A stretch of 64,000 bases of DNA, taken from IMG/VR virus record IMGVR_UViG_3300049137_000157, positions 1 through 64,000 of that record; one strand, 5' to 3'. This document shows, piece after piece, positions 1 to 64,000 of this stretch (positions within the stretch are counted from its first letter, which is position 1; the number at the start of each line of letters is the position of its first letter). Origin of the DNA: a virus. Both the position numbers and the translations under genes were made by a program. The notes beneath the pieces are model-generated. The model searched no databases. It was not told the origin of the DNA and saw only the letters and a list, made by a program, of their open reading frames with translations.

Positions 1-159
1 GGGGGACGGGCGGCCGTCCAACGACGCCCTGGCTTTGGCGAACAGCGTCGTCAACCATCTGCGTAGCAGGGGTCGCTACCCGGACGGTCGGGTGACCGTT
101 CTGAGTGACGGCCGAGAGGTCCGCGTCTACTGGTCCGACACCAACCCGGAGGACGAAGG

Positions 160-405
160 ATGACCGAACACGGATCCCCCGTGTACAAGATCAGCACTCC
201 GGGGACCGACCTCCCGGACTTCGAGACGCAACTCCCGAGCGAACTGAGCGCGTACCTGCGAGGTCTGCTGACCGCCGACGGATGGTCGGGTGACGTGGGC
301 GAACTCGCGGACAGCTTCACGGACCGGATCGTCAACGAGGAGATCACCGGCCAGGTGCTGGTCCTCTCGCTGTCCCATCGGGAGGTGCACGCCAGCGTCG
401 ACTGA
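160..405 (+). CDS. hypothetical protein
   Basis: RBS gaagg before ATG; no family recognised. Confidence 0.55.
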   Translation: MTEHGSPVYKISTPGTDLPDFETQLPSELSAYLRGLLTADGWSGDVGELADSFTDRIVNEEITGQVLVLSLSHREVHASVD

Positions 406-453
406 CGACGTCGAGGGGTTCGGGCCTGCGGGCTCGGACCCCTCGTTCGCATT

Positions 454-467
454 ACGGCCTAGGCCGT
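454..467. promoter_or_regulatory. GGCCTAGGCC palindromic operator-like site
   Basis: Perfect 14-bp palindrome ACGGCCTAGGCCGT, TAAGCT -10-like hexamer just downstream, intergenic. Confidence 0.7.
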
Positions 468-509
468 TGAGTGCTAAGCTGCTGCATCCATCGAGGAAAG
501 AGCGGATCA

Positions 510-752
510 GTGAACCACACACACGAGATCCTTGCCGAGTCCTACCGGGAGACCCTCCTGGAGGCCACGAAGCGCCTGACAGAGGCAACCGACACCCAGG
601 AGGCCGAACTGGCGGGGGAGGCTCTCAGCGCAATGACCGGCGTCATGAAGGCCACTGTGGCGGACCTGATGGAGAGCGACCTGGACTTCCGGGGTGGCCG
701 GGACGTGCATGACTTCTACGTGCGGGCCGGACTGGGGTCGCGCGGCGTCTGA
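510..752 (+). CDS. hypothetical protein
   Basis: GTG start chosen after gaggaaag RBS within ORF 471..752. Confidence 0.55.
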   Translation: MNHTHEILAESYRETLLEATKRLTEATDTQEAELAGEALSAMTGVMKATVADLMESDLDFRGGRDVHDFYVRAGLGSRGV

Positions 753-798
753 GAGGGTCGAGCAACCCTTGTCCCGCGCATACAGCAAGAGGAGAGAA

Positions 799-1029
799 GT
801 GACCAACGAGGACCTGATCACTCGACGTGCAGAGCTGCTGCGTCAGGCCCGACAGCGGGTGCGTGGCGTCATGATCGCGGAGAGCCCGCTCTCCGGTGAC
901 GACGAAGCCGATCAGCAGACCCTCCTTCAGGAGATCGCCGATCTGGAGGAGTTCGTGAACCGGCCGACGCCGGGACTGCACCTGGACACGGTGACCGAGG
1001 ACGAAGAGAAAGAGGACGATGTCTGGTAG
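799..1029 (+). CDS. hypothetical protein
   Basis: GTG after aggagag RBS; stop overlaps next ORF. Confidence 0.6.
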   Translation: MTNEDLITRRAELLRQARQRVRGVMIAESPLSGDDEADQQTLLQEIADLEEFVNRPTPGLHLDTVTEDEEKEDDVW

Positions 1030-1264
1030 CGACACCTGGTCCTGCACCGAGAAGGACTGCAAGGAGAAGATCACGGACCCCAGCAAGGACGTCCGGTACA
1101 TGCGCGCCCGGCGTCACCTGAAAGACGTGCACGGCAAGGCCGAGGGTGGGCCCGGCGTTCCGGCCAGCAGTGTCAGTCCGTACACCCACCGGTCGCACGG
1201 GAAGCGCAGCCGGTCCGGTGACGGCTGGTTCGGCGACCTCCTCGACACCCTGCTTGGCGACTGA
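1019..1264 (+). CDS. hypothetical protein (small Cys/His-containing)
   Basis: CxxxxC...HxxxxH; RBS gagg. Confidence 0.55.
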   Translation: MSGSDTWSCTEKDCKEKITDPSKDVRYMRARRHLKDVHGKAEGGPGVPASSVSPYTHRSHGKRSRSGDGWFGDLLDTLLGD

Positions 1265-1276
1265 GGCGAGAAGGAC

Positions 1277-1558
1277 ATGACGACACTTCGACTGACGCGC
1301 ACGACGATCAAGGTGCTCCGGGTGATCCACCGGGCCACTTCCGAGAACCCCGCCTGGGGGTTGACCATCTGCACGGACGCCGGGCTGGGCACGGCCCGTG
1401 TGTACCCCCTTCTCGATCGGATGATCGATGCCGGGTGGCTTGTCCGCCGGGAGGAACTCGCCGAACGCGCCGATCGACCCAAGCGCCACTTCTACGAACT
1501 GACCGACGGCGGCCGAGAGGTCGTACAGCGCCTGCGAGAACAGGGGGAGCTGCTGTGA
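1277..1558 (+). CDS. PadR-like winged-helix transcriptional regulator
   Basis: WGLTICTDAGLGTARVYPLLDRM...GW...RPKRHFYELTDGG resembles actinobacterial PadR wHTH. Confidence 0.75.
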   Translation: MTTLRLTRTTIKVLRVIHRATSENPAWGLTICTDAGLGTARVYPLLDRMIDAGWLVRREELAERADRPKRHFYELTDGGREVVQRLREQGELL

Positions 1559-1902
1559 GCAAGCCTGGCATGACGACCGTGGAGGACTTCCTGCGGGAGC
1601 AGGGGACGTACTCTCCGGAACGAGCCGAGATCGTCTTCAGGATGTCTCAGGAGATCCGAGGAGAGATCAACGGCCTGTCGGCGGTTCAAAGCGGGCCCGT
1701 GGCGGCGCGTCCGGGGAAGTACGAGACTCAGCGCAGGCAGGCCCGGATCGACGGCATGCGGTACATGCTCGCCCTTGCTGCGGGCCTGCCCCTGGCGTCC
1801 CACTACGACGTCATTCCGGCCTTCCTGGAGAGGTTCAGGGAGGAGCGCCTGGCGTTCGCAAAGAAGGTCACGGAGGAGAGTCGGGCGGCACAGAGCCGAT
1901 GA
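1555..1902 (+). CDS. hypothetical protein
   Basis: GTG overlaps previous stop. Confidence 0.55.
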   Translation: MSKPGMTTVEDFLREQGTYSPERAEIVFRMSQEIRGEINGLSAVQSGPVAARPGKYETQRRQARIDGMRYMLALAAGLPLASHYDVIPAFLERFREERLAFAKKVTEESRAAQSR

Positions 1903-1936
1903 GACTGGTGGACCGAACGGATATGGGAGGGTGAAC

Positions 1937-2326
1937 ATGCAGTACTTCAGTGGCTCCGCACCGGCTCCAGTGGGGGGCAAGGTGATTCTCGTGGAGCGTG
2001 CACCCCGAGAGGGCCTCAAGGGGCACAAGGTCGAAGTCTGGCGGGTGGCGCAGTCTGCGATCTGGGTTCGTCAGCTCGACGGCACCGAGATCCCGGGTTG
2101 CTTCGACGTCGTGACCGGTTTCCGTTGCGACGAGATGCACGGGGCCTCTTCGGACCGCCTCATGCTCATGCACAAGTGGGAGGACCTCCGCTACCGGCAG
2201 ACCCTCCGCTACGAACTCAGCCGCATGGGTGTCTTGCTCTCCCGGCAGAACGAGACTGCGCTTCCGACGGACGCTCTCGTGCGTCTCAGTGCGGTGATGC
2301 GGGACTACGTGGACCCGCACGCCTGA
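1937..2326 (+). CDS. hypothetical protein
   Basis: RBS ggaggg; co-oriented. Confidence 0.55.
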   Translation: MQYFSGSAPAPVGGKVILVERAPREGLKGHKVEVWRVAQSAIWVRQLDGTEIPGCFDVVTGFRCDEMHGASSDRLMLMHKWEDLRYRQTLRYELSRMGVLLSRQNETALPTDALVRLSAVMRDYVDPHA

Positions 2327-2387
2327 CTCCCGAGGAGTGTCGGAGGCTTCCGCTACAACGACAGGAAACGACGAAAGGAGAAGCCGG

Positions 2388-3047
2388 ATGCCTCAGGTGG
2401 AGATCGTCTACTGCACCCGGGACGACGAGCTGTTCCATTGGTACCCCGGTCAGCAGGAACGCCGCCAGAAGACGTACATCGAGGTGGACATCGAGAACGG
2501 CACCTTGATGGCGGACTGGGCTTCAGAGGTGCCGGGAGGCACCGCTCAGTCGCAGCGTCTCCGTAACGGCATCGAGCGGCAGTACCCCATCCCCCCGCTC
2601 ACCGCCAAAGCCGCCAACCGGCTCCTGGACGAGCTGGCCCCATTCGCTCAGCGCGTCCTGGATGGGGCCAGCATCGAATGGGACAGTCGGAGCGGCCAGA
2701 TGGTCGGCATTCTCACCGAGGACGCTTTGGACGCAGAAGAGGCGATCGGGAAGCGCCTCGGCTACGACGTCGATCGCTACTCCGCCCTACCGGGCGAGGA
2801 CGTCTTCGACGACGTGGACATCATCGGAGTCTGGGATATCGACTCCGCTGTCAACGGCCAAGAAGTGTCTGAGTACGACATCACGACCGACACCGACGAC
2901 GACCGGCTGGAGCAGACCGAACGGGAGATTCTCTCCGACCTGAAGGACGCCGGGGATCACGAGGTCGTGGTGTGCCCCGGTCTCCGGGAGTACCTGATCG
3001 GGCTGCGTGACGACCTTCGGCGGACCGCCGAAGAGGACGACGACTAG
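2388..3047 (+). CDS. hypothetical protein (acidic)
   Basis: RBS aaaggag; 219 aa. Confidence 0.65.
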   Translation: MPQVEIVYCTRDDELFHWYPGQQERRQKTYIEVDIENGTLMADWASEVPGGTAQSQRLRNGIERQYPIPPLTAKAANRLLDELAPFAQRVLDGASIEWDSRSGQMVGILTEDALDAEEAIGKRLGYDVDRYSALPGEDVFDDVDIIGVWDIDSAVNGQEVSEYDITTDTDDDRLEQTEREILSDLKDAGDHEVVVCPGLREYLIGLRDDLRRTAEEDDD

Positions 3048-3057
3048 GAGAAGAACC

Positions 3058-3312
3058 GTGGGAAAGCTCGTGAACAAGGAAGTGGTGGAGGGGTTCTACA
3101 CCGAGACCACCACACGTCGGGACCAGAGGGCCCGATACAACTACGTCGAGGTGCTGATCTGGCCGGGCGCAGAGAAGGCCGGTGAAGTGCTCGCCGAGAT
3201 CGAGATGCCCTACGTCGTCTACCGGGACGCCTTGGGCGACGCCGCTCAGCTCGCCGTTCGTGAGCGACTGGACGAGCTGAAGGCGATGGCGGCACACAAG
3301 GCGACCTCTTGA
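3058..3312 (+). CDS. hypothetical protein
   Basis: RBS aggag before GTG. Confidence 0.6.
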   Translation: MGKLVNKEVVEGFYTETTTRRDQRARYNYVEVLIWPGAEKAGEVLAEIEMPYVVYRDALGDAAQLAVRERLDELKAMAAHKATS

Positions 3313-3372
3313 GGGAACCGCACGGTCACGGACCTGCGACTTCTGAGGGAATCCAACTTTCCGATTGGAAGG

Positions 3373-3765
3373 TTGGATCATAGCCTTACTCGGGAGTCAA
3401 AGGAGGAGAGATACGTGGCCAAGCATCGGTATGACCTGGGGAACGTACGCAACCTGGACGAGTTGATCGATCCGGACGAAGGCGGAGAAAAACTACGTCA
3501 GCCCTACCGGCGGATCGTAGGGATTGACCTCTTTCGCGCCGGGATCCGCTCCATCACTCGGCGCAACACAGGTGAGGTCTACCGCCGACTGCGGGAGCTG
3601 GAACTGGCGATCGGGGGGCGTGAACTGGCGAGCATCACTCCTGAGCAGGTGGAGCGTCTCGTGGGGCTGCGGACGAATGCAGATCCGCTGGATTCCCGGG
3701 AGTTCGATCGCATAGTGGAGCGTCTGCGTCTACATGGCATACAGGACACCCTCCGGGGGGCCTGA
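3373..3765 (+). CDS. hypothetical protein
   Basis: ORF followed by hairpin 3783-3811; start uncertain. Confidence 0.6.
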   Translation: MDHSLTRESKEERYVAKHRYDLGNVRNLDELIDPDEGGEKLRQPYRRIVGIDLFRAGIRSITRRNTGEVYRRLRELELAIGGRELASITPEQVERLVGLRTNADPLDSREFDRIVERLRLHGIQDTLRGA

Positions 3766-3859
3766 CGATCTAGCCGACTTCCGGCCCGAGGTGCCCCCAG
3801 CGCCTCGGGCCGGATTCGTCATGCAGTGGCGCTATTCCGGCATCTTTCGCTAGGCTTAT

Positions 3860-3869
3860 GGCCTAGGCC
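3860..3869. promoter_or_regulatory. GGCCTAGGCC site
   Basis: Exact match between TAGGCT -10-like hexamer and aaggagg RBS. Confidence 0.7.
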
Positions 3870-4003
3870 GTAAGGAGGCTGCGGATGAGTGACCCCCGAG
3901 TGGGTGTATTCATGGTCGACGGCTACACCTTCCTCAGCAAAGAGGAGGTCGACGCCTACTACGAGCAGCAGGCCGCCCTGGAATGGGCGGCGAGGGGAGA
4001 AGA

Positions 4004-4342
4004 GTGAATCCGGACAGGATCCTCACGCTGGACCTCCCGGGCCTGGTGGCCGACTTCCTCACGGAGGACGGTACGGCGGCCATGGAGGAGGGCACGAACA
4101 CCCGGATGGCCCTGCTGGAGGGTCAGGAGATCAGGCGTGGCCGGGGGTACAGCCTGCGGGTGACCGCTCCGGCGAAGGTGCACCTGGAGCTGCTCGGGTT
4201 GGCCTGGGTGCTCGGGGACGGCTGTTCGTCGGCCTCCGACAACGCGGCCTACCGAAGGTACCGGGACCGCATCGACGAGAAGATGAGCGAGTCCGGCAAC
4301 GGAGACGGGTTGGGGCATCTCCGCTCCCTCCCGTACATGTGA
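4004..4342 (+). CDS. hypothetical protein
   Basis: RBS ggag before GTG. Confidence 0.6.
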   Translation: MNPDRILTLDLPGLVADFLTEDGTAAMEEGTNTRMALLEGQEIRRGRGYSLRVTAPAKVHLELLGLAWVLGDGCSSASDNAAYRRYRDRIDEKMSESGNGDGLGHLRSLPYM

Positions 4343-4358
4343 GAGGAGAAGAGGAAAC

Positions 4359-4538
4359 GTGAACCAGTTCGGAATGCCGAGCGCCACGACCTACGACGTG
4401 ACGTCGGGAACCCAGCCGGGTACCGCCGCCCTGGAGGTGCGGACCCCGCATTGCCGTCACACCCTGCCGATGACGGTCGAGGGCCTGACCGACCTGATCG
4501 CAGCCGCCCAGGCCAAGCTGGCCGAGATCGCGAACTGA
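4359..4538 (+). CDS. small hypothetical protein (59 aa, not in ORF track)
   Basis: gaggagaagagg RBS, GTG...TGA, fills gap. Confidence 0.5.
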   Translation: MNQFGMPSATTYDVTSGTQPGTAALEVRTPHCRHTLPMTVEGLTDLIAAAQAKLAEIAN

Positions 4539-4547
4539 GGGGGAGTC

Positions 4548-4904
4548 GTGGATGAGGTGACGCACCGTCGGACCAAGGAGATCCGACTCCCCTTCTCGGG
4601 GGACGTGGTCGGCTGGATCGGGGAGTGGAGCGACGAAGGCTTCGAGGACACCTGGGACTCCTGGGGTCTGGACGGAGAGATCCTGGCGAACGGGACTCAT
4701 CGGCCTTGGGCGGAGTACACCATCCTGAAGAACGCCATGATGGTGACCCTTCAGGACGCGGCCGAGGTGGACGCAAAGGGGAACTTCGTGCAGCCCAAGG
4801 GAAGTCTTCTCGCATCGACGGCACGCATCCGGGAAATCGGAGAGGCTCTGAACCGGGTCCTCGTTCGACTCGCCCTCACCGTCTCCGTCGAGACCGACAA
4901 GTAG
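4548..4904 (+). CDS. hypothetical protein
   Basis: RBS gggag. Confidence 0.6.
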   Translation: MDEVTHRRTKEIRLPFSGDVVGWIGEWSDEGFEDTWDSWGLDGEILANGTHRPWAEYTILKNAMMVTLQDAAEVDAKGNFVQPKGSLLASTARIREIGEALNRVLVRLALTVSVETDK

Positions 4905-5028
4905 CTCCGGCCCTGCCGGAATCGGAAAGGAAGAGGAAATGAACGAGCTGTTCCGTGCCTTCGGTGCCCTCGCGCTGCTCTGGATCGACCGACTGTCCCG
5001 CCACTGACGTCACACGAGTTCATTTCGG

Positions 5029-5060
5029 GAACCCCGGCCACTTCAGGCCGGGGTTTCTTT
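5029..5060 (+). terminator. intrinsic terminator
   Basis: gaaccccggcc/ggccggggtttc stem then TTT. Confidence 0.7.
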
Positions 5061-5122
5061 GTTCGATTTACGTTTTCGCCTTAAAAGTAGAGGTGCGATC
5101 AAGGAGTTCTCCGTTCTATCCT

Positions 5123-5132
5123 GGCCTAGGCC
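5123..5132. promoter_or_regulatory. GGCCTAGGCC site
   Basis: Exact match directly after TATCCT; upstream of small ORF 5171..5314. Confidence 0.7.
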
Positions 5133-5170
5133 GTTAAAAGGCCCATCCCCCCCCGGAGAGGAAGAGGAAC

Positions 5171-5314
5171 ATGGCTCAGGACGAGAACAAGATCCCGACG
5201 CTCGGCGACCTGATGCGCCCGATCGACTGCTACGTCACCACGATCACGACCGAGGACGGCCGGACCACGGACGTCCAGCACTTCTGCGGCAACCCCAACT
5301 GCCCGGGTCTGTGA
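5171..5314 (+). CDS. small hypothetical protein (47 aa)
   Basis: RBS gagg; has its own promoter-like site and a following hairpin 5335-5366. Confidence 0.5.
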   Translation: MAQDENKIPTLGDLMRPIDCYVTTITTEDGRTTDVQHFCGNPNCPGL

Positions 5315-5377
5315 CCGATCTCGGCAGAAGTTCCAAGCCCCCGGCAGCCCCCTCGCCGGGGGCTTTCCGTGTATTAT

Positions 5378-5387
5378 GGCCTAGGTC
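5378..5387. promoter_or_regulatory. GGCCTAGGTC site (1 mismatch)
   Basis: Directly after TATTAT, before aggagg RBS. Confidence 0.65.
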
Positions 5388-5404
5388 ATAGGAGGAGAAG
5401 AGAC

Positions 5405-5800
5405 GTGAGCACTTCCGAAGAGAGAATCGAAGCCGCCCTCCTGCTCTTCCTGAAGGAGGAGCACGGGATCGAAGCCATCTCGGCCCGGGTGGGTGAGTCC
5501 GAAGTCGAGAGGGGCGCGGACTGTTCCTGCTGCGGCATCCACGAAGCGGACCTCATCCTCACCCCGATCCACTACCGGCTCGCAGACAAGTCGTGGGACG
5601 ACGACCTGAACCTCCACGGAACTGCCCCCGAGTTCCTGCCGAAGCTGGTGAAGTACCTCGACAGGATCACCGAGCAGGACGACGAGTTCTGTCCGAACTG
5701 CCGAGGCACCTACAACACCCGCATCGGCAACGACGAGAAGAACCACCACGCACCGTGCTGGTGCGGATCCGACGGCCACTCCACCTGCCAGCACTACTGA
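5405..5800 (+). CDS. hypothetical Cys-rich protein
   Basis: CSCC, CPNC, CWC motifs; RBS. Confidence 0.6.
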   Translation: MSTSEERIEAALLLFLKEEHGIEAISARVGESEVERGADCSCCGIHEADLILTPIHYRLADKSWDDDLNLHGTAPEFLPKLVKYLDRITEQDDEFCPNCRGTYNTRIGNDEKNHHAPCWCGSDGHSTCQHY

Positions 5801-5819
5801 CCCGAAGGGAAGGAACGTC

Positions 5820-6218
5820 ATGTCCATCCCAGTCGACAGAACCGGGAACAGTGACGCGTCGCTGCTCCACATCGCACTCATGGACGCCCTGACGTCCGGC
5901 CGAACCCTGACCGACAAGGAAGCGGCGGCCCTCCTGGACGGCTTCGCCCGTGCCTGGCACCGAAAGGGCTGGAAGGCCGGGTTCTCGCAGACCGACACCG
6001 ACGCCCTCCACGAGGCCCTGAACGAGGGGAAGGCCAGTGCAAACGAGAAGGGCGTGCACTACACGGTCGAAGAGCGACGGCCCGACGGTTACCCCGTCTG
6101 GGAGGTCACCCGCCGGACCCGATCCGACAACTGCCGCCTGATCACCGAGTACCTCCACCCGGTGGCCGCCAGCCAGGTCGCCGACGCCCTCAACAACTCC
6201 GCCCGACACGAGGACTGA
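5820..6218 (+). CDS. hypothetical protein
   Basis: RBS aagg; operonic. Confidence 0.65.
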   Translation: MSIPVDRTGNSDASLLHIALMDALTSGRTLTDKEAAALLDGFARAWHRKGWKAGFSQTDTDALHEALNEGKASANEKGVHYTVEERRPDGYPVWEVTRRTRSDNCRLITEYLHPVAASQVADALNNSARHED

Positions 6219-6220
6219 TC

Positions 6221-6532
6221 ATGATCTGGTACCAGGCAGCACAGTTCGACGGAGACTCTCGATGGTTTGTCGTCGATCTCGACAAGGGGTCCGATCGCGA
6301 CGCCGTCATCGACGCCGGACCTTGGGAAGACGAGGGCGAGGCCCGGACCTTCGCCGGTAACCTGAACAAGGCCATGGCTCTGTCCTGGAAGCGCGGTGAC
6401 GTCTACGCCGACCACTTCGACGGATGCACCGACTGCCCTGGCACCGAGAGCGGGGAGTGCGCCCGAGCCGTCGAGCTTCGTCTCGCCTGGCAGGAGGCCG
6501 AGAGGGCAACCCGCATCCCCGTCACCCGCTGA
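6221..6532 (+). CDS. hypothetical protein
   Basis: operonic; HxxxCxxC motif. Confidence 0.6.
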   Translation: MIWYQAAQFDGDSRWFVVDLDKGSDRDAVIDAGPWEDEGEARTFAGNLNKAMALSWKRGDVYADHFDGCTDCPGTESGECARAVELRLAWQEAERATRIPVTR

Positions 6533-6549
6533 ACAACAAGGAGATCAAC

Positions 6550-6897
6550 ATGATCGAGTCCGAGGTCCGCGAAGGTCTCATCACCAAGGCATGGCACCAC
6601 GACCTGTCCGATGACAGTGACACCATCACTGTGTTCCAGATGGAAGATGTCCCGGGAGCGTTCCACGGACCGGCCGACTGGCTGCCCCTGCTTGAGGAAG
6701 CCATCAGCATCAAGACGCGAGTCCGGGTGATGGCCAGCATCCCCGCTCCGGAGCCGTGCGGAGACCCGCTGTGCGGCGACGGCTGCTGTGAGGACCCGGA
6801 CTGCACCAACGTGCCCCTGGAGGAGCGACAGCGCCCCTTCGTCGTCCGGGCCGACACCATCGAGTGGCTCGATTCCGAAGCGGCGATGACCGGCTGA
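6550..6897 (+). CDS. hypothetical protein
   Basis: RBS aaggag. Confidence 0.6.
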   Translation: MIESEVREGLITKAWHHDLSDDSDTITVFQMEDVPGAFHGPADWLPLLEEAISIKTRVRVMASIPAPEPCGDPLCGDGCCEDPDCTNVPLEERQRPFVVRADTIEWLDSEAAMTG

Positions 6898-6954
6898 TGG
6901 TGGCCCCGAAGATCGGTGAGATCTACTTGATCTGAAACGGAAAGGAGAAAAGAC

Positions 6955-7269
6955 GTGACCGACACGTACCAGGAGGGCGAAGACCCTGTGAACGACGAGA
7001 CGATGACCGTGACGGTCCGAGACACCAGCGTCGAGGCACCTTGGGGGTACGGGCTCTTCCGGCCGGTGACTCGGCCGGTGACGATCTCGGCCTTCTGCCC
7101 CACCTGCGGTGAGCGCCGGGGGACCCCCCGGAAGCAACGCAACGCCGAGGACGGGGTTTCCTGGTGGACGGACGTGTGGGACAACCCCTGCGGCCACAAC
7201 GACATGTACACCTCCGTGATCCTGGAGGCCCGTGGACGAGGCACCCTCGGCCTTCCGCAGAGCCACTGA
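6955..7269 (+). CDS. hypothetical Zn-ribbon protein
   Basis: CPTCGERRG...NPCGH; RBS aaaggag. Confidence 0.65.
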   Translation: MTDTYQEGEDPVNDETMTVTVRDTSVEAPWGYGLFRPVTRPVTISAFCPTCGERRGTPRKQRNAEDGVSWWTDVWDNPCGHNDMYTSVILEARGRGTLGLPQSH

Positions 7270-7301
7270 ACATCGCACCACCCCGGAGAGGAGAAGAGAG
7301 C

Positions 7302-7715
7302 ATGACCAACAAGGCCCCCAAGAGGTATGTGGAGCGCTTCCTGGAGGTGGCCGAGGACACCGATTGGTCCCGGTACTCCCGGCTCCAGGATCTGACCCAG
7401 GCCGACCTGCGAGCGGCGGCCGAGGCGCTGTGGCAGCACTCCACCCGCACCCGACGCTACGTCCAGACCCTGCCGAAGAACATCACGTCCGACGACGTGG
7501 AGCGGGTCCTGATGACGTACGTCGGTACCTGGGAGGACGAGAACCACGTTGTCTCGGAGATCTACCGGTCCTTCATGGACCGGGTCGACGAGATGGGCCT
7601 GAGCCAAGGAACCCGGGACCGCATCGTCGAGGACCTGTACCAGCAGTGGGCCGGTGAGGTTCCTCGGACCGTCGTCAACAACGTCGACGGGATCCGGGGC
7701 TTCTACGGACTCTGA
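7302..7715 (+). CDS. hypothetical protein
   Basis: RBS gaggag. Confidence 0.65.
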   Translation: MTNKAPKRYVERFLEVAEDTDWSRYSRLQDLTQADLRAAAEALWQHSTRTRRYVQTLPKNITSDDVERVLMTYVGTWEDENHVVSEIYRSFMDRVDEMGLSQGTRDRIVEDLYQQWAGEVPRTVVNNVDGIRGFYGL

Positions 7716-7804
7716 GGACTCTGAGGACTTCGTTTCGGGGGGCGGCTGACGGCCGCCCCCCTTCTCAGCCATAATCAAGATTCGGCCGGAGGGGGTAATC
7801 TTTC

Positions 7805-8065
7805 ATGCCGTCGTACCTCTTTGAGTTTGAACTTTTCAACTTCAACACCGACCGAGAGCCGGACCTGAAGCTGGCCGAAGCTGCGAACAAGGCATGCGGT
7901 GCCGAGTTCTGGGAGTGCAACGGGCACGCTTACGTGTGGCTCCAGGTGGAGTCGTCTCACGTGGGATACGGGCTGCGTACAGCAAGGCAGCAGCTCTCGG
8001 GCCTGCTGCCCAACCGGCTGATGCAGATCCGAGACGTCCAGGAACTGAAAGAAGAGAGGGCCTGA
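7805..8065 (+). CDS. hypothetical protein
   Basis: RBS gagggg. Confidence 0.55.
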   Translation: MPSYLFEFELFNFNTDREPDLKLAEAANKACGAEFWECNGHAYVWLQVESSHVGYGLRTARQQLSGLLPNRLMQIRDVQELKEERA

Positions 8066-8316
8066 TGGTTTCACCCGAGAAGACCACCGGAGAGACCGAG
8101 GGCCTGACGGAAAGCCGCTACTCCGGACACACCCAGGCGGTTCTCCAGGGGCTGCGCATCGCTCGCGCGGCTCTGCTCGACCCGCGCCAGTTCGAACACG
8201 TCGATGACCTCCCCGGCAGAGAAGCCTCCGTGCAGGTCATCGAGCGGCTTGTGTCGCTTGCTGAACACGGGAAGTTCTGGAACGAGGTGAAAGGGCTGAA
8301 GCCCTACAGCCGCTGA
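8065..8316 (+). CDS. hypothetical protein
   Basis: TGATG coupling to previous gene. Confidence 0.55.
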   Translation: MVSPEKTTGETEGLTESRYSGHTQAVLQGLRIARAALLDPRQFEHVDDLPGREASVQVIERLVSLAEHGKFWNEVKGLKPYSR

Positions 8317-8480
8317 CCCGGCACACGCTTCGCAGTTGAGCGAGGCCCTCCGGGAACCGGAACGTTGAGGACCGCGTCCTCACTTCACACAGGCCACTCA
8401 GCATTTATTCGCAACCCTGTTGACTCCACAGAGGGTTGTGCGATTACCTGTCCAAGCACCGCATGGAATGGAGAAGAAAA

Positions 8481-9587
8481 GTGGAGCGAGAAGACCGACA
8501 GACACCCATCGAGAAGATGCTCGGCAAGAGCTTTATGATGGTCTCGGACCCGCGTCTGGCGAAGTACCCGCTGCCCGAGATCCCCGAGAACTGGGACCGA
8601 AGCAAGCCGTACCCGCACCCGACGCAGACCATCACCCCGGACATGGCGATGGACATCCTGCGCTACCGCGCCATCGAGCTGGACCGGATCCCGAAGGAGA
8701 TCCGGCACTCCGAGATGGTGGCCAACCGGCGGATCATGCCCGGTGCACTGACCGGTACCCGCCGCCGCAAGGGCCTCATCCAGATCCTCCGGGACGGCGA
8801 GTGGAACGAGGGCACCGCCAGTCCGATCCAGTTCAGCGCGGACGGCTTTCTGCTGGACGGCCAGCACCGCATCGCGGCCTGCGCCCTGTCCAAGCACCCC
8901 GAAATCTGCCCGACCGGCGTCGCCATCAAGGTCCCCGTCACCGACTGCGTCCCGTGGGACACGTTCGCCGTCACCGACGTCGGCCGGGGTCGTAACGCCG
9001 GAAACCTCCTCCGCATGAAGTACTCGGCCTACATCGGCGGTGCCGCCAAGCTGATCCTCCCCGTCCTGCACGGCGACGAGAGGCTGCGCTGGTCGTACAC
9101 GGAGGCGACCACCGCCGAGTGCGTCACCCTGGGGCAGCAGTGGCCGCTCTTCGACTCCCGGTGGGTCACCGAGATCATGAAGGCCACGACCCACCTCCAC
9201 ATCCCCACCACGCCACTGCTGGCGACCGTGATCATGGCCCTGGCGGCCGGTGGCGACAAGGTCAGCGACGACGTCCAGCAGTTCCTCAACGGCCTGAGCA
9301 TCGACTTCGAGGAGGGGTACCACTGGCCGTACGGTGACGGCAAGGACCCCCGGTACATGCTCAAGACGATGTACCTCCGCAAGAAGGCTGGCAGCAAGAA
9401 CTTGACCGACGCCGATCGGCGGCTCGCCACGGCACACATCCGGCGCGCCCTGGAGATCTGGCTGGAGCGCAAGTCCGACCGGCCGATCAACCTCCAGAAG
9501 CTGCCCAACCCGGGCGACAAGGAGCTTCTGCCCGAGGTTTGGCGGGCTGACGACGTCCGTACCTACCACCTGGAGGTCACGGCCTGA
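8481..9587 (+). CDS. ParB/Srx-like N-terminal domain protein (DGQHR motif)
   Basis: PIQFSADGFLLDGQHRIAA core motif; start uncertain (8436-8517). Confidence 0.65.
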   Translation: MEREDRQTPIEKMLGKSFMMVSDPRLAKYPLPEIPENWDRSKPYPHPTQTITPDMAMDILRYRAIELDRIPKEIRHSEMVANRRIMPGALTGTRRRKGLIQILRDGEWNEGTASPIQFSADGFLLDGQHRIAACALSKHPEICPTGVAIKVPVTDCVPWDTFAVTDVGRGRNAGNLLRMKYSAYIGGAAKLILPVLHGDERLRWSYTEATTAECVTLGQQWPLFDSRWVTEIMKATTHLHIPTTPLLATVIMALAAGGDKVSDDVQQFLNGLSIDFEEGYHWPYGDGKDPRYMLKTMYLRKKAGSKNLTDADRRLATAHIRRALEIWLERKSDRPINLQKLPNPGDKELLPEVWRADDVRTYHLEVTA

Positions 9588-10015
9588 TGGGGAACACCAA
9601 CCGCCGCATCAAGGAAGTCTGGAGAAGGCCGGAGTTCCGGGATCGCCTCGGTGAGCTGGAGACCCGTCAGGACTTCGAGAAGCGGACCGGGATGTCGCCG
9701 ACGGCGCTCTCGACCCGGCTCTCGTCGTACGCCAACTGGGCTCCGCAGCCGGTCGTCATACGAGGTAAGACCAAGTACTTCGTTCCCGAAGAGTTGGACC
9801 AGTTCATCGCGAAGATCGAGGACAGCGGCCCTCGGTCGATGGCAGAGCTGGCTCGGGCGAATCTCGCCCGAGCGAAGATGCAGCGCGAGGAGGCGCAGGA
9901 GCGGGCGGAGACGCACCGTGAGCACCTCCAGAAGGCCGAGCGTGACATCAAGCAGGCCGAGCGCGACGAGCGGGAAGCCCAGCTCATCCTCAAGGGGCTG
10001 GGCGAGGGCGAGTAG
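9587..10015 (+). CDS. putative DNA-binding HTH plus coiled-coil protein
   Basis: Coupled to ParB-like gene; N-terminal excisionase-like pattern, C-terminal heptads. Confidence 0.5.
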   Translation: MGNTNRRIKEVWRRPEFRDRLGELETRQDFEKRTGMSPTALSTRLSSYANWAPQPVVIRGKTKYFVPEELDQFIAKIEDSGPRSMAELARANLARAKMQREEAQERAETHREHLQKAERDIKQAERDEREAQLILKGLGEGE

Positions 10016-10050
10016 GTTCTCTGGTTGACCAACTGAAGTAGAACACCTGA

Positions 10051-10085
10051 AGCAGCCCTGGCTCTATCCGCCGGGGCTGCTTTTT
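10051..10085 (+). terminator. intrinsic terminator
   Basis: gcagccctgg/ccggggctgc then TTTTT. Confidence 0.7.
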
Positions 10086-10153
10086 GGTACCACCAGAAAT
10101 TCAAAAATGGTCCCTTCGGGGGCCTTTTTTGCTACCCTACGAAAGGACAGGAA

Positions 10154-10363
10154 ATGTTGGGCTTCGAAGTGAGATTCGAAGACCACGGACGTTTCGGTGT
10201 GGCGGCAGTCGAGCCTCGTACCGGCGTCCGGTGCACGGGTGACTCGATAGAAGAAGTGCGCCGCGAGATGCACAAAGCGCTCCGTGATTACGTTGAGATT
10301 CACGGCGCTCCTTCGCCGGAACCTGACGCCCCCGTGCAGACGATCGAGATCATCGTGATCTGA
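10154..10363 (+). CDS. HicB-like protein (N-terminal domain only)
   Basis: GVRCTGDSIEEVRREMHKALRDYVE matches HicB xGxTxEEA...xAL pattern. Confidence 0.55.
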   Translation: MLGFEVRFEDHGRFGVAAVEPRTGVRCTGDSIEEVRREMHKALRDYVEIHGAPSPEPDAPVQTIEIIVI

Positions 10364-10734
10364 ACGGAAAGGGTGAGGAACGTGTCGCGCTCGACCTACT
10401 ACACACTCGTCCGTCACAACATGTGGACGGTGCGGGAATTGGGGCAGTTTCGTAACGCCCTTCAGCCGTATCCCATCACGGTCCGCGTGGCTCTCCTGGT
10501 GGTGCACGCCGGGGGGACGGTGTTCCGGAGCGAGGAGCAGGCGTGGGACGCCGCCGAGCAGTGGACACAGAGCGGGAGCACAGGTATCCCGGATGGCATA
10601 TTCATAAACATGCCAAACCTTAACCTCCCCCTGTTCTGCCCAGTGTTTTCAGGGGATCTCCTAGCGGCATAAGCTGGGTTCACCCTTCTACGGAGGGGAC
10701 CCTGCTTGATCCCGCCCCTGCAAGGAGATCCGAT

Positions 10735-11250
10735 ATGGCCCAGATCAAGGGCATTTACCTGCGAGAACCGCCCAAGAGTCCCGACATGTACACGTCGAAG
10801 GCTGCGGCGTTGTTGGCCGAACCGCACAAGACGGTGGCCGACCGAGCGTTTCCGAAAGATAAGATCGAAAGCGTCAAGAACGCCGCGTCGAGGGTGAACT
10901 CCGACCGGCGAGGAGATTGGCCTTTCAACCAGTTCTTCGGCATCTGGGAGTATGCCGACGACGCGGTTCTGAAGATCCCTGCTTCCGGCGAAGAGGACGA
11001 GCGGACGTCCTTTCTGGGATTCGCCGTGAACGGGGAGGTCATCGGCGAGGACGGAAGTTCGGTCGGCATCCTGAGCGAACTCCGCCAGGAGCCCGGCGTC
11101 GACGTCGGAGGCTGGGTGCTGCTGATCGGCGTCCATCCCAACGTCCCCAAGGGCTGGGAGCGCATCGTGTACGGGACGCGCAGGCGACGCCGAACCGACG
11201 CTCTCGAAACGGAGAATCCGGGACACGCTGAAGAGCACTCGGAGGAGTGA
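10735..11250 (+). CDS. hypothetical protein
   Basis: RBS aaggag; terminator 11253-11283 follows. Confidence 0.65.
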   Translation: MAQIKGIYLREPPKSPDMYTSKAAALLAEPHKTVADRAFPKDKIESVKNAASRVNSDRRGDWPFNQFFGIWEYADDAVLKIPASGEEDERTSFLGFAVNGEVIGEDGSSVGILSELRQEPGVDVGGWVLLIGVHPNVPKGWERIVYGTRRRRRTDALETENPGHAEEHSEE

Positions 11251-11252
11251 AA

Positions 11253-11283
11253 AGAAGGGCCGCGTCCGGGCGGCCCTTCTTTG
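11253..11283 (+). terminator. intrinsic terminator
   Basis: agaagggccgc/gcggcccttct then TTG. Confidence 0.65.
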
Positions 11284-11294
11284 TTGGAGCAGTC

Positions 11295-11304
11295 GGCCTA
11301 GGCC
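11295..11304. promoter_or_regulatory. GGCCTAGGCC site
   Basis: Exact match; TATGTT -10-like hexamer downstream. Confidence 0.7.
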
Positions 11305-11338
11305 GTCCTGCTATGTTGGCGAGGGAAGGGAAGACCCC

Positions 11339-11512
11339 TTGGACAGGAAGATCTGCGTTGTGGTTCGGGACAACTGCACTGGCTACGAGCAGCGAATAGA
11401 CCTCGACCTGTCCCCGCAGGAGGTCGAGACCGTCAACCAGGTGGGGACCAAGCTGGCAGTGGCGACCGACTGGGACCTGAATCTCTTCACCGTGCAAACT
11501 CGGGCGGCATAG
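11339..11512 (+). CDS. small hypothetical protein (57 aa)
   Basis: TTG start after gagggaaggg. Confidence 0.45.
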   Translation: MDRKICVVVRDNCTGYEQRIDLDLSPQEVETVNQVGTKLAVATDWDLNLFTVQTRAA

Positions 11513-11542
11513 GCGTCGCATCACGGAAAGGAAATAAGAGGC

Positions 11543-11878
11543 ATGACCGAAAAGACCTCATTGGCGGGATTCGTCGTCCGGCAGCGGAACGCGGGTGAAT
11601 CCTCGGCGGGTCGCCCCGTTCTGACGGCCGGTTCCGAGATCTGGATCGGTGAGTACGGTGACGATCTCCCCCGGGTCTTCACGAGCGAGAAGGCCGCGCT
11701 GGACGCTTGCGGCAAGGAGTATGCACCACGGAACGGCGCTAGCTGGGACTGGATCCCGCACGAGGAGAACGGTGTCCGGGTGTACTGCATGTGGACGCTG
11801 CACCCGACCACCGACGCCCCTCTCCAGCAGCTCCCGGCTACGGTCACTCCTTCCATCCTGGAAGGGCCCGCCGATTGA
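11543..11878 (+). CDS. hypothetical protein
   Basis: RBS aaagg/gagg. Confidence 0.6.
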   Translation: MTEKTSLAGFVVRQRNAGESSAGRPVLTAGSEIWIGEYGDDLPRVFTSEKAALDACGKEYAPRNGASWDWIPHEENGVRVYCMWTLHPTTDAPLQQLPATVTPSILEGPAD

Positions 11879-12026
11879 GCCGGGTCGAGCGCGATCGGTC
11901 AGCTCTTACCGGGTAGAAGAGTGTTCAGGTCACGGACATCTCGTACGGACCTGGTGAAGAACCCGAGACGGCACCAACCCTCTGGTACTTCCTGAACTAT
12001 TACGAACTCCCAGAAGGAGCCGCCCT

Positions 12027-12314
12027 GTGTTCACCGCGATCTGCTCAAGGACCGAATCGGGGTTCACTCTCCGAGTTCTGGAGGACGGCTGTCGCGACGG
12101 CGACAAAGTGCGCAACGTCGTCCGGGAGCACCTGGACTGGGGCGACTTCCGGCCCGCCTCCGCAGGGCACCGCCTGATCGATCTGGGTTGGATCATCCGA
12201 CCGGACGTCCGGGGGCCGGATCGGGTCAATGGGTGGATCAAAGCAGACCCCTGCCTGGGAGAGGTCTGGACCGTGCCGGTGCTTCGCGTGGAAGAGGTCG
12301 TCGGCACCTTCTGA
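12027..12314 (+). CDS. hypothetical protein
   Basis: RBS aaggag. Confidence 0.55.
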   Translation: MFTAICSRTESGFTLRVLEDGCRDGDKVRNVVREHLDWGDFRPASAGHRLIDLGWIIRPDVRGPDRVNGWIKADPCLGEVWTVPVLRVEEVVGTF

Positions 12315-12415
12315 GGGCGAGGTCCGGCCGACTCAAGGAACAGTCCCGCTCCGGCGGGGCTTTCCGCATTCCTGCGCCCTGAACTGGGCCGGGAAAGGGC
12401 GGATGATCTGACAGA

Positions 12416-12601
12416 ATGGCAGATATTCCGCTCCGTTCGTCCCGTGGGGATGTCGTGATGCATTCGCATGCCCTTGTCCGTGCACTGGTCGGCGCGGTTA
12501 CGGCGCTGACCGTCTATCTCTACATACAGGGGGCCATTCTCCTGTATGACATCTACCAACTCTTCCGGTGGGCTCAGGAGCTGACGGACCCGCTGAGCTG
12601 A
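12416..12601 (+). CDS. small putative membrane protein
   Basis: Hydrophobic stretch ALVRALVGAVTALTVYLYI. Confidence 0.4.
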   Translation: MADIPLRSSRGDVVMHSHALVRALVGAVTALTVYLYIQGAILLYDIYQLFRWAQELTDPLS

Positions 12602-12710
12602 TCCCCCGGAAGCAAGTGACCGAAGCAACAGGGACGCTGCCCACCATTGGGCAGCGTCCCCGCCTGTTGTTCGGAAGACTTGAAGGCATCCCGGGAAGGG
12701 GAAGATCAAA

Positions 12711-12920
12711 ATGTTCGGCATCGAGGTGAAGCGCTTCTGGCACTCTTACTGGGGCTATGTGATCTGTAAGTTTCTGGGTCACGCCAAGGCTGACATGTTG
12801 CCCGAGAAAGGCAACGAGCACTGCGACTGCGGAGCCCGCCACGCGTACCGAGGCTGCTCGCGCTGCCGCAGTGCGATCGACCCCGAAGGAGGCGGAAGCG
12901 ATGGGGCAGAACAGGCGTGA
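12711..12920 (+). CDS. small Cys-rich hypothetical protein
   Basis: ICKFLGH...CDC...CSRC. Confidence 0.55.
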   Translation: MFGIEVKRFWHSYWGYVICKFLGHAKADMLPEKGNEHCDCGARHAYRGCSRCRSAIDPEGGGSDGAEQA

Positions 12921-13137
12921 CAGCGGTCCTCAACGGGCCGCCAAGACTCGCTGGGCGGAGAACAGTCGATGCCCGAAGTGCGGCCGGGGAGGCGCTCTCC
13001 GCAGGGGGCGTGACGTCTGGGACGACCTGGACGCACGCGTCTACGTGGCGATCAGTGAATGCCGCTGGAGAGACAGCGGAGAGTGCGATCACCGGGAAGC
13101 CGTCGAGACCCGCATCCCGTTCCCGCCCGAGGGATGA
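12901..13137 (+). CDS. Zn-ribbon hypothetical protein
   Basis: CPKCGR...CRW...C. Confidence 0.55.
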   Translation: MGQNRRDSGPQRAAKTRWAENSRCPKCGRGGALRRGRDVWDDLDARVYVAISECRWRDSGECDHREAVETRIPFPPEG

Positions 13138-13230
13138 GGTCCACGTCACACGAGAAGCGTCCAATCCTGGACGGTCCGCCTCCCGGCCTTTCGGGATGCT
13201 GGACACACACACGAGGAAAGGAAGAAGAAA

Positions 13231-13527
13231 ATGCCCGAAGAGTTCATCGCTCCGACGCTGGTCACGGACGTGGAAGGTCCGGATGCTGGGTCATTCACTC
13301 CAGCGCGAGCCATGGCAACGATCATGCAGATCAGTCACACCATGGACGACAGGGTCCTGAGGGGCGACATCGGAACCCTGGCACTGCTGTACTCCTTGTA
13401 CTTCTCGCCCGTGTTCATCCCCCTCAGGGCCAGCCGTGATGCCCTGTACGCCCTGGAGGCGGCAAACCTGATCAGTCTGAAGTGGTTCGGCGAGAAGGCC
13501 GTCAAGGTGACCGTCCTGGCCGGTTGA
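13231..13527 (+). CDS. hypothetical protein
   Basis: RBS aggaaagg. Confidence 0.6.
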   Translation: MPEEFIAPTLVTDVEGPDAGSFTPARAMATIMQISHTMDDRVLRGDIGTLALLYSLYFSPVFIPLRASRDALYALEAANLISLKWFGEKAVKVTVLAG

Positions 13528-13593
13528 TCCCGCCTCGACGCAGAGGGGGTGCCTAGGAGACCGGGCACCCCCCATCTGTCCCGGCGGTCTCGG

Positions 13594-14487
13594 TCAGTCC
13601 CCTCGCCGCATCCCGAGCAGCTTCCACCACTCCTCTTCGCCATCCCACTCAATCTTCCAGGTCCAGCCTTGGGCATCGACGACCTGACGGGAGCCACCTC
13701 CGTGTTCCTGCCGCAGGACCGCAGGGAGGATCTCCCCGGCGAGATGGTCCCGCAGGCGACCCAGGACCGCCGTCACGTTCTCTGCGGAGAGGGTGATGCC
13801 CTCCCTCTCCCGGGCGTAGTGTCGGAACGGCCTCCACGAGACTTGTATCTCGGACGGGCCGATCTTCCTGAGGGCCTCCCGGGCCCATCCTGGCGTATGA
13901 GTCTTGGCGCTGTTGCCCCGAGAGGTCCGCGAGGGGACGCCCGCCTTGTACTGGGCCCAGGTCCGCTCCCTGTGCCGGGTGGAGTATCCGATGACCACTC
14001 CGGCGTCCGACGAGAGCCGCAGGCCGTAGCCTTCCCGGTTGAAGCTGATCCGGTACAGGCCGTTCTCGTTCCGTTCGGCGTGACCGGACAGGATGAGGTC
14101 CTCCAGAAGACTACGGATCTGGATTTCCGCCTCCTGGTCGGTACATCCGTAGCGGTGGGCGAACTTCTCCCGGACTACCCGAGCCACGGAGACGCTCTGT
14201 ACGTCCTCGACGTCGAGGGGGGAAGCGCAGGACGTCCACACCCGGACCGGCTGACTGCTTCGTCCGTCTTCAGCCTTCTCCTTCCGGGCTCCCTCCCGGC
14301 TCTCCTGCCGGGCGAAACCGTCGCAGTTACCGCACCACCCGTCCACGCGGACCGTCTTGGTGGTGCAGGGCGACCCGTCGGCATAGTGCCGTTTGCAGGT
14401 CTGGGGCGACCTCTTCGGGGGTGCTGGAAGGAAACCCACGGCTACTCCTGTCGGTTGAGAATCAATTCCTCGATCGTACTGAAGCAA
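13594..14487 (-). CDS. hypothetical protein with N-terminal Cys cluster, downstream of recombinase
   Basis: C-x7...C...WCGNC; 7 bp after recombinase stop. Confidence 0.6.
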   Translation of the reverse strand: MLQYDRGIDSQPTGVAVGFLPAPPKRSPQTCKRHYADGSPCTTKTVRVDGWCGNCDGFARQESREGARKEKAEDGRSSQPVRVWTSCASPLDVEDVQSVSVARVVREKFAHRYGCTDQEAEIQIRSLLEDLILSGHAERNENGLYRISFNREGYGLRLSSDAGVVIGYSTRHRERTWAQYKAGVPSRTSRGNSAKTHTPGWAREALRKIGPSEIQVSWRPFRHYAREREGITLSAENVTAVLGRLRDHLAGEILPAVLRQEHGGGSRQVVDAQGWTWKIEWDGEEEWWKLLGMRRGD

Positions 14488-14493
14488 GGAGAC

Positions 14494-15603
14494 CTATTTC
14501 TGGAGATTTGCGGCACCCGAGAACCGGTTGATCAAGTCCGAGTAGACCTGCACTGCGGCTCCGGCGTGTGCGGCCTTGCGTGAGGTCGCATCATCCCTGC
14601 GGATGTACCCCAGAGTCGTCTCGATCGCAGCGTGGTCGGCGAACTCCTGGATCTCCTCAACGGGGACTTTGTCCCGGTGCATGTGCGTCAGCCGGGAGGC
14701 TCGCAGGACGTGCGGGGTGAGGTCCCGCCCGATGAGGACGCCCGACTTCTTGCCGAGCCGGACCAGGAGCTGGAGGACCGAGTGGCGGTCGTGCGGCTCA
14801 CCTTTGTCGTCGAGCAGGAGGGGTCCCGTTGTGCGCCCGTCTGCGGCAGCGTCGATGAGGGCGAGAAGGTCGTCCGGCAAGAACCACATACGGCCTTTTC
14901 CGCCCTTCCTGCGGAGGTCCAGGACCCTCCTGCCCTCCATGGGGCGCAGCTTGCTCAGGTCGGCCTTGCAGCACTCCGAGACGCGCGCCGCGATCGTGTA
15001 GAACAACACCGGGATGACCGCCTGACGCGCCGTCTCGGCGGCCTCGACGACCCTTTGGAACTCCTCCACAGTGATCACGGGGGTGGCCGTGGTCTCGTCG
15101 TGTCGGTCGACCTTGATCCGGTCGTGCTTGGTCACGGGGGAGGGGATGGTCGTCTTGGTCTTCCAGGCGGCGTACTGGGTGAGCGAGGACAGGGCCGACA
15201 GACGCCTGTTGATGGTCCTGGGTGCCCGCCCAAGAGCCTGTTGGCTCTTGACCCAGGTCTCCACCATGCCGGGCGTGATGGCCCCGATGAACAGCCGCTG
15301 GTGGTTTCCGAGTTCACGTGCCACCTGAGCCCACAGCCTCACGTCGTCGGCGTAGTTCCGTTTCGTCTCGACGGAGGGGATGGAGTTGGAGCCGAGCCAC
15401 GAGGAGACGATGTTGAAGGTCTCCCGCTCGCACAGCTCGGCGAGGAGTTCAAGTCTCCATCGCCGCTCCCCGAGTCGCCGGTTCCTGGGGTCGCGGGGGG
15501 CCACCGTTCCCAGTATGTCGCGCAACCAGTAGAGAGCTTCGCTACCCGAGTGGGGTAGCGCGATCTGTGACTCCGTGTGCAGGGGAACCGGAGTGTGGAT
15601 CAA
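14494..15603 (-). CDS. tyrosine recombinase (XerC/D / phage integrase family)
   Basis: Catalytic R (ARVSE), K (RKGGK), HxxR (HVLR), H..Y (DHAAIETTLGY); SAM-like PRTINRRLSALSS; TTG start chosen after aaggaagg. Confidence 0.9.
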   Translation of the reverse strand: MIHTPVPLHTESQIALPHSGSEALYWLRDILGTVAPRDPRNRRLGERRWRLELLAELCERETFNIVSSWLGSNSIPSVETKRNYADDVRLWAQVARELGNHQRLFIGAITPGMVETWVKSQQALGRAPRTINRRLSALSSLTQYAAWKTKTTIPSPVTKHDRIKVDRHDETTATPVITVEEFQRVVEAAETARQAVIPVLFYTIAARVSECCKADLSKLRPMEGRRVLDLRRKGGKGRMWFLPDDLLALIDAAADGRTTGPLLLDDKGEPHDRHSVLQLLVRLGKKSGVLIGRDLTPHVLRASRLTHMHRDKVPVEEIQEFADHAAIETTLGYIRRDDATSRKAAHAGAAVQVYSDLINRFSGAANLQK

Positions 15604-15804
15604 GGTCTGGAGCCTTCCTTCCTTGGCTTCGCTCGGTCCAGGCAAGCTGTCCGGATGGGTAAAACTTGCCTGGATCGGCGACTTGCCTGGCGCAGTAAAG
15701 CTGCGATTCGAGGCAAGTCGGTTCGTTCAGCGCAGGTGTCTGCGGTCACAGTTCCCGAAGTTGTCTCGTAATCTCGCCTACTTGCGACGAGCTTCCCTCT
15801 TTCG

Positions 15805-16221
15805 TCAGATGATCCACGCATCCCGGTACTCCGAATGCCATGCGTACACCCCGGCCAGGATCTTCAGCATGCCGATGGCGAGGTTCTTCTGCTTCTCGGG
15901 GGAGTCCGGGTCGGCCAGGATGTCCTCCACCGTCCGCAGCAGACCCCGGTCACCTTCGAGTTGCTGTTCCGTCCGGTAGCGCGTCGCGGGTCGGGCGTAT
16001 CGCGCGATACGGATCTGATCAGTCTCGGCGTGACCGCACGGGGAGAATCGGGCCCTGGGCGGTGAGTGGAACCCGATGTCCAAGGTCATCTTGTCCGTGA
16101 CCTCCCCGCACCGAGGGCAGGGGTCGCCGTCACGCCAGGGCGGTCCGAGCCGGTTCTCCATCTCGGTCTCGGTGTGCCGGGCGCGAAGGAAGCTCAGCAG
16201 ATCATCCGTCAAGTTCTCCAT
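15805..16221 (-). CDS. DUF6221-like hypothetical protein
   Basis: N-term DDLLSFLRAR and C-term LKILAGVYAWHSEYRDAW recall a common Streptomyces MGE family. Confidence 0.5.
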   Translation of the reverse strand: MENLTDDLLSFLRARHTETEMENRLGPPWRDGDPCPRCGEVTDKMTLDIGFHSPPRARFSPCGHAETDQIRIARYARPATRYRTEQQLEGDRGLLRTVEDILADPDSPEKQKNLAIGMLKILAGVYAWHSEYRDAWII

Positions 16222-16330
16222 GAACCCGTAGTGTAGGCCCACACATAAGGCAGGTTATGCGTATCGTCAGGAGCGATTCTCCCGTGTCGCCTTCAGGGGC
16301 GACAGACGGGGCTCGAAGCCGATAGACTGG

Positions 16331-16344
16331 ACGGCCTAGGCCGT
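16331..16344. promoter_or_regulatory. GGCCTAGGCC site in divergent promoter region
   Basis: Perfect 14-bp ACGGCCTAGGCCGT after TAGACT. Confidence 0.7.
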
Positions 16345-16362
16345 ATGAAGAGGGGAAGCGTC

Positions 16363-16749
16363 ATGGAAGAGCCCGTCGGGAGCATCAATTGGCCGGAGCT
16401 GCGAGCCGAGCTGGTGGAGTCGGGTGACGAAGTCTTGATCGAAGCACATCGCAACGAGCTGATGAACAGCCTCCGCACGCAGGGCACTTCAGCGAAGCCG
16501 GGCGAGATCGACCCCACCTCCATCGAGTCGGCGGCCCCCGGACGGACCGAAACCCTTCGCGTGGGCGGCAACCTGCACGTCTACCGCGTCACTCAGGATC
16601 GCGAGACCTTCAAGGGATGCGTACTCCGCAGTCTGACGCGTGACGGTTTCCTCGCCCAGAACTCTCTCGGCGTCAACATCCTCACGCCGGAAGGCAGCCC
16701 GTTCTGGAGTGACGAACCGACAGCCGTCGACGCGGTGGCGAATTCCTGA
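16363..16749 (+). CDS. hypothetical protein (possible C-terminal wHTH)
   Basis: RBS gagggg. Confidence 0.55.
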   Translation: MEEPVGSINWPELRAELVESGDEVLIEAHRNELMNSLRTQGTSAKPGEIDPTSIESAAPGRTETLRVGGNLHVYRVTQDRETFKGCVLRSLTRDGFLAQNSLGVNILTPEGSPFWSDEPTAVDAVANS

Positions 16750-16789
16750 CCCGGTCTGAACTCCTGCACCACAGAAGGGACTTGCAATC

Positions 16790-17134
16790 TTGGAACCTGA
16801 CAACGAAGCCGATGACCTCCTTCTCCAGGGGGCCGACGCGGCGGATGGACTGGCCGCGATGCTCAAGATGATGCAGGGACAGGAGGACAAGGTCCGGAGA
16901 ATCCTCGCCGACATGCAGCCCCAGGTGCGCCTCCGACTCCTCGCCACAACCATCAAGTTGGGACGAGTCATCCGAGACGTCAACGCCCTTCGCTGCACCC
17001 ACTGCGGCGAGATCGTCCGGCAGACGAAGTCGCCGGACCCCCGCCATCGCACCTGGTACCACCTGGAAACCCGGTCCCTGCTTTGCCCGAACGGGAATTC
17101 CACCGCAGAGGCAAAACTGTCGAACGGAGAATGA
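16790..17134 (+). CDS. hypothetical protein with Zn ribbon
   Basis: CTHCGE...WYH...LLC. Confidence 0.55.
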   Translation: MEPDNEADDLLLQGADAADGLAAMLKMMQGQEDKVRRILADMQPQVRLRLLATTIKLGRVIRDVNALRCTHCGEIVRQTKSPDPRHRTWYHLETRSLLCPNGNSTAEAKLSNGE

Positions 17135-17135
17135 A

Positions 17136-17348
17136 ATGACCGCAGCTCGAATCATGCCAGCTATTCCCGGCATCCGACTCCCGCTCTCTCACCTGGAAAC
17201 CGAGGAGTTGATGGAACTGCTTCTCGTGACGGAACATTCTCGGGCGGAAATGCTGACGAAGAGAATGGTGCAGGCATCGAAGAATCCTGCACTCTACGCC
17301 CGAACTTTGGAGCGTGTTCGTTCTCGGGTGACGCTCAACAAGAAGTAG
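17136..17348 (+). CDS. hypothetical protein
   Basis: coupled to previous gene. Confidence 0.5.
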   Translation: MTAARIMPAIPGIRLPLSHLETEELMELLLVTEHSRAEMLTKRMVQASKNPALYARTLERVRSRVTLNKK

Positions 17349-17379
17349 CACGACATCGAAAGGAAAGGAGGTGATACGT

Positions 17380-17772
17380 GTGACCCGATTACCACGAGTT
17401 CTGAATGGGAAGTATCGATGCTGGTCCTGTGGGGGATACCTGGAACACGACGCGTTTCCGAAGAACAGGAACGCCGCTCACGGGATCAGTAGCACCTGTA
17501 AGAGGTGCATGGCCATTCGAGGTCACGGTCTCACCTGGGAACAGTATTGCAATCTCCTGGAAATGCAGGAAGGGTCGTGTGCCATCTGCGGAGAGGAGTC
17601 CGACAAGTTTGTCATCGACCACGATCACGCCTGCTGTCCCGGCACACACTCTTGCGGAAAATGCGTTCGCGGACTTCTGTGCAATGGCTGCAATTCCGGC
17701 CTCGGTCACTTCAGGGAGTCCTCCCGGGTCATGCAGGAGGCCATTGCGTATGTCAGGTTGTACAACGCCTGA
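17380..17772 (+). CDS. recombination endonuclease VII family (HNH-like) protein
   Basis: CAIC...VIDHDHACC...VRGLLCNGCNSGLGHF plus N-terminal CxxC..CxxC. Confidence 0.85.
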   Translation: MTRLPRVLNGKYRCWSCGGYLEHDAFPKNRNAAHGISSTCKRCMAIRGHGLTWEQYCNLLEMQEGSCAICGEESDKFVIDHDHACCPGTHSCGKCVRGLLCNGCNSGLGHFRESSRVMQEAIAYVRLYNA

Positions 17773-17821
17773 GAAAAGCGGATCTTCCGGATCTTGAAAG
17801 AAAAAGAGAGGTGAGAAAAGG

Positions 17822-18211
17822 GTGAACGAGCACCACCCGGAAGGCTGGTATTGGTGTAGATCGTGTGAAGAGTATCTGGCGCGAACAGAATTCCATCAGG
17901 ACAAGTCGTGTCGGCTGGGCATCGCAACCCTCTGCAAGCAGTGTGCGGTAATTCAATCCCACGGAATCACTCGCGCCGAATACGACGGGTTGCTGCGTCT
18001 TCAGGGAGGGAAGTGCGCGATATGCCCATCGAAGCCCTCTAAATTCATTATCGATCACGACCATGCCTGCTGTCCTGGAAGACGATCCTGCGGTCGTTGC
18101 GTACGAGGTTTGTTGTGTCAGGGATGCAATTTAGGGCTGGGGGCTTTCCGGGATTCCACGGGCTCCCTGTCGGCAGCAGCCGAATACCTGCGTATCTACA
18201 ACGAGGAGTAG
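17822..18211 (+). CDS. recombination endonuclease VII family protein (tandem paralogue)
   Basis: CAIC...IIDHDHACC...VRGLLCQGCNLGLGAF. Confidence 0.85.
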   Translation: MNEHHPEGWYWCRSCEEYLARTEFHQDKSCRLGIATLCKQCAVIQSHGITRAEYDGLLRLQGGKCAICPSKPSKFIIDHDHACCPGRRSCGRCVRGLLCQGCNLGLGAFRDSTGSLSAAAEYLRIYNEE

Positions 18212-18219
18212 GGGTCCGG

Positions 18220-18612
18220 ATGTATCGAGCCGGGGACTGGGTGATCCCCCTGGTTGGCCAGCACAAGGGTGAAGAGATGAGCATCTCCAGCGTGCGGATG
18301 TTCGCCACCGACAGTGGCTACTACCTCAAGGGAGACCGAGAGGGCGGTCTGTACGAACCACGTCAGGTGAAATTCTCCCGAGAGAGGGAGAACGGAAACC
18401 CCTGCGGACGTCCGTGCGTTCCCCGACTTCACGAAATCCTCGGTACCTGCGACTGCTGTCGTGGAAAGTGCTTCTGTGTTCTCCAAGATGCAGTTGCCAG
18501 GGCTTCCGTCCGCGAAGCCCTAGAAGAGAAGCGGCGATCGGCAGACAACATTGTCGAATTTCCCGGACATGGAAAGAGGAAAAAAGAGGGTGAATCCGAT
18601 GGTGAAACATGA
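18220..18612 (+). CDS. hypothetical Cys-rich protein
   Basis: ORF fills gap; start uncertain. Confidence 0.5.
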   Translation: MYRAGDWVIPLVGQHKGEEMSISSVRMFATDSGYYLKGDREGGLYEPRQVKFSRERENGNPCGRPCVPRLHEILGTCDCCRGKCFCVLQDAVARASVREALEEKRRSADNIVEFPGHGKRKKEGESDGET

Positions 18613-18727
18613 CGGTCCAGTGCATTTCGCCGAAAGCAACATGGACGAACCGTGGTTCACGTCCGCCAGACCCACTTCCAACTAAACCCACGAACGTGAC
18701 GCCGCGTCTTCAGAAAGGACAGGAAAA

Positions 18728-19096
18728 ATGTCCGAGCAAGAGAACTTCGATGGCTGTTCCAGGGCCTGCCGTCAACGGGGCAAGCACACCCTGACGGCCG
18801 GAGCGTGCGAACAGGCACCGAAACCCGAACCCACAGTCTCGATGAACAAGATCTACATCGCCGAGGACGGCTACCCCTCGATCGGCTACGACCAGTACAC
18901 CGTGCAGCAGCTCGCCGACCTCATCGAGCCCGCGCTGCATCGTATCCAGATCCGCTTCGGACCCAACGCACTGACCCTTCTCCAGCGAGGTGAGACAGTC
19001 GGCCTGTCCGGCGGTGAGTACGCCGACCTGGCGCGCGAGGCGGCGTATGCCATCGTGCACCGGAACGACTCGGCCGACATGGGCGACAAGGACTAA
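18728..19096 (+). CDS. hypothetical protein
   Basis: RBS aaagga. Confidence 0.6.
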   Translation: MSEQENFDGCSRACRQRGKHTLTAGACEQAPKPEPTVSMNKIYIAEDGYPSIGYDQYTVQQLADLIEPALHRIQIRFGPNALTLLQRGETVGLSGGEYADLAREAAYAIVHRNDSADMGDKD

Positions 19097-19126
19097 CTCG
19101 CGCTAGCAACGAGGGAAAGGGGAATC

Positions 19127-19423
19127 GTGTCTCGAAAGAAAGTGAGTGAAAGACTCCTGGGGCGAATCCGTTCCGAACTCGACCTGGACATCCCGGAGGG
19201 CTCGCGCCTGATCTCTCTACGGAGTTCCGGATCTCAGAGGAACGAAGGGGCCTGGAGCTGGGCGGCCTTCGGCCCGAACATGGAGGACCTTCACTTCGGT
19301 TCCCGGGAAACCATGGCCGAGCTGGTCCGAGCCGAAGCGCTCTACAAGATCGACGAGAGTCATCCGTATATGCGGTACGCCGCCAAGGACTGGTGCATCG
19401 CCTCCGATCCCGGCGGCAACTGA
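19127..19423 (+). CDS. hypothetical protein
   Basis: RBS aaagggg. Confidence 0.6.
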   Translation: MSRKKVSERLLGRIRSELDLDIPEGSRLISLRSSGSQRNEGAWSWAAFGPNMEDLHFGSRETMAELVRAEALYKIDESHPYMRYAAKDWCIASDPGGN

Positions 19424-19451
19424 ACCCAACGGACTGGAAAAGGAGAAGAGA

Positions 19452-19649
19452 ATGCCCGACACGAACATCGACGACTTCCCCTTCTGCCCCAAGGTGGGCT
19501 GGGGTGGCTACGACGCCGAACCGGTCGTCTGCGGCAACGAGCGTGACCCGGACAAGACGTTCTGCGACACTCACGAACGGCAGGAGACCCAGCAGGCTGC
19601 CTGGGAGGCCGAGGTTGGCCTGGACGTCAACCCGGTCGAAGCCCGGTGA
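19452..19649 (+). CDS. hypothetical protein
   Basis: RBS aggag. Confidence 0.6.
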   Translation: MPDTNIDDFPFCPKVGWGGYDAEPVVCGNERDPDKTFCDTHERQETQQAAWEAEVGLDVNPVEAR

Positions 19650-19864
19650 ACATCCGCATCGAACTGGACGCAGGCGCGGTCGAGGTGCGCTGGACCAACG
19701 AGGAGCCGGACGGTGAGTTCGTCTTCGCCACCCTGACGGAAGCGAAAGAGCGGGCCGTACGAGGGGCCGTATCGGAACGTGAGGCATGGGCGACCTGTGT
19801 GCGGCAAGCGCGAGGGCTGACCCGAGCCGACATCGCGCCACCCTGGCCCGGACAAGGAGGATGA
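19646..19864 (+). CDS. hypothetical protein
   Basis: GTGA overlap. Confidence 0.6.
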   Translation: MNIRIELDAGAVEVRWTNEEPDGEFVFATLTEAKERAVRGAVSEREAWATCVRQARGLTRADIAPPWPGQGG

Positions 19865-19865
19865 C

Positions 19866-20144
19866 ATGACAGCAGGCATGGACATCAAGGTGGACATGGT
19901 CACCCGCACGAAGGGGTTCATCTTCATGGGCTCCCGACAGGGAATCGTGCTGAACGACGCCAAGCGTGAAGGCGGCCAGCCGGGTGACGGATGGTCCGTC
20001 GAGGACGAAGACGGCCGGGTCGTCGCCAGCGGGATCCGGGGCATGCGAACCGCCGTCAAGGCGTTCGCCCGGCACCACGGTCACAAGGGACCGCTCAGCA
20101 TCGAGGTCGACGAGGAGTGGCGTCTCACCGGCCAGAAGGACTGA
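19866..20144 (+). CDS. hypothetical protein
   Basis: RBS aggagg. Confidence 0.6.
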   Translation: MTAGMDIKVDMVTRTKGFIFMGSRQGIVLNDAKREGGQPGDGWSVEDEDGRVVASGIRGMRTAVKAFARHHGHKGPLSIEVDEEWRLTGQKD

Positions 20145-20161
20145 TCGAAAGAGAGGAAGAG

Positions 20162-20368
20162 ATGGGCAAGGGGAAGGAACGCGTTCCGCACGACGCCGTC
20201 GAGGCGCGTAAGGCGGTCCTGGATGCACTCCAGGAGGGCCGCTCGCTGTCTGCCGACGAGAGGCTCGCTCTGGTCGACCGGATGGCACAGAGGTACCGGC
20301 AGGCGGGCTACAGCGACGGTTACGACGCGGGTTTCGCGGACGGCGTCGACAGCACCTACGACTACTGA
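20162..20368 (+). CDS. hypothetical protein
   Basis: RBS gagg. Confidence 0.55.
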   Translation: MGKGKERVPHDAVEARKAVLDALQEGRSLSADERLALVDRMAQRYRQAGYSDGYDAGFADGVDSTYDY

Positions 20369-20396
20369 ACTGATCAAGCATCTCGGAGAGGAAAAC

Positions 20397-20582
20397 ATGA
20401 GCAACCTGGAGAAGTACATCGTCCGGCCCAGTCGAGTCCCGACGGCCGACGGAACCCAGATCTACGAGCTGATCCGGCTCGGGGGGAACATCGACTCCGT
20501 CGTCGCCCCGTACACCGACAGGGCTGTGGCCGAGAACCTGGCCCGCGAACTGAACGCGGCCGTCGAGTACGAAGCCTACTGA
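20397..20582 (+). CDS. hypothetical protein
   Basis: RBS gagg. Confidence 0.55.
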   Translation: MSNLEKYIVRPSRVPTADGTQIYELIRLGGNIDSVVAPYTDRAVAENLARELNAAVEYEAY

Positions 20583-20720
20583 TCCCAGAGACACCATCGG
20601 ACCCCCGCTCGCCGTTGCGGGGGCCCGATGTGTTGCGGGAGCGCCAGCTCTCACAGCCAACCTCACACTCCTCCGGGGGTATTTCTTCGCGAACCAAGGA
20701 GGTGGGGCTCTTCCGTAAGC

Positions 20721-20984
20721 CTAGCTAATTTCGACTTCTTCCGAGGTAATTTCTGAACCCACGGAAGAGAAGGTCAGGATGTCCCCGGGCTGGCACTCCA
20801 GGACGGCACAGATGGCACCGAGCGTGCTGAAGCGAACTGCCAGGGCCCGGTCGTTCTTGAGGGCCGAGAGGTTGGCGGACGTGATGCCCACCTTGTCGGC
20901 CAGTTCCTGTACACCGATCCCACGCTCTCTCATGACGGCGTCGAGCGTGACGCGGATGCCGTGATCCTTAGGGGCGGGAGACAT
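20721..20984 (-). CDS. XRE/Cro-C1 HTH regulator (YozG-like)
   Basis: IRVTLDAVMRERG...ELADKVGIT.ANLSALKNDRALAVRFSTL.AIC.VLECQPGDIL. Confidence 0.85.
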   Translation of the reverse strand: MSPAPKDHGIRVTLDAVMRERGIGVQELADKVGITSANLSALKNDRALAVRFSTLGAICAVLECQPGDILTFSSVGSEITSEEVEIS

Positions 20985-21583
20985 CAGACGAGACCCTTCA
21001 GCTCACCCTCGGCCGCATCTGCCCGGTTCCGCTCCCGCTGCTTGGCGCTAACGGTCGTGGAGTACAGGATCACCGCGATCACGATGAACCAGATGAGGCT
21101 GGGAGTCGCGTTGTCGACAGCCCTGACCTTCTCCCCCATCTCCTGGAAGTACCACTCCGTGAGCCAGATCGAGGACACCTGGGCGATCGTCAGGAGTGAC
21201 ACGACTCCCCCCGTCAGGGCGATCAGAAGGATGGGGATGGGCTGATTCCGGCGCTCCTTCCACCCCGTCCAGAAGATCATTCCGGCTGCCGCCAGAAGCG
21301 CGATGGCCGTCAGGATGGGCGATAGGCCGACCACCAGGTAATCCAGGAAGCCCGGATTGGCCAGCTCTACCTGAACAGCCGTCACGGGGGATCCGTCGAC
21401 CGATCCCATCCCCGACGACTCGACCGCGAGGGTTGGTTCACTGACGCCAAGCACGGTCAGAGCGATTGCGGTGGTCGACAGGATCGCCGACATGAAGGTC
21501 AGCATCAAGAAGTTCATGAACTCCTCGTCCTGGATCGCCTTCGGCCTCTGCTCCGGAGCCTCGGCTGCATGCACGTCACCCAC
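20984..21583 (-). CDS. DUF2975-like membrane protein
   Basis: Four hydrophobic segments; C-term AEGELKGLV; coupled to YozG-like HTH as in common bacterial pairs. Confidence 0.6.
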   Translation of the reverse strand: MGDVHAAEAPEQRPKAIQDEEFMNFLMLTFMSAILSTTAIALTVLGVSEPTLAVESSGMGSVDGSPVTAVQVELANPGFLDYLVVGLSPILTAIALLAAAGMIFWTGWKERRNQPIPILLIALTGGVVSLLTIAQVSSIWLTEWYFQEMGEKVRAVDNATPSLIWFIVIAVILYSTTVSAKQRERNRADAAEGELKGLV

Positions 21584-21654
21584 GAGTCTTCTCCTATCGT
21601 TTGTCGATAGGCTCGACGGTACACATCGTTTATCAATGTGCGCAAGTCTGCCGG

Positions 21655-22437
21655 TCAGACCTTGCGCCAACCCGGAATCCAGGCCCCGTCCTCCACGACG
21701 TAATCCCCGAACAGGGCCGGTGCCTCCTGGGTCATCAGCTCGCCGATCTCACCGAACAGAATCCGGATCTCTTCCTCGGCCCCGGGCGCGGTCCGGCACT
21801 CGATGACGTGCCGCAAGGTGCGAACATTGGCCGTCCACACCATCCCCGTGGCCACACCTTCCGGAGCGAACCTCCTCATGAACGAGGTCTTCGTCTTCTT
21901 CTCGTGGAAGGGAACCCCTTCCTCGTCGAGGCCGAAGCGGGTCGCCATCCAGCTCTGGAACTCCTCCATCTCCGCCAGGATCTTGAGCGCCCGCTTCATC
22001 AGTTCGGGATCCTCCCGTGCCCAGCCGGGGACCCAGAAGGGGAGATCGTCGAGGCGGACGAAGCGGAGAGACTCCTGAGACATGGCCGTCCCGACTCGAT
22101 GGCGGACCGTCTCATGTGTGAACACGCGGCTCACGTTGTGCAGGATGAAGGTGAAGTGTGCGTGCTCCAGGACGGAGCCGTGGGCGCTGGCCAGGATGTT
22201 CTCCAGGTACTCACCCTGGTCGGTGCGCACTCGCGTCACGTTGGGGTTGAGGCCGGGTTCCCAGGACCGGTAGCAGCAGCGTCCGCCGAACTCGATCAGG
22301 TTCTGGGCACTGGGTCCCTCCTTGTCGATTCGCTCCAGCCAGCCCTCCCCTCCGACTTCCTGGAGGTAGGCGGCTATCTCGTCGTAGTCGAGAGCGGGCC
22401 GAGAGATGATCCGTGCGCTGGGTTCGACGAGCTGCAA
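21655..22437 (-). CDS. thyX: FAD-dependent thymidylate synthase
   Basis: FGGRCCY.SW, HGSVLEHAHFTF, SRVFTHETVRHR...SQESLRFV, N.RTLRH.I..R. Confidence 0.92.
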   Translation of the reverse strand: MQLVEPSARIISRPALDYDEIAAYLQEVGGEGWLERIDKEGPSAQNLIEFGGRCCYRSWEPGLNPNVTRVRTDQGEYLENILASAHGSVLEHAHFTFILHNVSRVFTHETVRHRVGTAMSQESLRFVRLDDLPFWVPGWAREDPELMKRALKILAEMEEFQSWMATRFGLDEEGVPFHEKKTKTSFMRRFAPEGVATGMVWTANVRTLRHVIECRTAPGAEEEIRILFGEIGELMTQEAPALFGDYVVEDGAWIPGWRKV

Positions 22438-22585
22438 GGTAACTCCTGTGCGTCTTCGGGCGAATCAGACGAAACATTAGTCGAAAGGATCACCAGCAGG
22501 GGCACGAACGGGTATCGCGACCGAGCGTTCACGCGGTACTCTTGAGACCGGTAGCTGCGAAGTTATCGCGGAAAGGAGCAAGGAA

Positions 22586-22834
22586 ATGGCGTACAAGTAC
22601 CGAGATCCCAACTGCGAGTGCCAGGTCACCTTCCCGGAAGCCCGCCGCATCTGGTGCGATTCCTGCTCGGCGGACGGTCCGTTGCCGGGCAGTCTCGCCG
22701 ATCCCGACTGGGAGGCGAAGAGCGAGGATCCGAAGGTTCTACGCGAGGCAGCCCGGCGAATCGAAGACGACTTCCCGGAGAAGGCCAGAGATTTGCGGGG
22801 CATGGCCGAGATCTTCGAAGAGGGGAACGCCTGA
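22586..22834 (+). CDS. hypothetical protein
   Basis: RBS aagg. Confidence 0.55.
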   Translation: MAYKYRDPNCECQVTFPEARRIWCDSCSADGPLPGSLADPDWEAKSEDPKVLREAARRIEDDFPEKARDLRGMAEIFEEGNA

Positions 22835-23124
22835 TGCCCGCCCGGTACGTCGAGGAGCACTGCACGATCCACTGGACCGGCGTGGACGACGACACCCCCG
22901 AAGGGTGCGTGACGGCAATCGGCACCGACGCCTTCAACGTCGTCTGGCTCTGGCTCTTCCGAGGGGACACACCCACGGAGAAGTCCTTCCTCGGATCCAT
23001 CAGCATCCCGGAGCCCTGGTCCGGCAGGCAGGCGATGGCCTACAACCAGGGCGGCGGCTTCGCCTTCGTGTCGACCGACACCCGGGAATCGCTGGAGAAG
23101 CTCACGAACCTTGCCACCTCCTGA
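22834..23124 (+). CDS. hypothetical protein
   Basis: TGATG coupling. Confidence 0.55.
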   Translation: MPARYVEEHCTIHWTGVDDDTPEGCVTAIGTDAFNVVWLWLFRGDTPTEKSFLGSISIPEPWSGRQAMAYNQGGGFAFVSTDTRESLEKLTNLATS

Positions 23125-23155
23125 CCACCCATCCCACCCCATAAGGAACGCCCAC

Positions 23156-23440
23156 ATGGCCGACTACCGCATGATTTTGCATGTGTACGACGAGAGCCAC
23201 CCTTTGGTGCTCGCCGTCCAGAACCACTTCCTCGACGCCACCTCCGAGGCCGATGTCTCCTTCGACATCGTCAGCACCACCCACCGGTCCGATCTCGACT
23301 GGGGGATGGTCGAACGCGCCCGCGAGAAGGCGCGCGAGATGATGGCCGGTTTGATGCCGGGCAACCTGGGCCGGGAGGTGGCTGACGAGATCGCCGACAA
23401 GATCCTTTACGCCGCCTTCGAAGTCGAGGAACCCTCCTGA
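23156..23440 (+). CDS. hypothetical protein
   Basis: RBS aagga. Confidence 0.55.
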   Translation: MADYRMILHVYDESHPLVLAVQNHFLDATSEADVSFDIVSTTHRSDLDWGMVERAREKAREMMAGLMPGNLGREVADEIADKILYAAFEVEEPS

Positions 23441-23862
23441 TGGCCCGCCTGCCGGAGCCCGTGTACCTGCCCATGCCGGACGGCTACGCGGCCCGTGTCG
23501 CCCAACTGGAGGCCGAGGGGTACGACACCGCCCGAGCCCACTGGATGGCCGCCTGCGAGGCGTCTGGAGCCGTCGCCCGCCGGGAGTATCACCACCGGCA
23601 TCTCTTCTGGTTCGGGGACGCACCGGAGAGCACGCGAGCCCTGTGGGACGAGATCGCAGATCACGAGGGCGCTCGACATGAGTTTCATCAGGCGAAGGAC
23701 ACTCTCGTCGGATACCTGGCATACCGCCGCCAGACGGCACGCGCCAGTCGAGACACACTTCTCGCGCAGCGCCGGAAGGCCCGCGAGTTCATCAAAGCGA
23801 ACGGCCTCTGGGAAGCGTGGGTGCAGGAGAACCGCAAGGGGCTCGACGGCACTGAGAGGTGA
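23440..23862 (+). CDS. hypothetical protein
   Basis: TGATG coupling. Confidence 0.6.
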   Translation: MARLPEPVYLPMPDGYAARVAQLEAEGYDTARAHWMAACEASGAVARREYHHRHLFWFGDAPESTRALWDEIADHEGARHEFHQAKDTLVGYLAYRRQTARASRDTLLAQRRKAREFIKANGLWEAWVQENRKGLDGTER

Positions 23863-24009
23863 GACGCTCGAAGCGTTCAAGCAGTTACTTCTCAACTTCG
23901 TTTCAAAATCGGTAGTTTCATCAAGCAGTTTGTTGGGGTCTAGCGCCGCAGACACCCTTCAGGGTTATGCTGCAAACGGCCCTGACGGAAAACAAAAGGG
24001 AGGGTGACC

Positions 24010-24321
24010 ATGGCCGTTCTCACGGCTCGTCTGACCATCGCGGAGCGGAACGCGCTTCGCGCCGTGCGCGACAAGTGCGTGTACCGACAGGGTTTCGACG
24101 CTACCGGCCGGACCCGTTTCCAGTTCTTCCTGCCGGAGGTGAACCGACGCTGCGGCAGCGTTCCGATGTGGGTGTCGGTGGCCTCCCGGTCCGTGAACGC
24201 GCTCCACAGGAAGGGCCTCGTTCAGTTCGGCGAGCAGCGGGTCGGCGTCAGCGAGGAGTGCGACTGGCAGCAGGAGGTCCTGCTGACCGACGAGGGGATA
24301 GAGGCTCTCGGCGAAAGCTAG
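24010..24321 (+). CDS. hypothetical protein (possible wHTH)
   Basis: RBS gggagg. Confidence 0.6.
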   Translation: MAVLTARLTIAERNALRAVRDKCVYRQGFDATGRTRFQFFLPEVNRRCGSVPMWVSVASRSVNALHRKGLVQFGEQRVGVSEECDWQQEVLLTDEGIEALGES

Positions 24322-24364
24322 GGTGCCTCTCGGGGCTCGCAGAGGAAACGGAAAGGAGAAGCAC

Positions 24365-24955
24365 ATGACGCGCCAGACGTCGGAGCCGCTGGAGCACCTC
24401 AGCATCCAGCCGACCGGTCGCCGAACGCAGGAACTGTCCCGGACCTATCGGGAGGACTACAGGATCCTCCTGGACACCCCCTACCAGCGGGGGAGCGTCT
24501 GGACCGAGGACCAGAGGATCTCGTTGATCTTCTCCCTCATGAAGGGGATCTTCACCGGGACGATCATCTTCAACGACCGGTCGAACCCTGACTGGGTCCG
24601 GAAGTACGGCCACCCGCACGACAAGGACGAGCATCTTCTGGCTGTGATCGACGGACGGCAGCGCCTGGAGACGATCTTCGCCTGGTACGACGGAGAGCTG
24701 GCCGTCCCGTCGACCTGGTTTCCTGCCGACGAGGTGGAGACCACGGTCGACACGGACGACGGGCCGTACGTCACCCACCTGGGGCTCACTCGCGTGGGAA
24801 AGGCCCGGTTCAACAGCAACGCCATGCAGGCGATCAGCGAGCAACAGCTCCCGACGCTGGAGAAGGAGGCTGAGATCTTCCTCCTGGTGAACGGCGGGGG
24901 CACGCCTCAGACGGACGCCGACATGGCGAAGGCGGCCCGGGTCGCCGGGAAGTAA
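24365..24955 (+). CDS. DUF262 (GmrSD N-terminal / ParB-like NTPase fold) single-domain protein
   Basis: PYQRGSVWT..QR..LI.SL..G...GTIIF...VIDGRQRL.TI..W. Confidence 0.8.
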   Translation: MTRQTSEPLEHLSIQPTGRRTQELSRTYREDYRILLDTPYQRGSVWTEDQRISLIFSLMKGIFTGTIIFNDRSNPDWVRKYGHPHDKDEHLLAVIDGRQRLETIFAWYDGELAVPSTWFPADEVETTVDTDDGPYVTHLGLTRVGKARFNSNAMQAISEQQLPTLEKEAEIFLLVNGGGTPQTDADMAKAARVAGK

Positions 24956-25138
24956 TCCGGCCAGGAAAACGATTCCACGAAGTGCAGAAAGCCCGGAGGT
25001 TCTGGGAGGACCTCCGGGCTTTACCCTGCGCGCCACGTCGATACCGGAGTACGGCGTGCTGCGATTCCCGCATTGGCAGGATACACACTTTTGAGCCAGT
25101 TGGTTTCATCGTGAACCAATGAAACGTTTACCTGTCCG

Positions 25139-25471
25139 TTATGAGGAGGCTTTGCCCTTCTCGGCCTCGTCCTCTTCGTCGCTCTTCTTCTTCCACGGCG
25201 GCTGCCAGGAGCCTCCGTCGGACGAGGAGGCGGCCTCCCGGAGGCTGGACGGCACGGCCTGCCGGGGGCGGATTGCAGGATCCATCGGGCTCTCCACGTA
25301 CCGCCAGGCAGCCTCTCGGTCCTCGCCGTCGACGCGGTGTCCTGTCGCCTCCCCGCCCGGAGAAGCGATCTCGAACAGCTTTCCTGGGCGGCGGTCCGCC
25401 CCGGACGCGCTTGGACGCGACTCCCGGACGATGCCTGTCTTCAGACTGTGAGCGTCGTACCCGTTGGTCAT
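25139..25471 (-). CDS. hypothetical protein
   Basis: RBS ggag. Confidence 0.45.
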   Translation of the reverse strand: MTNGYDAHSLKTGIVRESRPSASGADRRPGKLFEIASPGGEATGHRVDGEDREAAWRYVESPMDPAIRPRQAVPSSLREAASSSDGGSWQPPWKKKSDEEDEAEKGKASS

Positions 25472-25541
25472 ATCTTCTCCGCCCTGAGCAGTGATTTTCC
25501 CTGCCAGGTTAGTGCCCTTTCCCGCCCTCGTCAGAGGCACG

Positions 25542-25580
25542 AAAAAAGCCCGACCTGGGTGGCAACAGGTCGGGCTTTTT
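25542..25580. terminator. bidirectional intrinsic terminator
   Basis: AAAAAAgcccgacctg/caggtcgggcTTTTT. Confidence 0.7.
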
Positions 25581-25668
25581 CGGGGGATGAGGCGCTCGGA
25601 GCCTCGTGCCTTCTTCGTGCGAAGACCTTACCCCACTACGGTGAAATTGTCAGGACCTCTGGTGGGTT

Positions 25669-25791
25669 TCAACGGGAACCCCGCCCAGCCCTCCAGTCCC
25701 GGATGCTCTTCCCCGCGTTGCTCTTGACCTGGTCCCGGGTCTCCTTGCCCTGGAGCTGGTTCCAGTTCTTCTTGTCCTTGTCGTCGGCCAT
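25669..25791 (-). CDS. small basic hypothetical protein (40 aa)
   Basis: ggaaaggagg RBS; preceded by TAAACT and GGCCTAGGAC site. Confidence 0.5.
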   Translation of the reverse strand: MADDKDKKNWNQLQGKETRDQVKSNAGKSIRDWRAGRGSR

Positions 25792-25811
25792 TGCCGACCT
25801 CCTTTCCGAGT

Positions 25812-25821
25812 GTCCTAGGCC
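25812..25821. promoter_or_regulatory. GGCCTAGGAC site (1 mismatch, read on minus)
   Basis: Directly after TAAACT on minus strand. Confidence 0.6.
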
Positions 25822-25940
25822 AGTTTACCAAGTCTCAACTCCCTTTGCCAGCAAGCGTGTTGGGGGTGTTTGCCTTGTCGGCCGGTAGACTGGTTACGAT
25901 GATCTCCCCTGTGCGGGGATGAAATGGAAAGGAGAAGCGC

Positions 25941-26639
25941 ATGGATAAGAAGCGCTGGGAGGGCGTCGCGCCGTCCCCCGCAATCGTGGGGTCTCTCGAC
26001 GAAGAAGAAGCCAAGGTTCTCGCCCTGCTCGCCTGGTCAGTCGCAGTGCATCAGCCCGTCACGTCCACCGACCTCGCCAACATCAAGGACCGGAACGGGG
26101 AACCCATTGGCATCGACGACGCTCGCAGCATCGTCGCCGACCTGATGGAAATGCGGCTCACTTCGGTGCTCGGCATGCGGAACGAAAACCCGCTGTCGAT
26201 CTTCCTGGGAGGGTTCCGCCCCAAGCCCGGCAGTCCGACCTTCTCTCGGCCGGAGACTCGACGCAGCCCCGTACGCTCGCGCACCGCTCCTGCACCCCGT
26301 CCAGGCACTCCGGCGAAGGCGGCACCGGCCAACTTCAAGGCCGTGCGAATCGACAAGGGCCTGATGTCCACCCCGAACACTCCGGACTTCGTCGTGAAGG
26401 CCGCCGAGAAGCTGAAGACCGACTTCGTCAAGGTGCGCGATCCGGAGGCCGCCCTGAGCCGAGTACAGCGGGCCGAGGAACATCTCCGAATCATGGAAGC
26501 CCGGATCGCCTTGTACGAACACTGGCTGACCACCGAAGACCGGCCGGACATCAGAGACGCGATCGAGCAGAAGCGAGCCTCTCTGCCCACACTGAAGAAG
26601 CAACTGGAACAGGCCCGCGAGAAGAGCGTCACGAGCTGA
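25941..26639 (+). CDS. hypothetical protein (N-terminal wHTH-like, C-terminal coiled coil)
   Basis: RBS aaaggag; hairpin after stop. Confidence 0.65.
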   Translation: MDKKRWEGVAPSPAIVGSLDEEEAKVLALLAWSVAVHQPVTSTDLANIKDRNGEPIGIDDARSIVADLMEMRLTSVLGMRNENPLSIFLGGFRPKPGSPTFSRPETRRSPVRSRTAPAPRPGTPAKAAPANFKAVRIDKGLMSTPNTPDFVVKAAEKLKTDFVKVRDPEAALSRVQRAEEHLRIMEARIALYEHWLTTEDRPDIRDAIEQKRASLPTLKKQLEQAREKSVTS

Positions 26640-26923
26640 CGTGCGCTGAGCCGGACGATCCACCCTTGAAACAGCGAGTGCCCCGCATCCTCAGATGCGG
26701 GGCACTGTTGCCGGGAAACCGATTCGCGGTGTCAGACGCCTCTGGTGATATCGCTGCACACCGGGTACCGCTCGCGCGGGCCGGTGGGGAAGAGGGTGTC
26801 CACCCGTTCACCCTTGATCCTCCATGCGGGGGGTAGGCCGGTTTCCGATCCGATCCCGCCTGAAACTGTAGCGCAACTTGCAGATGTGGTACGGCTGTTG
26901 TCACCCGAACGGGTGACGGGACT

Positions 26924-27187
26924 TCAGAAGGGCGGGTCGGTGGATACCGGGGTCTCGCTCCACTCCTCCAGGCCACCCTCGGCCAGCAGCAGTTTGGCCA
27001 TCACCTTGGCGAAACGCTGTTCGAAGTTCTCCACGAGTTCGGTCTGCCCTTCGTGATACAGGACGTCCCGCTGTGCGTACAACACCGGAATCCCCATCAC
27101 GCGGAGCACGGCCTGAGCCCGCCCGTGCCGGTACTCATCGTCAACCTTGATCAGGTCGACGATCTCACTGACATCGATCGATGCCAT
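26924..27187 (-). CDS. hypothetical protein
   Basis: RBS aggag. Confidence 0.55.
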   Translation of the reverse strand: MASIDVSEIVDLIKVDDEYRHGRAQAVLRVMGIPVLYAQRDVLYHEGQTELVENFEQRFAKVMAKLLLAEGGLEEWSETPVSTDPPF

Positions 27188-27189
27188 CT

Positions 27190-27414
27190 TCAGCCTTCTC
27201 CTTCCTGGCGCTCCCGCATCCCTTCCCTGACGGCCTGGAACTCGGGGTTCTCGTGCAGGGTCAGCAAGTACTCGTTGGCCCTGCGGATCTCGTCCTCGGT
27301 GAACTCGGACTGGATCATCTCCCACACCCGCTCCGGAGTCTCTCCGACGGCTTCCGCCACGAAGACCATGAAGCCCATGTGGTAGGCGACGTCCTCGGTG
27401 TTCCGTCCCGTCAT
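27190..27414 (-). CDS. hypothetical protein
   Basis: operonic. Confidence 0.55.
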   Translation of the reverse strand: MTGRNTEDVAYHMGFMVFVAEAVGETPERVWEMIQSEFTEDEIRRANEYLLTLHENPEFQAVREGMRERQEGEG

Positions 27415-27583
27415 CAGTGGCGGGGCTCCCCGAGGGCGTTGCGGACGTAGCGCGGGTCGGGCGGCGGGGTGGTGCCGTCCTCCCGGACGTAGCGCTCCTT
27501 GGCCGGGGGGTGGACCTCTCCGTCCTTGGTGTCGCTGTACGGCCTGTCCCAGCCGGACGAGTCGACGTAGTCGTGGTTTCGGC

Positions 27584-27826
27584 TCATGTCTTCTTCTCCC
27601 TTTTCCGTCTTCCGTGTTCTCGTTCTCCCCGGCCCGAGCTGGGCCGGGGAAGTCTCACCCTTGGTTGTCGAGCAGCCAGCAGGGACCGCCCGCGCAGTCT
27701 CCTGAGTCCTGGCAGGGAGGGCATTCGACGATGCGTTTCTCTTCCTGCCGATCCGTGGCTTCGGCGTCTATGCAGTCGACGGCTGGGCAGTTCTTGCGGC
27801 TGCCGGGGTGGATGATGCTCGACCAC
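27584..27826 (-). CDS. hypothetical protein
   Basis: ORF track; frame choice uncertain. Confidence 0.35.
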   Translation of the reverse strand: MVEHHPPRQPQELPSRRLHRRRSHGSAGRETHRRMPSLPGLRRLRGRSLLAARQPRVRLPRPSSGRGEREHGRRKREKKT

Positions 27827-27866
27827 CCCATGCCGTCCAGTCCCCAGTGGGTTTCCTGTTGTGCCC

Positions 27867-28274
27867 TCACGGGTTGCCCTGAGTCTTGTCCAGCAGTCGA
27901 CGCAGGGAGTCCAGGCTGTCCTGATCCCGGCTGGTCCAGCCGTCCTCGCTCCAGAGCTTCTCCTGCGCGGCGGCGAGGGCGACGGCGAACATATGCTGCT
28001 CGCCGTCGTCGAGGGCCGGTATCAGCTTCGGCTTCTCACCGACCGACCCCCAGAGAACATGACCCTGCTCAGGGTGACCTGTGGCCGAACCGCCCGAGTT
28101 GGCCATGTGCTTCTTCCAGAAGCTGATCCGGCCCCGGGCGGTACCCAGCTTGGGGTACGGACCCTCCATCTTGTCCCAGCTCTCACCTCGGGCGTTGGTG
28201 AAGGACAGGGCGGCGCGGTACACCGTGTCCCCGTCCTCCACTCCGATCTGGCGCGCCATCCGCAGTCCTTTCAT
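27867..28274 (-). CDS. hypothetical protein
   Basis: coding-like; operonic. Confidence 0.6.
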   Translation of the reverse strand: MKGLRMARQIGVEDGDTVYRAALSFTNARGESWDKMEGPYPKLGTARGRISFWKKHMANSGGSATGHPEQGHVLWGSVGEKPKLIPALDDGEQHMFAVALAAAQEKLWSEDGWTSRDQDSLDSLRRLLDKTQGNP

Positions 28275-28581
28275 GCTTTTCGTCGGTCGACGATGATGCT
28301 GAAGTCTCCGACTTCATTTTTTGCTTCAGACGGGATTTTTCTTCGGCCACGGTTTCCACCAGGAATCGGGCCATCGCATAAGCGAGATTCCATCGCATAC
28401 GCGGCGAAGCCTTGCGTATTTTCAAAGCCATCCGTTCTACAATCGCGGCGGCTTGCTTAAAGTCCCCAACTTCGAGCGAATGAACGGCTAGGCGAACGTC
28501 TCGATCAACCCCAATGACTATGCTTTTCAGCGGTACGACGTCCTGCCACACGTTCCATTCAGGGCGAGTCATAGGTAGCAC
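28183..28581 (-). CDS. hypothetical protein (lower GC)
   Basis: ORF track; overlaps next gene. Confidence 0.45.
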   Translation of the reverse strand: MLPMTRPEWNVWQDVVPLKSIVIGVDRDVRLAVHSLEVGDFKQAAAIVERMALKIRKASPRMRWNLAYAMARFLVETVAEEKSRLKQKMKSETSASSSTDEKHERTADGAPDRSGGRGHGVPRRPVLHQRPR

Positions 28582-28633
28582 ACCTTCAAGGTTGTTCCGT
28601 TTGCGTCTGAAGCGTTCCCCCGTATGAACTCAG

Positions 28634-29209
28634 TCAGATCAGTTCGACGTAACAGGTATGTCCATTGGGCAGAAGGACGGAATATGCCATTGGTGGATCC
28701 CCTTCCGTGCCGAAGGGCAGCCCCCGAAGGATCCTGTCCACGTCGGACTCTGACTTCGGCCACACGGAGAGTCTGTGCTCCCAGCGGAAGTCTGAGATCG
28801 ACAAGGCAGAGATCCATTTTGGATCGAGCTGTTCGATCCAGGGTTGCGCCCCGCGAAGGGCCTCGACCATCTGTTTGTTCGTCACACGTCGAGCAATTCT
28901 TTTTCGGTCAACATCTTCCGGTATCGTCAATTCGATGAACGTAAAAGTCACCCGAATGCCCCGGAATTCTCCGACTCCCTCGCAATAAACCCGCTGATCC
29001 AACAGATACATGGAAGGCGTTTGTCTGACCACTTCCGCCACGCGATCGATAGTGGATGACATCGCCTCCATCGGAAACCCGATAGGACCTCTGATGTGAA
29101 TGGAAGAAGCGGTGGAGGAGATCGCGAAGTGCAAAGGTACCGCGACTTCTCCGATCTCTTCCAATAGATCGGCTGCCACTCGCACCACATCGCTGAACAC
29201 AGAATTCAC
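28634..29209 (-). CDS. hypothetical protein (lower GC)
   Basis: RBS ggagggg. Confidence 0.6.
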   Translation of the reverse strand: MNSVFSDVVRVAADLLEEIGEVAVPLHFAISSTASSIHIRGPIGFPMEAMSSTIDRVAEVVRQTPSMYLLDQRVYCEGVGEFRGIRVTFTFIELTIPEDVDRKRIARRVTNKQMVEALRGAQPWIEQLDPKWISALSISDFRWEHRLSVWPKSESDVDRILRGLPFGTEGDPPMAYSVLLPNGHTCYVELI

Positions 29210-29239
29210 GACCCCCTCCTCCCCTTTGAACGTCTCCGC

Positions 29240-29716
29240 TCAGATCTTCAGCAAATCCCGGGCTCGGAACATTTCCGCCGGGCTCACGTACACGAGCACA
29301 CGGGTGTTCAGATTCTTGAGCGACTGCCCCATCAAGGGGAGAACGTCCTCGATCTGGAGACCCCCGAGCCCGCAGCCGAGCTTGGGGATGGCCACCGACG
29401 GGATGTCGTTCGTCTCCAGGTACCCGGCAAGGAGCTGGATTCCGTTCTCGACCCAGGCCAGACGCGACTTGTCGCTCCAGTGACCCTTGGTGGCAACGTT
29501 CACGATGTTCCGTCCGTCGCCGTTGTCGATCATCAACTGGCCCGGCAGCAGGTTCCCGTTGCGGCACACGACCCGGTACCTGGCGAACATGCCCGGGTAC
29601 TGCAACTTGAACTGGAGCGCGAGACCCGCCCCCATGACGCCGACGCAGTTCACCGCGTTGACCAGCGTGTGCGCGCCGGACGCGAAGAGGTTTCCGGTGA
29701 CCACCTCAACGGACAC
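29240..29716 (-). CDS. macrodomain ADP-ribosylhydrolase (DarG/Poa1p-like)
   Basis: GNLF...TLVNAVNCVGVMGAGLALQFK..YP.MF..Y...IVNVATK.HW...S...VAIPKLGCGLGGL. Confidence 0.88.
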   Translation of the reverse strand: MSVEVVTGNLFASGAHTLVNAVNCVGVMGAGLALQFKLQYPGMFARYRVVCRNGNLLPGQLMIDNGDGRNIVNVATKGHWSDKSRLAWVENGIQLLAGYLETNDIPSVAIPKLGCGLGGLQIEDVLPLMGQSLKNLNTRVLVYVSPAEMFRARDLLKI

Positions 29717-29978
29717 CGTCGCCTCCCTTCAGGATCCCCACGATGTCGTCGTAGGTCTCGTTCTCCACGGTGAAAGACTCCGGGTAGTAGGGGTAGAACT
29801 CCTCGTCTCGGAACTGCTGACGTGCCTTCACTACAGCGATGTCGTACTCCCGGACCCCTTGAATCAGCTCGTCAACTTCCGACGGGTCTCCGTCGAGGAT
29901 TCGCTGCCGCAAGTTGTCGACTTTCTCCCGGGCCTGCACTAGTTCTTCGGTCGTACTGATCATTTGAGATTCTGTCAC
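29706..29978 (-). CDS. hypothetical protein
   Basis: operonic. Confidence 0.5.
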   Translation of the reverse strand: MTESQMISTTEELVQAREKVDNLRQRILDGDPSEVDELIQGVREYDIAVVKARQQFRDEEFYPYYPESFTVENETYDDIVGILKGGDGVR

Positions 29979-30220
29979 GATGTGCTCTCTTCTTCACCGT
30001 CGGCACCCAGCTCCCGCCGAACGTCTTCACCTGTCCTGACGCGCTTCTGGTGGATGGGCCATCCGAGGCCCGGCTCGATCTCAGGGAGACCTTGCAGGGC
30101 GCGGGGCGTGTGGAGCGGGCAGCGCATGCCCGGCTGGTAGTGCCGGACACTGTCCGTGGATCCGCACTCTTCGCGCGTCTCCTTCAGCCAGATGTCACAG
30201 ACCTTGGTCTTCGCGTCCAC
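29975..30220 (-). CDS. small Cys/His hypothetical protein
   Basis: C...C...RCPLHTP. Confidence 0.55.
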   Translation of the reverse strand: MDAKTKVCDIWLKETREECGSTDSVRHYQPGMRCPLHTPRALQGLPEIEPGLGWPIHQKRVRTGEDVRRELGADGEEESTS

Positions 30221-30223
30221 CGG

Positions 30224-30865
30224 TCACCTCTGGGCGTCGAGCTGGGCTCGGTAATCGTCGTACCGAACGACACCCCACGCGAGGGCATGGCAGGCCCACA
30301 GGTAGCGCCAGTCGTAGTCGAGGAACCGCTTGGGGTCGAAAAAGCCCCGCATCCGGAAGTCCTCCCCGGAACTGTTGGTGTAGATGAAGTCGGCGACGGC
30401 CTCCCGTGCGTCGTGCTCCTCCGAGGTGCTGTAGTCGGCGATGAGGCTCTCGGTCCGCTCGTACCAGTGGTCCGTGATGCCGGGCCAGTTCTTCTCGGCC
30501 TGCGCCAGGGCGGCCTTCACCTTCTCGTCGAACTTCTCGGGGGAGAACTGGCGGGGCTCTTCGCTGGCGGCCTTGAGCAGGCCCTTCCAGTAGCCGAAGT
30601 TGGGCTTGCCGCCTCGGTCCATGGTCCCCCAGATCACCTGGAAGAAGTCCTCGGTCGGGAAGATGGAGAACACGTAGGTGCCCACCTCGCCGACGAAGGT
30701 CAGCCTGTTGGGCCACGTGATCAGATCGAACTTGTAACCGCCGCCCTCGGGGGAGGCGAAGCGCAGGTGGCGGTAGTTGCCCTCGTCGAGGAGGACCTCC
30801 ATCTCATGGCGGGCTGTCTCGCGGGCGAATCGCTCGGCGGTCTGGGTGCACACGTCGTGAGTCAC
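30224..30865 (-). CDS. conserved phage-type hypothetical protein
   Basis: DEGNYRHLRF...FDLITWPN.L.F.GE.GTYVF resembles a widespread phage family; no function known to me. Confidence 0.65.
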   Translation of the reverse strand: MTHDVCTQTAERFARETARHEMEVLLDEGNYRHLRFASPEGGGYKFDLITWPNRLTFVGEVGTYVFSIFPTEDFFQVIWGTMDRGGKPNFGYWKGLLKAASEEPRQFSPEKFDEKVKAALAQAEKNWPGITDHWYERTESLIADYSTSEEHDAREAVADFIYTNSSGEDFRMRGFFDPKRFLDYDWRYLWACHALAWGVVRYDDYRAQLDAQR

Positions 30866-30979
30866 GTTTCTTTTCCTCTCCTGTCCGGCTGAGCGCCCCG
30901 GGCCGGTTTCGAACCGACGCCTCACGGCCCCCAGGATCTGTCCCGGGTCCGGGGCGGGTATTGCTGAGCGGGTCCGGGT

Positions 30980-31693
30980 CTACCGGCCGGACATCCGCTG
31001 GATCTTCGCCAGGTGCTCCTGCTGCGCCTCGACGAGACGCCTGATCGCCCCGGACAGGGTCTCCCTGCGGCTGGAGTAGTCGCCAAGCGATCCGATGAAC
31101 CAGTGCTCGCCCTCCGAGTATCCCGCGTACTTCAGGGCCTCGTCGGGAACGTAGTCGGCGTAGAGATGCTTGTCGTGGACCCGGGCGATCGAGATGGCGC
31201 TCCTGTCGAACTCCTCGGCCGCCGACAGGGTGCGCTCCTGCGCGTCGATGAGCCGGGAAACGGCAGGCTGCCACTCGTTGGCCGCTTCGGGGGACCGGAG
31301 GAAGTCGTAGGCGGCGTCCAGCGCCTTGCGTTCGGCCCGGTAGGTCTTCCACCGGTCCGGGGTGTCGCCGACGGCCTCCTTCAGCTCGGCGATGTAGGCC
31401 GCGTTCCGCCACAGCCTTCGGGCCTCCTGGTAGATCTCCGCCAGGATGTCCTTGGCCACGGTGCGGATCTTGTGCTCGGCCGGGTCGTCCGCCTTGGAGA
31501 TGTAGGCCAGCTTCGAGTCCTGGTGGAGGGCGGGCTGCACCGGTTCCGGTTCGCTGCCGGTGAACTCGGCGAAGCTGTACGTGTAGCCGCTGTAAGGGCC
31601 CGGCTCCACCTTCTTCAGGCAGGCGGGCAGGTACGGACCCAGGCGTTCGAAGATCTGCTGGCTCTCCTGCGGGCTGATCGTCGTGTATTCCAC
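30980..31693 (-). CDS. hypothetical protein
   Basis: RBS aggag. Confidence 0.7.
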   Translation of the reverse strand: MEYTTISPQESQQIFERLGPYLPACLKKVEPGPYSGYTYSFAEFTGSEPEPVQPALHQDSKLAYISKADDPAEHKIRTVAKDILAEIYQEARRLWRNAAYIAELKEAVGDTPDRWKTYRAERKALDAAYDFLRSPEAANEWQPAVSRLIDAQERTLSAAEEFDRSAISIARVHDKHLYADYVPDEALKYAGYSEGEHWFIGSLGDYSSRRETLSGAIRRLVEAQQEHLAKIQRMSGR

Positions 31694-31727
31694 TTCTTCT
31701 CCTTGTCCGAGTTCTGCGAGAGCCTGT

Positions 31728-32102
31728 TCAGCTCTGCGGCGCGAGGGGGAAGGATCCCACCTCCCGGCCGTTGGGCAGCACCACGATCCACGGCCCCATG
31801 ATCAACCCGTAAGCCGCCCAATCGCAGCCTCGCTCGGGCTGCGGGCCACTCTTCTTCAGCACGCCGAGGACGCGTCCGATGCACTCCTGACCGAGGACGT
31901 CGGAGGCGATGACCTTCTCACCGGTCCGGCCGTGGGTGCGGGGATTGTCGTCCAGGGCCTGCTGGAAATCGGCACCTGAGGCGATGTCCTGACAGGACGG
32001 GCACTGGAACTGCCACTTCATCGGGTCGTCGCCGAAACGGCTGCGGGCCTCGGTGAGAAGTTCCTGCTGCGTGAGCTTGCGGTAGTTGCTGGCCACGATC
32101 AT
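31728..32102 (-). CDS. VVA0879-like phage protein
   Basis: RFGDDPMKWQFQCPSC...CIGR...GCDWAAYGL. Confidence 0.6.
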   Translation of the reverse strand: MIVASNYRKLTQQELLTEARSRFGDDPMKWQFQCPSCQDIASGADFQQALDDNPRTHGRTGEKVIASDVLGQECIGRVLGVLKKSGPQPERGCDWAAYGLIMGPWIVVLPNGREVGSFPLAPQS

Positions 32103-32668
32103 CCCTTCTGGTCGTGCATCAGGTCTCGCACGATGGTGGCGGCGGCGTCCCGGTCACGGGTGTCCCACCAGAAGCCGGGGACGTCCGGGTGGTGCTCGTC
32201 CTTGTGCGGGCCGGGATGGGTCGCGATGGCCTCGGCCGCCAGCCGGAGGATCTCGTTGGTACGGGCCTTCTCTGCCGCGTTGCTGTAGGTCGCCTTCTTG
32301 TCCGGTTCCGGGGAGGTGGTGGCCAGGAGCCGGAGCATGGCCTCCTTGGGGGTGAGCCCTCGGGCCGTAGTCTGACGCTGGACCGGCCGCCACTGGAGGT
32401 CCACCACCTCAACCTGCTCGACGTGGGTGCCCATGACGGCCTTTTCGTCGTTCCAGGGATCGAGACCTTCCTGCATCTCGGTAGCCGGGCGCTCCCAGTA
32501 GACCTCGTACGTCTTGCCGTCGTCGGGGGCCCGGAAGATCAGCCGGTGGACGATGCACCATCGCAGCTCGTCCCAGGGTTCGTCGTGGAGGATGATCTCC
32601 CGGTTCTTCAAGGGGAGTCCCCACTCCTCCAGAAGTTCCCGGCTGAAGTTCCTCTTGTTGCCGCTCAT
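32099..32668 (-). CDS. hypothetical protein
   Basis: RBS aaggg. Confidence 0.65.
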   Translation of the reverse strand: MSGNKRNFSRELLEEWGLPLKNREIILHDEPWDELRWCIVHRLIFRAPDDGKTYEVYWERPATEMQEGLDPWNDEKAVMGTHVEQVEVVDLQWRPVQRQTTARGLTPKEAMLRLLATTSPEPDKKATYSNAAEKARTNEILRLAAEAIATHPGPHKDEHHPDVPGFWWDTRDRDAAATIVRDLMHDQKG

Positions 32669-32679
32669 CCCTTTTCCTT

Positions 32680-32898
32680 TCAGAAGATCTTCGTGACCTT
32701 GTATGTGGTCGTCAGCTCCACGAGCCGAAGCCTTCGCCCCTCGAATTTCCGGTTCCTTGCGGCACGCTCAGTCCTCTCCGGAATCTCTCCTGCGGAGAAG
32801 GAGCCTCCGGCCATCACCCAGGACCCGTCCAGTTCCCGCACTTCGATCCGGTACTGGATCTCCGTGGAGTTCGGGCGGGGGTCGAAGTCGGAGTTCAT
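32680..32898 (-). CDS. hypothetical protein
   Basis: ATGA overlap. Confidence 0.5.
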   Translation of the reverse strand: MNSDFDPRPNSTEIQYRIEVRELDGSWVMAGGSFSAGEIPERTERAARNRKFEGRRLRLVELTTTYKVTKIF

Positions 32899-33164
32899 CC
32901 GGCGCTGCGCCCGTGCTTGACGAGGTAGTTGATGAAGGTGTCCAGCACCTGCTGGGCCAGGATCTTCCCCTCGTCGAGAGAGGTGGTGAAGCGGTCGAGC
33001 GAACGTTCCCCGGGGACCATGGACGGCAGTGCCGTGGTCAGCTTCCACTCCCGGCCGTCGACAGGACGGGGCAGGCGACAAAGACTGAACAGGTAAAGAT
33101 CTCCGACGCGACCATCCACCTGGGCGGAGTCCTCGTCGCCGTCATCCCAACGGATCATTTTCAC
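32895..33164 (-). CDS. hypothetical protein
   Basis: RBS ggaggg. Confidence 0.55.
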   Translation of the reverse strand: MKMIRWDDGDEDSAQVDGRVGDLYLFSLCRLPRPVDGREWKLTTALPSMVPGERSLDRFTTSLDEGKILAQQVLDTFINYLVKHGRSAG

Positions 33165-33214
33165 CCTCCTTGTCGGATCGCTTTTCCTGCGACCCTGTTC
33201 CTCGATTCTATCAC

Positions 33215-33224
33215 GGCCTAGGCC
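33215..33224. promoter_or_regulatory. GGCCTAGGCC site
   Basis: Exact; on minus strand followed by TAGAAT -10-like hexamer. Confidence 0.7.
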
Positions 33225-33271
33225 AATAGGAAGGGCCCCGTCTGTGGACGAGGCCCTTCCTGTTCGGATCT

Positions 33272-33475
33272 TCAGACAGTGCTGACGTCAGCCGCCTGGG
33301 GACCCTTCGAACCCTGCTCCACCTGGAAGTAGACGCGCTGCCCCTCTTCGAGACTGCGGTACCCACCACCCTGGATGGCGGAGTAGTGGACGAAGACGTC
33401 CTTCCCGCCCCCGTCCGGGGTGATGAAGCCGAAACCCTTCTCGGCGTTGAACCACTTCACGCTGCCCTGCGGCAT
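33272..33475 (-). CDS. csp: cold-shock protein (CSD)
   Basis: [15 protein letters not shown] (RNP1) and DVFVHYSAI (RNP2), 67 aa. Confidence 0.97.
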
Positions 33476-33674
33476 GTCAGTCCTCACACATTGCTCGTTG
33501 GAAACCCCGGGGAAGAGTGACGCGAAACCCACGAACACCAAACTCGGAGTGCTCTGAAATCGTATCGACGATCCCCGACATGACCAGCGTAAAGATCAGA
33601 GGGAATCACGCCACCCACTGTTTCCTCACAAGCGAATGTCCCGACTGGTGAAGATTCTCCCAAAAACGTGCGGA

Positions 33675-33720
33675 GAAAAACGACTGACCGCCCGGAAGGA
33701 AGAACCCTCCGAACGGTCAG
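33675..33720 (-). terminator. terminator after Ro60 gene
   Basis: ctgaccg...cggtcag stem followed by TTTTT on minus strand. Confidence 0.6.
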
Positions 33721-33749
33721 CAGTCATCCGGCTTGACGGCCTGCTCGGG

Positions 33750-35399
33750 TCAGGACATCCACGGCCAGTGGGCGTTGCGCCCCGACTCCAGCAGCGGAAT
33801 CATCCGGAACGCGGCGTCGGTGAGACCGCCGAACGTGTGCCGGTTGCCCTTGCCCGACGGACCGTGACCTGCCTGGTAGCCCGCGAGGTTCCAGGTGTAC
33901 ACCGGAATGTTCTTCGGGACCTGCTCGGTCGGGTCACCGCCGTGGGCGCTGTCGGCCTGCTCGTCCGTGATGATGACGACCCGGTCGTGTCGGGCGAACT
34001 TCTCCTGGACCGCAAGTGCGGTCGCGGTGCCGCCGCCGAGGAACCAGCCGCCGTCCTTCCACCGGCCCACCGCTCGCAGCAGGGACTCGCCCCGCTTGAG
34101 CGGGAAGTCCTTGGTGTTCGCCCCGGGTAGGTCGTTCCAGTACCGCTGGGTCGAGGAGAACGACACGACGTCCGCCGAGGCGCAGCGCTGTCCCAGGGCG
34201 ATACCGAACAGGGCGGCGGCGTCCCACCGCATGAGGCTGCCGTCCTTCGAGAAGGCTCCCTTCATGGACGTCGAGGTGTCGACCAGGATCAGCGTCCGCC
34301 CCTTCAGCTCGGGCACGTTGGCCAGCGAGTGACCGAGCGCCTTCTCCAGCGGGTAGCCCCAGCGCAGCGACGGGGCCGCCTGGTATGCCGAGTAGAACCG
34401 CATCGGGAACTGCTTGGACCGGGCAACTTCGGCCGGATCGGCGAGCTTCTTCGAGACCAGTTCCGCCGACTCGTCCGGCACACCCGACTCGTCGAAGTTC
34501 CGCAGGTTCCGCAGCAGCGCCATGTAGCCCATCGACGGGATCATCGACTGCCACAGGTCGCTCTTGTTGACCTTCGAACCGAGGGCGGACAGGACGTCCT
34601 CCCAGGTGAGTCCGGAAGCCTTCAGAGCGGCGGGGTCGAGGAGGCGGGCGAGGGTCTCGTGCTTGTCCGCCACGGTCCCGTCGATCACCTGCTGCGTCTC
34701 GCTGCGCCACCGGCGCTCACTGCGGAGCATGGCCAGCGAAGCCGGAAGCGGAGCCTCGTTGCCCTTGCTCTTGTGGTCGAGGATGTAGCCGAACAGTTCT
34801 CGCTGTCGCTGGTCGAGCGGGCTCGGGTGGACGATCCGCAGGGCGTCGGCGAACTTGACGTTGTTCTTGGCCGAGTCGTACTTGAGCCAGTTTCGCTCCG
34901 TGTACATTCGGCCGATCGCCGCCTCCAGGCCCTTGTACACCGCCGTGTAGCGCCGGGGCTTCGCCTTGCCTGCGATCGAGAACCAGTAGGCGAGGAACTC
35001 ACCCACCTCGTCCGGCCGCTGGAGCGAGCCGTCGATCATCTCGGCGATGCCGTCGTAGCGGTGGGCGTCGGCCAGCACCTTGGCCACCTCAGCCGCGCCG
35101 ACGACGGCCGCCGTGCGCATGAAGCCCTCGGAGCGCAGCCAGGGCAGAAAGCCCTGAACCCAGGCCGGGTCGTCGAGTGCGACCTTCTGGATCAGTTCGG
35201 CGTAGCGGGTGTCACGCCTGTCGGCCTTCTCGTAGAAGGTGTTCTCGCCGACCATGTTGGCGAGGGCGAGCAGGTACAGCTCGCTCTTGGCGTCGCGGAG
35301 GTATCCCGTTCCGCCCTGGTGGTTGATGGTGGTGGTCCCGGTCGAGGTGACCGGCGAGGTGACGAGCGGCCGGGTCGACCGGGTGTTCAGCTTGGCCAT
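33750..35399 (-). CDS. rsr: Ro60/Rsr orthologue (TROVE + vWA domains)
   Basis: N-term NHQGGTGY...ELYLL...TFYE; MALLRNLRN; QFPMRFYSAY; vWA MIDAS ILVDTSTSM, VIITDEQ, YTWNLAGY. Confidence 0.92.
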   Translation of the reverse strand: MAKLNTRSTRPLVTSPVTSTGTTTINHQGGTGYLRDAKSELYLLALANMVGENTFYEKADRRDTRYAELIQKVALDDPAWVQGFLPWLRSEGFMRTAAVVGAAEVAKVLADAHRYDGIAEMIDGSLQRPDEVGEFLAYWFSIAGKAKPRRYTAVYKGLEAAIGRMYTERNWLKYDSAKNNVKFADALRIVHPSPLDQRQRELFGYILDHKSKGNEAPLPASLAMLRSERRWRSETQQVIDGTVADKHETLARLLDPAALKASGLTWEDVLSALGSKVNKSDLWQSMIPSMGYMALLRNLRNFDESGVPDESAELVSKKLADPAEVARSKQFPMRFYSAYQAAPSLRWGYPLEKALGHSLANVPELKGRTLILVDTSTSMKGAFSKDGSLMRWDAAALFGIALGQRCASADVVSFSSTQRYWNDLPGANTKDFPLKRGESLLRAVGRWKDGGWFLGGGTATALAVQEKFARHDRVVIITDEQADSAHGGDPTEQVPKNIPVYTWNLAGYQAGHGPSGKGNRHTFGGLTDAAFRMIPLLESGRNAHWPWMS

Positions 35400-35405
35400 G
35401 ATCTT

Positions 35406-35873
35406 CTAGTCCTTTCCGGTGGTCGCGTTCGGTGAGACCGTCGGGGCCTCCTTGAGTGCCTTCAGTTCGGTGAGCAGGGTGATGACGTGGGACATCAGTC
35501 CGGCATGCTCGGTCGCCCCCACTGCGAGAGCCTGGTCGCGGTGCTCGATGACCCCTTGCCGGACGCGATCGACATCTGCCGTAGTGGAGTCGATGCCAGT
35601 CGAAATTGCTGAAGACTTCGACGTTCCCACGTTGGGTGCTTCCCGGTAGGGCCGGAAAGCCGCAAGGGTCTCGATCCCCTCGACAATGACCCGGAGGTCT
35701 CCGTACAGATCCGAGAAGACGGCCTCGGCGTGCGGGTTTTGCAGGTAGTCGGGGTGCGGGTTCTGGGCGAGCGACCGCAATGCGCGCAGTTCCTCGTGGT
35801 CGACGGCGAGGAGGATGGTCTGCTCGTTCAGCGACTTGCCGGTGCTCTCGTCAGGGTTGGTGGCGTTCCTCAT
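35406..35873 (-). CDS. hypothetical protein between RNA ligase and Ro60
   Basis: RBS aggag; 6 bp from Ro60 start, 19 bp from ligase stop. Confidence 0.65.
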   Translation of the reverse strand: MRNATNPDESTGKSLNEQTILLAVDHEELRALRSLAQNPHPDYLQNPHAEAVFSDLYGDLRVIVEGIETLAAFRPYREAPNVGTSKSSAISTGIDSTTADVDRVRQGVIEHRDQALAVGATEHAGLMSHVITLLTELKALKEAPTVSPNATTGKD

Positions 35874-35892
35874 GGACAGCGTCTCCTGTTGA

Positions 35893-36648
35893 TCACTTGC
35901 TGCGCAGAGTGCGGGCGTAGTCCTCGAAGCGGGCCTTGGCAATGATCTTGCGGTCCTCGGTCCGCAGGACGATCCCTTCGGCCTGACCCTTCGCTCCGTC
36001 GTCGAGTGCGACACGGGTGGAGGGGAGGGCGTCGAGAAGCCACTGCTGCATGCCCGCGATGCCCTTGGGGAGAGCCTGGGCCGGGACGCGACCGAGTCGC
36101 GGGGTCAGGGGGATGTTGACGGCGAGGGCGTAGTTCAGCATCTCGGTCTCGGTGTGGAAGTCCTGTCCGCCGTTGTCCCGCCAGGAGGCGATGCGCTCCC
36201 GGTTCCAGGTGAGGACGTCCGGGTTGAAGCGCGCGATGTCGAAGAGGCGGTAGCCGGTGAGGCCGGTGGTGGAGTACTGCTTGGCTGCTGCGCCGATGCC
36301 CGAGCCGTAGACCTCCAGGAAGAGGGTGTAGATCTGACCCGTGTCGGTGGGCTTGGCGAGCTGCTCCGCAAGGGGCCGCAGGGCGCTGACGATGCCGAGC
36401 GTCGGGTTGGCCACCCGGTCACCCTTGGCGTACAGGAGTTCCTTGCGCGAACCGATGAGGTAGTCGCCGTCGGGGAAGAGGACGATGCGCCCGTTGGTGC
36501 CGTCGACCTTCTCGGTGAGGACGACATCGCCCTCGAACTCCGTGGCCTCGTCGGTGAGGCGGCCCTTGTTGCCCAGTGCGTGGTACGTGAAGATGCTCGG
36601 GTACTGCGTGGCCGAGTCGATCTCCGGAAGCCTGTTCGGATCGAACAT
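35893..36648 (-). CDS. ATP-dependent RNA ligase (Rnl2-like nucleotidyltransferase)
   Basis: Motif I TEKVDGTNGR, FLEVYG, YRLFDI, AEGIVLR, IAKAR. Confidence 0.8.
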   Translation of the reverse strand: MFDPNRLPEIDSATQYPSIFTYHALGNKGRLTDEATEFEGDVVLTEKVDGTNGRIVLFPDGDYLIGSRKELLYAKGDRVANPTLGIVSALRPLAEQLAKPTDTGQIYTLFLEVYGSGIGAAAKQYSTTGLTGYRLFDIARFNPDVLTWNRERIASWRDNGGQDFHTETEMLNYALAVNIPLTPRLGRVPAQALPKGIAGMQQWLLDALPSTRVALDDGAKGQAEGIVLRTEDRKIIAKARFEDYARTLRSK

Positions 36649-36674
36649 GTCCTTCTCCTTTTCCATCAGAACGC

Positions 36675-36710
36675 AGAACGCCCCCTCTCCCGAATTGGAG
36701 AGGGGGCGCT
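36675..36710 (-). terminator. hairpin between ncRNA array and ligase
   Basis: 12-bp stem cgccccctctcc/ggagagggggcg. Confidence 0.55.
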
Positions 36711-36718
36711 TCCTGTGG

Positions 36719-36879
36719 TGCGAGGACGAAGTGACCGGCTGAAAAAGTCGGCCCCGGCGTGTGGAGTCTGATGCTCTACCAATTGAGCTACGGGCAGCTT
36801 GGCTGCTCGACGGGACTTGAACCCGCAACCGCCAGAGTGAAGTATCCGGAACCTGCGCTCCGGTCACCACGTCCTCGCA
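36719..36879 (-). ncRNA. yrlA: YrlA-like Y RNA with circularly permuted tRNA domain
   Basis: Ends pair (ugcgaggac/guccucgca; gugaccgg/ccggucac). Order inside: ucugg, T arm GCGGG-UUCAAGU-CCCGU, acceptor stem closed by CAA loop, UA, D arm GCUC-AAUUGGUA-GAGC, ucaga; upstream of Ro60. Confidence 0.85.
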
Positions 36880-36886
36880 TCACAGC

Positions 36887-37041
36887 TTCACAGATCCAGA
36901 GGAGCCACCGGCTGAAAGATGAGCCCCGGCGTTTGCCCCGTGCCAGATTTGGGCGTTGACGGATTCGAACCGTTCCATTTCTTGTTTCAGGAAGAAGTAA
37001 CCGTTGCTGCGGCACTCCGGTAACTCTTCTGAACCTGTGAA
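36887..37041 (-). ncRNA. second Y-RNA-like unit with T-arm only
   Basis: Terminal stem uucacag/cugugaa; shared ccggagug...guuacuuc and ggc...cuuucagccgg motifs; T arm ACGG-UUCGAAU-CCGU at 36959-36973. Confidence 0.7.
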
Positions 37042-37046
37042 GTCGA

Positions 37047-37123
37047 GCGCCCCCCGGCTGAAAAGTCGGCCTCGGTCTAATTTCACCGAAGAAGTATCCG
37101 AAGCCTGCGCTCCGGGGGTGCAC
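37047..37123 (-). ncRNA. third, minimal Y-RNA-like unit
   Basis: cccccgg/ccggggg stem; ccggagcgcagg..cggauacuuc and gccgacuuuucagccgg motifs nearly identical to unit 1; short hairpin insert. Confidence 0.65.
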
Positions 37124-37129
37124 TAAGAA

Positions 37130-37158
37130 CACTAGGCCATTCGACAGGCCACCACAAC
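37130..37158 (-). promoter_or_regulatory. putative promoter of Y RNA array
   Basis: Minus strand TTGTGG-N17-TAGTGT about 6 nt before unit 3; overlaps half-site GGCCTAG. Confidence 0.5.
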
Positions 37159-37217
37159 TCGTTTTACGAATAGTCTGCCAACCTGGCCCGGTGGGCCGGA
37201 GGTCTCTTGATCGCCCG

Positions 37218-37553
37218 TCAGGCGACGATCAGGTACGTTGCCTCGGCATCCGTCACGGTGAAGGCCCGCTTCAGATCGGGTGTCACAGCGGCGAGGACCT
37301 CTTGCCGTTCGTCGTAGCACGAGACGAGGAGCTGCATGCACCCCGGGCACAGCCGGGCCAGCACGTCATCCCGGATCCGGGCCAGTCGGCTCTTCGACGC
37401 ACAGGCGTCACACACGATCGACCGAGGGTACGCCATGACCATCACCCGGTCGTCGTACGTCGCGTGCGCGACGAGCCGGATCATCTCGGTCCCGTGGTCG
37501 CCCTCGTCGAGCCACTTCTGTACGGCGTCGCGCAGATCGGTCCTCTTGCCCAT
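37218..37553 (-). CDS. hypothetical protein
   Basis: RBS gaggaag; CxxC pairs. Confidence 0.6.
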   Translation of the reverse strand: MGKRTDLRDAVQKWLDEGDHGTEMIRLVAHATYDDRVMVMAYPRSIVCDACASKSRLARIRDDVLARLCPGCMQLLVSCYDERQEVLAAVTPDLKRAFTVTDAEATYLIVA

Positions 37554-37604
37554 CTTCCTCTTCCTTTCCGGTCGCTCAGGTGTATCACCGCCGAGTGCGG
37601 TGGA

Positions 37605-37796
37605 TCAGTACACGTGGTCGCAGCGGATCCAGACGTTGTACTTCACGACGAACCCGCGCCCCGCGCACCAGGGGCAGCTCTTCTTCTGCCGGTGCTCAGG
37701 GCAGTGGAGCCGGAGATTCTTCCGCTCCAGGCATCCCTGACACCCGTTGTTCGGCGGCGGCTCCACGCTGGTGTACGCCACCCTCTCCTCTGCCAC
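37605..37796 (-). CDS. small Cys-rich protein
   Basis: CQGC...C..H...CPWCAGRG. Confidence 0.55.
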   Translation of the reverse strand: MAEERVAYTSVEPPPNNGCQGCLERKNLRLHCPEHRQKKSCPWCAGRGFVVKYNVWIRCDHVY

Positions 37797-38136
37797 GTTC
37801 CTCTCTCTCCTTCCTCCTTACGCGAACGCCGGTCCCCTTGCAGTCCCGGCAGGGCGCTCCGGTCGTCGGGTTGAACATCCCGGCCTCGGAGACCCAGTCC
37901 TGCTCGCTGTCCGGATCGGCTCCGGTGCCCGCACAGGTGTCGCACTGGTTGGGCATCCGCATCTGCACCTCGACCACTGGGCAGTCCGTCTCGTGCAGGT
38001 ACTCACCGCCCTGGCACCACGGGCGACATCGACACAGGGTCGACTCCAGCGCATGGGCGTACGCCTGAGTCTCCCGAAGGACCTTCAGCACGGCTGCCAC
38101 CCTCCGTCCCTCATCGTCAGCTTGGTTTCGCTCCAT
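37696..38136 (-). CDS. protein with DnaJ-type CxxCxGxG zinc finger
   Basis: CDTCAGTG and CRDCKGTG. Confidence 0.55.
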   Translation of the reverse strand: MERNQADDEGRRVAAVLKVLRETQAYAHALESTLCRCRPWCQGGEYLHETDCPVVEVQMRMPNQCDTCAGTGADPDSEQDWVSEAGMFNPTTGAPCRDCKGTGVRVRRKEREERGRGEGGVHQRGAAAEQRVSGMPGAEESPAPLP

Positions 38137-38460
38137 CACTCCGTTTCGCCTTTCAGTACGCAGCTCCACCGATCCGATCGGAGAGAACTCCAACATCAAC
38201 TTTGTGTCGATAATCAACCTGCACAACAGAGGTGGGTTTTCCCCAGCAAGTTGCGCTACGATGACGTCCTGGATGGCATGCCTGACGGCTGCTTTCTGGT
38301 CGCAAGCGAACCTCAGGAACTTCCGTAGTAACCCAGTTGACGCTGGACGGGATGCCTTAGGTGTCGCACCGAGCGCCCTCGACCCTTGCAGCAGTCCGGT
38401 TGGCTCCGGTGTGAGGATCGGGGGCGCTTGGCATGTCCCCGCGAAGTGGAGAAACTTCGG

Positions 38461-38814
38461 TTACGACCGGATCACCGCGCTCGACGAGAATTCCGTGAAG
38501 CCCTCGAACCGCTCGTCGAGCAGCGGCATCAGCCGATTGGCCACTTCCGCTATCCCGATCGTGTTGGGCAGGGTCTGCAAGGAACACTCGGGGCACGCGA
38601 ACGGCTCACCGAAGATCAGGTTCTTCAGCCTGCCGCGCGACCGGCATTCGACGCACTTCTCCGACACCGGCACCACTTTCACCCACACGGCATGACCCGC
38701 GTCTTCGGAGTGAATGTCGAGACGCACGACCTTCCTGAAGTCACCCAGGACAGCGTCCTCCTGCTCCGCCACGAAGGACTGCACCTCACGGAGCAGAGCC
38801 CTACGGTCACTCAC
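38461..38814 (-). CDS. hypothetical Zn-ribbon protein
   Basis: CVEC...CPEC. Confidence 0.55.
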   Translation of the reverse strand: MSDRRALLREVQSFVAEQEDAVLGDFRKVVRLDIHSEDAGHAVWVKVVPVSEKCVECRSRGRLKNLIFGEPFACPECSLQTLPNTIGIAEVANRLMPLLDERFEGFTEFSSSAVIRS

Positions 38815-38815
38815 G

Positions 38816-39193
38816 TCATCTCCCCTTTCCCGTCTTTTCCTCGTCCTGCCGCCGGGCTTCCGCTTCCCAGTCGATGTGTTCTTGCATCGTCCGACGAATG
38901 TGACTGAGGTTGTCCCTCTTGACGCCAACCCGAACGTTGACCGTCAACGCCCGCAGGCGCTCCAGCTCGCCGGGGTACTCCTCGTAGTCCGGCTTGCGGT
39001 AGTCGGCGATGTCTTCCAGGTGATTCAGCAGGTCCTCCCATCCTTGGCCGTACCACTGCGGGCCGACGAGAGCGGTGCCCCCGACCGGAATCGACCGGCA
39101 CCGCGCGATCAGCGCCTGGATCACCTCCAAGCGATACGCATCCACCTCCTCATCCGTGACGCCCTTGACGAGAAGAGCTTTGCGGGCGTTCAC
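38816..39193 (-). CDS. hypothetical protein
   Basis: GTGA overlap. Confidence 0.6.
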   Translation of the reverse strand: MNARKALLVKGVTDEEVDAYRLEVIQALIARCRSIPVGGTALVGPQWYGQGWEDLLNHLEDIADYRKPDYEEYPGELERLRALTVNVRVGVKRDNLSHIRRTMQEHIDWEAEARRQDEEKTGKGR

Positions 39194-39486
39194 CGGGTGT
39201 CTTCGGCGGGATGTGCATCGATCTCCACGGACACCCCGACCGCACGGGCGTACCCCATGAGCGAAGACATCCGGGGGTCTGCGCCGAGGCGTTCGAAGTC
39301 TCGCACCTCCGAAAGGGGCATCTCCATGGCGACAGCCACCTGCTCGACACTGAGGCCGAGCTGGGTGCGGCGTGCCACCAAGGCGGCGATCAGCGACGTG
39401 ATCGTGGTGACGTCCTGGAGCGCCGCCAGCACCTGCGGATCGTCGGGGTCAAGGCCGAGGGACTTGCCGATCGATTTGGTGCTCAC
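39190..39486 (-). CDS. XRE-family HTH protein (HigA-like)
   Basis: LVARRTQLGLSVEQVAVAMEM..S.V..FERLG.DPRMSSL..YARAVG. Confidence 0.8.
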   Translation of the reverse strand: MSTKSIGKSLGLDPDDPQVLAALQDVTTITSLIAALVARRTQLGLSVEQVAVAMEMPLSEVRDFERLGADPRMSSLMGYARAVGVSVEIDAHPAEDTR

Positions 39487-39908
39487 GTCGTTTCCTTCGT
39501 TCGGGGTGCGTCCACCGCGACAGGCACCGGCTTGGGATTGCCCAGGCCGATCGGCCGCTCGGGGCCGCAGGCGTTGAACAGCACCTGACCCGCGAGGGTT
39601 GCCGGATAGGCGGCACCCTGCGGGCGCATGCCTCGGATGCGTGCCGCGTACAAGGGGGCCGTGACGTATGCGAGACCCGCGCCGGACGCGTCCGCGAACG
39701 CCTTCTCCAGCACCGACAGGGTTTCGGGCGTGATCTCCTCGGCGTCGGCCGCGCCCCAGGCGAAGATGTCGCTGACGTTGACCGACAGGCTGATCTTGTT
39801 CTCCTCGGTGACACTCCAGAGGAGATCCTCGCGAACGTCTGCGAGGTAGAAGATCCGGAGGACTCGGGTCAAGAACGGGACGTCGTCTTGTGTGCGCGTA
39901 TCGGTCAT
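39483..39908 (-). CDS. hypothetical protein
   Basis: operonic. Confidence 0.6.
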   Translation of the reverse strand: MTDTRTQDDVPFLTRVLRIFYLADVREDLLWSVTEENKISLSVNVSDIFAWGAADAEEITPETLSVLEKAFADASGAGLAYVTAPLYAARIRGMRPQGAAYPATLAGQVLFNACGPERPIGLGNPKPVPVAVDAPRTKETT

Positions 39909-40267
39909 CGGGCACCACACCATTCTGGGAAGTTTCGCTTGATCTGCTCGTACTCCGCCCGGATCACGGACAGGACATCCCGTCCTTCCGGGAATTCAAA
40001 CCACTCGCCGCGAATGCGGTACCGGCCGAAGCTCTCGTGTAGCGCCCACTCCAGGTCGCGCCCGCCCGGGAAGGTCTCCAGGAGTTCGAGCGCGAAGGGT
40101 GAACCGGTCTGGAAGGAGGACAGCCGTTCCTCGGGAAATCCGTAACCGACCTTCACGGCACGGAACTCCGGCGAGCCGATCACGTAGACGCACGTCCTCT
40201 TCCGCCACTGTCGGTAGACCTGTCGGCGGCGTTTCTCCTCGTCGGCGACGACCTCTTCGGTCTTCAC
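39905..40267 (-). CDS. GIY-YIG nuclease, T5orf172/MUG113-like
   Basis: CVYVIG....VKVGY...ERL..FQTGSP..LE......E..LH..F..YRIRGEWF. Confidence 0.85.
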   Translation of the reverse strand: MKTEEVVADEEKRRRQVYRQWRKRTCVYVIGSPEFRAVKVGYGFPEERLSSFQTGSPFALELLETFPGGRDLEWALHESFGRYRIRGEWFEFPEGRDVLSVIRAEYEQIKRNFPEWCGAR

Positions 40268-40659
40268 CGGCCAGCCTCCGTACAGTCGCAGTCCTCGACG
40301 GTCGTCGCATCGCAGACGTGACTCCCGAGGGGACGGCCCGCGTCCGCGTGCAGCCGGTACCGGTTCACCATGTCGTTGATCTCGTGCCAGAACTTGCTGC
40401 TCTCGCCGTGACGGTCGTGACGGTCCCGCTGATCCTGGAGCCACTTGTCGACGGCGTCCCCGTGGACCGGCTGGAACGTGAGGCGCACACCGTATCGCTT
40501 CTTCCAGTTGTAGCGGACGAACAGGATCGCCCACCCCGGCATGGACGCGATGCGTTTCACCGGCTTCTTGAGGGGGGCCGCGAGCCCCACCTGCATCGTC
40601 TGGGGATTGACGCTTCCCCAGAGGGTGAGCTTGACGCCGGGCCAAACCGGGATCCTCAC
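40264..40659 (-). CDS. hypothetical protein
   Basis: GTGA overlaps. Confidence 0.55.
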   Translation of the reverse strand: MRIPVWPGVKLTLWGSVNPQTMQVGLAAPLKKPVKRIASMPGWAILFVRYNWKKRYGVRLTFQPVHGDAVDKWLQDQRDRHDRHGESSKFWHEINDMVNRYRLHADAGRPLGSHVCDATTVEDCDCTEAGR

Positions 40660-40901
40660 GACGCCGCCCCCTGAGTGATCTGTCGGATGTACTCGGGATC
40701 GCACGTACAGCAGCGGGGCGAGCACTTGCACCCCGGACACGTCGGGGGGTTCAGGTCGCCCAGAGCCCGCAGGACTCGGATGGCTCGCGTCATCCCGCGA
40801 AGGAAGTCTGCACTCTCTCCGATGGAGGCATCCCTGTCCCGTTCCAGACTCTGGGCTGCCGTCTCCAGTACGAGGTGCACGTCGTTCGGGTCCAAGGTCA
40901 T
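40656..40901 (-). CDS. hypothetical protein
   Basis: RBS gaggag. Confidence 0.55.
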   Translation of the reverse strand: MTLDPNDVHLVLETAAQSLERDRDASIGESADFLRGMTRAIRVLRALGDLNPPTCPGCKCSPRCCTCDPEYIRQITQGAAS

Positions 40902-40972
40902 CGCCTTCTCCTCTCTGATCGCTGTGGATCATCTGCTTGCCTTGCCGTCAGGACTGACGTAGGGCCTTTGGG

Positions 40973-41356
40973 TCAGTTGACCCAGCGGCCGTCCTTGATG
41001 ACCTGTCGCCCGTCCTTCAGGGTGAGGTCGGTGATGAAGCTGGAGAGCTTCGTTCCGTCCAGAGCGCGCCGGTCGTAGTCGACGATCCACCACATCTCAC
41101 CGGGCTTGCCGTCGGTGTGGACACGGGTGGCGTAGGCGGGCTCCAGCAGCGAGGCCGCTTCACGCGCCCGAGATTCGGTCGGGAAGTGGATCCCTCCGCA
41201 GGAGTCGTTGATGCCGACCAGGAAGAGGTCGTAGAGGTCGAAGCCGCGCACGTCCAAGATGCTGAGAATCGGTTCGGTGGAGCCGACGGTGTACACGTTG
41301 CGCGGGTGGGTTCGGGTCCATCGGTTGGGCTTGAAGTTGTTCATGTCGATGGTCAT
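40973..41356 (-). CDS. hypothetical protein
   Basis: RBS aggag. Confidence 0.6.
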   Translation of the reverse strand: MTIDMNNFKPNRWTRTHPRNVYTVGSTEPILSILDVRGFDLYDLFLVGINDSCGGIHFPTESRAREAASLLEPAYATRVHTDGKPGEMWWIVDYDRRALDGTKLSSFITDLTLKDGRQVIKDGRWVN

Positions 41357-41502
41357 GAAGACTCCTGCATCGTCGAAGAGGGACTCCGCCCCTTGACGCA
41401 GGGGCGGAGTCCCAGGTTTTCGTTGCTGCCGATTCCGGCTTTTCGGGCCTCGGCCGACGAGGTGCGTTTCTTGCTGTTACATCAACCCCAGGCTTCCGCA
41501 GA

Positions 41503-41766
41503 TCAGGAGACCGCGCGGAGACGGGATCCTCCCTGGCGACGCCCGGACAGCAGGCTCTCGATGTCCTCCAGGGCGCTGTCGAGGGCGTTGATGTAGATCT
41601 CGCGGGCCTGCTCCCGCTCACCCTCGGGGAGCTTCTTGATGTCGGCGAGGAGCTTCGAGGAGCGAACCTCGATCTGCTCCGCCTGGGTGCTGGCCTCAGC
41701 GAAGCGGTCCATCCAGAACTGGGCACGGCTCATGACCGTCACTCCTCCTTTCCGGAGCCGCTCCAT
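41503..41766 (-). CDS. hypothetical protein
   Basis: helical; start uncertain. Confidence 0.55.
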   Translation of the reverse strand: MERLRKGGVTVMSRAQFWMDRFAEASTQAEQIEVRSSKLLADIKKLPEGEREQAREIYINALDSALEDIESLLSGRRQGGSRLRAVS

Positions 41767-41872
41767 GGCGGCTCTGCATGCCTTCAGACGGCATGTTCTT
41801 TTCCTGTCGGTACAGCAGAGGGGGCGCGGAAGGGTTGAGTAACTTCCGCGCCCCCTCTAGGAGTTCAGCCTA

Positions 41873-42145
41873 TCAGGTGGCCTGGGCCATGTCACGAGAG
41901 ACAGGGTTCTGCGAGGCCAGCCGGTTCGCCAAGTAAGCCTGCTCCGCCCAGTCCTCTCCTTCGCAGGCACCTTCGAGCACGTGCCGTCGCACCAGGCTCT
42001 TCACCGCTTCCGGTTCGGAGCCTCGCGCGATGGAGGAGATGGCGAGAGCCCCGAGCATCAGCAGCACTTCTGTCGGGGCACCCGGGTACTCATGCCTGAG
42101 CCAGGACACCAACTGCTCCGTCGTCCATGAGCGCGGCATCGACAT
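41873..42145 (-). CDS. hypothetical protein
   Basis: RBS aggagg. Confidence 0.55.
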   Translation of the reverse strand: MSMPRSWTTEQLVSWLRHEYPGAPTEVLLMLGALAISSIARGSEPEAVKSLVRRHVLEGACEGEDWAEQAYLANRLASQNPVSRDMAQAT

Positions 42146-43643
42146 CCTCCTGGGTCACTTCCTGGATGGTGTCCGGAACCTTCTTCCCCTGCGCCACGAC
42201 GGCCGGGCGCAGAGCCCGGACGTTGCTCTCGTTCTTCTTCTCTTCCCGGACTTCCTGGATCACGTCTCCGCCGAAGACGTCTGCCGTCTCCTCACCGAAG
42301 GATTCGTTCATCCCGGCGAGTCGGCCGGACAGCCACTCCACGCGAACCGACAGCTCCTGGAGCATGCGCTCCAGGTCCACCTGGTCATCGAGACACTTAC
42401 CCGCTGTACGGGTGAGCATCATCTTAATTTCCCTGCGGAACTGTCGTCGATGTACGAGACCGGCCGCCTTGTCCACCTTGGAGATGTCGCTGAACTTGAC
42501 CTTTGGGTTGTTCAGCTTCACCACCAAGGGGCGGAGCTGTTCCGCATCTTTACCCATGTGGGTCAGTTCAGACAAGACCGTCTCGACCGTGGGGGTGACC
42601 CACCTCTTGAGGAGCTTGACGAGCGCGGTGGCCACGTCTCGCAGCTCCTGACTCGTGCGGATGTCCTGCGGGTCCATCCCCGGGTTGTAGCTGTACTGGA
42701 GGATCGACGCGACCAGGCTTCGCTCCACCTCCGCCTCGCCGTAGTCGGGGAAGACCACCGGCTTGCGCCGCTCCTCCTCGGGGATCCGGAGAATCATCTC
42801 GGGACTGCGCTTCACCTGCTCGACGGGCACGTCCTCGAAGTCCTCGGGGGTGAAGCCGTGGTCGTAGTGGTCCGAAAGGTCCGCCTTGTGGTGCGCCAGC
42901 GGAGTGCAGACGATACGCACAGGACACGACAGCTTGCTGATGTCCTTGTACACCGTCTGTCCGAACTGGAGGCCCGCGTTGTCCCGGTCGATGACCACGA
43001 TGATCTCGCTGGCACCGTGGAGGTACTTGGTGAAGCTCCTCCGCCACGTCTTGCAGTTGGTGCTCGTCTCGCCGATCTCCGCGATGTTGCGGTCGGCGTC
43101 CTTCTCGCCTTCCACAATCCAGATGCGCCTGTTTTCGCGGGCCGCGCGGAGGACGTCAGGCAGGTGGTACAGGGTGCGTTCGACAGGTCCAAGAGACCAC
43201 CTTTTTCCGTACCGGGCAGTAGGGTCCGGACGGTAGTAGGAAAAGCCCCTGGGGCAGCCGTCGTTTTTCCGGGAACAGCGGACAACCGTGTAGATCCATT
43301 GCCCGTTCTCGTCGGAGTAGGTGTACTCCCGCTCCTTGTAGCCGGTGCACCCTTCCTTGTGGCACGGCATCCATCCGTCGGTGTCGTCACCTTTGCGGGT
43401 GGTGCGGTGCTCGCTGTCGAAAAGATCATTCATGCGCAGGTCAAGCGCCTCGACGACATGTTCCGTCTCGCAGCCGACCCAGCACTTGACCGTTGCACCC
43501 TTGTCGCCTTGGCGAACGCTGACGGACGGCTTCGTGTCGTTGTGCACCGGACACTGCATCTTGTAGTGAGCGCCTTCGGGCTTCACCTGAAGTCCGTGCT
43601 TCTGCGCCGCGTTGAGGACCTTTTCCACGGCCTCTCCGGCCAT
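42090..43643 (-). CDS. DNA primase-like protein (Zn-binding + TOPRIM + helical C-terminus)
   Basis: CPVHNDTKPSVSV...KCWVGC; IWIVEGEKDAD; IDRDNAG. Confidence 0.85.
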   Translation of the reverse strand: MAGEAVEKVLNAAQKHGLQVKPEGAHYKMQCPVHNDTKPSVSVRQGDKGATVKCWVGCETEHVVEALDLRMNDLFDSEHRTTRKGDDTDGWMPCHKEGCTGYKEREYTYSDENGQWIYTVVRCSRKNDGCPRGFSYYRPDPTARYGKRWSLGPVERTLYHLPDVLRAARENRRIWIVEGEKDADRNIAEIGETSTNCKTWRRSFTKYLHGASEIIVVIDRDNAGLQFGQTVYKDISKLSCPVRIVCTPLAHHKADLSDHYDHGFTPEDFEDVPVEQVKRSPEMILRIPEEERRKPVVFPDYGEAEVERSLVASILQYSYNPGMDPQDIRTSQELRDVATALVKLLKRWVTPTVETVLSELTHMGKDAEQLRPLVVKLNNPKVKFSDISKVDKAAGLVHRRQFRREIKMMLTRTAGKCLDDQVDLERMLQELSVRVEWLSGRLAGMNESFGEETADVFGGDVIQEVREEKKNESNVRALRPAVVAQGKKVPDTIQEVTQEDVDAALMDDGAVGVLAQA

Positions 43644-43711
43644 GTTCACCCTCCCTCGTTCCCCCAAAAATGACGTCCCGTCAACTCCCCATTGGCGGGA
43701 GGCAGATTTGG

Positions 43712-44200
43712 TTAGTCTGCCATGGGATCCGCTTCGTTGTTAGACGTTCGTGATGCCTTCACGGTTGTACCGTCCGGCAGTCGAATCTCTTCCCGCCCCA
43801 CGGCTATCACCGAGGTCATGCCGGGCATGGCCACCGTGACGACGGGGACGGAGTAGCCGGTCGCGATCCGTGTCGCCACCCACTTGTCGTAACCGCTGAC
43901 GCAGACGAGATCCGCGTGTTCGGCGTACCTTTCGCCCGTTCCGTTGCACGGGGCGAGAAGGCTCAGGTTCCGGAGTTCGGTCTCCGAGTCCAGGAGCCTG
44001 AGGCATGCCGTCCAGATGGGGTCCTTGTCGCGTTCCCCCTGGATGAGCAGGAGGGTGCGGAGCTGGGACGTGGCCGCCCCGAGCAAGGTCTGGGCGATGT
44101 GGTCGACGGCGCTTCCGCCGTCGCCGACGTAGCCGTACACCCGGCCTGGTTCAAAGCCGAAGGCAGGGTGGGCCACGCTGATGGGCCCAGCCTTGATCAT
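43712..44200 (-). CDS. hypothetical protein
   Basis: RBS aaaggag. Confidence 0.55.
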   Translation of the reverse strand: MIKAGPISVAHPAFGFEPGRVYGYVGDGGSAVDHIAQTLLGAATSQLRTLLLIQGERDKDPIWTACLRLLDSETELRNLSLLAPCNGTGERYAEHADLVCVSGYDKWVATRIATGYSVPVVTVAMPGMTSVIAVGREEIRLPDGTTVKASRTSNNEADPMAD

Positions 44201-44244
44201 TTCTTCTCCTTTCCGCGTGTTCCCGCAAGAACACGGTACTGCAT

Positions 44245-44254
44245 GACCTAGGCC
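44245..44254. promoter_or_regulatory. GACCTAGGCC site (1 mismatch)
   Basis: Intergenic, upstream of 43712..44200. Confidence 0.6.
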
Positions 44255-44437
44255 AGTTCCAAGGGTGTCGGAGTGTCTGGCCACATGTGGACGGCCCTGT
44301 CCGATTGGTCCTCTCAGACAAGACGGCAGGCGGCCCCCGGACATACACGTCAGCATCCGGAGACCGCCCCGCAGAGATCCCACGGGCCACAGGCTAACAT
44401 CCGGAGCATGTCTGGATGTTGACCGGCAAGACGTGAA

Positions 44438-45127
44438 TCAGAAGAGGGTCTTCCGTCCGTCGAACCGACGAACCGATCGAATGATGACCTCGCCTTGCCC
44501 GACCGCATACTCCACCACGACTCCGAGGGTGACCTGGACGATCCGTTCCTGGTCCGCACCTGCCCGCAGGGGCTGGGACGGGGCGGCGTACGGGTTGTTC
44601 CCGAGTACCGCAGCGGCCTGATCCACCGTCCGCCGTCGGTCGGCATCGAGTTCATCGCGCGCCGCAGCAGCCTCTTCAGACCACTCCACCTGATACCTCG
44701 ACCCGGGAATCTCATCCGCCTGTTCACCCGAACGGATTACCCGATCACCATCTCGCCAGGTCACCGGCTCGCCATCCGGGGTCAGCCCCATGTGAGCGCC
44801 GTGTCCCGGACGTTCAGGCAGGGTGCACATCACACTGGCGAGCCACCCGTTCCTGTTGACGGTCACCTGCCTGCCACACCCTCCGAGTTCGGGCACCTGA
44901 AGGGTGACGATCTGGTATTCGCCATGCCGGATCCGCGTCAGGTACCCGTCGTCCAGCATCCGTTTGTACCAATAGGAGACGTTGGCCGTGCTGGTGTTGA
45001 GCGCCTCGGCGACCTCCACCTGCCCCGGAGCCGAGAAGCCCGGCTCGTACCCCATGGACCGCAGTAGCTCCAGCACCGGTCGGTACACCGGCCTGTCGCT
45101 GGATTCGCGCTTCCGCCCCGTCACCAC
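44438..45127 (-). CDS. winged-helix DNA-binding protein
   Basis: QVEVAEALNTSTANVSYWYKRMLDDGYLTR. Confidence 0.65.
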   Translation of the reverse strand: MVTGRKRESSDRPVYRPVLELLRSMGYEPGFSAPGQVEVAEALNTSTANVSYWYKRMLDDGYLTRIRHGEYQIVTLQVPELGGCGRQVTVNRNGWLASVMCTLPERPGHGAHMGLTPDGEPVTWRDGDRVIRSGEQADEIPGSRYQVEWSEEAAAARDELDADRRRTVDQAAAVLGNNPYAAPSQPLRAGADQERIVQVTLGVVVEYAVGQGEVIIRSVRRFDGRKTLF

Positions 45128-45216
45128 CCCTCCCTTCCCGTCGTCCTGTCCTTGTCCGGCATCGGCATCCTTTCGTCCGGTGAACGGGTCCCCGCAAGGT
45201 CTTTTTCACAGGCTCG

Positions 45217-45648
45217 TCAGAACCGGGCCCCGTCCACGATCTCGGCGTCCGTGGCGGCGAGCATCTTCTTCCTCACGCTCTCCACCTGGGGCATATCTGA
45301 TATCCGGAAGCGTCGAGGAAGATCGAGAACCGCTTCCTCCCCTCGCTGGAGAAGCCCGAGGATCCGCTTGAGGCAGTGGCCCACGTAGACCAGCTTGGCC
45401 GCCTCCCAGGTCCAGATCTCGAACATGTCCCGAACGTGCTCACGCCGCATTCCGAGGTGCGCCGTCTTCAGCCGCACCCGGGCCCGGTCCGCCTTCTCCT
45501 TCGCCTCGTGGTACTTGGACCCGACCCACTCCAGCTCCCGGCGGACGAGGTCTTCCTCGCCGGGGGAGAGCACGAGTAACTCCCCCGGAGCGACGAGACG
45601 ACCGAGAGGCCCGAGATCGTCAGCCACCAGGAATTCTCCTCGTATCAC
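45217..45648 (-). CDS. hypothetical protein
   Basis: overlaps DnaB stop. Confidence 0.55.
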   Translation of the reverse strand: MIRGEFLVADDLGPLGRLVAPGELLVLSPGEEDLVRRELEWVGSKYHEAKEKADRARVRLKTAHLGMRREHVRDMFEIWTWEAAKLVYVGHCLKRILGLLQRGEEAVLDLPRRFRISDMPQVESVRKKMLAATDAEIVDGARF

Positions 45649-47036
45649 TTCGCCATCACCGGCCCGTTGTTGGTGCCCGAGTAGGAGAAGCTCGCGCTCG
45701 GCGGCAGGAACCGCTGGCGCGGACCGTCGAACTTCAGCGGAACATCCGCGAGACGGCCGCTCCGGTTCTTCGTGACGATCAGCTCGGCGTTGTGGTCGGT
45801 GGCCTCTTCGGACTCACCCAGCAGCCTGCGGATCATGATGATCAACCAAGCCGCGTTCTCGATCTTCGTGCCGTTGAGCAGGTCCGTGTTCTGCGGAACC
45901 GAGTCCTCCTGGCCCGCCGGGGGCTTCTTGAGCTGCGAGCCCACCATGACGTGGACGTTGAGCTTGAGCGCCGCCTCGTTGAGCGTGGTGATGACCTCCT
46001 GCATCCGCTGGTTGTCATCGGCCCGGTCATTGTCCGACCGGATCGCCTGCGCGTAGTCGACGATCACGAGCTGGACGCCCAGCTCCCGCACGGCCCGCTG
46101 GGCCCGCAGGTGGATCTCACTGGCCGAAGCTCCGGGGATGTAGGACACGTAGTACGGCACGTCGTCCTGCCGGGCGGCCCACGCGGTGGCCCGCTCCAGC
46201 TCCGCATCCGTGAGGGTGTTCTCCTCCAGGTGCTTCAGCGGGATGTTGCACTCCGAGGCGACCGCCTTGTGGGTCATCGACTCCCGGTTCATCTCCAGAC
46301 TGAAGAAGATCGTCGGGATGCCGAGCACCACGGAGGCGAAGCGGGCGATCTGCGACATCAGCGTGGTCTTGCCGTGACCCGAGCGGGCTCCCACGGCAGA
46401 GAGTGCCCCGAGCTTCAGCCCCCCAATGATCTCGTCAAGATCGTCGAGACCCGTCCGGATCCGGACGCCGGGTTCGGTGATGCCGAAGACGGTGCCGAGT
46501 CCCTCCATCACCAGCTTGGATCCGCCGTACGGCGCTCCGTCCTCGGACACCCCGACGTCTGCGGCCTTCGTGACCAGATCGGACGCCTCGGCGATAGCGT
46601 CGTCCGTGGGCTTCTCGCCGGACTCCACCAGGATCTGGGCGTCCCTCAGGGCTTCGCTGACCATGCGCCTACGGGCCATGTCCCGGATGATCCTGGCGGA
46701 GGCGATGACCTGGGCGGGGTTGATCACCATGCCATTGAGGTCGTACAGGTGGTCCAGCACCTCGTCGGTGGCGTCGCCGACCTCGTTGAGCTGCTCATGG
46801 ACCAGTTCCAGACGGCAGGATTCCTCGACCGCGACGGCCCTGAGGATCGCCTCAAAGATGATCTTGTTGGTCTGCTTCGTGAAGGCGTCCCGGCCGACGT
46901 CGAGAAGGCTCTCGAAAACCTCGGGGCCGACGTCGAGCGTGCGGCCCGAAGTGTTGATGAGCCCGGCGAGGACATTGTCCTCCGCCCCCTGGTTGATCAG
47001 GGGGATCCGGCGCTCCATCTTCAGGACTTCACCCAT
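45645..47036 (-). CDS. dnaB: replicative DNA helicase, DnaB family
   Basis: N-term AEDNVLAGLI; Walker A GARSGHGKT; FSLEM; VIVDYAQ; GSQL; KNRSG. Confidence 0.93.
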   Translation of the reverse strand: MGEVLKMERRIPLINQGAEDNVLAGLINTSGRTLDVGPEVFESLLDVGRDAFTKQTNKIIFEAILRAVAVEESCRLELVHEQLNEVGDATDEVLDHLYDLNGMVINPAQVIASARIIRDMARRRMVSEALRDAQILVESGEKPTDDAIAEASDLVTKAADVGVSEDGAPYGGSKLVMEGLGTVFGITEPGVRIRTGLDDLDEIIGGLKLGALSAVGARSGHGKTTLMSQIARFASVVLGIPTIFFSLEMNRESMTHKAVASECNIPLKHLEENTLTDAELERATAWAARQDDVPYYVSYIPGASASEIHLRAQRAVRELGVQLVIVDYAQAIRSDNDRADDNQRMQEVITTLNEAALKLNVHVMVGSQLKKPPAGQEDSVPQNTDLLNGTKIENAAWLIIMIRRLLGESEEATDHNAELIVTKNRSGRLADVPLKFDGPRQRFLPPSASFSYSGTNNGPVMAK

Positions 47037-47061
47037 CTCTTTTCCTTTCCGGAGTAACGCG

Positions 47062-48102
47062 TTACGGACGCTGGAGGAGCTTCAGAGCCTGCTGCGACAG
47101 ACCAGAAGCAGCACCCGCCTTGGGCAGGATCGGGGCCGACTGAGGTCGCTTCCGATCCGTCCGAGGCAGATCCCCGTGGAGAGAGTAGTTCTCCAGTCCG
47201 ACAGTCAATTCATCGTCCCGCTGTCGCTTCTTCTCCGTCCTGACCTGGGGCGCATCCTGCTGCTCCAGTTGCGGGACAACCGTCTTGCACAAGAAGAGGT
47301 GAGGGACGTTGATCCGGGGCGTGACCCTCGACGTCATGTGCTCGACCAGGTCGCGAACGCTCCACCCCTTGCGGAGCAGACCTGCCGAGGCGAGAGCGAC
47401 TTCCTGCGCATGTCCGTAGAGCAGCGGTCGCTTGTTGTCCGCCATCTTCTGCATCAGAGCGGTCGTCAGCTCGTTGACCGGGGTCGTCAGCTCCTCGGCA
47501 GAAACTGCCTCCGGGGGCTCTTCGTGCCGAATCTCTTCCAAGGTCTCCCCACGCGGAGAGGGCATCTCCACGTCCTGGATCTTCGGCCGCTCCGTGAAAG
47601 TCTTCATGCCGCCCCAGGGGTCCGTGGGGACCTCCGCCTGCGGAGCGTCCATGTCGTCGGGCCAGGTGTCTTCGATCTCGTCGACCTCGGGCTTCGACAT
47701 CTTCGCGCCGTCCGGCAGGACCGGCGTGTAACCGCCGTCGCGGTGCTTGTCGTCCCGGTAGCACATGCCCTTCTCGCCCTTGAAGTCCTTCGGCGGTTCG
47801 AGGACGAACTCGTAGATGCCGGGACGTCCCCGCCCACCGAGAATCCGGCGGAGCAGGCCGAGCTTCACCAACTCCTTCAGTCCCTCGGAGATCCAGGCGT
47901 TGGATCCGAGTTCCGGACGGCGCTCGGCCAGACGCAGGGCGTTCACGGAGAAGGCGTGCTCGGGGATGCCCTGAGCGTTGTGCCGAGTCCGCGCCCGGAG
48001 AACGAGGTAGAGGCGGAGCGCGTTGCCGGACAGACCCGGGGTGTCGATGACCCAGTGCGGGATACCGGCAAAGGGGTAAGGACGCCTGGTGTTACGACGC
48101 AT
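47062..48102 (-). CDS. phage-type replication initiator-like protein (N-terminal wHTH)
   Basis: PFAGIPHWVIDTPGLSGNALRLYLVL...LKELVKLGLL; directly upstream of dnaB. Confidence 0.65.
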   Translation of the reverse strand: MRRNTRRPYPFAGIPHWVIDTPGLSGNALRLYLVLRARTRHNAQGIPEHAFSVNALRLAERRPELGSNAWISEGLKELVKLGLLRRILGGRGRPGIYEFVLEPPKDFKGEKGMCYRDDKHRDGGYTPVLPDGAKMSKPEVDEIEDTWPDDMDAPQAEVPTDPWGGMKTFTERPKIQDVEMPSPRGETLEEIRHEEPPEAVSAEELTTPVNELTTALMQKMADNKRPLLYGHAQEVALASAGLLRKGWSVRDLVEHMTSRVTPRINVPHLFLCKTVVPQLEQQDAPQVRTEKKRQRDDELTVGLENYSLHGDLPRTDRKRPQSAPILPKAGAASGLSQQALKLLQRP

Positions 48103-48262
48103 TTTTGTGTAATCTCCTTTGCGGATAGTGGGTTTTCGTTCTGATGGCACTTGCTCCGCTTCGTGGGGAGGCGGACGCCAGGACCGAAAACAGGTCACGA
48201 GGGTTCGAGTGGCGCTCGAACTTCTTGAAGGGCTCCCGTGGGGACGGGGGCCCTTCTGCTTT

Positions 48263-48682
48263 TCACGCAGGGATGGGCAGGTTCTCCACACCCTGGAGTT
48301 CGGGGACGTCGCTGCGGTCGAGTCGTCCCGCCAGGACATCCCGGATGCGTGGGGGGTACGTCTCCCACTGGATTCGCAGGGAGTTGTCGCGGTGCCGTCG
48401 GAGCAGCGTCAGCGCTCCGACCCGCAGGAGTTCGTTCATCAGGTAGCCGGGCTGCTTGACCCCCGTGACGCCGATCGCCCACTCCGGAGTGATGGTCACT
48501 TCCCAGCCCTGCCGGTCGCTGCGCAGGTCCCCGCTGCGGAACGACTCCCTCACCACATGGACGAAGAGCTTCGTCGCGCCCGGCGAGAGATCGAGGTCGA
48601 AGAGCCAGCGCGGAATCTCCACGAAGCCCCCGAAGTAGTCCATCTCGTGACCGCTCAAGGGCATACGGATCTTGGTCGTCAT
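48263..48682 (-). CDS. initiator-like wHTH paralogue (short)
   Basis: FVEIPRWLFDLDLSPGATKLF...LMNELLRVGAL. Confidence 0.6.
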   Translation of the reverse strand: MTTKIRMPLSGHEMDYFGGFVEIPRWLFDLDLSPGATKLFVHVVRESFRSGDLRSDRQGWEVTITPEWAIGVTGVKQPGYLMNELLRVGALTLLRRHRDNSLRIQWETYPPRIRDVLAGRLDRSDVPELQGVENLPIPA

Positions 48683-48699
48683 GCCTTCTCCTTTCCGGT

Positions 48700-49690
48700 G
48701 CCTCGACTGTACTAGGCCACTTTGCCATCTGTACAGCGGCACCGCTGAAGTTTCGCGGACCGATTGAACCCACCCGCCGTCCGGGTGCCGACCGATGTCC
48801 GCTTTGGCAGGACACGCTCCCTTTTGCCTTCCCTAGAAAATGCCCGTTTCGTACCGGTTCAAGTTTCAAGTCTGGTTGAACCGGTTTCAACTCAACTTGA
48901 AAATGTTTCCACCCCAGTTGAAAGGCAAAAGCCTCTGACCTGCGGAAATGGGGCCCCGCAGCCACCAACAAGTAAAAGAACTATATGTTGGCCGCTTCGG
49001 CCAAGCCACGACTTCGTCGCGTCTCGTCCTTCGCTCCGGACCTTCCGGTCCCCTACGGCGGCCAGCCGCCATCCCGGATGGGCTTCGCCCACCGGGCTGT
49101 CACCTGTCCACCTTCAGGAACCTCCAGGTCTTTCTCTTGAACCCGCGCGTGCGCACAAGGATCAGCCCCTGCTGATGTGATCGAAGATCAACTCCTCCCC
49201 CTCCAGCCGTGATCGCTTCGCGATCACTCCGTTTTTCGCGCGCGCGAGGCTCTCGCCGGGGAGGGAGGAAGAGGATTTGGATCTTCGATCCGGACAACCC
49301 CGGGCCATCGCGTCGGCCGGGCCCCGTGGTCGGGTGCGGGACTGCTGCGGCCTACCGGGGCCAGGGTCCGGTCCTCGCCTCCGGGTCCCACGGGGATCTC
49401 TGAGCGGCCTTCTCCGGGCTTCCCGGCCCATTCGGGTCCCCGAGTCCGGGCTGGACCCTCACAGGGCCTCTCGGGGCTTTCTGGCGGACCGCCGTCACGG
49501 GACCCCCGCCGGACACCACGCCTGCGCACCCTCGGGTTCCGACCCGGGCCCGACGACCCCGGTGTTCGCCTCGTCGCGGTCCAGCCGTCGTCCGGGGCAC
49601 CTCAAGGGAAAGACAACGAAAGGAGGAAAAAGGGGGACCTTCGGTTCCGCTTGAATGTTCGGCTCACCACCGGCTTTTGTGACAGAGTCG
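48700..49690. other. non-coding divergent region, candidate replication origin
   Basis: AT-richer TTCAA/TTGAA repeats 48853-48925, cluster of short hairpins 48988-49225, adjacent to initiator genes. Confidence 0.45.
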
Positions 49691-49694
49691 GTCC

Positions 49695-50015
49695 ATGTCT
49701 TTCTCGAACACCTCTCCGGATGGACTGCCCTCGCTGCGGACCCCGGAAGGGTTCCTCGCAGACCGGGCCGAGTACTTCGGCGTGGCGGTCGTTCCCCGGT
49801 TGACAGGGTCGGACGGCTGGGACGTCGTACTGCGCCTGGACGGCTCCTACACGGACCGCTCGGATGCCGAGCAAGTGCGTAACGACCTGGCCCTGAAGGT
49901 GTGCCAGCTCGTGCAGGCCATGGCGATGCGAGGTGAGCTGGACCGGTCGGTGGCGGTCAGCTCCCTGACTGAACAGGCTCGCTATGTCCCGAAGTTGAAA
50001 CCTTCCATGGACTAG
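49695..50015 (+). CDS. hypothetical protein
   Basis: coding-like ORF. Confidence 0.55.
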   Translation: MSFSNTSPDGLPSLRTPEGFLADRAEYFGVAVVPRLTGSDGWDVVLRLDGSYTDRSDAEQVRNDLALKVCQLVQAMAMRGELDRSVAVSSLTEQARYVPKLKPSMD

Positions 50016-50065
50016 GCCAGAGGGTATGCTGGAGTCTCTACCCCGAACGAGGAAGGGCGGCAGAG

Positions 50066-50383
50066 GTGGCAACCTGGAACGAGCTTCTCCAGCGCAACAG
50101 GACGGTGACGGTCCACGATCCGGTGATCGCCCACACCTACGCATTGAGCGACGACAACGCTCAGGTGGCTCTGGTCTACGTCTGGGTGGTGTCGCACACG
50201 GGCTTTCGCGTCTTCGTGGCACCCTCTTCGGAACGGCCGGACGGCAAGAACGCGATCGCCTTCTCCTACGACGTCGAAGATCAGTTGCTGCCGATGCATC
50301 TGGCTCACTGGCGTCAGTTCTTCACGGGCTCGACGGGCGACCTTCACATGTCGGACCCGTTCCCGGAGGCGCTGCTCAAGTGA
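50066..50383 (+). CDS. hypothetical protein
   Basis: RBS gagg; paralogous C-terminus with next gene. Confidence 0.6.
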   Translation: MATWNELLQRNRTVTVHDPVIAHTYALSDDNAQVALVYVWVVSHTGFRVFVAPSSERPDGKNAIAFSYDVEDQLLPMHLAHWRQFFTGSTGDLHMSDPFPEALLK

Positions 50384-50739
50384 CCGACGAAGACAGCTCG
50401 AAGCCCGATCGGTTCCCCGTCCCGTTATCCGGTGACGAGGTCGTACAGCCGGATTTCGCGGCCGTCGAGGAGCGGGCCGGAACGGGTGCCTTCGACCCAG
50501 TGTGCTCGCAGTCCTGGTACCCCTGGGGAGGCGCGACCCGCTGGTGCGGCTATCTCGCCTACCAGCTTGCCTCGGGGAGGCTCCGGCTGGTGGTGGTCTT
50601 CTTCTGCAACGACCTCACCAAGGCGAAGCCCGACATGATGTTCTACGACGTAGTTCCCGAGGATCTGGCGCAGCATCTGGCGAACTGGACGACCGTCTTC
50701 AGCCAGATCCCGCCATCACCTCCGGATGACACCGAGTGA
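50380..50739 (+). CDS. hypothetical protein
   Basis: GTGA overlap. Confidence 0.6.
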   Translation: MTDEDSSKPDRFPVPLSGDEVVQPDFAAVEERAGTGAFDPVCSQSWYPWGGATRWCGYLAYQLASGRLRLVVVFFCNDLTKAKPDMMFYDVVPEDLAQHLANWTTVFSQIPPSPPDDTE

Positions 50740-50757
50740 CAGGAAAGGACAAGGAAC

Positions 50758-50976
50758 ATGGCTCTGTACGACGTTCCCCTGGAGGGCACGGCGGGGATCA
50801 CCGTGACCATCGAGACGGACGAGACGGACCCCGAGGTGATCGCCGAGCAGGCTTCGCTGGAGGCCAAGGCGAGCCTGTGCAGCAACTGCTCGGGCAAGGT
50901 CGCCCTCGGGGACGAATGGCTGCCGACGATGGACCCCACGACCGGCAAGGCCGAGGTCACCCGGAAGGACGGGTGA
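50758..50976 (+). CDS. hypothetical protein
   Basis: RBS aagga. Confidence 0.6.
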   Translation: MALYDVPLEGTAGITVTIETDETDPEVIAEQASLEAKASLCSNCSGKVALGDEWLPTMDPTTGKAEVTRKDG

Positions 50977-50980
50977 GCCG

Positions 50981-51409
50981 ATGGACAGCACTCGGGCCGC
51001 GACGGCCCCACGGCGACCCCGGGATCAGGTTGACGAGTTCGCGGCACTGGTTCTGGCCGAACTGCGAGATCGGGGTCTGAGGCGTGGAGCTGTCGCCCCA
51101 GGGCCTCGCGAGATGTCCCGGGACATAGGCGCTCCGTACGAGTTGATGGTCCGCGTCTACCAGTGGCTCCTGGAGAAGCGTCACCTGGTCCGAAGCGCCG
51201 GTACGGCCTTCCGGATCATCACTCTGGAGCGGCAAGAAACGCGATGCATGGCGCGCAGTTCCGTGCCCCATCAGGGTCGGGTGACGGCCGTCTTCTGTGA
51301 AGTAACCAAACCTCACGGGGCTCACCGGGGCGAAGGTCCTGGCGGATCCGTCGTGGAGTGGACCGACGGCCAAGTTCCCAGACAAGTCCGGCGTGCCCCG
51401 GTAGGGTGA
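50981..51409 (+). CDS. GntR-like wHTH regulator (putative)
   Basis: LAELRDRGLRRGAVAPGPREMSRDIGAP...V.RVYQWL. Confidence 0.55.
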   Translation: MDSTRAATAPRRPRDQVDEFAALVLAELRDRGLRRGAVAPGPREMSRDIGAPYELMVRVYQWLLEKRHLVRSAGTAFRIITLERQETRCMARSSVPHQGRVTAVFCEVTKPHGAHRGEGPGGSVVEWTDGQVPRQVRRAPVG

Positions 51410-51443
51410 GAGGTGAAACCCCTTTCGGCAGGGGCGTCACAAA

Positions 51444-51475
51444 GAGGGCGGCTTCTTCATGAAGAAGCCGCCCTC
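51444..51475. repeat. 32-bp perfect palindrome
   Basis: GAGGGCGGCTTCTTCA|TGAAGAAGCCGCCCTC, no loop. Confidence 0.9.
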
Positions 51476-51675
51476 CTTCGCGTCCGGAAGAGGGGCGAAC
51501 CCCGTCCATCAGGATCCTGGGTGGGGGTTCCCAAGAGGGGGTTTCCCAAAGGAGGGGTTCGCCTGGGGCCCGTACGCCGTCTGGGGGTACAACTGGCGCG
51601 GGCACCCGGACGAGTGTAGTGGATCAAGCCTGGGAAGCGGTGTGAAGGTTTGGCGGGAACTTACCTTGAGACGCA

Positions 51676-51718
51676 GAAAACGCACCCCCGGGAGTCGGGC
51701 TTCCAGGGGTGCGTTTTC
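51676..51718 (-). terminator. terminator of 583-aa gene
   Basis: gaaaacgcacccc/ggggtgcgttttc. Confidence 0.65.
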
Positions 51719-51735
51719 AGGTCGGCGGACCGGCG

Positions 51736-53487
51736 TCAGGCGGCGTTCTGCGGGGCTTCCTCGCGGAGCTTGAGGTGGTCGTTGAAGTGCTGGGCAAGGG
51801 CCAGCACGTACGGGGCCTGGCTGGCGTGCTGGTCCCACCAGCTCTGCGGCATGGCGTAGGGACGGCTCTCCAGCACGGACTCGACGGCCAGCAGCAGGTG
51901 GTACATCTTCAGGTCGTCGGAGATCACGCCCTTGAGGATCTTCTCCGCCGCGTCCGTGGCGAGGACGGAGGGCTTCCGCCAGGCGGACTTGTGGATCCTC
52001 TTCCAGTTGTCGACCACCGCCATGACGGACTGCCAGGCCAGGTCGTTCTCGGCGATGACCCCACCGAAGTAAGCGCTCGTGGCCTGCTGGAGGTTCCGGC
52101 GTGCGGTCAGGTACGCGGTCCACTGCTCCAGGCCGTCGTGGCCGTCCGACAGGTTCTGGGCGGTCGCCTTGTCTCCCAGTCCCAGGTCGAGCAGGTCGAA
52201 GAGCTGCTGGGGGGTGAAGTTGGGGTGGTGGGCGGAGACTCGGGTCAAGGCGTTGAGTGCGTCGGTCGTCAGCCCCTTCTGCCGCGCGGTGATCATGGAA
52301 GTGGCGAAGTTGTCCTCGCTCCAGGTGTGGTGTTCCATGAGCTTGGCGAACGCGGTGACGTACGACGGTGCGATCTTCGCGCGGGCCGCGTCGAGAAGGC
52401 GGTCGGGGTAGACCTCGCTCCAGGGGAAGGTCGCCATGCGCTGGGCCTTGTCGTACATGTAGGCCGCGCTGTGCCAGTTCTGGTCGTTGGGCAGGGACAG
52501 CTTGTTCTTGTCCCAGTGGACGAGGGAGAGACCTTCCTGAGCGGCTTCGGCCAGCAGCCGGAAGTCGATCAGGCCGTCCTTCTCGTACTTGTGCCGCTGG
52601 ACCAGGGGCAGGAGCGGCTTCCATTCCTCGGCGGTGAGACCGTTTCGCGCGGCTCGCAGGGCGAGGTCCGCGTCGGCATCCCGGTCGATCAGCTCGGCGA
52701 TCTCGTCGGCGGAGCGGACACCGGCCTCGGCGAACTTCTCCGCCGTCCACGGGGAGATGCCCTTGCGGTACACCTCGACGACCTCGGCATGAGGCATGCC
52801 GTTCTCGATCATTCCGCTGAACACGTGCTCCCGGTAGTGCTCGTGGGCGAGGACGTCGGCGGGGATCGGCTCGTCGCCGATCATCTCCAGCAGGTCCTTC
52901 AGGGCGACACCGGAATCCAGGGCCTTGACGCCGAGATCGTGCAGCGCGTCAGGGGTGTACCCGGAGGCGATCACCTGGTCGATGAAGGTGGCCACGTCCT
53001 CGTCGTAGGCGTTGGGGCAGGGCAGCTCGGTGTCCTGGCCGCGCTGAACAGCTTCCGCCTGGAGGCGGGCGCAAGCCATGAACCAGGGGTAGGTGTCGTC
53101 CGCCGCCTTGGGTGCGTCGTCCCCGAAGTACAGGCTGGCCAGGATGTGGTCGATGGTCGAGGGGCCGCCCGGCAGAGCGTGCTCGGGGTGTCCGTCGAAA
53201 TCGACACCCTGGTCCGTGAGTTCCCGGTGCCGGTCCGCCAGTTCCAGCATCTTCGGCAGGGTGTCCACGCCGACGCTCTCCAGGAGGTGCGTGATCCCCA
53301 GGTCGTTGAGGTAGGTGATCGCTCGCAGCACAGCTCGGCCGAGTGCCTTCTCGGCTTCGGGGGCGGCGGACCGGATCTCGGCGACGACGTCGTTGTACTT
53401 GGTCAGCCGGACCGGCTCCGGCCCCAGGTTGTCGATGACCTCGGTGAGGCTGTCGCGGAAGTCGGTGAGGGACATCTCGGGGCTCAT
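51736..53487 (-). CDS. large hypothetical protein with Phd/YefM-like N-terminus
   Basis: MSLTDFRDSLTEVIDNLGPEPVRLTKYNDVVAEI resembles Phd DNA-binding domain; ATG chosen after aaaggag RBS. Confidence 0.65.
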   Translation of the reverse strand: MSPEMSLTDFRDSLTEVIDNLGPEPVRLTKYNDVVAEIRSAAPEAEKALGRAVLRAITYLNDLGITHLLESVGVDTLPKMLELADRHRELTDQGVDFDGHPEHALPGGPSTIDHILASLYFGDDAPKAADDTYPWFMACARLQAEAVQRGQDTELPCPNAYDEDVATFIDQVIASGYTPDALHDLGVKALDSGVALKDLLEMIGDEPIPADVLAHEHYREHVFSGMIENGMPHAEVVEVYRKGISPWTAEKFAEAGVRSADEIAELIDRDADADLALRAARNGLTAEEWKPLLPLVQRHKYEKDGLIDFRLLAEAAQEGLSLVHWDKNKLSLPNDQNWHSAAYMYDKAQRMATFPWSEVYPDRLLDAARAKIAPSYVTAFAKLMEHHTWSEDNFATSMITARQKGLTTDALNALTRVSAHHPNFTPQQLFDLLDLGLGDKATAQNLSDGHDGLEQWTAYLTARRNLQQATSAYFGGVIAENDLAWQSVMAVVDNWKRIHKSAWRKPSVLATDAAEKILKGVISDDLKMYHLLLAVESVLESRPYAMPQSWWDQHASQAPYVLALAQHFNDHLKLREEAPQNAA

Positions 53488-53546
53488 GTGATCTCTTCTC
53501 CTTTCGGGAGGGGCGGCGGTGACCCGCCGCCCCAGGGGTGTTCCGG

Positions 53547-54044
53547 TCAGGCGCGGTCGTCGATGGTGACGAACGCCTGCTCGCCCGCCGCCCAGATCTG
53601 GTAGCGGATGAGGTCGTTGTCGTCGGCCCCGAGGTTGTAGATGTGAACGGCGTAGCCGTAGGAGTTGTCCCAGGTCTTCAGCCGGTCCGAGGGGCGGGCC
53701 TCTCTGGCGTAGTAGTAGTACTCCCAGCAGGAGGCCCAGTTGGCGAGGGTGCCGACCGTCAGCGTCTCGTCGACCTTGAAGATGTAGGTCTCGGGGGCCA
53801 GGTCGTCGGCCTTGTAGTTCCGCCCGGCGTCGGTGAGGACGGCCAAGGGGATCTGAAGGTCCCCCATCTTGATCAGGCCCCGCTGCTGAGCTGCCGTCAT
53901 GGCGTCCAGCAGGGTCAAGGGGTCGAGTGCGAAGCCCTTGATCGCGGTGGCGAGGTTCTTCGGTGCGCCGAGTTCGTCGGCGGGTCGGTCGAGCAGGGTC
54001 CGCATCACGTCGTCGATGAGGACCGGGTACTTGTGGGGGTCCAT
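53547..54044 (-). CDS. hypothetical protein
   Basis: RBS aaagggag. Confidence 0.65.
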   Translation of the reverse strand: MDPHKYPVLIDDVMRTLLDRPADELGAPKNLATAIKGFALDPLTLLDAMTAAQQRGLIKMGDLQIPLAVLTDAGRNYKADDLAPETYIFKVDETLTVGTLANWASCWEYYYYAREARPSDRLKTWDNSYGYAVHIYNLGADDNDLIRYQIWAAGEQAFVTIDDRA

Positions 54045-54089
54045 GCCTTCTCCCTTTCCGGTGGCGTCTCTCGGTGAGGACGCTCTGTA

Positions 54090-54114
54090 ATCTTGACACA
54101 CCCAAAGTCAAGAT
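54090..54114. promoter_or_regulatory. inverted-repeat operator ATCTTGAC-N9-GTCAAGAT
   Basis: Perfect 8-bp IR containing TTGAC on both strands in an AT-rich patch. Confidence 0.6.
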
Positions 54115-54664
54115 CACAAGTACAAACTTTTCGATCTTGAAAGTTGCAAACATTTCGATCATGAACTGAGATCCGTCGGCTGCCGAGCCCTCCCCAGGTG
54201 CGCGGCCGAACATGCAAGAAGCCCCCCGGACCGAGATCCGGAGGGCTTCTCTGAGCAACTAACCAGGCTGACGCGTATCTGACACGTCCTGGGCAAAATA
54301 CCAGGATCTGCCGTGCGGTCACCACCCGGTCCCGGGGTGAACTACCGTTCCGGCGGAGGACAGATCCCGATCAAGTTGCCCTCGCTGTCCGCCTTCCCGC
54401 AGCAGTCACCTCGGCCGGGGAAGGCTACGCAACGCGGAATGCCCCAGAGCTGACTTCCGGCCCACGCGCCCGCCTCGTATTCGGCCATCGCGTCCAGTGC
54501 GGCGTTCACGCCCTCCGCCCAGATACAGGTGCTGTCCGGGCAGGCGTGATCCCCACTCTCCGGAAGGTACGTCAGGCGGAATCCGTCGATGCTGCACACG
54601 CAGCCCTCGCCGCAGTGATGAGGCGGAGGTGCGCTGCTTTTTCCTTTACTCGCTTCCGGTGGTG

Positions 54665-55237
54665 TCATTGCGAAATTTCTTCACCCTCTCCGATGGCTTC
54701 CTCGGCGCGTTCCGCAAGGATTTCTCGAACCACGTCGATCACGCTTTCCCGGACGTTCTGCTGGGGTACGCTCGGCACGAATCCCCGGGATGGGTTCACA
54801 CCCCGACGCCCGCTCCCTGCTTCCCCCAGGCCGGAGCGGGCGTTGCCCGTCTTCCGCCACGTTTTCACGTAGGCGGCGAGCTTCCTTCTCGCTCCGGTCC
54901 ACCCCATGGCGTTCTGAGGCTCGTCCAGCACGTCGTACCGGCATGCAGCCCCGGAGCTTGCGGCCCCATCCGTGAGGTCGATCAGGACCCCCTCGGCCAG
55001 CAGGCAGTCGAGGGCTTCCCGCACCCGCGTCTTGCTGCTGGGCTTCCCGTTCACTCCGGGCAGCAGCCAGCACACCTGATCCAGAGTCAGAGGCGGGATC
55101 TCTTTTCCTGGCCCCAGCTCGAACTTCAGCGCACGAAGGATGCACCAGAGCCGGAAGGCGGTGGGGGTGAGCCGGTCGCAGAGCATGATCCAGTCCGGGA
55201 TCTTAGTGAAGGCCGGACGGGTTTTTCTCCTGGTCAC
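54665..55237 (-). CDS. initiator-like wHTH paralogue
   Basis: AFTKIPDWIML...LTPTAFRLWCIL...VREALDCLLAEGVL. Confidence 0.65.
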   Translation of the reverse strand: MTRRKTRPAFTKIPDWIMLCDRLTPTAFRLWCILRALKFELGPGKEIPPLTLDQVCWLLPGVNGKPSSKTRVREALDCLLAEGVLIDLTDGAASSGAACRYDVLDEPQNAMGWTGARRKLAAYVKTWRKTGNARSGLGEAGSGRRGVNPSRGFVPSVPQQNVRESVIDVVREILAERAEEAIGEGEEISQ

Positions 55238-55281
55238 GTCTCCCTCCTTTCCGGCTCCAAGTCTAGCTTCTCCGGGGCCTC

Positions 55282-55311
55282 TTGACGGCCTAGGCCACTC
55301 TGTGTCAGAGT
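55282..55311 (+). promoter_or_regulatory. promoter with GGCCTAGGCC (55287-55296) in the spacer
   Basis: TTGACG then exact palindrome, CAGAGT 18 bp after the -35; divergent intergenic region. Confidence 0.65.
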
Positions 55312-55365
55312 CGTTCTTGTCGCCGGGGACGGCGGCCCGGACTGGAGAAGAAAAGGGGCTACACC

Positions 55366-55656
55366 ATGACGAACAAGATCGCGCCCATGGGCTTCGACAC
55401 TGCCGCCGCCGTCCTCACGATGAGTCTGAGTGACGAGGCCAAGCAGAACCTGATCGCCCTCGTGAAGGACGTCGCCGAGAAGCACGGCCACCACGAGGGG
55501 CAGGCTCTGCGGGTCCTTCGCCTGCGGATCCAGCGCGCCGGATGGACGGTCCGCCAGGACGAGAGGCGGACGATCGTCCCCAAGCGGAACGGCGACTGGG
55601 CCCGGGAGGTGTGGGCGAACATCTCGCAGCCCAGGTCCCTGTACGCCACCGCCTGA
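55366..55656 (+). CDS. hypothetical protein
   Basis: RBS aaagggg. Confidence 0.6.
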   Translation: MTNKIAPMGFDTAAAVLTMSLSDEAKQNLIALVKDVAEKHGHHEGQALRVLRLRIQRAGWTVRQDERRTIVPKRNGDWAREVWANISQPRSLYATA

Positions 55657-55722
55657 CCCGGAGGGGGACCCGGCCCGGCCCGCACCGTTGCGGAGCCGGG
55701 CCTTTCTCGTGAAAGAACAGAG

Positions 55723-55911
55723 ATGAAGGAAGTCCTGATGTTCGCGGCGGGGCTGCTGCTCACCGGATGGGTCACCTGGTTCACGGATCTTTCCCTGCTG
55801 CATCGCGTATCCCTGACGGCTGGTGAATTCCTGCTCTTCCAGGCAGCCCGGGGATTGAACCGCCGCGTACGAAACGACCGAACCGACGAAACCGAGGAGC
55901 CGTCACCGTGA
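55723..55911 (+). CDS. small two-TM membrane protein
   Basis: Two hydrophobic segments, charged tail. Confidence 0.55.
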   Translation: MKEVLMFAAGLLLTGWVTWFTDLSLLHRVSLTAGEFLLFQAARGLNRRVRNDRTDETEEPSP

Positions 55912-56015
55912 AGAAGATCAGGAACTGGGCCATGCTGACACTCGCGTCCGCCGCCGTGATTCTGCTGGGCCAGCGAATCGCGGAATCGGTCCCCCTGGAT
56001 CCCGACAACCTGTAA
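55908..56015 (+). CDS. small membrane peptide (35 aa)
   Basis: gaggag RBS, GTGA overlap, one hydrophobic segment. Confidence 0.4.
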   Translation: MKKIRNWAMLTLASAAVILLGQRIAESVPLDPDNL

Positions 56016-56231
56016 TGATCGCTAGCCTGTAGTATGCGGAATCCTCCGCAAAAACCGTGTCGCTCCTGGGCATCTGGAAGCGAACATTCCTGGAAGGGGT
56101 GGGACGTGACGATATCGTGCACGGACACTTCGGACAGGAGCGGAGACACCCCGGCCACGGCCGGGGTCGTTTTTGTTTAAGTTGCGCGGCAAGTGGTGTT
56201 AGCCTGCCAGGGGTTGAGGGGAGATACACGT

Positions 56232-56585
56232 ATGCAGAAGGTGCTCATGAGCGACGGCGATCTGACCAAGGACTCCTTGACGAGCCTCGTCGCCGATGTC
56301 ACCGGAGTGTCGAAGCCGGTGACAGCCCACGTCCTGGAGACCGCTTTCGACGCCATCGCCAAGCGCGTCGCGTCGGGGTACAAGGTGACCGTCTCGAACT
56401 TCGGATCCTGGGGTCGCATCGAGAGGCCCGAACGCTTCGCCCGCAACCCGCAGAACGGCGAGCGGATTCTCGTCGAGAAGCGCAACGACGTGAAGTTTCA
56501 TCCGGCGGCACGGTTCGTGGCGTTCACGAACTCCGACCGTCCGGAGGAAGCCACCATCCGAAAGATTCCCAAGGGCCAGGCGTGA
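56232..56585 (+). CDS. hup: HU family DNA-binding protein
   Basis: LTKDSL...VAD.TGVSK...VTVSNFGSW..IERPERFARNPQNGE.I....VKFHPA. Confidence 0.88.
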   Translation: MQKVLMSDGDLTKDSLTSLVADVTGVSKPVTAHVLETAFDAIAKRVASGYKVTVSNFGSWGRIERPERFARNPQNGERILVEKRNDVKFHPAARFVAFTNSDRPEEATIRKIPKGQA

Positions 56586-56677
56586 AGGCATAGTGGCCCA
56601 GGCCAATCTCTGATAGAGTGAAGGCACGAACTTCCGGTACGGAGATACCAGAAGACCCCTCGGAAAGGGAGAAGAAA

Positions 56678-57121
56678 GTGTTTCGTCTGAAGACCCCCGC
56701 GCGCAGTGTCGCCCGCACCGTCCGCAACCGGTTCGAGGGCGCGAACGCGGCCGACGTGGACGCCTTCGCCGAGATGGCCCTCGTCGTCGCCTACCGCAAC
56801 CGCACGGCCAGCGACGACGAGGCCATCAGCGCCCTCATCTCGGAGCAGTTCGCCAAGGACGTCGAGAGCGGCGTGGAGTACGCGGTCAACCTGACCAATC
56901 TCCGTGTCGACAAGGTCCTGCGTCCGGCGTTCCAGGAGGCCGTCAGCCTCGGCGTCGACCCGGTGACGACTCTGGTCGTCAAGGCCGGTGTCACCATCGA
57001 CGAGGCCGCTGAGATCGTCGCCAAGCTGTCCGCCGAGACCGACACCGCCGACGAGCCGCAGACCTCGGTCTCCGCCATCGACGCGGCCGACGACGACTAC
57101 CCGGCCGCCGACGCCGCCTGA
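56678..57121 (+). CDS. hypothetical protein upstream of translocase
   Basis: RBS gggag; preceded by GGCCCAGGCC variant (56595-56604). Confidence 0.65.
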   Translation: MFRLKTPARSVARTVRNRFEGANAADVDAFAEMALVVAYRNRTASDDEAISALISEQFAKDVESGVEYAVNLTNLRVDKVLRPAFQEAVSLGVDPVTTLVVKAGVTIDEAAEIVAKLSAETDTADEPQTSVSAIDAADDDYPAADAA

Positions 57122-57233
57122 TCCACCGCCAGCGCCCACCAGAGGCCCGAGTCCCCGCACCGTGGGCTCGGGCCTCTGGGCTGTTCCCGTTCGCACGAAT
57201 TTCCGACTGATCATCAGAAAGGAGTTGAACCCC

Positions 57234-58520
57234 GTGCTCACCGCATCCGAGGAGGAGCAGCGGCTCCTCGACCTGCTCACCCCCAAGTGGTGGGCGGAGC
57301 AGAGCGTCACCAAGGGAATCAGGGACACCAAGCTCCTGAAGGTTGACCTCACGGAGTCCGGGGTGACCGTTGGTCTGGAACTCACGGGAAGTTCCGACAT
57401 CGTCGAACTGCGCAAGAAGATCGGAAGCCTTCGAGTTCTGCTTCAAGTCGAGGACGAAACGATCCTCGACCTGCTTCCCGGCGGGCGCGCCCACCTTGTC
57501 TCCGTCTCTGTGCGCACTCGATATGTGACCGACGACGAGGACCTGCTGTGGCACCCAGGTCGAGAGGGCCTCGGGCTGGACACCCTGACGGGTAAACCCG
57601 TGTCGGTCCCGTACCACGAGCGTCTGCTTCTGGGCGGCTCCTCGGGATCGGGCAAGTCGTGGACCATGCGCCCCTACGTCGCGAGGACCCTCACGATCCC
57701 GCACATCGAAATCGGCTGGTTCGTGGACGGAAAGGTCGACGAGGGGAACAAGTGGAAGGGCATTCTTCCCCGGATCTACAGCGGCCCGTCCGGGTGCGTG
57801 GAGGCCGTCGAGGACGGTTTCGACGAGCTGACGCGCCGTACGTTGCTGATGGAGCAGGAGGGCCTGTCCAAGTGGGACACCCGCCTCGGCCCCATCAAGA
57901 TCTTCTTCGTGGACGAGGGCTTCTCCATCATCTCCAGCCTCAAGGACGAGGAGAAGTACCGCAAGGAACAGCGGGAAAGGGGTGACCCTCAGGAACGCAG
58001 GTTGACGGTCCGGCTGAGCGAGCTGTCGACGCAGGGCCGGAGCAAGGGCATCGTCGTGGTGTGGTGCACGCAGAACCCGACGCGCGCCGGAGAGCAGCCT
58101 GGAATCCTGCCGCAGGTAGTGGCGAACATCGACTACCGGATCGGTCTGCGTACGCAGGACGAGGACAACACGAAGGTCATCTTCGCGGGGCGTCCGGCTG
58201 GCCTGGACACGCACCTGATTCCTCCGGGGGACAGGTACCGGGGGTACTGGTACCTGAACGCTCACGGCCCGAGCCTCGTACGTTCTTGGACCATCTCGGA
58301 CGAGATGATCCCGCTGCTCGCTTATCCCGATCTCGGGCGTGGCCGGTGGCCTCGCGACATCGCACTGAAGACCCTGCGGTCCCACGACGGCTGGTGGGAT
58401 GCCGAGCGGCTGGCGGCGAAGACGGGGTGCGGCACGGAGCAGGCTCGCAAGTTCCTGAACTCGTTCAGTCGAGAGGGCCTTGGCCGGATGGATCAGGGAC
58501 GCTTCGAGTTGGTGCGATAA
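57234..58520 (+). CDS. FtsK/SpoIIIE-family ATPase, Streptomyces TraB-like
   Basis: Walker A GGSSGSGKS, Walker B IFFVDEG, TQGRSKG, CTQNP, RIGLR, C-terminal wHTH. Confidence 0.8.
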   Translation: MLTASEEEQRLLDLLTPKWWAEQSVTKGIRDTKLLKVDLTESGVTVGLELTGSSDIVELRKKIGSLRVLLQVEDETILDLLPGGRAHLVSVSVRTRYVTDDEDLLWHPGREGLGLDTLTGKPVSVPYHERLLLGGSSGSGKSWTMRPYVARTLTIPHIEIGWFVDGKVDEGNKWKGILPRIYSGPSGCVEAVEDGFDELTRRTLLMEQEGLSKWDTRLGPIKIFFVDEGFSIISSLKDEEKYRKEQRERGDPQERRLTVRLSELSTQGRSKGIVVVWCTQNPTRAGEQPGILPQVVANIDYRIGLRTQDEDNTKVIFAGRPAGLDTHLIPPGDRYRGYWYLNAHGPSLVRSWTISDEMIPLLAYPDLGRGRWPRDIALKTLRSHDGWWDAERLAAKTGCGTEQARKFLNSFSREGLGRMDQGRFELVR

Positions 58521-58532
58521 AAAAGCAGACTG

Positions 58533-58562
58533 TTGACTCCTGAAAGCAAGAACCGGTAATCT
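58533..58562 (+). promoter_or_regulatory. sigma70/HrdB-type promoter
   Basis: TTGACT-N18-TAATCT. Confidence 0.6.
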
Positions 58563-58960
58563 TAAAGCAGAACGAGGGGATGCCAACCCCTCGCAGGGCA
58601 CAGACCCGCGAGCACTGGAGCCAACCAGAACTCGCGGGGACCCGCCTTCTTCCGCTTCAGTCGGTCTATCCCCCACTGAATCGGAGCATCTCGCAGTCTG
58701 CCGCCAGGAGTCAGGCGGGCAGCGGGGCGGCGACCGCACGTGATGCGCACCCGACGGCCAATCGGGTAGGCGGGCTCGCGACCCGCGTCGTCGACTGGTA
58801 CCGCCTTGCGTCGAGGGGAAGCTGGACACTTCACAAGGGACGACGCGGGGCGGTACTTCTTAGCTGGGCGGCGGCTGCCGCTCTCGTGACCTCCGGACGG
58901 GACGCGAGAAGCAGCCGCCGCCCTTCCGTATCCGGAAAGGCAAAAGGAAGAGGTATCAGC

Positions 58961-59200
58961 GTGGCTAAGCGTGGCGGAAACGGTGGCAGGGTCGGCCGAG
59001 AGCCCGGACCGCAGGGCGGTCGCGTCAACTACAGCAGCCCCGGCCGAGCGGGCACCGCAGCGGTCTCCCCGCACGGCCCCTGCAACGGCTCCGGAGTGAT
59101 CGAGACCGTCCAGCCCGAGACCGGGAACGTTTCCTCGCAGGACTGCGAGCCGTGCCGGGGTAGCGGCCGGACCTTCTGGGGCAAGAAGAACGGCGCGTGA
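58961..59200 (+). CDS. Gly-rich small protein with CxGxG zinc motifs
   Basis: RBS aaaggaagagg; PCNGSG, CEPCRGSG; ORF may extend to 58580. Confidence 0.55.
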   Translation: MAKRGGNGGRVGREPGPQGGRVNYSSPGRAGTAAVSPHGPCNGSGVIETVQPETGNVSSQDCEPCRGSGRTFWGKKNGA

Positions 59201-59390
59201 GGATCGGATAACAGCAAGATCCGCCACTTGCTCTCCAGGGCCAAGCCGACGGATCCGAGATCCTGAATAGCCAGTGAAGTCGGTGGTATTGCTTGCAGCA
59301 TCACAGGGCCCCTCTTCGGAGGGGCCTTTTGCTCTTGTCCGAAATCGGTACGATCACCGTACTGTCCCGTGGGGAATAAGGGGATCCGAC

Positions 59391-59759
59391 GTGCCGGAGC
59401 AGGTAGAGATCGGTGGCGAAATCCTCCGTCCGGGTGATGAGGTTCTCGTCTGTGGTGGTCCGTTCGGCAAGCCTCAGCGGCGGGCCCGGGTCGCAGGGAT
59501 TGGGACCCGGCGAATCATCCTGAACGAGGGTGGAACCGAGACGGCGTACAGCCTGGAGACCCGTTCCACCGGGGGGAACTACCGGAACCGACGGACCTTC
59601 CGCACCCTCACGGAGCAGGCTGGAATCGACGAACGAGAAGACCTGAAACGTCAGCTCTTCGATCTAGGTTTCATGGAAACCAGCATTGGCAGACTGAACG
59701 TTTATTCAACATGTACGCTGCATCAGATCGTGGAGATTCTGAAGGAGAACGCAGCGTGA
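59391..59759 (+). CDS. hypothetical protein
   Basis: RBS aagggg. Confidence 0.55.
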   Translation: MPEQVEIGGEILRPGDEVLVCGGPFGKPQRRARVAGIGTRRIILNEGGTETAYSLETRSTGGNYRNRRTFRTLTEQAGIDEREDLKRQLFDLGFMETSIGRLNVYSTCTLHQIVEILKENAA

Positions 59760-60079
59760 TCGAGCTGAAGAAGTGGCACATCCAGTGCACCGACGAGGCC
59801 CGCAAGGCGATCCAGAACCTCTCCCCGGAAACCAGGGAGAAGCTGCACGAACAGCTCGACTTCCTCTCCGGCCGTCCGTACGAACACGGAGTTCCCACCT
59901 GGAACCTGAAGGAGCGGCGACTCCTGATGGAGGAGGGCGGGGTCGGCATGACGGTGTGGGTTTCCGACGAAGTGCAGACTCTGACGGTCGCGCACATACA
60001 CCCTGCCGTCGCAGACGAGGTGAAGTCCGGCGAGCCGGAAGCGGAGGGCGTTCTCCAGGAGGAACTCGAAGCCGCCTGA
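59756..60079 (+). CDS. RelE/ParE-fold protein (putative)
   Basis: W.I..TDEARKAIQNLS...REKL...LD.L...P...G...R.L......V..V..I. Confidence 0.55.
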   Translation: MIELKKWHIQCTDEARKAIQNLSPETREKLHEQLDFLSGRPYEHGVPTWNLKERRLLMEEGGVGMTVWVSDEVQTLTVAHIHPAVADEVKSGEPEAEGVLQEELEAA

Positions 60080-60141
60080 TTTCGTCAACTTCCCAAACCT
60101 TTCGGGGGGTTGGGTCGATCGAGTCTCTCTCGTGATAGACT

Positions 60142-60151
60142 GGCCTAGGCC
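60142..60151. promoter_or_regulatory. GGCCTAGGCC site
   Basis: Exact, directly after TAGACT and before RBS. Confidence 0.7.
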
Positions 60152-60164
60152 GAAAGGGGGAAAG

Positions 60165-60455
60165 ATGCAGGAGTACCACGACGCTCATCGCGTCGCCCGG
60201 CACCTGGGGGTTCCTCGGGGAGACGTCGTCAAGTGGGCGCACAACCCGCTCGACGGATTCCCGATGCCGGACGGATGGCTGCACGCCGGAACGTCCGTCA
60301 ACCCCACCCCCATCTGGCGCGAGAGCAAGCTGCGCGAACTGCGTTCCTGGCTCGCCTCTCGTCTCGAAGTCGCCGACCCGGACATCTACTGGGCCAAGGT
60401 CGACGAACTGGGTGCCCCGAAGGTGCCCGACGGCCAGATGGAGATGCTCTTCTGA
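60165..60455 (+). CDS. AlpA/excisionase-like DNA-binding protein (putative)
   Basis: VARHLGVPRGDVVKW...FPMPD...PIW. Confidence 0.55.
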   Translation: MQEYHDAHRVARHLGVPRGDVVKWAHNPLDGFPMPDGWLHAGTSVNPTPIWRESKLRELRSWLASRLEVADPDIYWAKVDELGAPKVPDGQMEMLF

Positions 60456-60510
60456 CGACAGCAGCCGTCGCTCCACGAGAGAGCGCCGGTCTCGGAAAGG
60501 AAAAGATCAC

Positions 60511-60765
60511 GTGAACCCGGATGAGAAGAACGAGTTCATCGACTCCCACCTTGTCGCCCACGATCTGACGGTCGTGGCAACCTCCGTCGTCGCGGGCGGG
60601 GTCGGAACCCTGGTCGGCGGGTCCGCCGAGGGGCTTCTCGGCGCGGGCGTCGCCCTCGCGGTAGGAGTCACGGCGCTTTCCGTCAGCCCGATGCGCCGGG
60701 GGATCAACCGGCTGGCCCTCAAGGCCGTCGAGGCGAGTTCGCCGCACACCCGCCCGCAGGACTGA
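60511..60765 (+). CDS. membrane protein
   Basis: Two Gly/Ala/Val-rich TM segments. Confidence 0.6.
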   Translation: MNPDEKNEFIDSHLVAHDLTVVATSVVAGGVGTLVGGSAEGLLGAGVALAVGVTALSVSPMRRGINRLALKAVEASSPHTRPQD

Positions 60766-60780
60766 ACGACAGGAACCGGC

Positions 60781-61053
60781 ATGACCTGGGAAGACCTGGC
60801 CCTTGAAGTCGAACTGACCTACCGCGACCCCGCCAATCCGGAACGTGTGTTCCGGGATGTGTGGTACGAACGCGGCTACCTCGGTCAAGCCTTCACGGGT
60901 TGGGTCTTCTCCTACATGGACCGGACTTTCATGGTCCGTTACCGCTGGATCGATTCCAACGGTCTGCACAGCCCCCGCTCCTATTGGAGCCGCAGTCGAG
61001 CGAGGAAGGCGCTCCAGAAGTGGAGCATCCATCAAGAACTCCCCGCCCTGTGA
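60781..61053 (+). CDS. hypothetical protein
   Basis: RBS agga. Confidence 0.6.
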   Translation: MTWEDLALEVELTYRDPANPERVFRDVWYERGYLGQAFTGWVFSYMDRTFMVRYRWIDSNGLHSPRSYWSRSRARKALQKWSIHQELPAL

Positions 61054-61073
61054 TCTCGGAAAGGACCAGCAAC

Positions 61074-61358
61074 GTGGCGAAGTACGAGGACGACGCGATA
61101 GCCGTCCACCCGACTGCCCGGGATTTCCGGCCTGTGGAGGTCGGCCTTGCGGCCAAGAAAGTGCTCGGCTGGACGTACTCGACCCGTCAGGACAACGGCG
61201 ACGGTATCCCCTTGAGTGCATTCCCTCAGGGGTTCGGATGGGTCACCGTCCAAGGCGACGTCTCGCGGGACGTGGCCGCATCGCGGAGGGACGCCATCCG
61301 CAACATGCGGGCCTTCCTTCGGACCCCGCTCACCCTGCGGAAGGGATCAGGAACGTGA
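61074..61358 (+). CDS. hypothetical protein
   Basis: RBS aaagga. Confidence 0.55.
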   Translation: MAKYEDDAIAVHPTARDFRPVEVGLAAKKVLGWTYSTRQDNGDGIPLSAFPQGFGWVTVQGDVSRDVAASRRDAIRNMRAFLRTPLTLRKGSGT

Positions 61359-61546
61359 CCGCTCCGACCGAGAAGCGTTGCCAGGGCGTTCCGCACGGCC
61401 CCGACGACCCATGTACCTGCACCGGCTGCTGGGCCTGCCCCGGTAACGAGGTCGGCTGCACCTGTGACATCGACTGGGGGTGTGTGTACGGGCGTTGCTC
61501 CTGCCCGACTCCCCCCGTTAGCCCGGAAGGAACCGCATGCCTCTGA
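61355..61546 (+). CDS. small Cys-rich protein
   Basis: 9 Cys in 63 aa. Confidence 0.5.
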   Translation: MTAPTEKRCQGVPHGPDDPCTCTGCWACPGNEVGCTCDIDWGCVYGRCSCPTPPVSPEGTACL

Positions 61547-61779
61547 CGTTCGGCAAGCTCAAGGCAGCCATCGCCCAGCTCGAAAAGATCGACGTGTCCG
61601 ACGAGACCCTGGTCGTCATGGCCAAGCGGTCCGAAAGCGGCGACGCCTCACCCCTCGACGAGGTCGACCTCGGAGTCTACGAGGCGGAGAACGACTGGTC
61701 GGGTGAACTGACCGGCGACGACGGCAAGCCGCTCGGTCCGGGCGAAGTGCAGGTCATCGCCCTCTGGCCGGTCAACTGA
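61537..61779 (+). CDS. hypothetical protein
   Basis: RBS aagga. Confidence 0.6.
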   Translation: MPLTFGKLKAAIAQLEKIDVSDETLVVMAKRSESGDASPLDEVDLGVYEAENDWSGELTGDDGKPLGPGEVQVIALWPVN

Positions 61780-61797
61780 CAGGAAAGGAGAAGAAAC

Positions 61798-62199
61798 GTG
61801 GGTGACTACCTCGAAGCCATGAGGCACTTCATGGCGGCCAACGGCACACCAGTCGAGATCAACAAGGAGGAGCGGGCGAAGCGTCCGGATTTCCCCGAGT
61901 CGTGGATCGGTCAGTTCTCGTGGCAGGACTTCAACGCCACCCGGCACATCGAGAGTTCCGAGTGCAGGTGGGAGGTGCCGAAAGGGGCTGTCCTCCACGA
62001 GGTCACCTACACCACCTTCGGCGACACGTACAACGACGACATCACGGTAGGGATCAACGCCAACTCCACCCCCGAAGCGGACATCCACTGCACCTGTGGC
62101 CAATACACCGACATGACCCTGCGGTGGAACGGCACCATGAAAGACGCCCTCTGGTCCCTTCTGGGATTCCCGCCCAGTCAGACCGAATGGACTCTCTGA
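61798..62199 (+). CDS. hypothetical protein
   Basis: RBS aaaggag. Confidence 0.6.
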   Translation: MGDYLEAMRHFMAANGTPVEINKEERAKRPDFPESWIGQFSWQDFNATRHIESSECRWEVPKGAVLHEVTYTTFGDTYNDDITVGINANSTPEADIHCTCGQYTDMTLRWNGTMKDALWSLLGFPPSQTEWTL

Positions 62200-62209
62200 A
62201 AGGACCGAC

Positions 62210-62479
62210 ATGCTGACACATGGCGAAGTCGACTTCCCGCACGAGGAACTGCTCCAGGGCGAGTACCCGGGCTCCGGCAACGTGATCACTGTCTTCGAGA
62301 GCCTCACGGGGCGAGGCGCGCTCCTCCCGCTCGGCTGGGTCTTCCAGACCTTCGACGGCAAGCACGGATGGATCTCCGTCGAGGGTGTCGTCTGCTTCGG
62401 TTTGGAGGAGACCTCCCAGCAGGCCCGTGCCGCCCTCCGCGACTTCGTGGACGGAGGTGCCCTGCCGTGGAGCGCCTGA
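62210..62479 (+). CDS. hypothetical protein
   Basis: RBS aaagga. Confidence 0.55.
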   Translation: MLTHGEVDFPHEELLQGEYPGSGNVITVFESLTGRGALLPLGWVFQTFDGKHGWISVEGVVCFGLEETSQQARAALRDFVDGGALPWSA

Positions 62480-64000
62480 CTCTGCGGGACTACCAGGTGG
62501 ACGCTGTGCGGATCCTGAAAGATGGGGGCATCAACGCCTCCGGTCTCGGCGCGGGGAAGACCCTGATGTCCGTCATGGCAGCCGCCACGCTGAAACTCGG
62601 CAGGAAGCCTCGCATACTCGTCATCTGCCCGCCCACGGTGACCGGGCAGTGGAAGGGAACCTTCGAGCTTCAGTTCCCGAGCCTCCGTGACGGGGGTGTA
62701 CGCATCCTCGGCACCCACCGGAAGGACCTGGAGGGCTGGGCCGAGCTGACCGCCCGGAAGAAGACGAACGGGGTCTACATCATCGGCTGGAACGCCATGT
62801 ACGGCGGCGTACCGGACGGCGTACGCCGGGATGCCTCCCGGGGACAGAACGCCCAGCGCAAGAACCCGAAGGTGACGCAGGCGTCCGTGAAGCTGGCCAT
62901 CAAGCAGGGCACGGTCCCCCCGTGGACGCGCGCCGGAACGTTCGACCTCGTGATCATCGACGAGGCGCACCGGGCACTGAACACGAGCGGAGTCCCCTGG
63001 AACGTCCTGAAGGTCATCAAAGCGGACCGAAAGCTGGCACTCTCGGGGACCCCGGCAGGATCCAAGCCGGAGAACCTGTGGGGGCTGCTGAACTTGGTCT
63101 GGCCAAGGGAGTACTCCAACCGGTGGGACTGGATCAACAGGTACTTCCACGTGACGCAGGATCAGGTCTCCGACACGAGGACAATCACGGTCATCGGCGA
63201 GGAGATCATTCCGGGAAAACTCTGGGATGACATCCCGGCGGTGGTCCGGGTGAAGACCGAGGACGTCGTCGACATGCCGCCGGTCATCGACCGGCAGTGC
63301 GTCATCCCGATGGCCCCCGAGCAGGCTCGCCAGTACCGCGAATTCGAAGAGCAGTGCCTGGCGTGGCTCGGAGACCAGCCGGTGGGCGTGTCCCTCGACA
63401 TCGAGAAGCGCAGCAGGCTCCGTCAAATCGCACTCGGCACGGCCCTGGGGGCCGGGTACAAGCTGGTCGACCGCAAGATCATGGGAATCGATCCGGAAAC
63501 TGGAATCATCTCGGCCCGAAAAGAAAAGGTCGAGGTCCCGGACGTCCAGTACGACCCGGACGCCGAGCAGCCGAAGATCGACGCTATCAAGGAGATCCTT
63601 GCCGATCTCCCGGACGGCGAGCCCTTGCTGGTCTGGACAAACTCCGCCACCTGGGCCCGAATGGCGGCCGAGAAGCTGGGTTCCAAGGCCGTCTCCTGGT
63701 CGATGAAAACGACCAAGGCCCGTCGAGAGAAGATCAAGGCCACGTTCGGCAGGGAGGGCGGCCCGCGCATCCTCGTTGCCCAGCTTCAGTCCCTGGCGGA
63801 AGGCGTCGACTGGCTCAAGGACGTCTGCCGCTGCGAGGTCATCGCCTCGCAGACGGAGGATCCAGTGATCAACGAACAGGCCGAAGGACGTCTGTACCGG
63901 CCAGGACAGAAGCACTCCGTCCAGCGTTGGCGTCTGATCTCGGAAGACACGATTGACGACGAGGTGCACCAGAAGGACATCGAGAAGCGGGTCCGTCTCG
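62467..64000 (+). CDS. SNF2-like SF2 helicase (3' truncated by window edge; absent from ORF track)
   Basis: LRDYQ Q-motif, GLGAGKT, VICP, IIDEAH, LSGTP...ENLWGLLNLV, EQAEGRLYRPGQ. Confidence 0.88.
   Translation, partial: MERLTLRDYQVDAVRILKDGGINASGLGAGKTLMSVMAAATLKLGRKPRILVICPPTVTGQWKGTFELQFPSLRDGGVRILGTHRKDLEGWAELTARKKTNGVYIIGWNAMYGGVPDGVRRDASRGQNAQRKNPKVTQASVKLAIKQGTVPPWTRAGTFDLVIIDEAHRALNTSGVPWNVLKVIKADRKLALSGTPAGSKPENLWGLLNLVWPREYSNRWDWINRYFHVTQDQVSDTRTITVIGEEIIPGKLWDDIPAVVRVKTEDVVDMPPVIDRQCVIPMAPEQARQYREFEEQCLAWLGDQPVGVSLDIEKRSRLRQIALGTALGAGYKLVDRKIMGIDPETGIISARKEKVEVPDVQYDPDAEQPKIDAIKEILADLPDGEPLLVWTNSATWARMAAEKLGSKAVSWSMKTTKARREKIKATFGREGGPRILVAQLQSLAEGVDWLKDVCRCEVIASQTEDPVINEQAEGRLYRPGQKHSVQRWRLISEDTIDDEVHQKDIEKRVRL

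Follow-up and report, generated by a model that had tools for sequence, protein, structure and literature searches.

Introduction

To our knowledge, the only genetic clue so far to the function of Ro60 and Y RNA in bacteria and phages is the frequent presence of RtcB as a neighbor. Ro60 with an adjacent YrlA has been described in 22 phages (Chen 2014, PMC4201824), and in M. smegmatis YrlA and YrlB lie upstream of rsr, are processed from a single precursor and carry the motifs GNCGAAN0-1G and YUAY (PMC4201824). In the RYPER complex of Deinococcus a Y RNA tethers Ro60 to PNPase, as cited in PMC4201824 and PMC7790460. The rsr-yrlBA-rtcBA operon of Salmonella unites Ro60, Y RNAs and an RNA ligase in one chromosomal locus linked to tRNA damage, with an RtcA cyclase and an RtcR regulator; its ligase is RtcB, a GTP-dependent enzyme that joins 3'-P or cyclic-P ends to 5'-OH (PMC7790460). 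ATP-dependent RNA ligases are also part of healing and sealing cassettes, the T4 Pnk and Rnl1 pair and the Pnkp type; as here, a ligase in a phage then has a plausible role in tRNA repair. Here we describe a phage locus in which three Y RNAs and Ro60, the ring-shaped protein of RNA surveillance, are accompanied by an ATP-dependent ligase, and compare it with these systems.

Results

A Ro60/Y RNA cassette on the minus strand of a complete phage genome

The window analyzed is the first 64 kb (64,000 nucleotides) of a 199,468-bp soil Streptomyces-type phage that is a relative of the Streptomyces cluster BM phages. The genome is complete and has direct terminal repeats, which bears out the mobile element proposed in a preliminary description of this DNA. 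The parts that were named there are all found on the minus strand, with their coordinates unchanged; they are listed here together with a hairpin and a terminator:

37129..37157, minus strand, promoter-like site read from the sequence: -35 TTGTGG (37152-37157), 17-nt spacer, -10 TAGTGT (37129-37134)
~37045..37124, minus strand, Y RNA unit 1, minimal, from the fold: closing stem, 5' motif CCGGAGCG...GGAUACUUC, short hairpin
~36886..37042, minus strand, Y RNA unit 2, YrlB-like: closing stem of ~27 bp, 5' motif, isolated T-arm (GGUUCGAAUCC)
~36713..36885, minus strand, Y RNA unit 3, YrlA-type: closing stem, 5' motif, tRNA-like domain
36678..36709, minus strand, GC-rich hairpin ending the Y array, from the fold, ~30 nt upstream of the ligase start codon
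35896..36648, minus strand, ATP-dependent RNA ligase, 251 aa (PF09414 E 5.7e-14; phrog_548; GC3 0.91)
35409..35873, minus strand, ORF155, 155 aa, with an AGGAG ribosome-binding site (GC3 0.81)
33753..35399, minus strand, Ro60/Rsr ortholog, 549 aa, TROVE and vWA domains with a DxSxS motif
33683..33721, minus strand, strong intrinsic terminator 3' of Ro60, called by the scan: 17-bp stem and then a U-tract
33275..33475, minus strand, CspA-type cold-shock protein, 67 aa (CSD E 2e-31; phrog_729)

GC3 is 0.81-0.92 in the four genes, whereas the array shows no bias of GC by codon position. The shared strand of the proposed single block holds, while its reading as a plain operon does not: the hairpin at 36678-36709 follows the array, and the terminator at 33683-33721 separates Ro60 from csp.

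The site at 37129-37157 was not called by a consensus scan, and its elements fit a host-type promoter; the predicted start falls at the foot of the unit 1 stem, and the BM phages have TTGCGA, 17-18 nt and TAATGT in the same slot. The hairpin that closes the array is likely a leaky terminator or attenuator, judging from its predicted fold. It was not called by a terminator scan and its tail here is UUCUGCGUUCUG only; at the equivalent position Satis, Frankenweenie and JustBecause have a hairpin with a U-tract. As the start codon of the ligase follows the hairpin after only ~30 nt, there is no room for a further promoter, and the array would be co-transcribed with the ligase, ORF155 and Ro60.

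The array encodes three Y RNAs conserved among BM-type phages

Each unit of the array has its own long closing stem and the sequence CCGG(A/U)GCG, 6-10 nt, GG(A/U)UACUUC. A profile of this shared 5' motif has exactly three matches in the 199-kb genome, all inside the array, and most other Ro60 loci of actinophages have the motif as well, on the strand of Ro60 and upstream of the gene. It appears to resemble the described combination of a Ro60-contact motif and, after it, a YUAY element. Set against GNCGAAN0-1G and YUAY, the units read GGAGCGCAGG or GGAGUGCC, then (A/U)UAC, which is similar and not identical; the same position in the relatives has GGUGCGAAGG or GGUCCG, then (A/U)UAC.

Unit 3 matches the Rfam YrlA family (RF02553) with 41.5 bits and an E-value of 8.6e-7, below the gathering score of 69, and the search at the gathering threshold gave no match. 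The tRNA-like domain of this unit (~36767-36836) comprises a V region, T arm, closed acceptor-like stem-loop and D arm; in the consensus fold the T arm, closed acceptor-like stem-loop and D arm stand in permuted order, and 9 of the 31 pairs have compensatory changes. The unit shares the strand of Ro60 and is 1.3 kb upstream of it, within the 4 kb used as a criterion for YrlA, and syntenic YrlA matches are seen in Satis, JustBecause and Frankenweenie. Unit 2 (nhmmer E 1.2e-6) has compensatory changes at 15 of 40 consensus pairs across four phages. Unit 1 (nhmmer E 3e-5) keeps its stems in the orthologues of Frankenweenie, JustBecause and Satis, with no covariation among these orthologous units.

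The layout of promoter, three-unit array, hairpin and genes is common to four or five BM-type phages; Satis, Frankenweenie, JustBecause and Kela conserve its core of promoter, three Y RNAs, hairpin and Ro60, with numerous compensatory changes of base pairs. In the databases some of the relatives' Y RNAs are filed as tRNAs and others have no annotation.

The TROVE/vWA protein is a Ro60/Rsr ortholog

The Ro60 protein matches TROVE (PF05731) with an E-value of 3e-16 and a score of 60 bits, the cut-off being 23, and phrog_850 over residues 18-549 (E 3e-48). Residues 20-541 align with the solved TROVE proteins 9kop and 9l5y in the PDB (E 4e-28); over the C-terminal vWA domain, where the 9kop alignment spans residues 264-541, the query has DTSTS at the position of the MIDAS DxSxS motif, which is DVSGS in the chain. 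The annotated 'Ro-like RNA binding protein' of the BM phages is 38-46% identical to Ro60 here. The Ro60 and three Y RNAs of the preliminary description are genuine. Ro60 may bind these RNAs; the array is adjacent and its 5' motif is conserved.

The ligase is a nucleotidyltransferase domain alone

In place of RtcB the partner had been described as an ATP-dependent KxDG ligase, and this is confirmed: the ligase motifs are present and no RtcB (PF01139) is encoded anywhere in the 199-kb genome. Motifs I (KxDG), III, IIIa, IV and V read TEKVDG, FLEVYG, YRLFD, EGIVLR and IAKARF and are conserved in 28 homologs, with K47 in TEKVDG as the predicted active-site lysine. Sequence searches, profile search included, found no relative in the PDB. 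The AlphaFold model (pLDDT 89) has T4 Rnl2 as its top Foldseek match (E 2e-9), with a TM-score of only 0.45 when normalized to full Rnl2; across T4 Rnl2, NgrRnl (Rnl5) and the archaeal Rnl3, which share the same nucleotidyltransferase fold and motifs I, III, IIIa, IV and V, E-values are 2e-9 to 2e-6 and TM-scores ~0.5-0.57.

The phage protein consists of the nucleotidyltransferase domain only. It ends at residue 251, just past motif V, and lacks the C-terminal helical domain of T4 Rnl2 (residues ~244-329); motif I is at residue 47, preceded by a short helix and strands, so that the N-terminal OB-like domain of Rnl5 (NgrRnl/DraRnl) is missing, as are the dimerization and C-terminal domains of Rnl3. 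The label 'Rnl2-type' is thus apt for the catalytic domain and not for a full Rnl2. T4 Rnl2 without its C-terminal domain is defective in sealing.

ORF155 and csp are not conserved members of the locus

ORF155 is an orphan helical fusion with modules at residues 1-78 and 91-153 and a disordered linker between them. Its halves each match separate metagenome proteins of 62-105 aa (E 3.5e-8 to 6e-4); its model is all-helical, with a pTM of 0.36 and no enzyme fold. There is no Pfam or PHROG match, and the absence of a relative from all phage records speaks against its proposed membership in a module. The cold-shock gene had also been counted as a part. It has its own leader of ~200 nt and its own terminator (~33225-33256), in addition to the terminator that intervenes after Ro60, and in the BM phages csp is at ~126-129 kb and Ro60 at ~85 kb, some 40 kb apart. 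We conclude that csp is a neighbor and not a conserved member of the Ro60 module.

The ligase is an accessory that recurs beside Ro60

The ligase adjoins Ro60, directly upstream, in JustBecause and Kela, where both genes are annotated in GenBank, and in one IMG/VR contig the two are ~3 kb apart. The preliminary description had named a lack of co-conservation of the pair as grounds for rejecting its reading, and the loci largely go against that reading: most of those with either gene lack the partner. Satis and Frankenweenie keep the same array and Ro60 with no ligase; the ligase is missing from 19 of 20 IMG/VR Ro60 loci and from beside the TROVE genes of 11 other Actinomycetota genomes, which have no adjacent PF09414 ligase; and Ro60 is absent within the flanks of 29 of 30 viral and 74 of 80 bacterial ligase loci. 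The ligase is therefore an accessory of the Ro60 locus.

These counts raise the possibility that function resides in Ro60 together with the Y RNAs, and that the ligase and ORF155 are unrelated passengers with their own substrates in a permissive slot behind the hairpin. The ligase family is solitary, with no conserved neighbor across 107 loci, and its tree follows host taxonomy, as expected of a free-standing gene; ORF155 is unique to this phage; and the genes flanking phage Ro60 are highly variable. However, the ligase tree shows at least two independent juxtapositions with Ro60, one of them in six Dactylosporangium chromosomes, where the pair has an independent origin and sits amid housekeeping genes, and where the sole TROVE gene of an 11-13-Mb genome is directly beside the ligase. 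Co-occurrence at the genome level is also far above the phage base rate, with TROVE in 3 of 17 ligase-bearing viral records as compared with 77 of 50,697 phage records overall. Finally, provirus L126 encodes on one strand a Y array, Ro60 and, behind Ro60, a Metallophos phosphoesterase, a different PF09414 ligase with a PHA02142 OB domain and a Pnkp kinase-phosphatase, an arrangement that supports a link of Ro60 to RNA repair. On this balance we regard an unrelated ligase as rather unlikely.

Discussion

Comparison with the described Rsr-YrlA/YrlB loci (PMC4201824) reveals a common plan: close upstream of the gene for a TROVE/vWA protein, and on its strand, lie several Y RNAs, one with a T arm, closed acceptor-like stem and D arm and a second with an isolated T-arm; their 5' motif is similar, though not identical, to the Ro contact and YUAY; and, here by inference, they come from a polycistronic precursor. 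The phage differs in having three units where those loci have two, in its very long closing stems, in scoring below the Rfam YrlA gathering threshold, and in the hairpin between array and genes and the ligase and orphan ORF before Ro60. JustBecause (MH744418) and Kela (MT310898) share the order of three-unit array, hairpin, PF09414 ligase and Ro60, with 50% identity in the ligase and 45% in Ro60; in GenBank the two genes go by 'RNA ligase' and 'Ro-like RNA binding protein', while the Y RNAs carry no annotation or, for one of them, that of a tRNA. Unlike this phage, they have no ORF155 and their csp is ~40 kb away. We take the cassette to be of the phage-encoded Ro60/Y-RNA ribonucleoprotein type common in large actinophages. 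To call it an undescribed system was an overstatement, given the 22 phages with Ro60 and YrlA reported in 2014 (PMC4201824) and the ligase/Ro pair in GenBank; it is a modest variation on a known RNA-repair theme, to which it adds a minimal ligase and an orphan gene between the Y RNAs and Ro60.

The Salmonella operon shares the combination of Ro60, Y RNAs and ligase, while the ligase of the phage is ATP-dependent and of the kind that joins 3'-OH to 5'-P, and neither RtcA nor RtcR is among the identified parts of this phage-borne cassette. In contrast to the T4 Pnk and Rnl1 pair and the Pnkp-type cassettes, of which L126 does show an example, no end-healing enzyme was found: searches of the whole 199-kb phage for kinase, phosphatase and 2H esterase (PF13671, PF13563, PF00149) were negative. 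Lacking these and RtcB, the phage alone could not repair the 2',3'-cyclic-phosphate and 5'-OH ends left by classical anticodon nucleases.

We directly observe the identities of the components, their architecture, conservation and covariation; from these we propose the following model. A host-type promoter would drive a precursor with three Y RNAs, namely a minimal unit, a YrlB-like unit with a T-arm and a tRNA-like YrlA. At the hairpin after the array only a fraction of transcripts would continue through ligase, ORF155 and Ro60, and with such partial read-through the Y RNAs would be abundant and the proteins scarcer. Ro60 would bind the Y RNAs, and the complex may recognize or shield damaged or misfolded RNAs. 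The ligase, probably captured from actinobacterial hosts and inserted between array and Ro60 in this phage lineage, would cooperate with Ro60 by resealing breaks with 3'-OH and 5'-phosphate ends. Care of tRNA or rRNA during infection is the most likely role of the cassette, in line with the frequent position of phage Ro60 inside or beside tRNA arrays, and we give a slight preference to the full account, in which a Ro60/Y-RNA cassette with a captured minimal ligase provides this care. The preliminary interpretation as a whole is partly supported: its RNA protection and resealing system gains from the recurrence of the ligase-Ro60 link in JustBecause, Kela, Dactylosporangium and L126, and loses from the absence of co-conservation in most loci; its Y RNA tether between Ro60 and the ligase is a conjecture.

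Other roles can be envisaged for the RNAs. The YrlA of unit 3, which lacks both an anticodon loop and a free CCA end, could be an uncleavable competitor for host nucleases that target tRNA or for tRNA-binding factors, with Ro60 mainly a stabilizer. YrlA has already been put forward in the literature as a competitive inhibitor of an anticodon nuclease (PMC7790460), the tRNA-like domain shows both conservation and covariation, and this phage has a single tRNA gene where JustBecause and Kela have 13-14. The idea is compatible with our main explanation; units 1 and 2 are conserved equally although they lack a full tRNA body, and we consider it improbable. Equally improbable, in our judgment, is a decay machine in which the Y RNAs tether Ro60 to host PNPase or another exonuclease for degradation or processing of structured host RNAs, with the ligase irrelevant: of the roles of bacterial Ro60 and Y RNA this alone is established biochemically (as cited in PMC4201824 and PMC7790460), and most phage Ro60 loci have no repair enzyme, yet nothing within the window points to a nuclease partner and the recurrent ligase and Pnkp neighbors suit repair better.

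More speculative still, and correspondingly less probable, are two variants of the repair model. The ligase might obtain the RNA-binding module that it lacks in trans from Ro60/Y RNA or from ORF155 for repair of 3'-OH/5'-P ends; the phage would then make a repair particle for broken tRNAs or rRNAs, such as those cut by metal-dependent toxins. Alternatively, its substrates might be the Y RNAs, to be resealed or circularized once their acceptor-like stem has undergone RNase P-type cleavage, an event that reportedly occurs in the YrlA of M. smegmatis.

For our main explanation, of a Ro60/Y-RNA cassette with a captured minimal ligase, JustBecause and Kela, which can be grown on laboratory Streptomyces strains, offer tractable systems in which to test Ro60/Y RNA together with the ligase, and the conserved three-unit array corrects database annotation. 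The ATP-dependent ligase partner found here and in a few independent loci, and the full kinase/phosphatase healing set of L126, lend further weight to the idea that Ro60/Y RNA acts together with RNA end-joining, irrespective of ligase chemistry.

Organization of the locus

The virus record is 199,468 bp long with a G+C content of 64%, is rated 100% complete and has direct terminal repeats; the window takes in its bases 1-64000. The Ro60 protein shares 38-46% identity with the 'Ro-like RNA binding protein' of the Streptomyces cluster BM phages Frankenweenie, Kela, JustBecause and Satis, and the only DNA-level match to these phages is in the cold-shock gene (csp). The completeness of the record, its terminal repeats and its BM relatives therefore identify the mobile element proposed in the preliminary description as a large lytic-type actinophage. 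The features below lie on one strand and are listed in the direction of transcription.

Features of the locus
37129-37157, minus strand: promoter-like site (TTGTGG, 17 nt, TAGTGT), fitting a host-type promoter and ending just before the stem of Y RNA unit 1
36678-36709, minus strand: array hairpin, about 30 nt from the ligase ATG
36648 (ATG) to 35896, minus strand: ligase, 251 aa, PF09414, with all nucleotidyltransferase motifs
35409-35873, minus strand: ORF155, with an AGGAG ribosome-binding site
33753-35399, minus strand: Ro60 (TROVE, E 3e-16; phrog_850, E 3e-48)
33683-33721, minus strand: strong intrinsic terminator, 3' of Ro60
33275-33475, minus strand: Csp (CSD, E 2e-31)

GC3 is 0.81-0.92 in the four genes (Csp, Ro60, ORF155 and ligase) versus 0.55-0.66 across the Y RNA array. 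A longer ligase ORF of 325 aa was rejected, as it extends into Y RNA and the extension does not carry the GC3 bias. With only about 30 nt between the array hairpin and the ligase ATG, expression of the protein genes would most simply be supplied by read-through past the hairpin. The cold-shock protein, previously counted as part of the module, falls outside it: the terminator after Ro60 intervenes, csp has its own leader and its own terminator, and in the BM phages the gene is not syntenic, lying about 40 kb from Ro60, so that Csp adjoins the module without belonging to it.

Ro60 residues 20-541 align with the solved TROVE proteins 9kop and 9l5y (E 4e-28), the DxSxS vWA motif included. These closest solved relatives are recent PDB entries for 'TROVE domain-containing proteins' of about 500 aa; no publication on either structure was found in the literature searched. 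Elsewhere in the window, 4 kb downstream of the module, there is a stand-alone Macro domain protein (29240-29716, minus strand; PF01661, E 5.8e-13) with a possible connection to ADP-ribose or RNA 2'-phosphate chemistry. Upstream of the module, at 39190-40645 on the minus strand, are two neighbouring proteins, one matching HTH_3 weakly at its C terminus (E 3e-4, below cut-off) and the other containing a MUG113 domain (PF13455, E 2.7e-9).

A divergent but conserved Y RNA array

The three units fold separately, each with its own closing stem, and share the 5' motif CCGGAG(C/U)GC, a few bases, then GG(A/U)UACUUC. Neither Rfam at gathering thresholds nor ARAGORN gives a match in the window, and its Y RNAs are detected by Rfam at E-value thresholds only; unit 3 matches the YrlA model at 41.5 bits (E 8.6e-7), which is below threshold. 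Satis, JustBecause and Frankenweenie each have one YrlA match at the syntenic position, and share with the window an entire layout of promoter-like site, short unit, long-stemmed T-arm unit, tRNA-like unit, GC hairpin and the ribosome-binding site of the next gene. The U-tract after the hairpin is clear in these three phages and weaker in the window, and Kela has the same three 5' motif matches. Covariation is strong, with nine compensatory pairs in unit 3 and 15/40 in unit 2; unit 1 is conserved but shows none.

Across the 199-kb genome, a profile built on the 5' segment matches the three array sites (E 1e-6 to 3e-5) and nothing else, and in most IMG/VR Ro60 loci it finds same-strand matches upstream of Ro60; a plain motif scan gives 1-4 units per Ro60 locus. 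A fourth GGUUACUUC site, at 51307 on the minus strand of the window with CCGGUGAGC before it, was set aside as probably due to chance, since it lies within overlapping ORFs and has no Y RNA-like fold.

YrlA-like RNAs encoded on the strand of Ro60 and no more than 4 kb from it are described from 254 bacteria and 22 phages, with a presumed Ro60-contacting 5' motif, a YUAY element and, in YrlB, a possible T-arm; in M. smegmatis both Y RNAs are processed from one precursor (Chen et al., 2014, PMC4201824). The array agrees with this pattern and thus clearly belongs to a known kind, although it is divergent.

The annotated 'tRNA-Pro(tgg)' of Frankenweenie (gene 148, L001:4745-4835) overlaps unit 3, and the 'tRNA-Cys' of JustBecause (gene 137, L002:3583-3653) overlaps unit 2. 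The Rfam tRNA model matches at neither place, so these features are probably parts of Y RNAs that have been misread; the arrays of Satis and Kela are unannotated. The whole 199-kb phage has a single tRNA gene. In BRock (L138) and Atuin (L139), Ro60 sits mid-array among 15-25 tRNA genes, and several IMG/VR Ro60 loci have tRNA genes on either side.

The ligase is a stand-alone catalytic domain

The predicted ligase structure is confident (pLDDT 89), and its best solved folds are T4 Rnl2 first, followed by NgrRnl, Rnl3 and REL1; by sequence, neither the single query nor a 28-sequence profile finds a relative in the PDB. At 251 aa, the protein has no domain besides the catalytic one. Its homologs, 'RNA ligase family proteins' with 50-63% identity, are common in Streptomyces, Kitasatospora, Nocardiopsis, Nocardia and Micromonosporaceae. 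In a quick IQ-TREE search the tree mostly tracks host taxonomy, with the phage copies nested within Streptomycetaceae, which suggests that the phage ligase may have been captured from hosts.

The PF09414 match bears out the earlier proposal that the partner of Ro60 is an ATP-dependent ligase and not RtcB, which was not found in the whole phage genome; nor were an AAA_33 kinase, a 2H esterase or a Metallophos protein. ATP-dependent RNA ligases require 3'-OH and 5'-phosphate ends. Without help from the host, this ligase could not repair classical anticodon-nuclease cuts.

Ro60 and the ligase are loosely and recurrently associated

The co-location of TROVE and PF09414 genes expected from the preliminary description holds at several loci and fails at most. 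By tblastn with the window ligase as query, this ligase lies within 5 kb at none of 20 IMG/VR Ro60 loci, and no ligase was seen at the Ro60 loci of BRock, Atuin, VanLee, CcrColossus and RsoM2USA. A PF09414 ligase is missing altogether from Satis and Frankenweenie. TROVE genes were tallied in 13/401 genomes (including one unpublished genome, G050, not used further), and none of 11 other TROVE-bearing Actinomycetota genomes has an adjacent PF09414 gene. Seen from the ligase, Ro60 is nearby at 1/30 viral and 6/80 bacterial loci, the bacterial context coming from a scan of genome contigs, and no neighbour of the family is conserved across 107 loci.

Against these stand the paired loci. In JustBecause and Kela the ligase is directly upstream of Ro60. 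Six Dactylosporangium chromosomes (L069, L074, L085, L097, L104 and L105; about 6150-8730) have a gene of the same ligase family arranged head to head with Ro60, and housekeeping genes around the pair (dehydroquinase, solute-binding protein, TrkA); L105 has a YrlA-like match in the Ro60-ligase spacer. The ligase-paired TROVE gene is the sole one in one genome of this set (G001), and a sister genome (L106) has the ligase and no TROVE gene. On the ligase tree the juxtaposition must have arisen at least twice, and TROVE is present in 3/17 ligase-bearing viral records versus 77/50,697 phage records overall.

The most telling evidence comes from a provirus (L126, IMGVR_UViG_637000198_000003, 4496-11112), where, on one strand and within 6 kb, three Y-like units lead into Ro60; behind it come small ORFs and then genes for a Metallophos phosphoesterase, an OB+PF09414 ligase and a kinase+HAD Pnkp (T4-Pnk-like). 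Two of the units have GGUCCG-type 5' motifs and T/D arms, and the locus has no Rfam YrlA match at E<=0.05. The enzymes behind Ro60 here amount to a complete cassette for end healing and sealing. We read the tie between ligase and Ro60 as a loose, recurrent functional association and not as an obligate system. That the ligase is a passenger at this locus, as the many unpaired loci would allow, we consider unlikely beside the recurrent pairings.

ORF155

ORF155 has no match in Pfam, PHROGs or phage tblastn, and no relative in IMG/VR, whether searched whole or by halves. In its model, which is all-helical, a disordered linker connects two modules. Each of them has relatives among separate, unnamed small metagenome proteins of 62-105 aa, which themselves have no phage match; the one scan of metagenomes yielded just a 1.2-kb contig that was uninformative, and an Atlas search only non-specific helical look-alikes. 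ORF155 has the look of two small-protein families fused together; elsewhere these are seen only apart, in metagenomes. Its conserved motifs are AQNPHP in the N half and LMSHVI...AELK in the C half. We rejected ORF155 as the missing end-healing enzyme, since its helices and disordered linker make up no catalytic fold.

Proposed role and relation to known systems

We somewhat favour a particle of Ro60 and Y RNA to which the sealing ligase is an accessory; together they would handle tRNA or rRNA during infection. A RYPER-like decay machine seems improbable. Equally doubtful is a YrlA decoy, an idea already in print (PMC7790460) and one that does not exclude the other readings.

The locus does not stand as the undescribed system it was first taken for: published reports of phage Ro60 with YrlA go back to 2014, and the ligase/Ro pair is already annotated in two GenBank phages, with no discussion of it in the Satis/JustBecause announcement. 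A passage of PMC7824862, citing Burroughs and Aravind (2016), presents jumbo-phage TROVE proteins as platforms for RNA repair that accompany RtcB and ATP-grasp ligases. What is new is the three-unit array, which is conserved among BM-type phages and has long closing stems, the orphan ORF155, a nucleotidyltransferase-only ligase as the partner of Ro60, and the independent parallels in Dactylosporangium and the L126 provirus.

What the first reader, a model, noticed from the sequence alone, without database searches (positions are those of the whole stretch)
36719..37123. Three tandem Y-like RNAs with a shared scaffold and interchangeable effector modules
Seen: three self-closing stems, each with CCGGAG(C/U)G...G(A/U)UACUUC at the 5' side and GGC...CUUU(U)CAGCCGG at the 3' side. 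The inserts differ: a short hairpin (37047-37123), an isolated T-arm with UUCGAAU loop (36887-37041), and a complete permuted tRNA (36719-36879). Inference: a polycistronic precursor processed into RNAs that share a Ro-binding end but recruit different partners. tRNA finders would probably miss two of the three.
Basis: partly seen in the sequence, partly recalled or inferred. Interest (0 to 1): 0.82.

Follow-up and report, generated by a model that had tools for sequence, protein, structure and literature searches.

The report
Phage Y-RNA array beside Ro60

Summary
Three abutting long-stem hairpin RNAs lie on the minus strand at about 37123-36713. They share a 5' block (CCGGAG(C/U)G..CAG..GG(A/U)UACUUC) and a 3' block (..CUUU(U)CAGCCGG). 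These motifs occur nowhere else in the 199-kb phage genome.

They sit 1.3 kb upstream of a TROVE/Ro60 gene on the same strand, with an ATP-type RNA ligase in between. Unit C matches Rfam YrlA (41.5 bits, E 1.7e-7, below the 69-bit cut-off) and is a circularly permuted tRNA-like domain. Unit B keeps only a T arm. Unit A is a plain hairpin.

The same A-B-C order followed by a terminator hairpin is conserved in Streptomyces phages JustBecause and Frankenweenie, with many compensatory changes. The same scaffold, in 1 to 6 copies, precedes 93 of 100 TROVE genes sampled from actinobacteria and viral contigs.

Published work already describes YrlA plus YrlB cut from one precursor in M. smegmatis. It also describes a T arm in YrlB, hairpin-type Y RNAs, and two Y-like RNAs upstream of a phage Ro60. 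Verdict: new member of a known kind. Ro binding, processing and function are inferred. Other first-reader notes of this scan already flagged this stretch on the same genome.

The parts
37129..37157 (-). Possible promoter (TTGTGG, 17 nt, TAGTGT). It would place the transcript start at about the first base of unit A.
Evidence: Read from the sequence. The consensus scan found no sigma-70-type site.
37047..37123 (-). Unit A: hairpin-type Y RNA (YrlB-like). It has a closing stem, a conserved internal loop, a second helix, AUACUUC, then a small UUC..GAA hairpin.
   Evidence: MFE -35.8 kcal/mol, z -3.2. Scaffold model R1 scores 58.1 bits, but unit A was in the training set. Homologous hairpin units occur in phages and actinobacteria.
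36886..37042 (-). Unit B: Y RNA with a partial tRNA-like module. It has a V-like hairpin (UUCUU..AAGAA), a T arm (ACGG-UUCGAAU-CCGU) and a 3' hairpin of uncertain register. There is no acceptor mimic and no clear D arm.
   Evidence: about 25-bp closing stem. Conserved in JustBecause and Frankenweenie: 43 consensus pairs, 4 of them compensatory. R1 hits the 5' half at 20.6 bits. No Rfam match.
36713..36885 (-). Unit C: YrlA-type Y RNA, a scaffold plus a circularly permuted tRNA-like domain. The order is variable loop CGGUU, T arm, acceptor-like hairpin closed by CAA, U8-A9, D arm. The core is 36719-36879.
   Evidence: Rfam RF02553 YrlA matches 36748-36852(-) at 41.5 bits, E 1.7e-7, covering model positions 1-114. 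RNAalifold over 4 phages gives 54 pairs, 19 with compensatory change.
36667..36708 (-). Terminator-like hairpin: 12-bp G+C-rich stem, AAUUCG loop, then a UUCUGCGUUCUG tail. It lies between the array and the ligase gene.
   Evidence: Sequence. The same position in JustBecause, Frankenweenie and Satis holds a G+C hairpin followed by a U run. The scan tool did not flag it in the window because the tail has too few U.
35893..36648 (-). ATP-dependent RNA ligase gene (251 aa), with the ribosome-binding site AAGGAG upstream.
   Evidence: Pfam PF09414 at E 2.7e-14. PHROG 548 RNA ligase. No solved relative found by sequence.
35406..35891 (-). Unknown ORF (about 155-160 aa) between the ligase and Ro60 genes.
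   Evidence: No Pfam or PHROG match. Absent from JustBecause, where the ligase and Ro60 genes are adjacent.
33750..35399 (-). Ro60/TROVE protein gene (549 aa), the presumed binding partner of the three RNAs.
   Evidence: Pfam PF05731 TROVE at E 3e-16. PHROG 850 at E 3e-48. The closest solved structure is Thermus phage phiLo Ro60, 9KOP/9L5Y, at E 4e-28.
33272..33541 (-). Cold-shock-domain protein gene just downstream of Ro60.
   Evidence: Pfam PF00313 CSD at E 2e-31.

Best explanation
This is an array of three bacterial-type Y RNAs: one YrlA-like and two YrlB-like. It belongs to the Ro60 module of a roughly 199-kb Streptomyces-type phage.

Shown here:
- Three abutting hairpin RNAs share one scaffold: a long closing stem, a conserved internal loop (5' (A/U)GCG-N-AG, 3' pyrimidine-rich CUUUU-YAG), a second helix, and (A/U)UACUUC.
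- The scaffold is conserved upstream of Ro60 genes across actinobacteria and their phages.
- Its helices covary.
- The distal ends differ: plain hairpin, T arm only, and full permuted tRNA.

Inferred:
- The array is made as one transcript, from a weak promoter near 37157-37129 to the hairpin at 36708-36679.
- The transcript is cut at the bases of the long stems.
- Each RNA binds the phage Ro60 through the common end.
- The distal module decides what else the particle touches. By precedent this is host PNPase or other exoribonucleases; for the tRNA-like module, tRNA-recognising enzymes.
- With the adjacent RNA ligase and cold-shock protein, the likely job is RNA surveillance or repair during infection, possibly countering host RNA-cleaving defences.
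For: Context: a TROVE gene and an RNA ligase gene lie on the same strand downstream. The nearest solved homologue is a phage Ro60 shown to bind two upstream Y-like RNAs and host PNPase (PMC12135203).

Family match: Rfam YrlA hits unit C at E 1.7e-7. A chromosomal Rhodococcus jostii YrlA candidate beside its TROVE gene scores no better (39.5 bits), nor do other phage copies (36-47 bits).

Conservation of the array:
- The A-B-C order plus a terminator hairpin is kept in JustBecause and Frankenweenie at about 70% identity.
- Satis has A plus two full tRNA-like units.

Covariation:
- 19 compensatory pairs in unit C.
- For the scaffold, the covariation score is 0.246 against 0.147 in shuffles (0/500) and at most 0.147 when partners are slid.
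- Cognate closing stems beat permuted pairings at z = -6.7.

Scaffold distribution:
- The [AT]TAC[TC]TC motif lies within 1.5 kb upstream, same strand, in 93 of 100 TROVE loci, at 28-fold enrichment.
- Copy numbers range from 1 to 6.
- The 5' block sits exactly 14 nt before UUAC in 134 of 197 units.

Precedent (PMC4201824): M. smegmatis YrlA and YrlB are both upstream of rsr, are processed from one precursor, and YrlB has a T arm. Hairpin-type second Y RNAs occur in three species.
Against: - No expression, processing or binding data exist for this phage.
- The promoter is weak and the scan tool did not call it.
- The terminator tail is U-poor.
- The Rfam score is below the gathering cut-off.
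- The strict published motif GNCGAAN0-1G is absent from all three units.
- The RNA ligase is not always linked: Frankenweenie and Satis lack it at this position. The repair reading is therefore weaker than the Y-RNA reading.
Confidence: 0.85

Rival explanations
1. The structured array is mainly a cis-acting leader of the ligase-ORF-Ro60-Csp operon. Ro60 would bind its own upstream RNA, and the hairpin at 36708-36679 would set how much read-through reaches the genes. The RNAs would then not act in trans.
For: Same strand, directly upstream, with a terminator-like hairpin whose U tract is imperfect, so read-through is plausible. In bacteria Y RNAs and rsr can share a transcript (PMC4201824).
Against: Characterised relatives accumulate as separate stable RNAs bound to Rsr (PMC4201824) and bind phage Ro60 in trans (PMC12135203). 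Three different distal modules with tRNA-like tertiary signatures are not needed for attenuation. The two roles are not exclusive.
Confidence: 0.07
2. The tRNA-like units act mostly on their own as uncleavable decoys or sponges for host tRNA-targeting nucleases or tRNA-modifying enzymes. Ro60 would serve only to stabilise them.
For: Unit C keeps T-loop, D-loop GG, U8-A14 and A15-U48 type positions but has no anticodon loop and a sealed acceptor end. In phages Alone3 and BRock the units are interspersed in large tRNA clusters. An RNA ligase lies next door.
Against: Unit A has no tRNA-like part, yet it is the best-conserved member of the array. The same module types occur in bacterial chromosomes, where counter-defence makes little sense. 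There is no direct evidence.
Confidence: 0.1
3. The units are decayed tRNA genes or tRNA-derived repeats with no function of their own.
For: GenBank relatives annotate unit B as tRNA-Cys and unit C as tRNA-Pro. Related phages carry tRNA genes nearby.
Against: ARAGORN finds no tRNA here. The acceptor is closed by a loop and the order of arms is permuted. The non-tRNA scaffold is conserved and covaries across 100 loci. Decay would not preserve 25-bp closing stems through compensatory changes.
Confidence: 0.02

Closest known systems
Mycobacterium smegmatis YrlA and YrlB (Chen et al. 2014, PMC4201824)
   Same: Two or more Y RNAs lie upstream of the Ro60 gene on the same strand and are made from one precursor. 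One has a full tRNA-like domain (T arm, acceptor mimic, D arm). Another has only a T arm. A UUAC (YUAY) block precedes the V region.
   Different: Here there are three units rather than two, in a phage, and the closing stems are very long. I could not retrieve the M. smegmatis sequences for direct alignment. Rsr binding and RNase P/CCA processing are shown there and untested here. The window's acceptor mimic has a mismatch, so RNase P cleavage is uncertain.
Salmonella Typhimurium YrlA/YrlB and Rfam family RF02553
   Same: Unit C aligns over the whole YrlA model, with T, acceptor-like and D stem-loops in the same order. A hairpin-type second Y RNA exists there too.
   Different: The score of 41.5 bits is below the 69-bit cut-off. 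The V stem of the model is missing in unit C. In Salmonella the RNAs lie 3' of rsr in an operon with RtcB/RtcA; here they lie 5' and the ligase is an ATP-type PF09414 enzyme.
Thermus phage phiLo Ro60 with Yrl1 and Yrl2 (PMC12135203; PDB 9KOP, 9L5Y)
   Same: A phage Ro60 with several Y-like RNAs encoded just upstream, built as stem, internal bulge, stem. Its protein is the closest solved relative of the window's Ro60 (E 4e-28). It forms complexes with host PNPase.
   Different: That phage has two RNAs defined by a CGAA bulge motif. The window has CGCA or CCGCA in that place and adds tRNA-like modules. The host lineage is unrelated.
Mycobacteriophage YrlA-like RNAs (22 phages in Chen et al. 2014)
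   Same: Actinophage-encoded YrlA next to a phage Ro60 gene.
   Different: Only the YrlA-type unit was reported by their covariance search. The accompanying hairpin and T-arm units, and arrays of 3-6 units, are not described in the papers I could read.
Deinococcus radiodurans Yrn1/Yrn2 and metazoan Y RNAs
   Same: A modular plan: a Ro-binding stem formed by the two ends, and a distal module that recruits partners (PNPase for Yrn1).
   Different: A different Ro-binding helix (GGUCCGA type, both strands conserved). No Rfam Y_RNA match here at E up to 10. Considered an independent origin (PMC4201824).

Membership tests
Bacterial Y RNA, YrlA type (Rfam RF02553; Chen et al. 2014) | Encoded within about 4 kb of a Ro60/TROVE gene, on the same strand | tested here: met
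   The array lies at 36713-37123(-) and the TROVE gene at 33750-35399(-). It is the only TROVE match in the phage genome.
Bacterial Y RNA, YrlA type (Rfam RF02553; Chen et al. 2014) | Central tRNA-like domain in the order T arm, acceptor-like stem-loop, D arm | tested here: met
   Met for unit C only. The cmscan alignment covers model positions 1-114. The T loop is UUCAAGU and the D loop AAUUGGUA, with UA before the D stem and an A15/U48-type pair possible (sequence). Units A and B do not meet this.
Bacterial Y RNA, YrlA type (Rfam RF02553; Chen et al. 2014) | Score at or above Rfam's gathering threshold (69 bits) | tested here: not met
   41.5 bits. The Rhodococcus jostii chromosomal copy beside its TROVE gene (39.5 bits) and other actinophage copies (36-47 bits) also fail, so the threshold is uninformative for this clade.
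Bacterial Y RNA, YrlA type (Rfam RF02553; Chen et al. 2014) | GNCGAAN0-1G motif near the 5' end (putative Rsr contact) | tested here: not met
   The strict motif is absent from all three units and present in only 5 of 197 units surveyed. A related block N-G-C/U-G-N-A/C/U-G/C is present in 181 of 197 units (UGCGCAG in 93, UGCGAAG in 25). The window has AGCGCAG (units A and C) and GUGCCGCAG (unit B).
Bacterial Y RNA, YrlA type (Rfam RF02553; Chen et al. 2014) | Conserved YUAY at the start of the V region | tested here: met
   UUAC in unit B and AUAC in units A and C. (A/U)UAC(U/C)UC is the most conserved block of the scaffold in 197 units.
Bacterial Y RNA, YrlA type (Rfam RF02553; Chen et al. 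2014) | Physical association with Ro60/Rsr; tRNA-type modifications | not testable with these tools
   Needs RIP or EMSA, and modification mapping.
[quoted passage not shown] | Encoded next to YrlA on the same strand, sharing the Ro-binding end, without a full tRNA-like domain | tested here: met
   Units A and B share the scaffold with C. A has a UUC..GAA hairpin and B has a T arm only. The same unit types sit beside YrlA-type units in many actinobacterial loci.
[quoted passage not shown] | Processed from a common precursor with YrlA | not testable with these tools
   Consistent features only: 0-4 nt between units and a single downstream terminator-like hairpin.
tRNA | Cloverleaf with an anticodon loop and free 5'/3' acceptor ends | tested here: not met
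   ARAGORN finds none in the window. No Rfam tRNA match. The acceptor is closed by a CAA loop and the strand ends fall at the anticodon position.
Metazoan/Deinococcus-type Y RNA (Rfam Y_RNA) | Conserved bulged Ro-binding helix of the GGUCCGA type | tested here: not met
   No Y_RNA match at E up to 10 in 36300-37500.

The most novel reading that the evidence does not exclude
The conserved scaffold ((A/U)GCG-N-AG, a fixed 14-nt spacing, GG-UUACUUC, and a pyrimidine-rich 3' strand) may be a usable signature for the second Y RNAs that earlier searches could not find. With it, Ro60 loci of actinobacteria and especially their phages would turn out to carry expandable cassettes of 2-6 Y RNAs with swappable distal modules. 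In some phages these are embedded in tRNA clusters. The phage expansions would serve as Ro60-stabilised decoys or adaptors against host tRNA/RNA-cleaving defences, not for housekeeping RNA decay.
Probability: 0.2. Interest if true: 0.6.

Novelty: new member of a known kind. Interest (0 to 1): 0.3.

Why it matters
The find adds a clean three-module example to the bacterial and phage Y-RNA family. It also exposes two practical problems. Rfam's YrlA threshold misses the actinobacterial and actinophage copies tested here. GenBank phage records label pieces of these RNAs as tRNA-Cys or tRNA-Pro.

The shared scaffold seen here could be made into a search model for the poorly catalogued YrlB-type partners. 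The link of a Y-RNA array to Ro60, an ATP-dependent RNA ligase and a cold-shock protein in a large phage gives a tractable system. It could be used in Streptomyces to ask what phage Ro60 particles do during infection. None of this changes the current picture of Y RNAs.

Tried and rejected
- M. smegmatis comparison. I tried to fetch the experimentally validated M. smegmatis YrlA locus using the published probe sequence. There was no exact match in genome contigs and none with up to 2 mismatches in 401 genomes of the Rhodococcus family sample. Direct alignment to the validated RNAs was therefore not done.
- Covariance model. Model R1, built from hairpin-type units, cannot span the large inserts. 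It finds only the 5' halves of B and C (20.6 and 17.7 bits) and misaligns their 3' strands. I did not use it for pair counts.
- Cross-locus arm test. Comparing cognate with non-cognate arms across loci was confounded by G+C differences: low-GC phages failed. I replaced it with within-array and permutation tests.
- First all-against-all duplex run timed out.
- Promoter and terminator scans. They found no promoter, and flagged only a local hairpin inside unit A and a plus-strand artefact. In JustBecause the conserved element upstream of unit A reads as a hairpin plus U run, not a clear promoter.
- MAFFT alignments of the short units have one-column register slips in both helices, so the pair counts are lower bounds.
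- Rejected readings: chance repeats, true tRNA genes, and REP-like elements.

Full report
**What is there**

The window is the first 64 kb of a 199,468-bp viral record with terminal repeats and 64% G+C. Its nearest GenBank relatives in this region are the Streptomyces phages Frankenweenie, JustBecause and Kela, at about 67-73% identity. The feature lies on the minus strand.

Read 5' to 3', there are three hairpin RNAs that touch each other:
- Unit A, 37123-37047.
- Unit B, 37042-36886.
- Unit C, 36885-36713, with its core at 36879-36719.

Each unit begins with CCGGAG(C/U)G, then CAG, then a short helix strand ending in GG, then (A/U)UACUUC. Each ends with the other strand of that helix, a pyrimidine run CUUU(U)CAG, and CCGG.

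The 3' ten-mer occurs three times in the whole phage genome, all here. A combined scaffold pattern finds no further convincing copy. The units fold better than shuffles, with z of -3.2, -2.1 and -1.6. With flanks, B and C close with stems of about 25 bp. Each 5' arm strongly prefers its own 3' partner within the array.

**Identity**

Downstream on the same strand lie, in order:
- a G+C-rich hairpin (36708-36679);
- an RNA ligase gene (PF09414; 35893-36648);
- an unknown ORF;
- a TROVE/Ro60 gene (33750-35399);
- a cold-shock-domain gene.

Rfam YrlA matches unit C over the full model at 41.5 bits, E 1.7e-7. This is below the 69-bit gathering score, so the default scan reports nothing.

The alignment and the sequence show a circularly permuted tRNA. 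The order is variable loop, T arm (UUCAAGU loop), an acceptor-like stem closed by a CAA loop, U-A, and a D arm with GG in its loop. The RNA ends fall where the anticodon stem would continue. This is the published YrlA architecture (PMC4201824). ARAGORN calls no tRNA.

Unit B keeps a T arm (UUCGAAU loop) preceded by a small UUCUU..AAGAA hairpin. It is followed by a hairpin whose register I could not settle. Unit A has only a small UUC..GAA hairpin and an A-rich strand.

**Comparative evidence**

JustBecause and Frankenweenie have the same three units in the same order, followed by a hairpin plus U run. Satis has a unit A and two full tRNA-like units. Alone3, BRock and the Gordonia phage VanLee carry 5, 4 and 4 scaffold units upstream of their Ro genes. 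In the first two these sit inside large tRNA clusters.

Pair-level support:
- RNAalifold on unit C from four phages gives 54 pairs, 19 with compensatory changes. These include nearly the whole 21-bp closing stem, the T stem and the acceptor-like stem.
- Unit B gives 43 pairs, 4 compensatory, from three sequences.

I then collected 100 further TROVE loci: 20 from viral contigs and 80 from actinobacterial genomes.
- The block [AT]TAC[TC]TC lies within 1.5 kb upstream on the gene's strand in 93 of them.
- Its density there is 1.27 per kb, against 0.046 per kb elsewhere in the same loci.
- Copy numbers are 1 (31 loci), 2 (42), 3 (13), 4 (6) and 6 (1).

In 197 units, a 5' block of the form N-G-C/U-G-N-A/C/U-G/C is present in 181. 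The commonest forms are UGCGCAG, UGCGAAG and UGCGUAG. The block lies exactly 14 nt before UUAC in 134 units. The bacterial consensus is CCCGG-UGCGCAGG-CAACGG-UUACUUC at the 5' side and CCGUCGCCGAYCUUGAUCUCGGG at the 3' side. The window's units are plainly versions of it.

Further tests of the scaffold:
- On an alignment of 17 hairpin-type units, the two scaffold helices are paired in 67.8% of cells, against 59.9% in shuffles (0/500).
- The covariation score is 0.246, against 0.147 in shuffles (0/500) and at most 0.147 when the partners are slid. Register slips in the MAFFT alignment make these lower bounds.
- Closing-stem strands match their own partners better than permuted ones (z = -6.7).
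- A covariance model of the scaffold ranks the three units as the top three hits in the window.

**What is known already**

Chen et al. 2014 (PMC4201824) found YrlA-like RNAs within 4 kb of Ro60 genes, on the same strand, in 254 bacteria and 22 phages. [quoted passage not shown] A 2025 study of Thermus phage phiLo found two Y-like RNAs upstream of a phage Ro60. It showed binding and complexes with host PNPase (PMC12135203). That protein is the nearest solved relative of the window's Ro60. A survey of jumbo phages lists TROVE proteins with RNA ligases as RNA-repair equipment (PMC7824862).

I found no paper describing arrays of three to six units in Streptomyces phages. That is a matter of number and host, not of kind.

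**Mechanism**

Shown: the anatomy, the linkage to Ro60, the conservation and the covariation.

Inferred:
- Transcription from about 37157-37129 (TTGTGG, 17 nt, TAGTGT). The scan tool did not call this site.
- Termination or pausing at 36708-36679.
- Cutting at the bases of the long stems.
- Binding of Ro60 to the shared end.
- Distal modules that recruit different partners.

The strict GNCGAAN0-1G motif is not present. Which part of the scaffold contacts Ro60 is therefore open; both the internal loop and the UUACUUC block are candidates.

The neighbouring ligase and cold-shock genes suggest RNA repair or surveillance during infection. However, the ligase is absent at this position in Frankenweenie and Satis. 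I give 0.85 to the Y-RNA array reading. I give much less to any specific function.

**Verdict**

It is a new member of a known kind. Useful by-products are the scaffold signature for YrlB-type RNAs, the under-sensitive Rfam threshold for this clade, and the mis-annotation of these units as tRNAs in GenBank phages. Other first-reader notes of this scan on the same genome reached the same module reading. I tested the parts I reuse.

Noticed in passing
L001:4554-4624 (JustBecause) and L002:4213-4303 (Frankenweenie): GenBank annotates part of unit B as tRNA-Cys and part of unit C as tRNA-Pro(tgg). Kela and Satis have nothing annotated at the same elements. These are Y-RNA units, not tRNA genes.
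   Followed up: yes
L025:5522-6320 (Alone3), L026:6555-7300 (BRock), L016 upstream of 5001: Arrays of 5, 4 and 6 scaffold units upstream of Ro genes. In Alone3 and BRock they are embedded in clusters of 20 or more tRNA genes, and one Alone3 unit is annotated tRNA-Ser(gct).
   Followed up: partly
window 35406-35891 (-): An ORF of about 155-160 aa lies between the RNA ligase and Ro60 genes, with no Pfam or PHROG match. JustBecause has no gene at this place. No end-healing enzyme (kinase or phosphatase) was found in the four genes tested from this block (ligase, unknown ORF, Ro60, Csp).
   Followed up: partly
window 33272-33541 (-): A cold-shock-domain protein gene (PF00313, E 2e-31) lies immediately downstream of Ro60 on the same strand.
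   Followed up: yes
whole genome G000, 88247-88330 (-): ARAGORN finds only one tRNA (Val-GAC, 84 nt as called) in the whole 199-kb phage, whereas relatives annotate several tRNAs 1-2 kb upstream of their Y arrays.
   Followed up: no
L025:3323-3555 and L026:4313-4476 (-): Sub-threshold matches to the manA RNA motif (47.8 and 49.7 bits against a cut-off of 55.2) lie between tRNA-Lys genes of Alone3 and BRock. There is also a tmRNA match in BRock at L026:372-452.
   Followed up: no
L108 (Rhodococcus jostii, G001:C47:53894-53955): The Rhodococcus jostii chromosomal YrlA candidate beside its TROVE gene scores only 39.5 bits against Rfam's 69-bit cut-off. The Rfam model therefore under-calls actinobacterial YrlA in general.
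   Followed up: partly
L001:4743-4765, and the same place in L002 and L024: A conserved hairpin plus UAAUGUUUUA lies just upstream of unit A in three phages. It reads both as a terminator of the upstream gene and as a possible -35/-10 pair (TTGCGA, 18 nt, TAATGT). It is not conserved in the window.
   Followed up: partly
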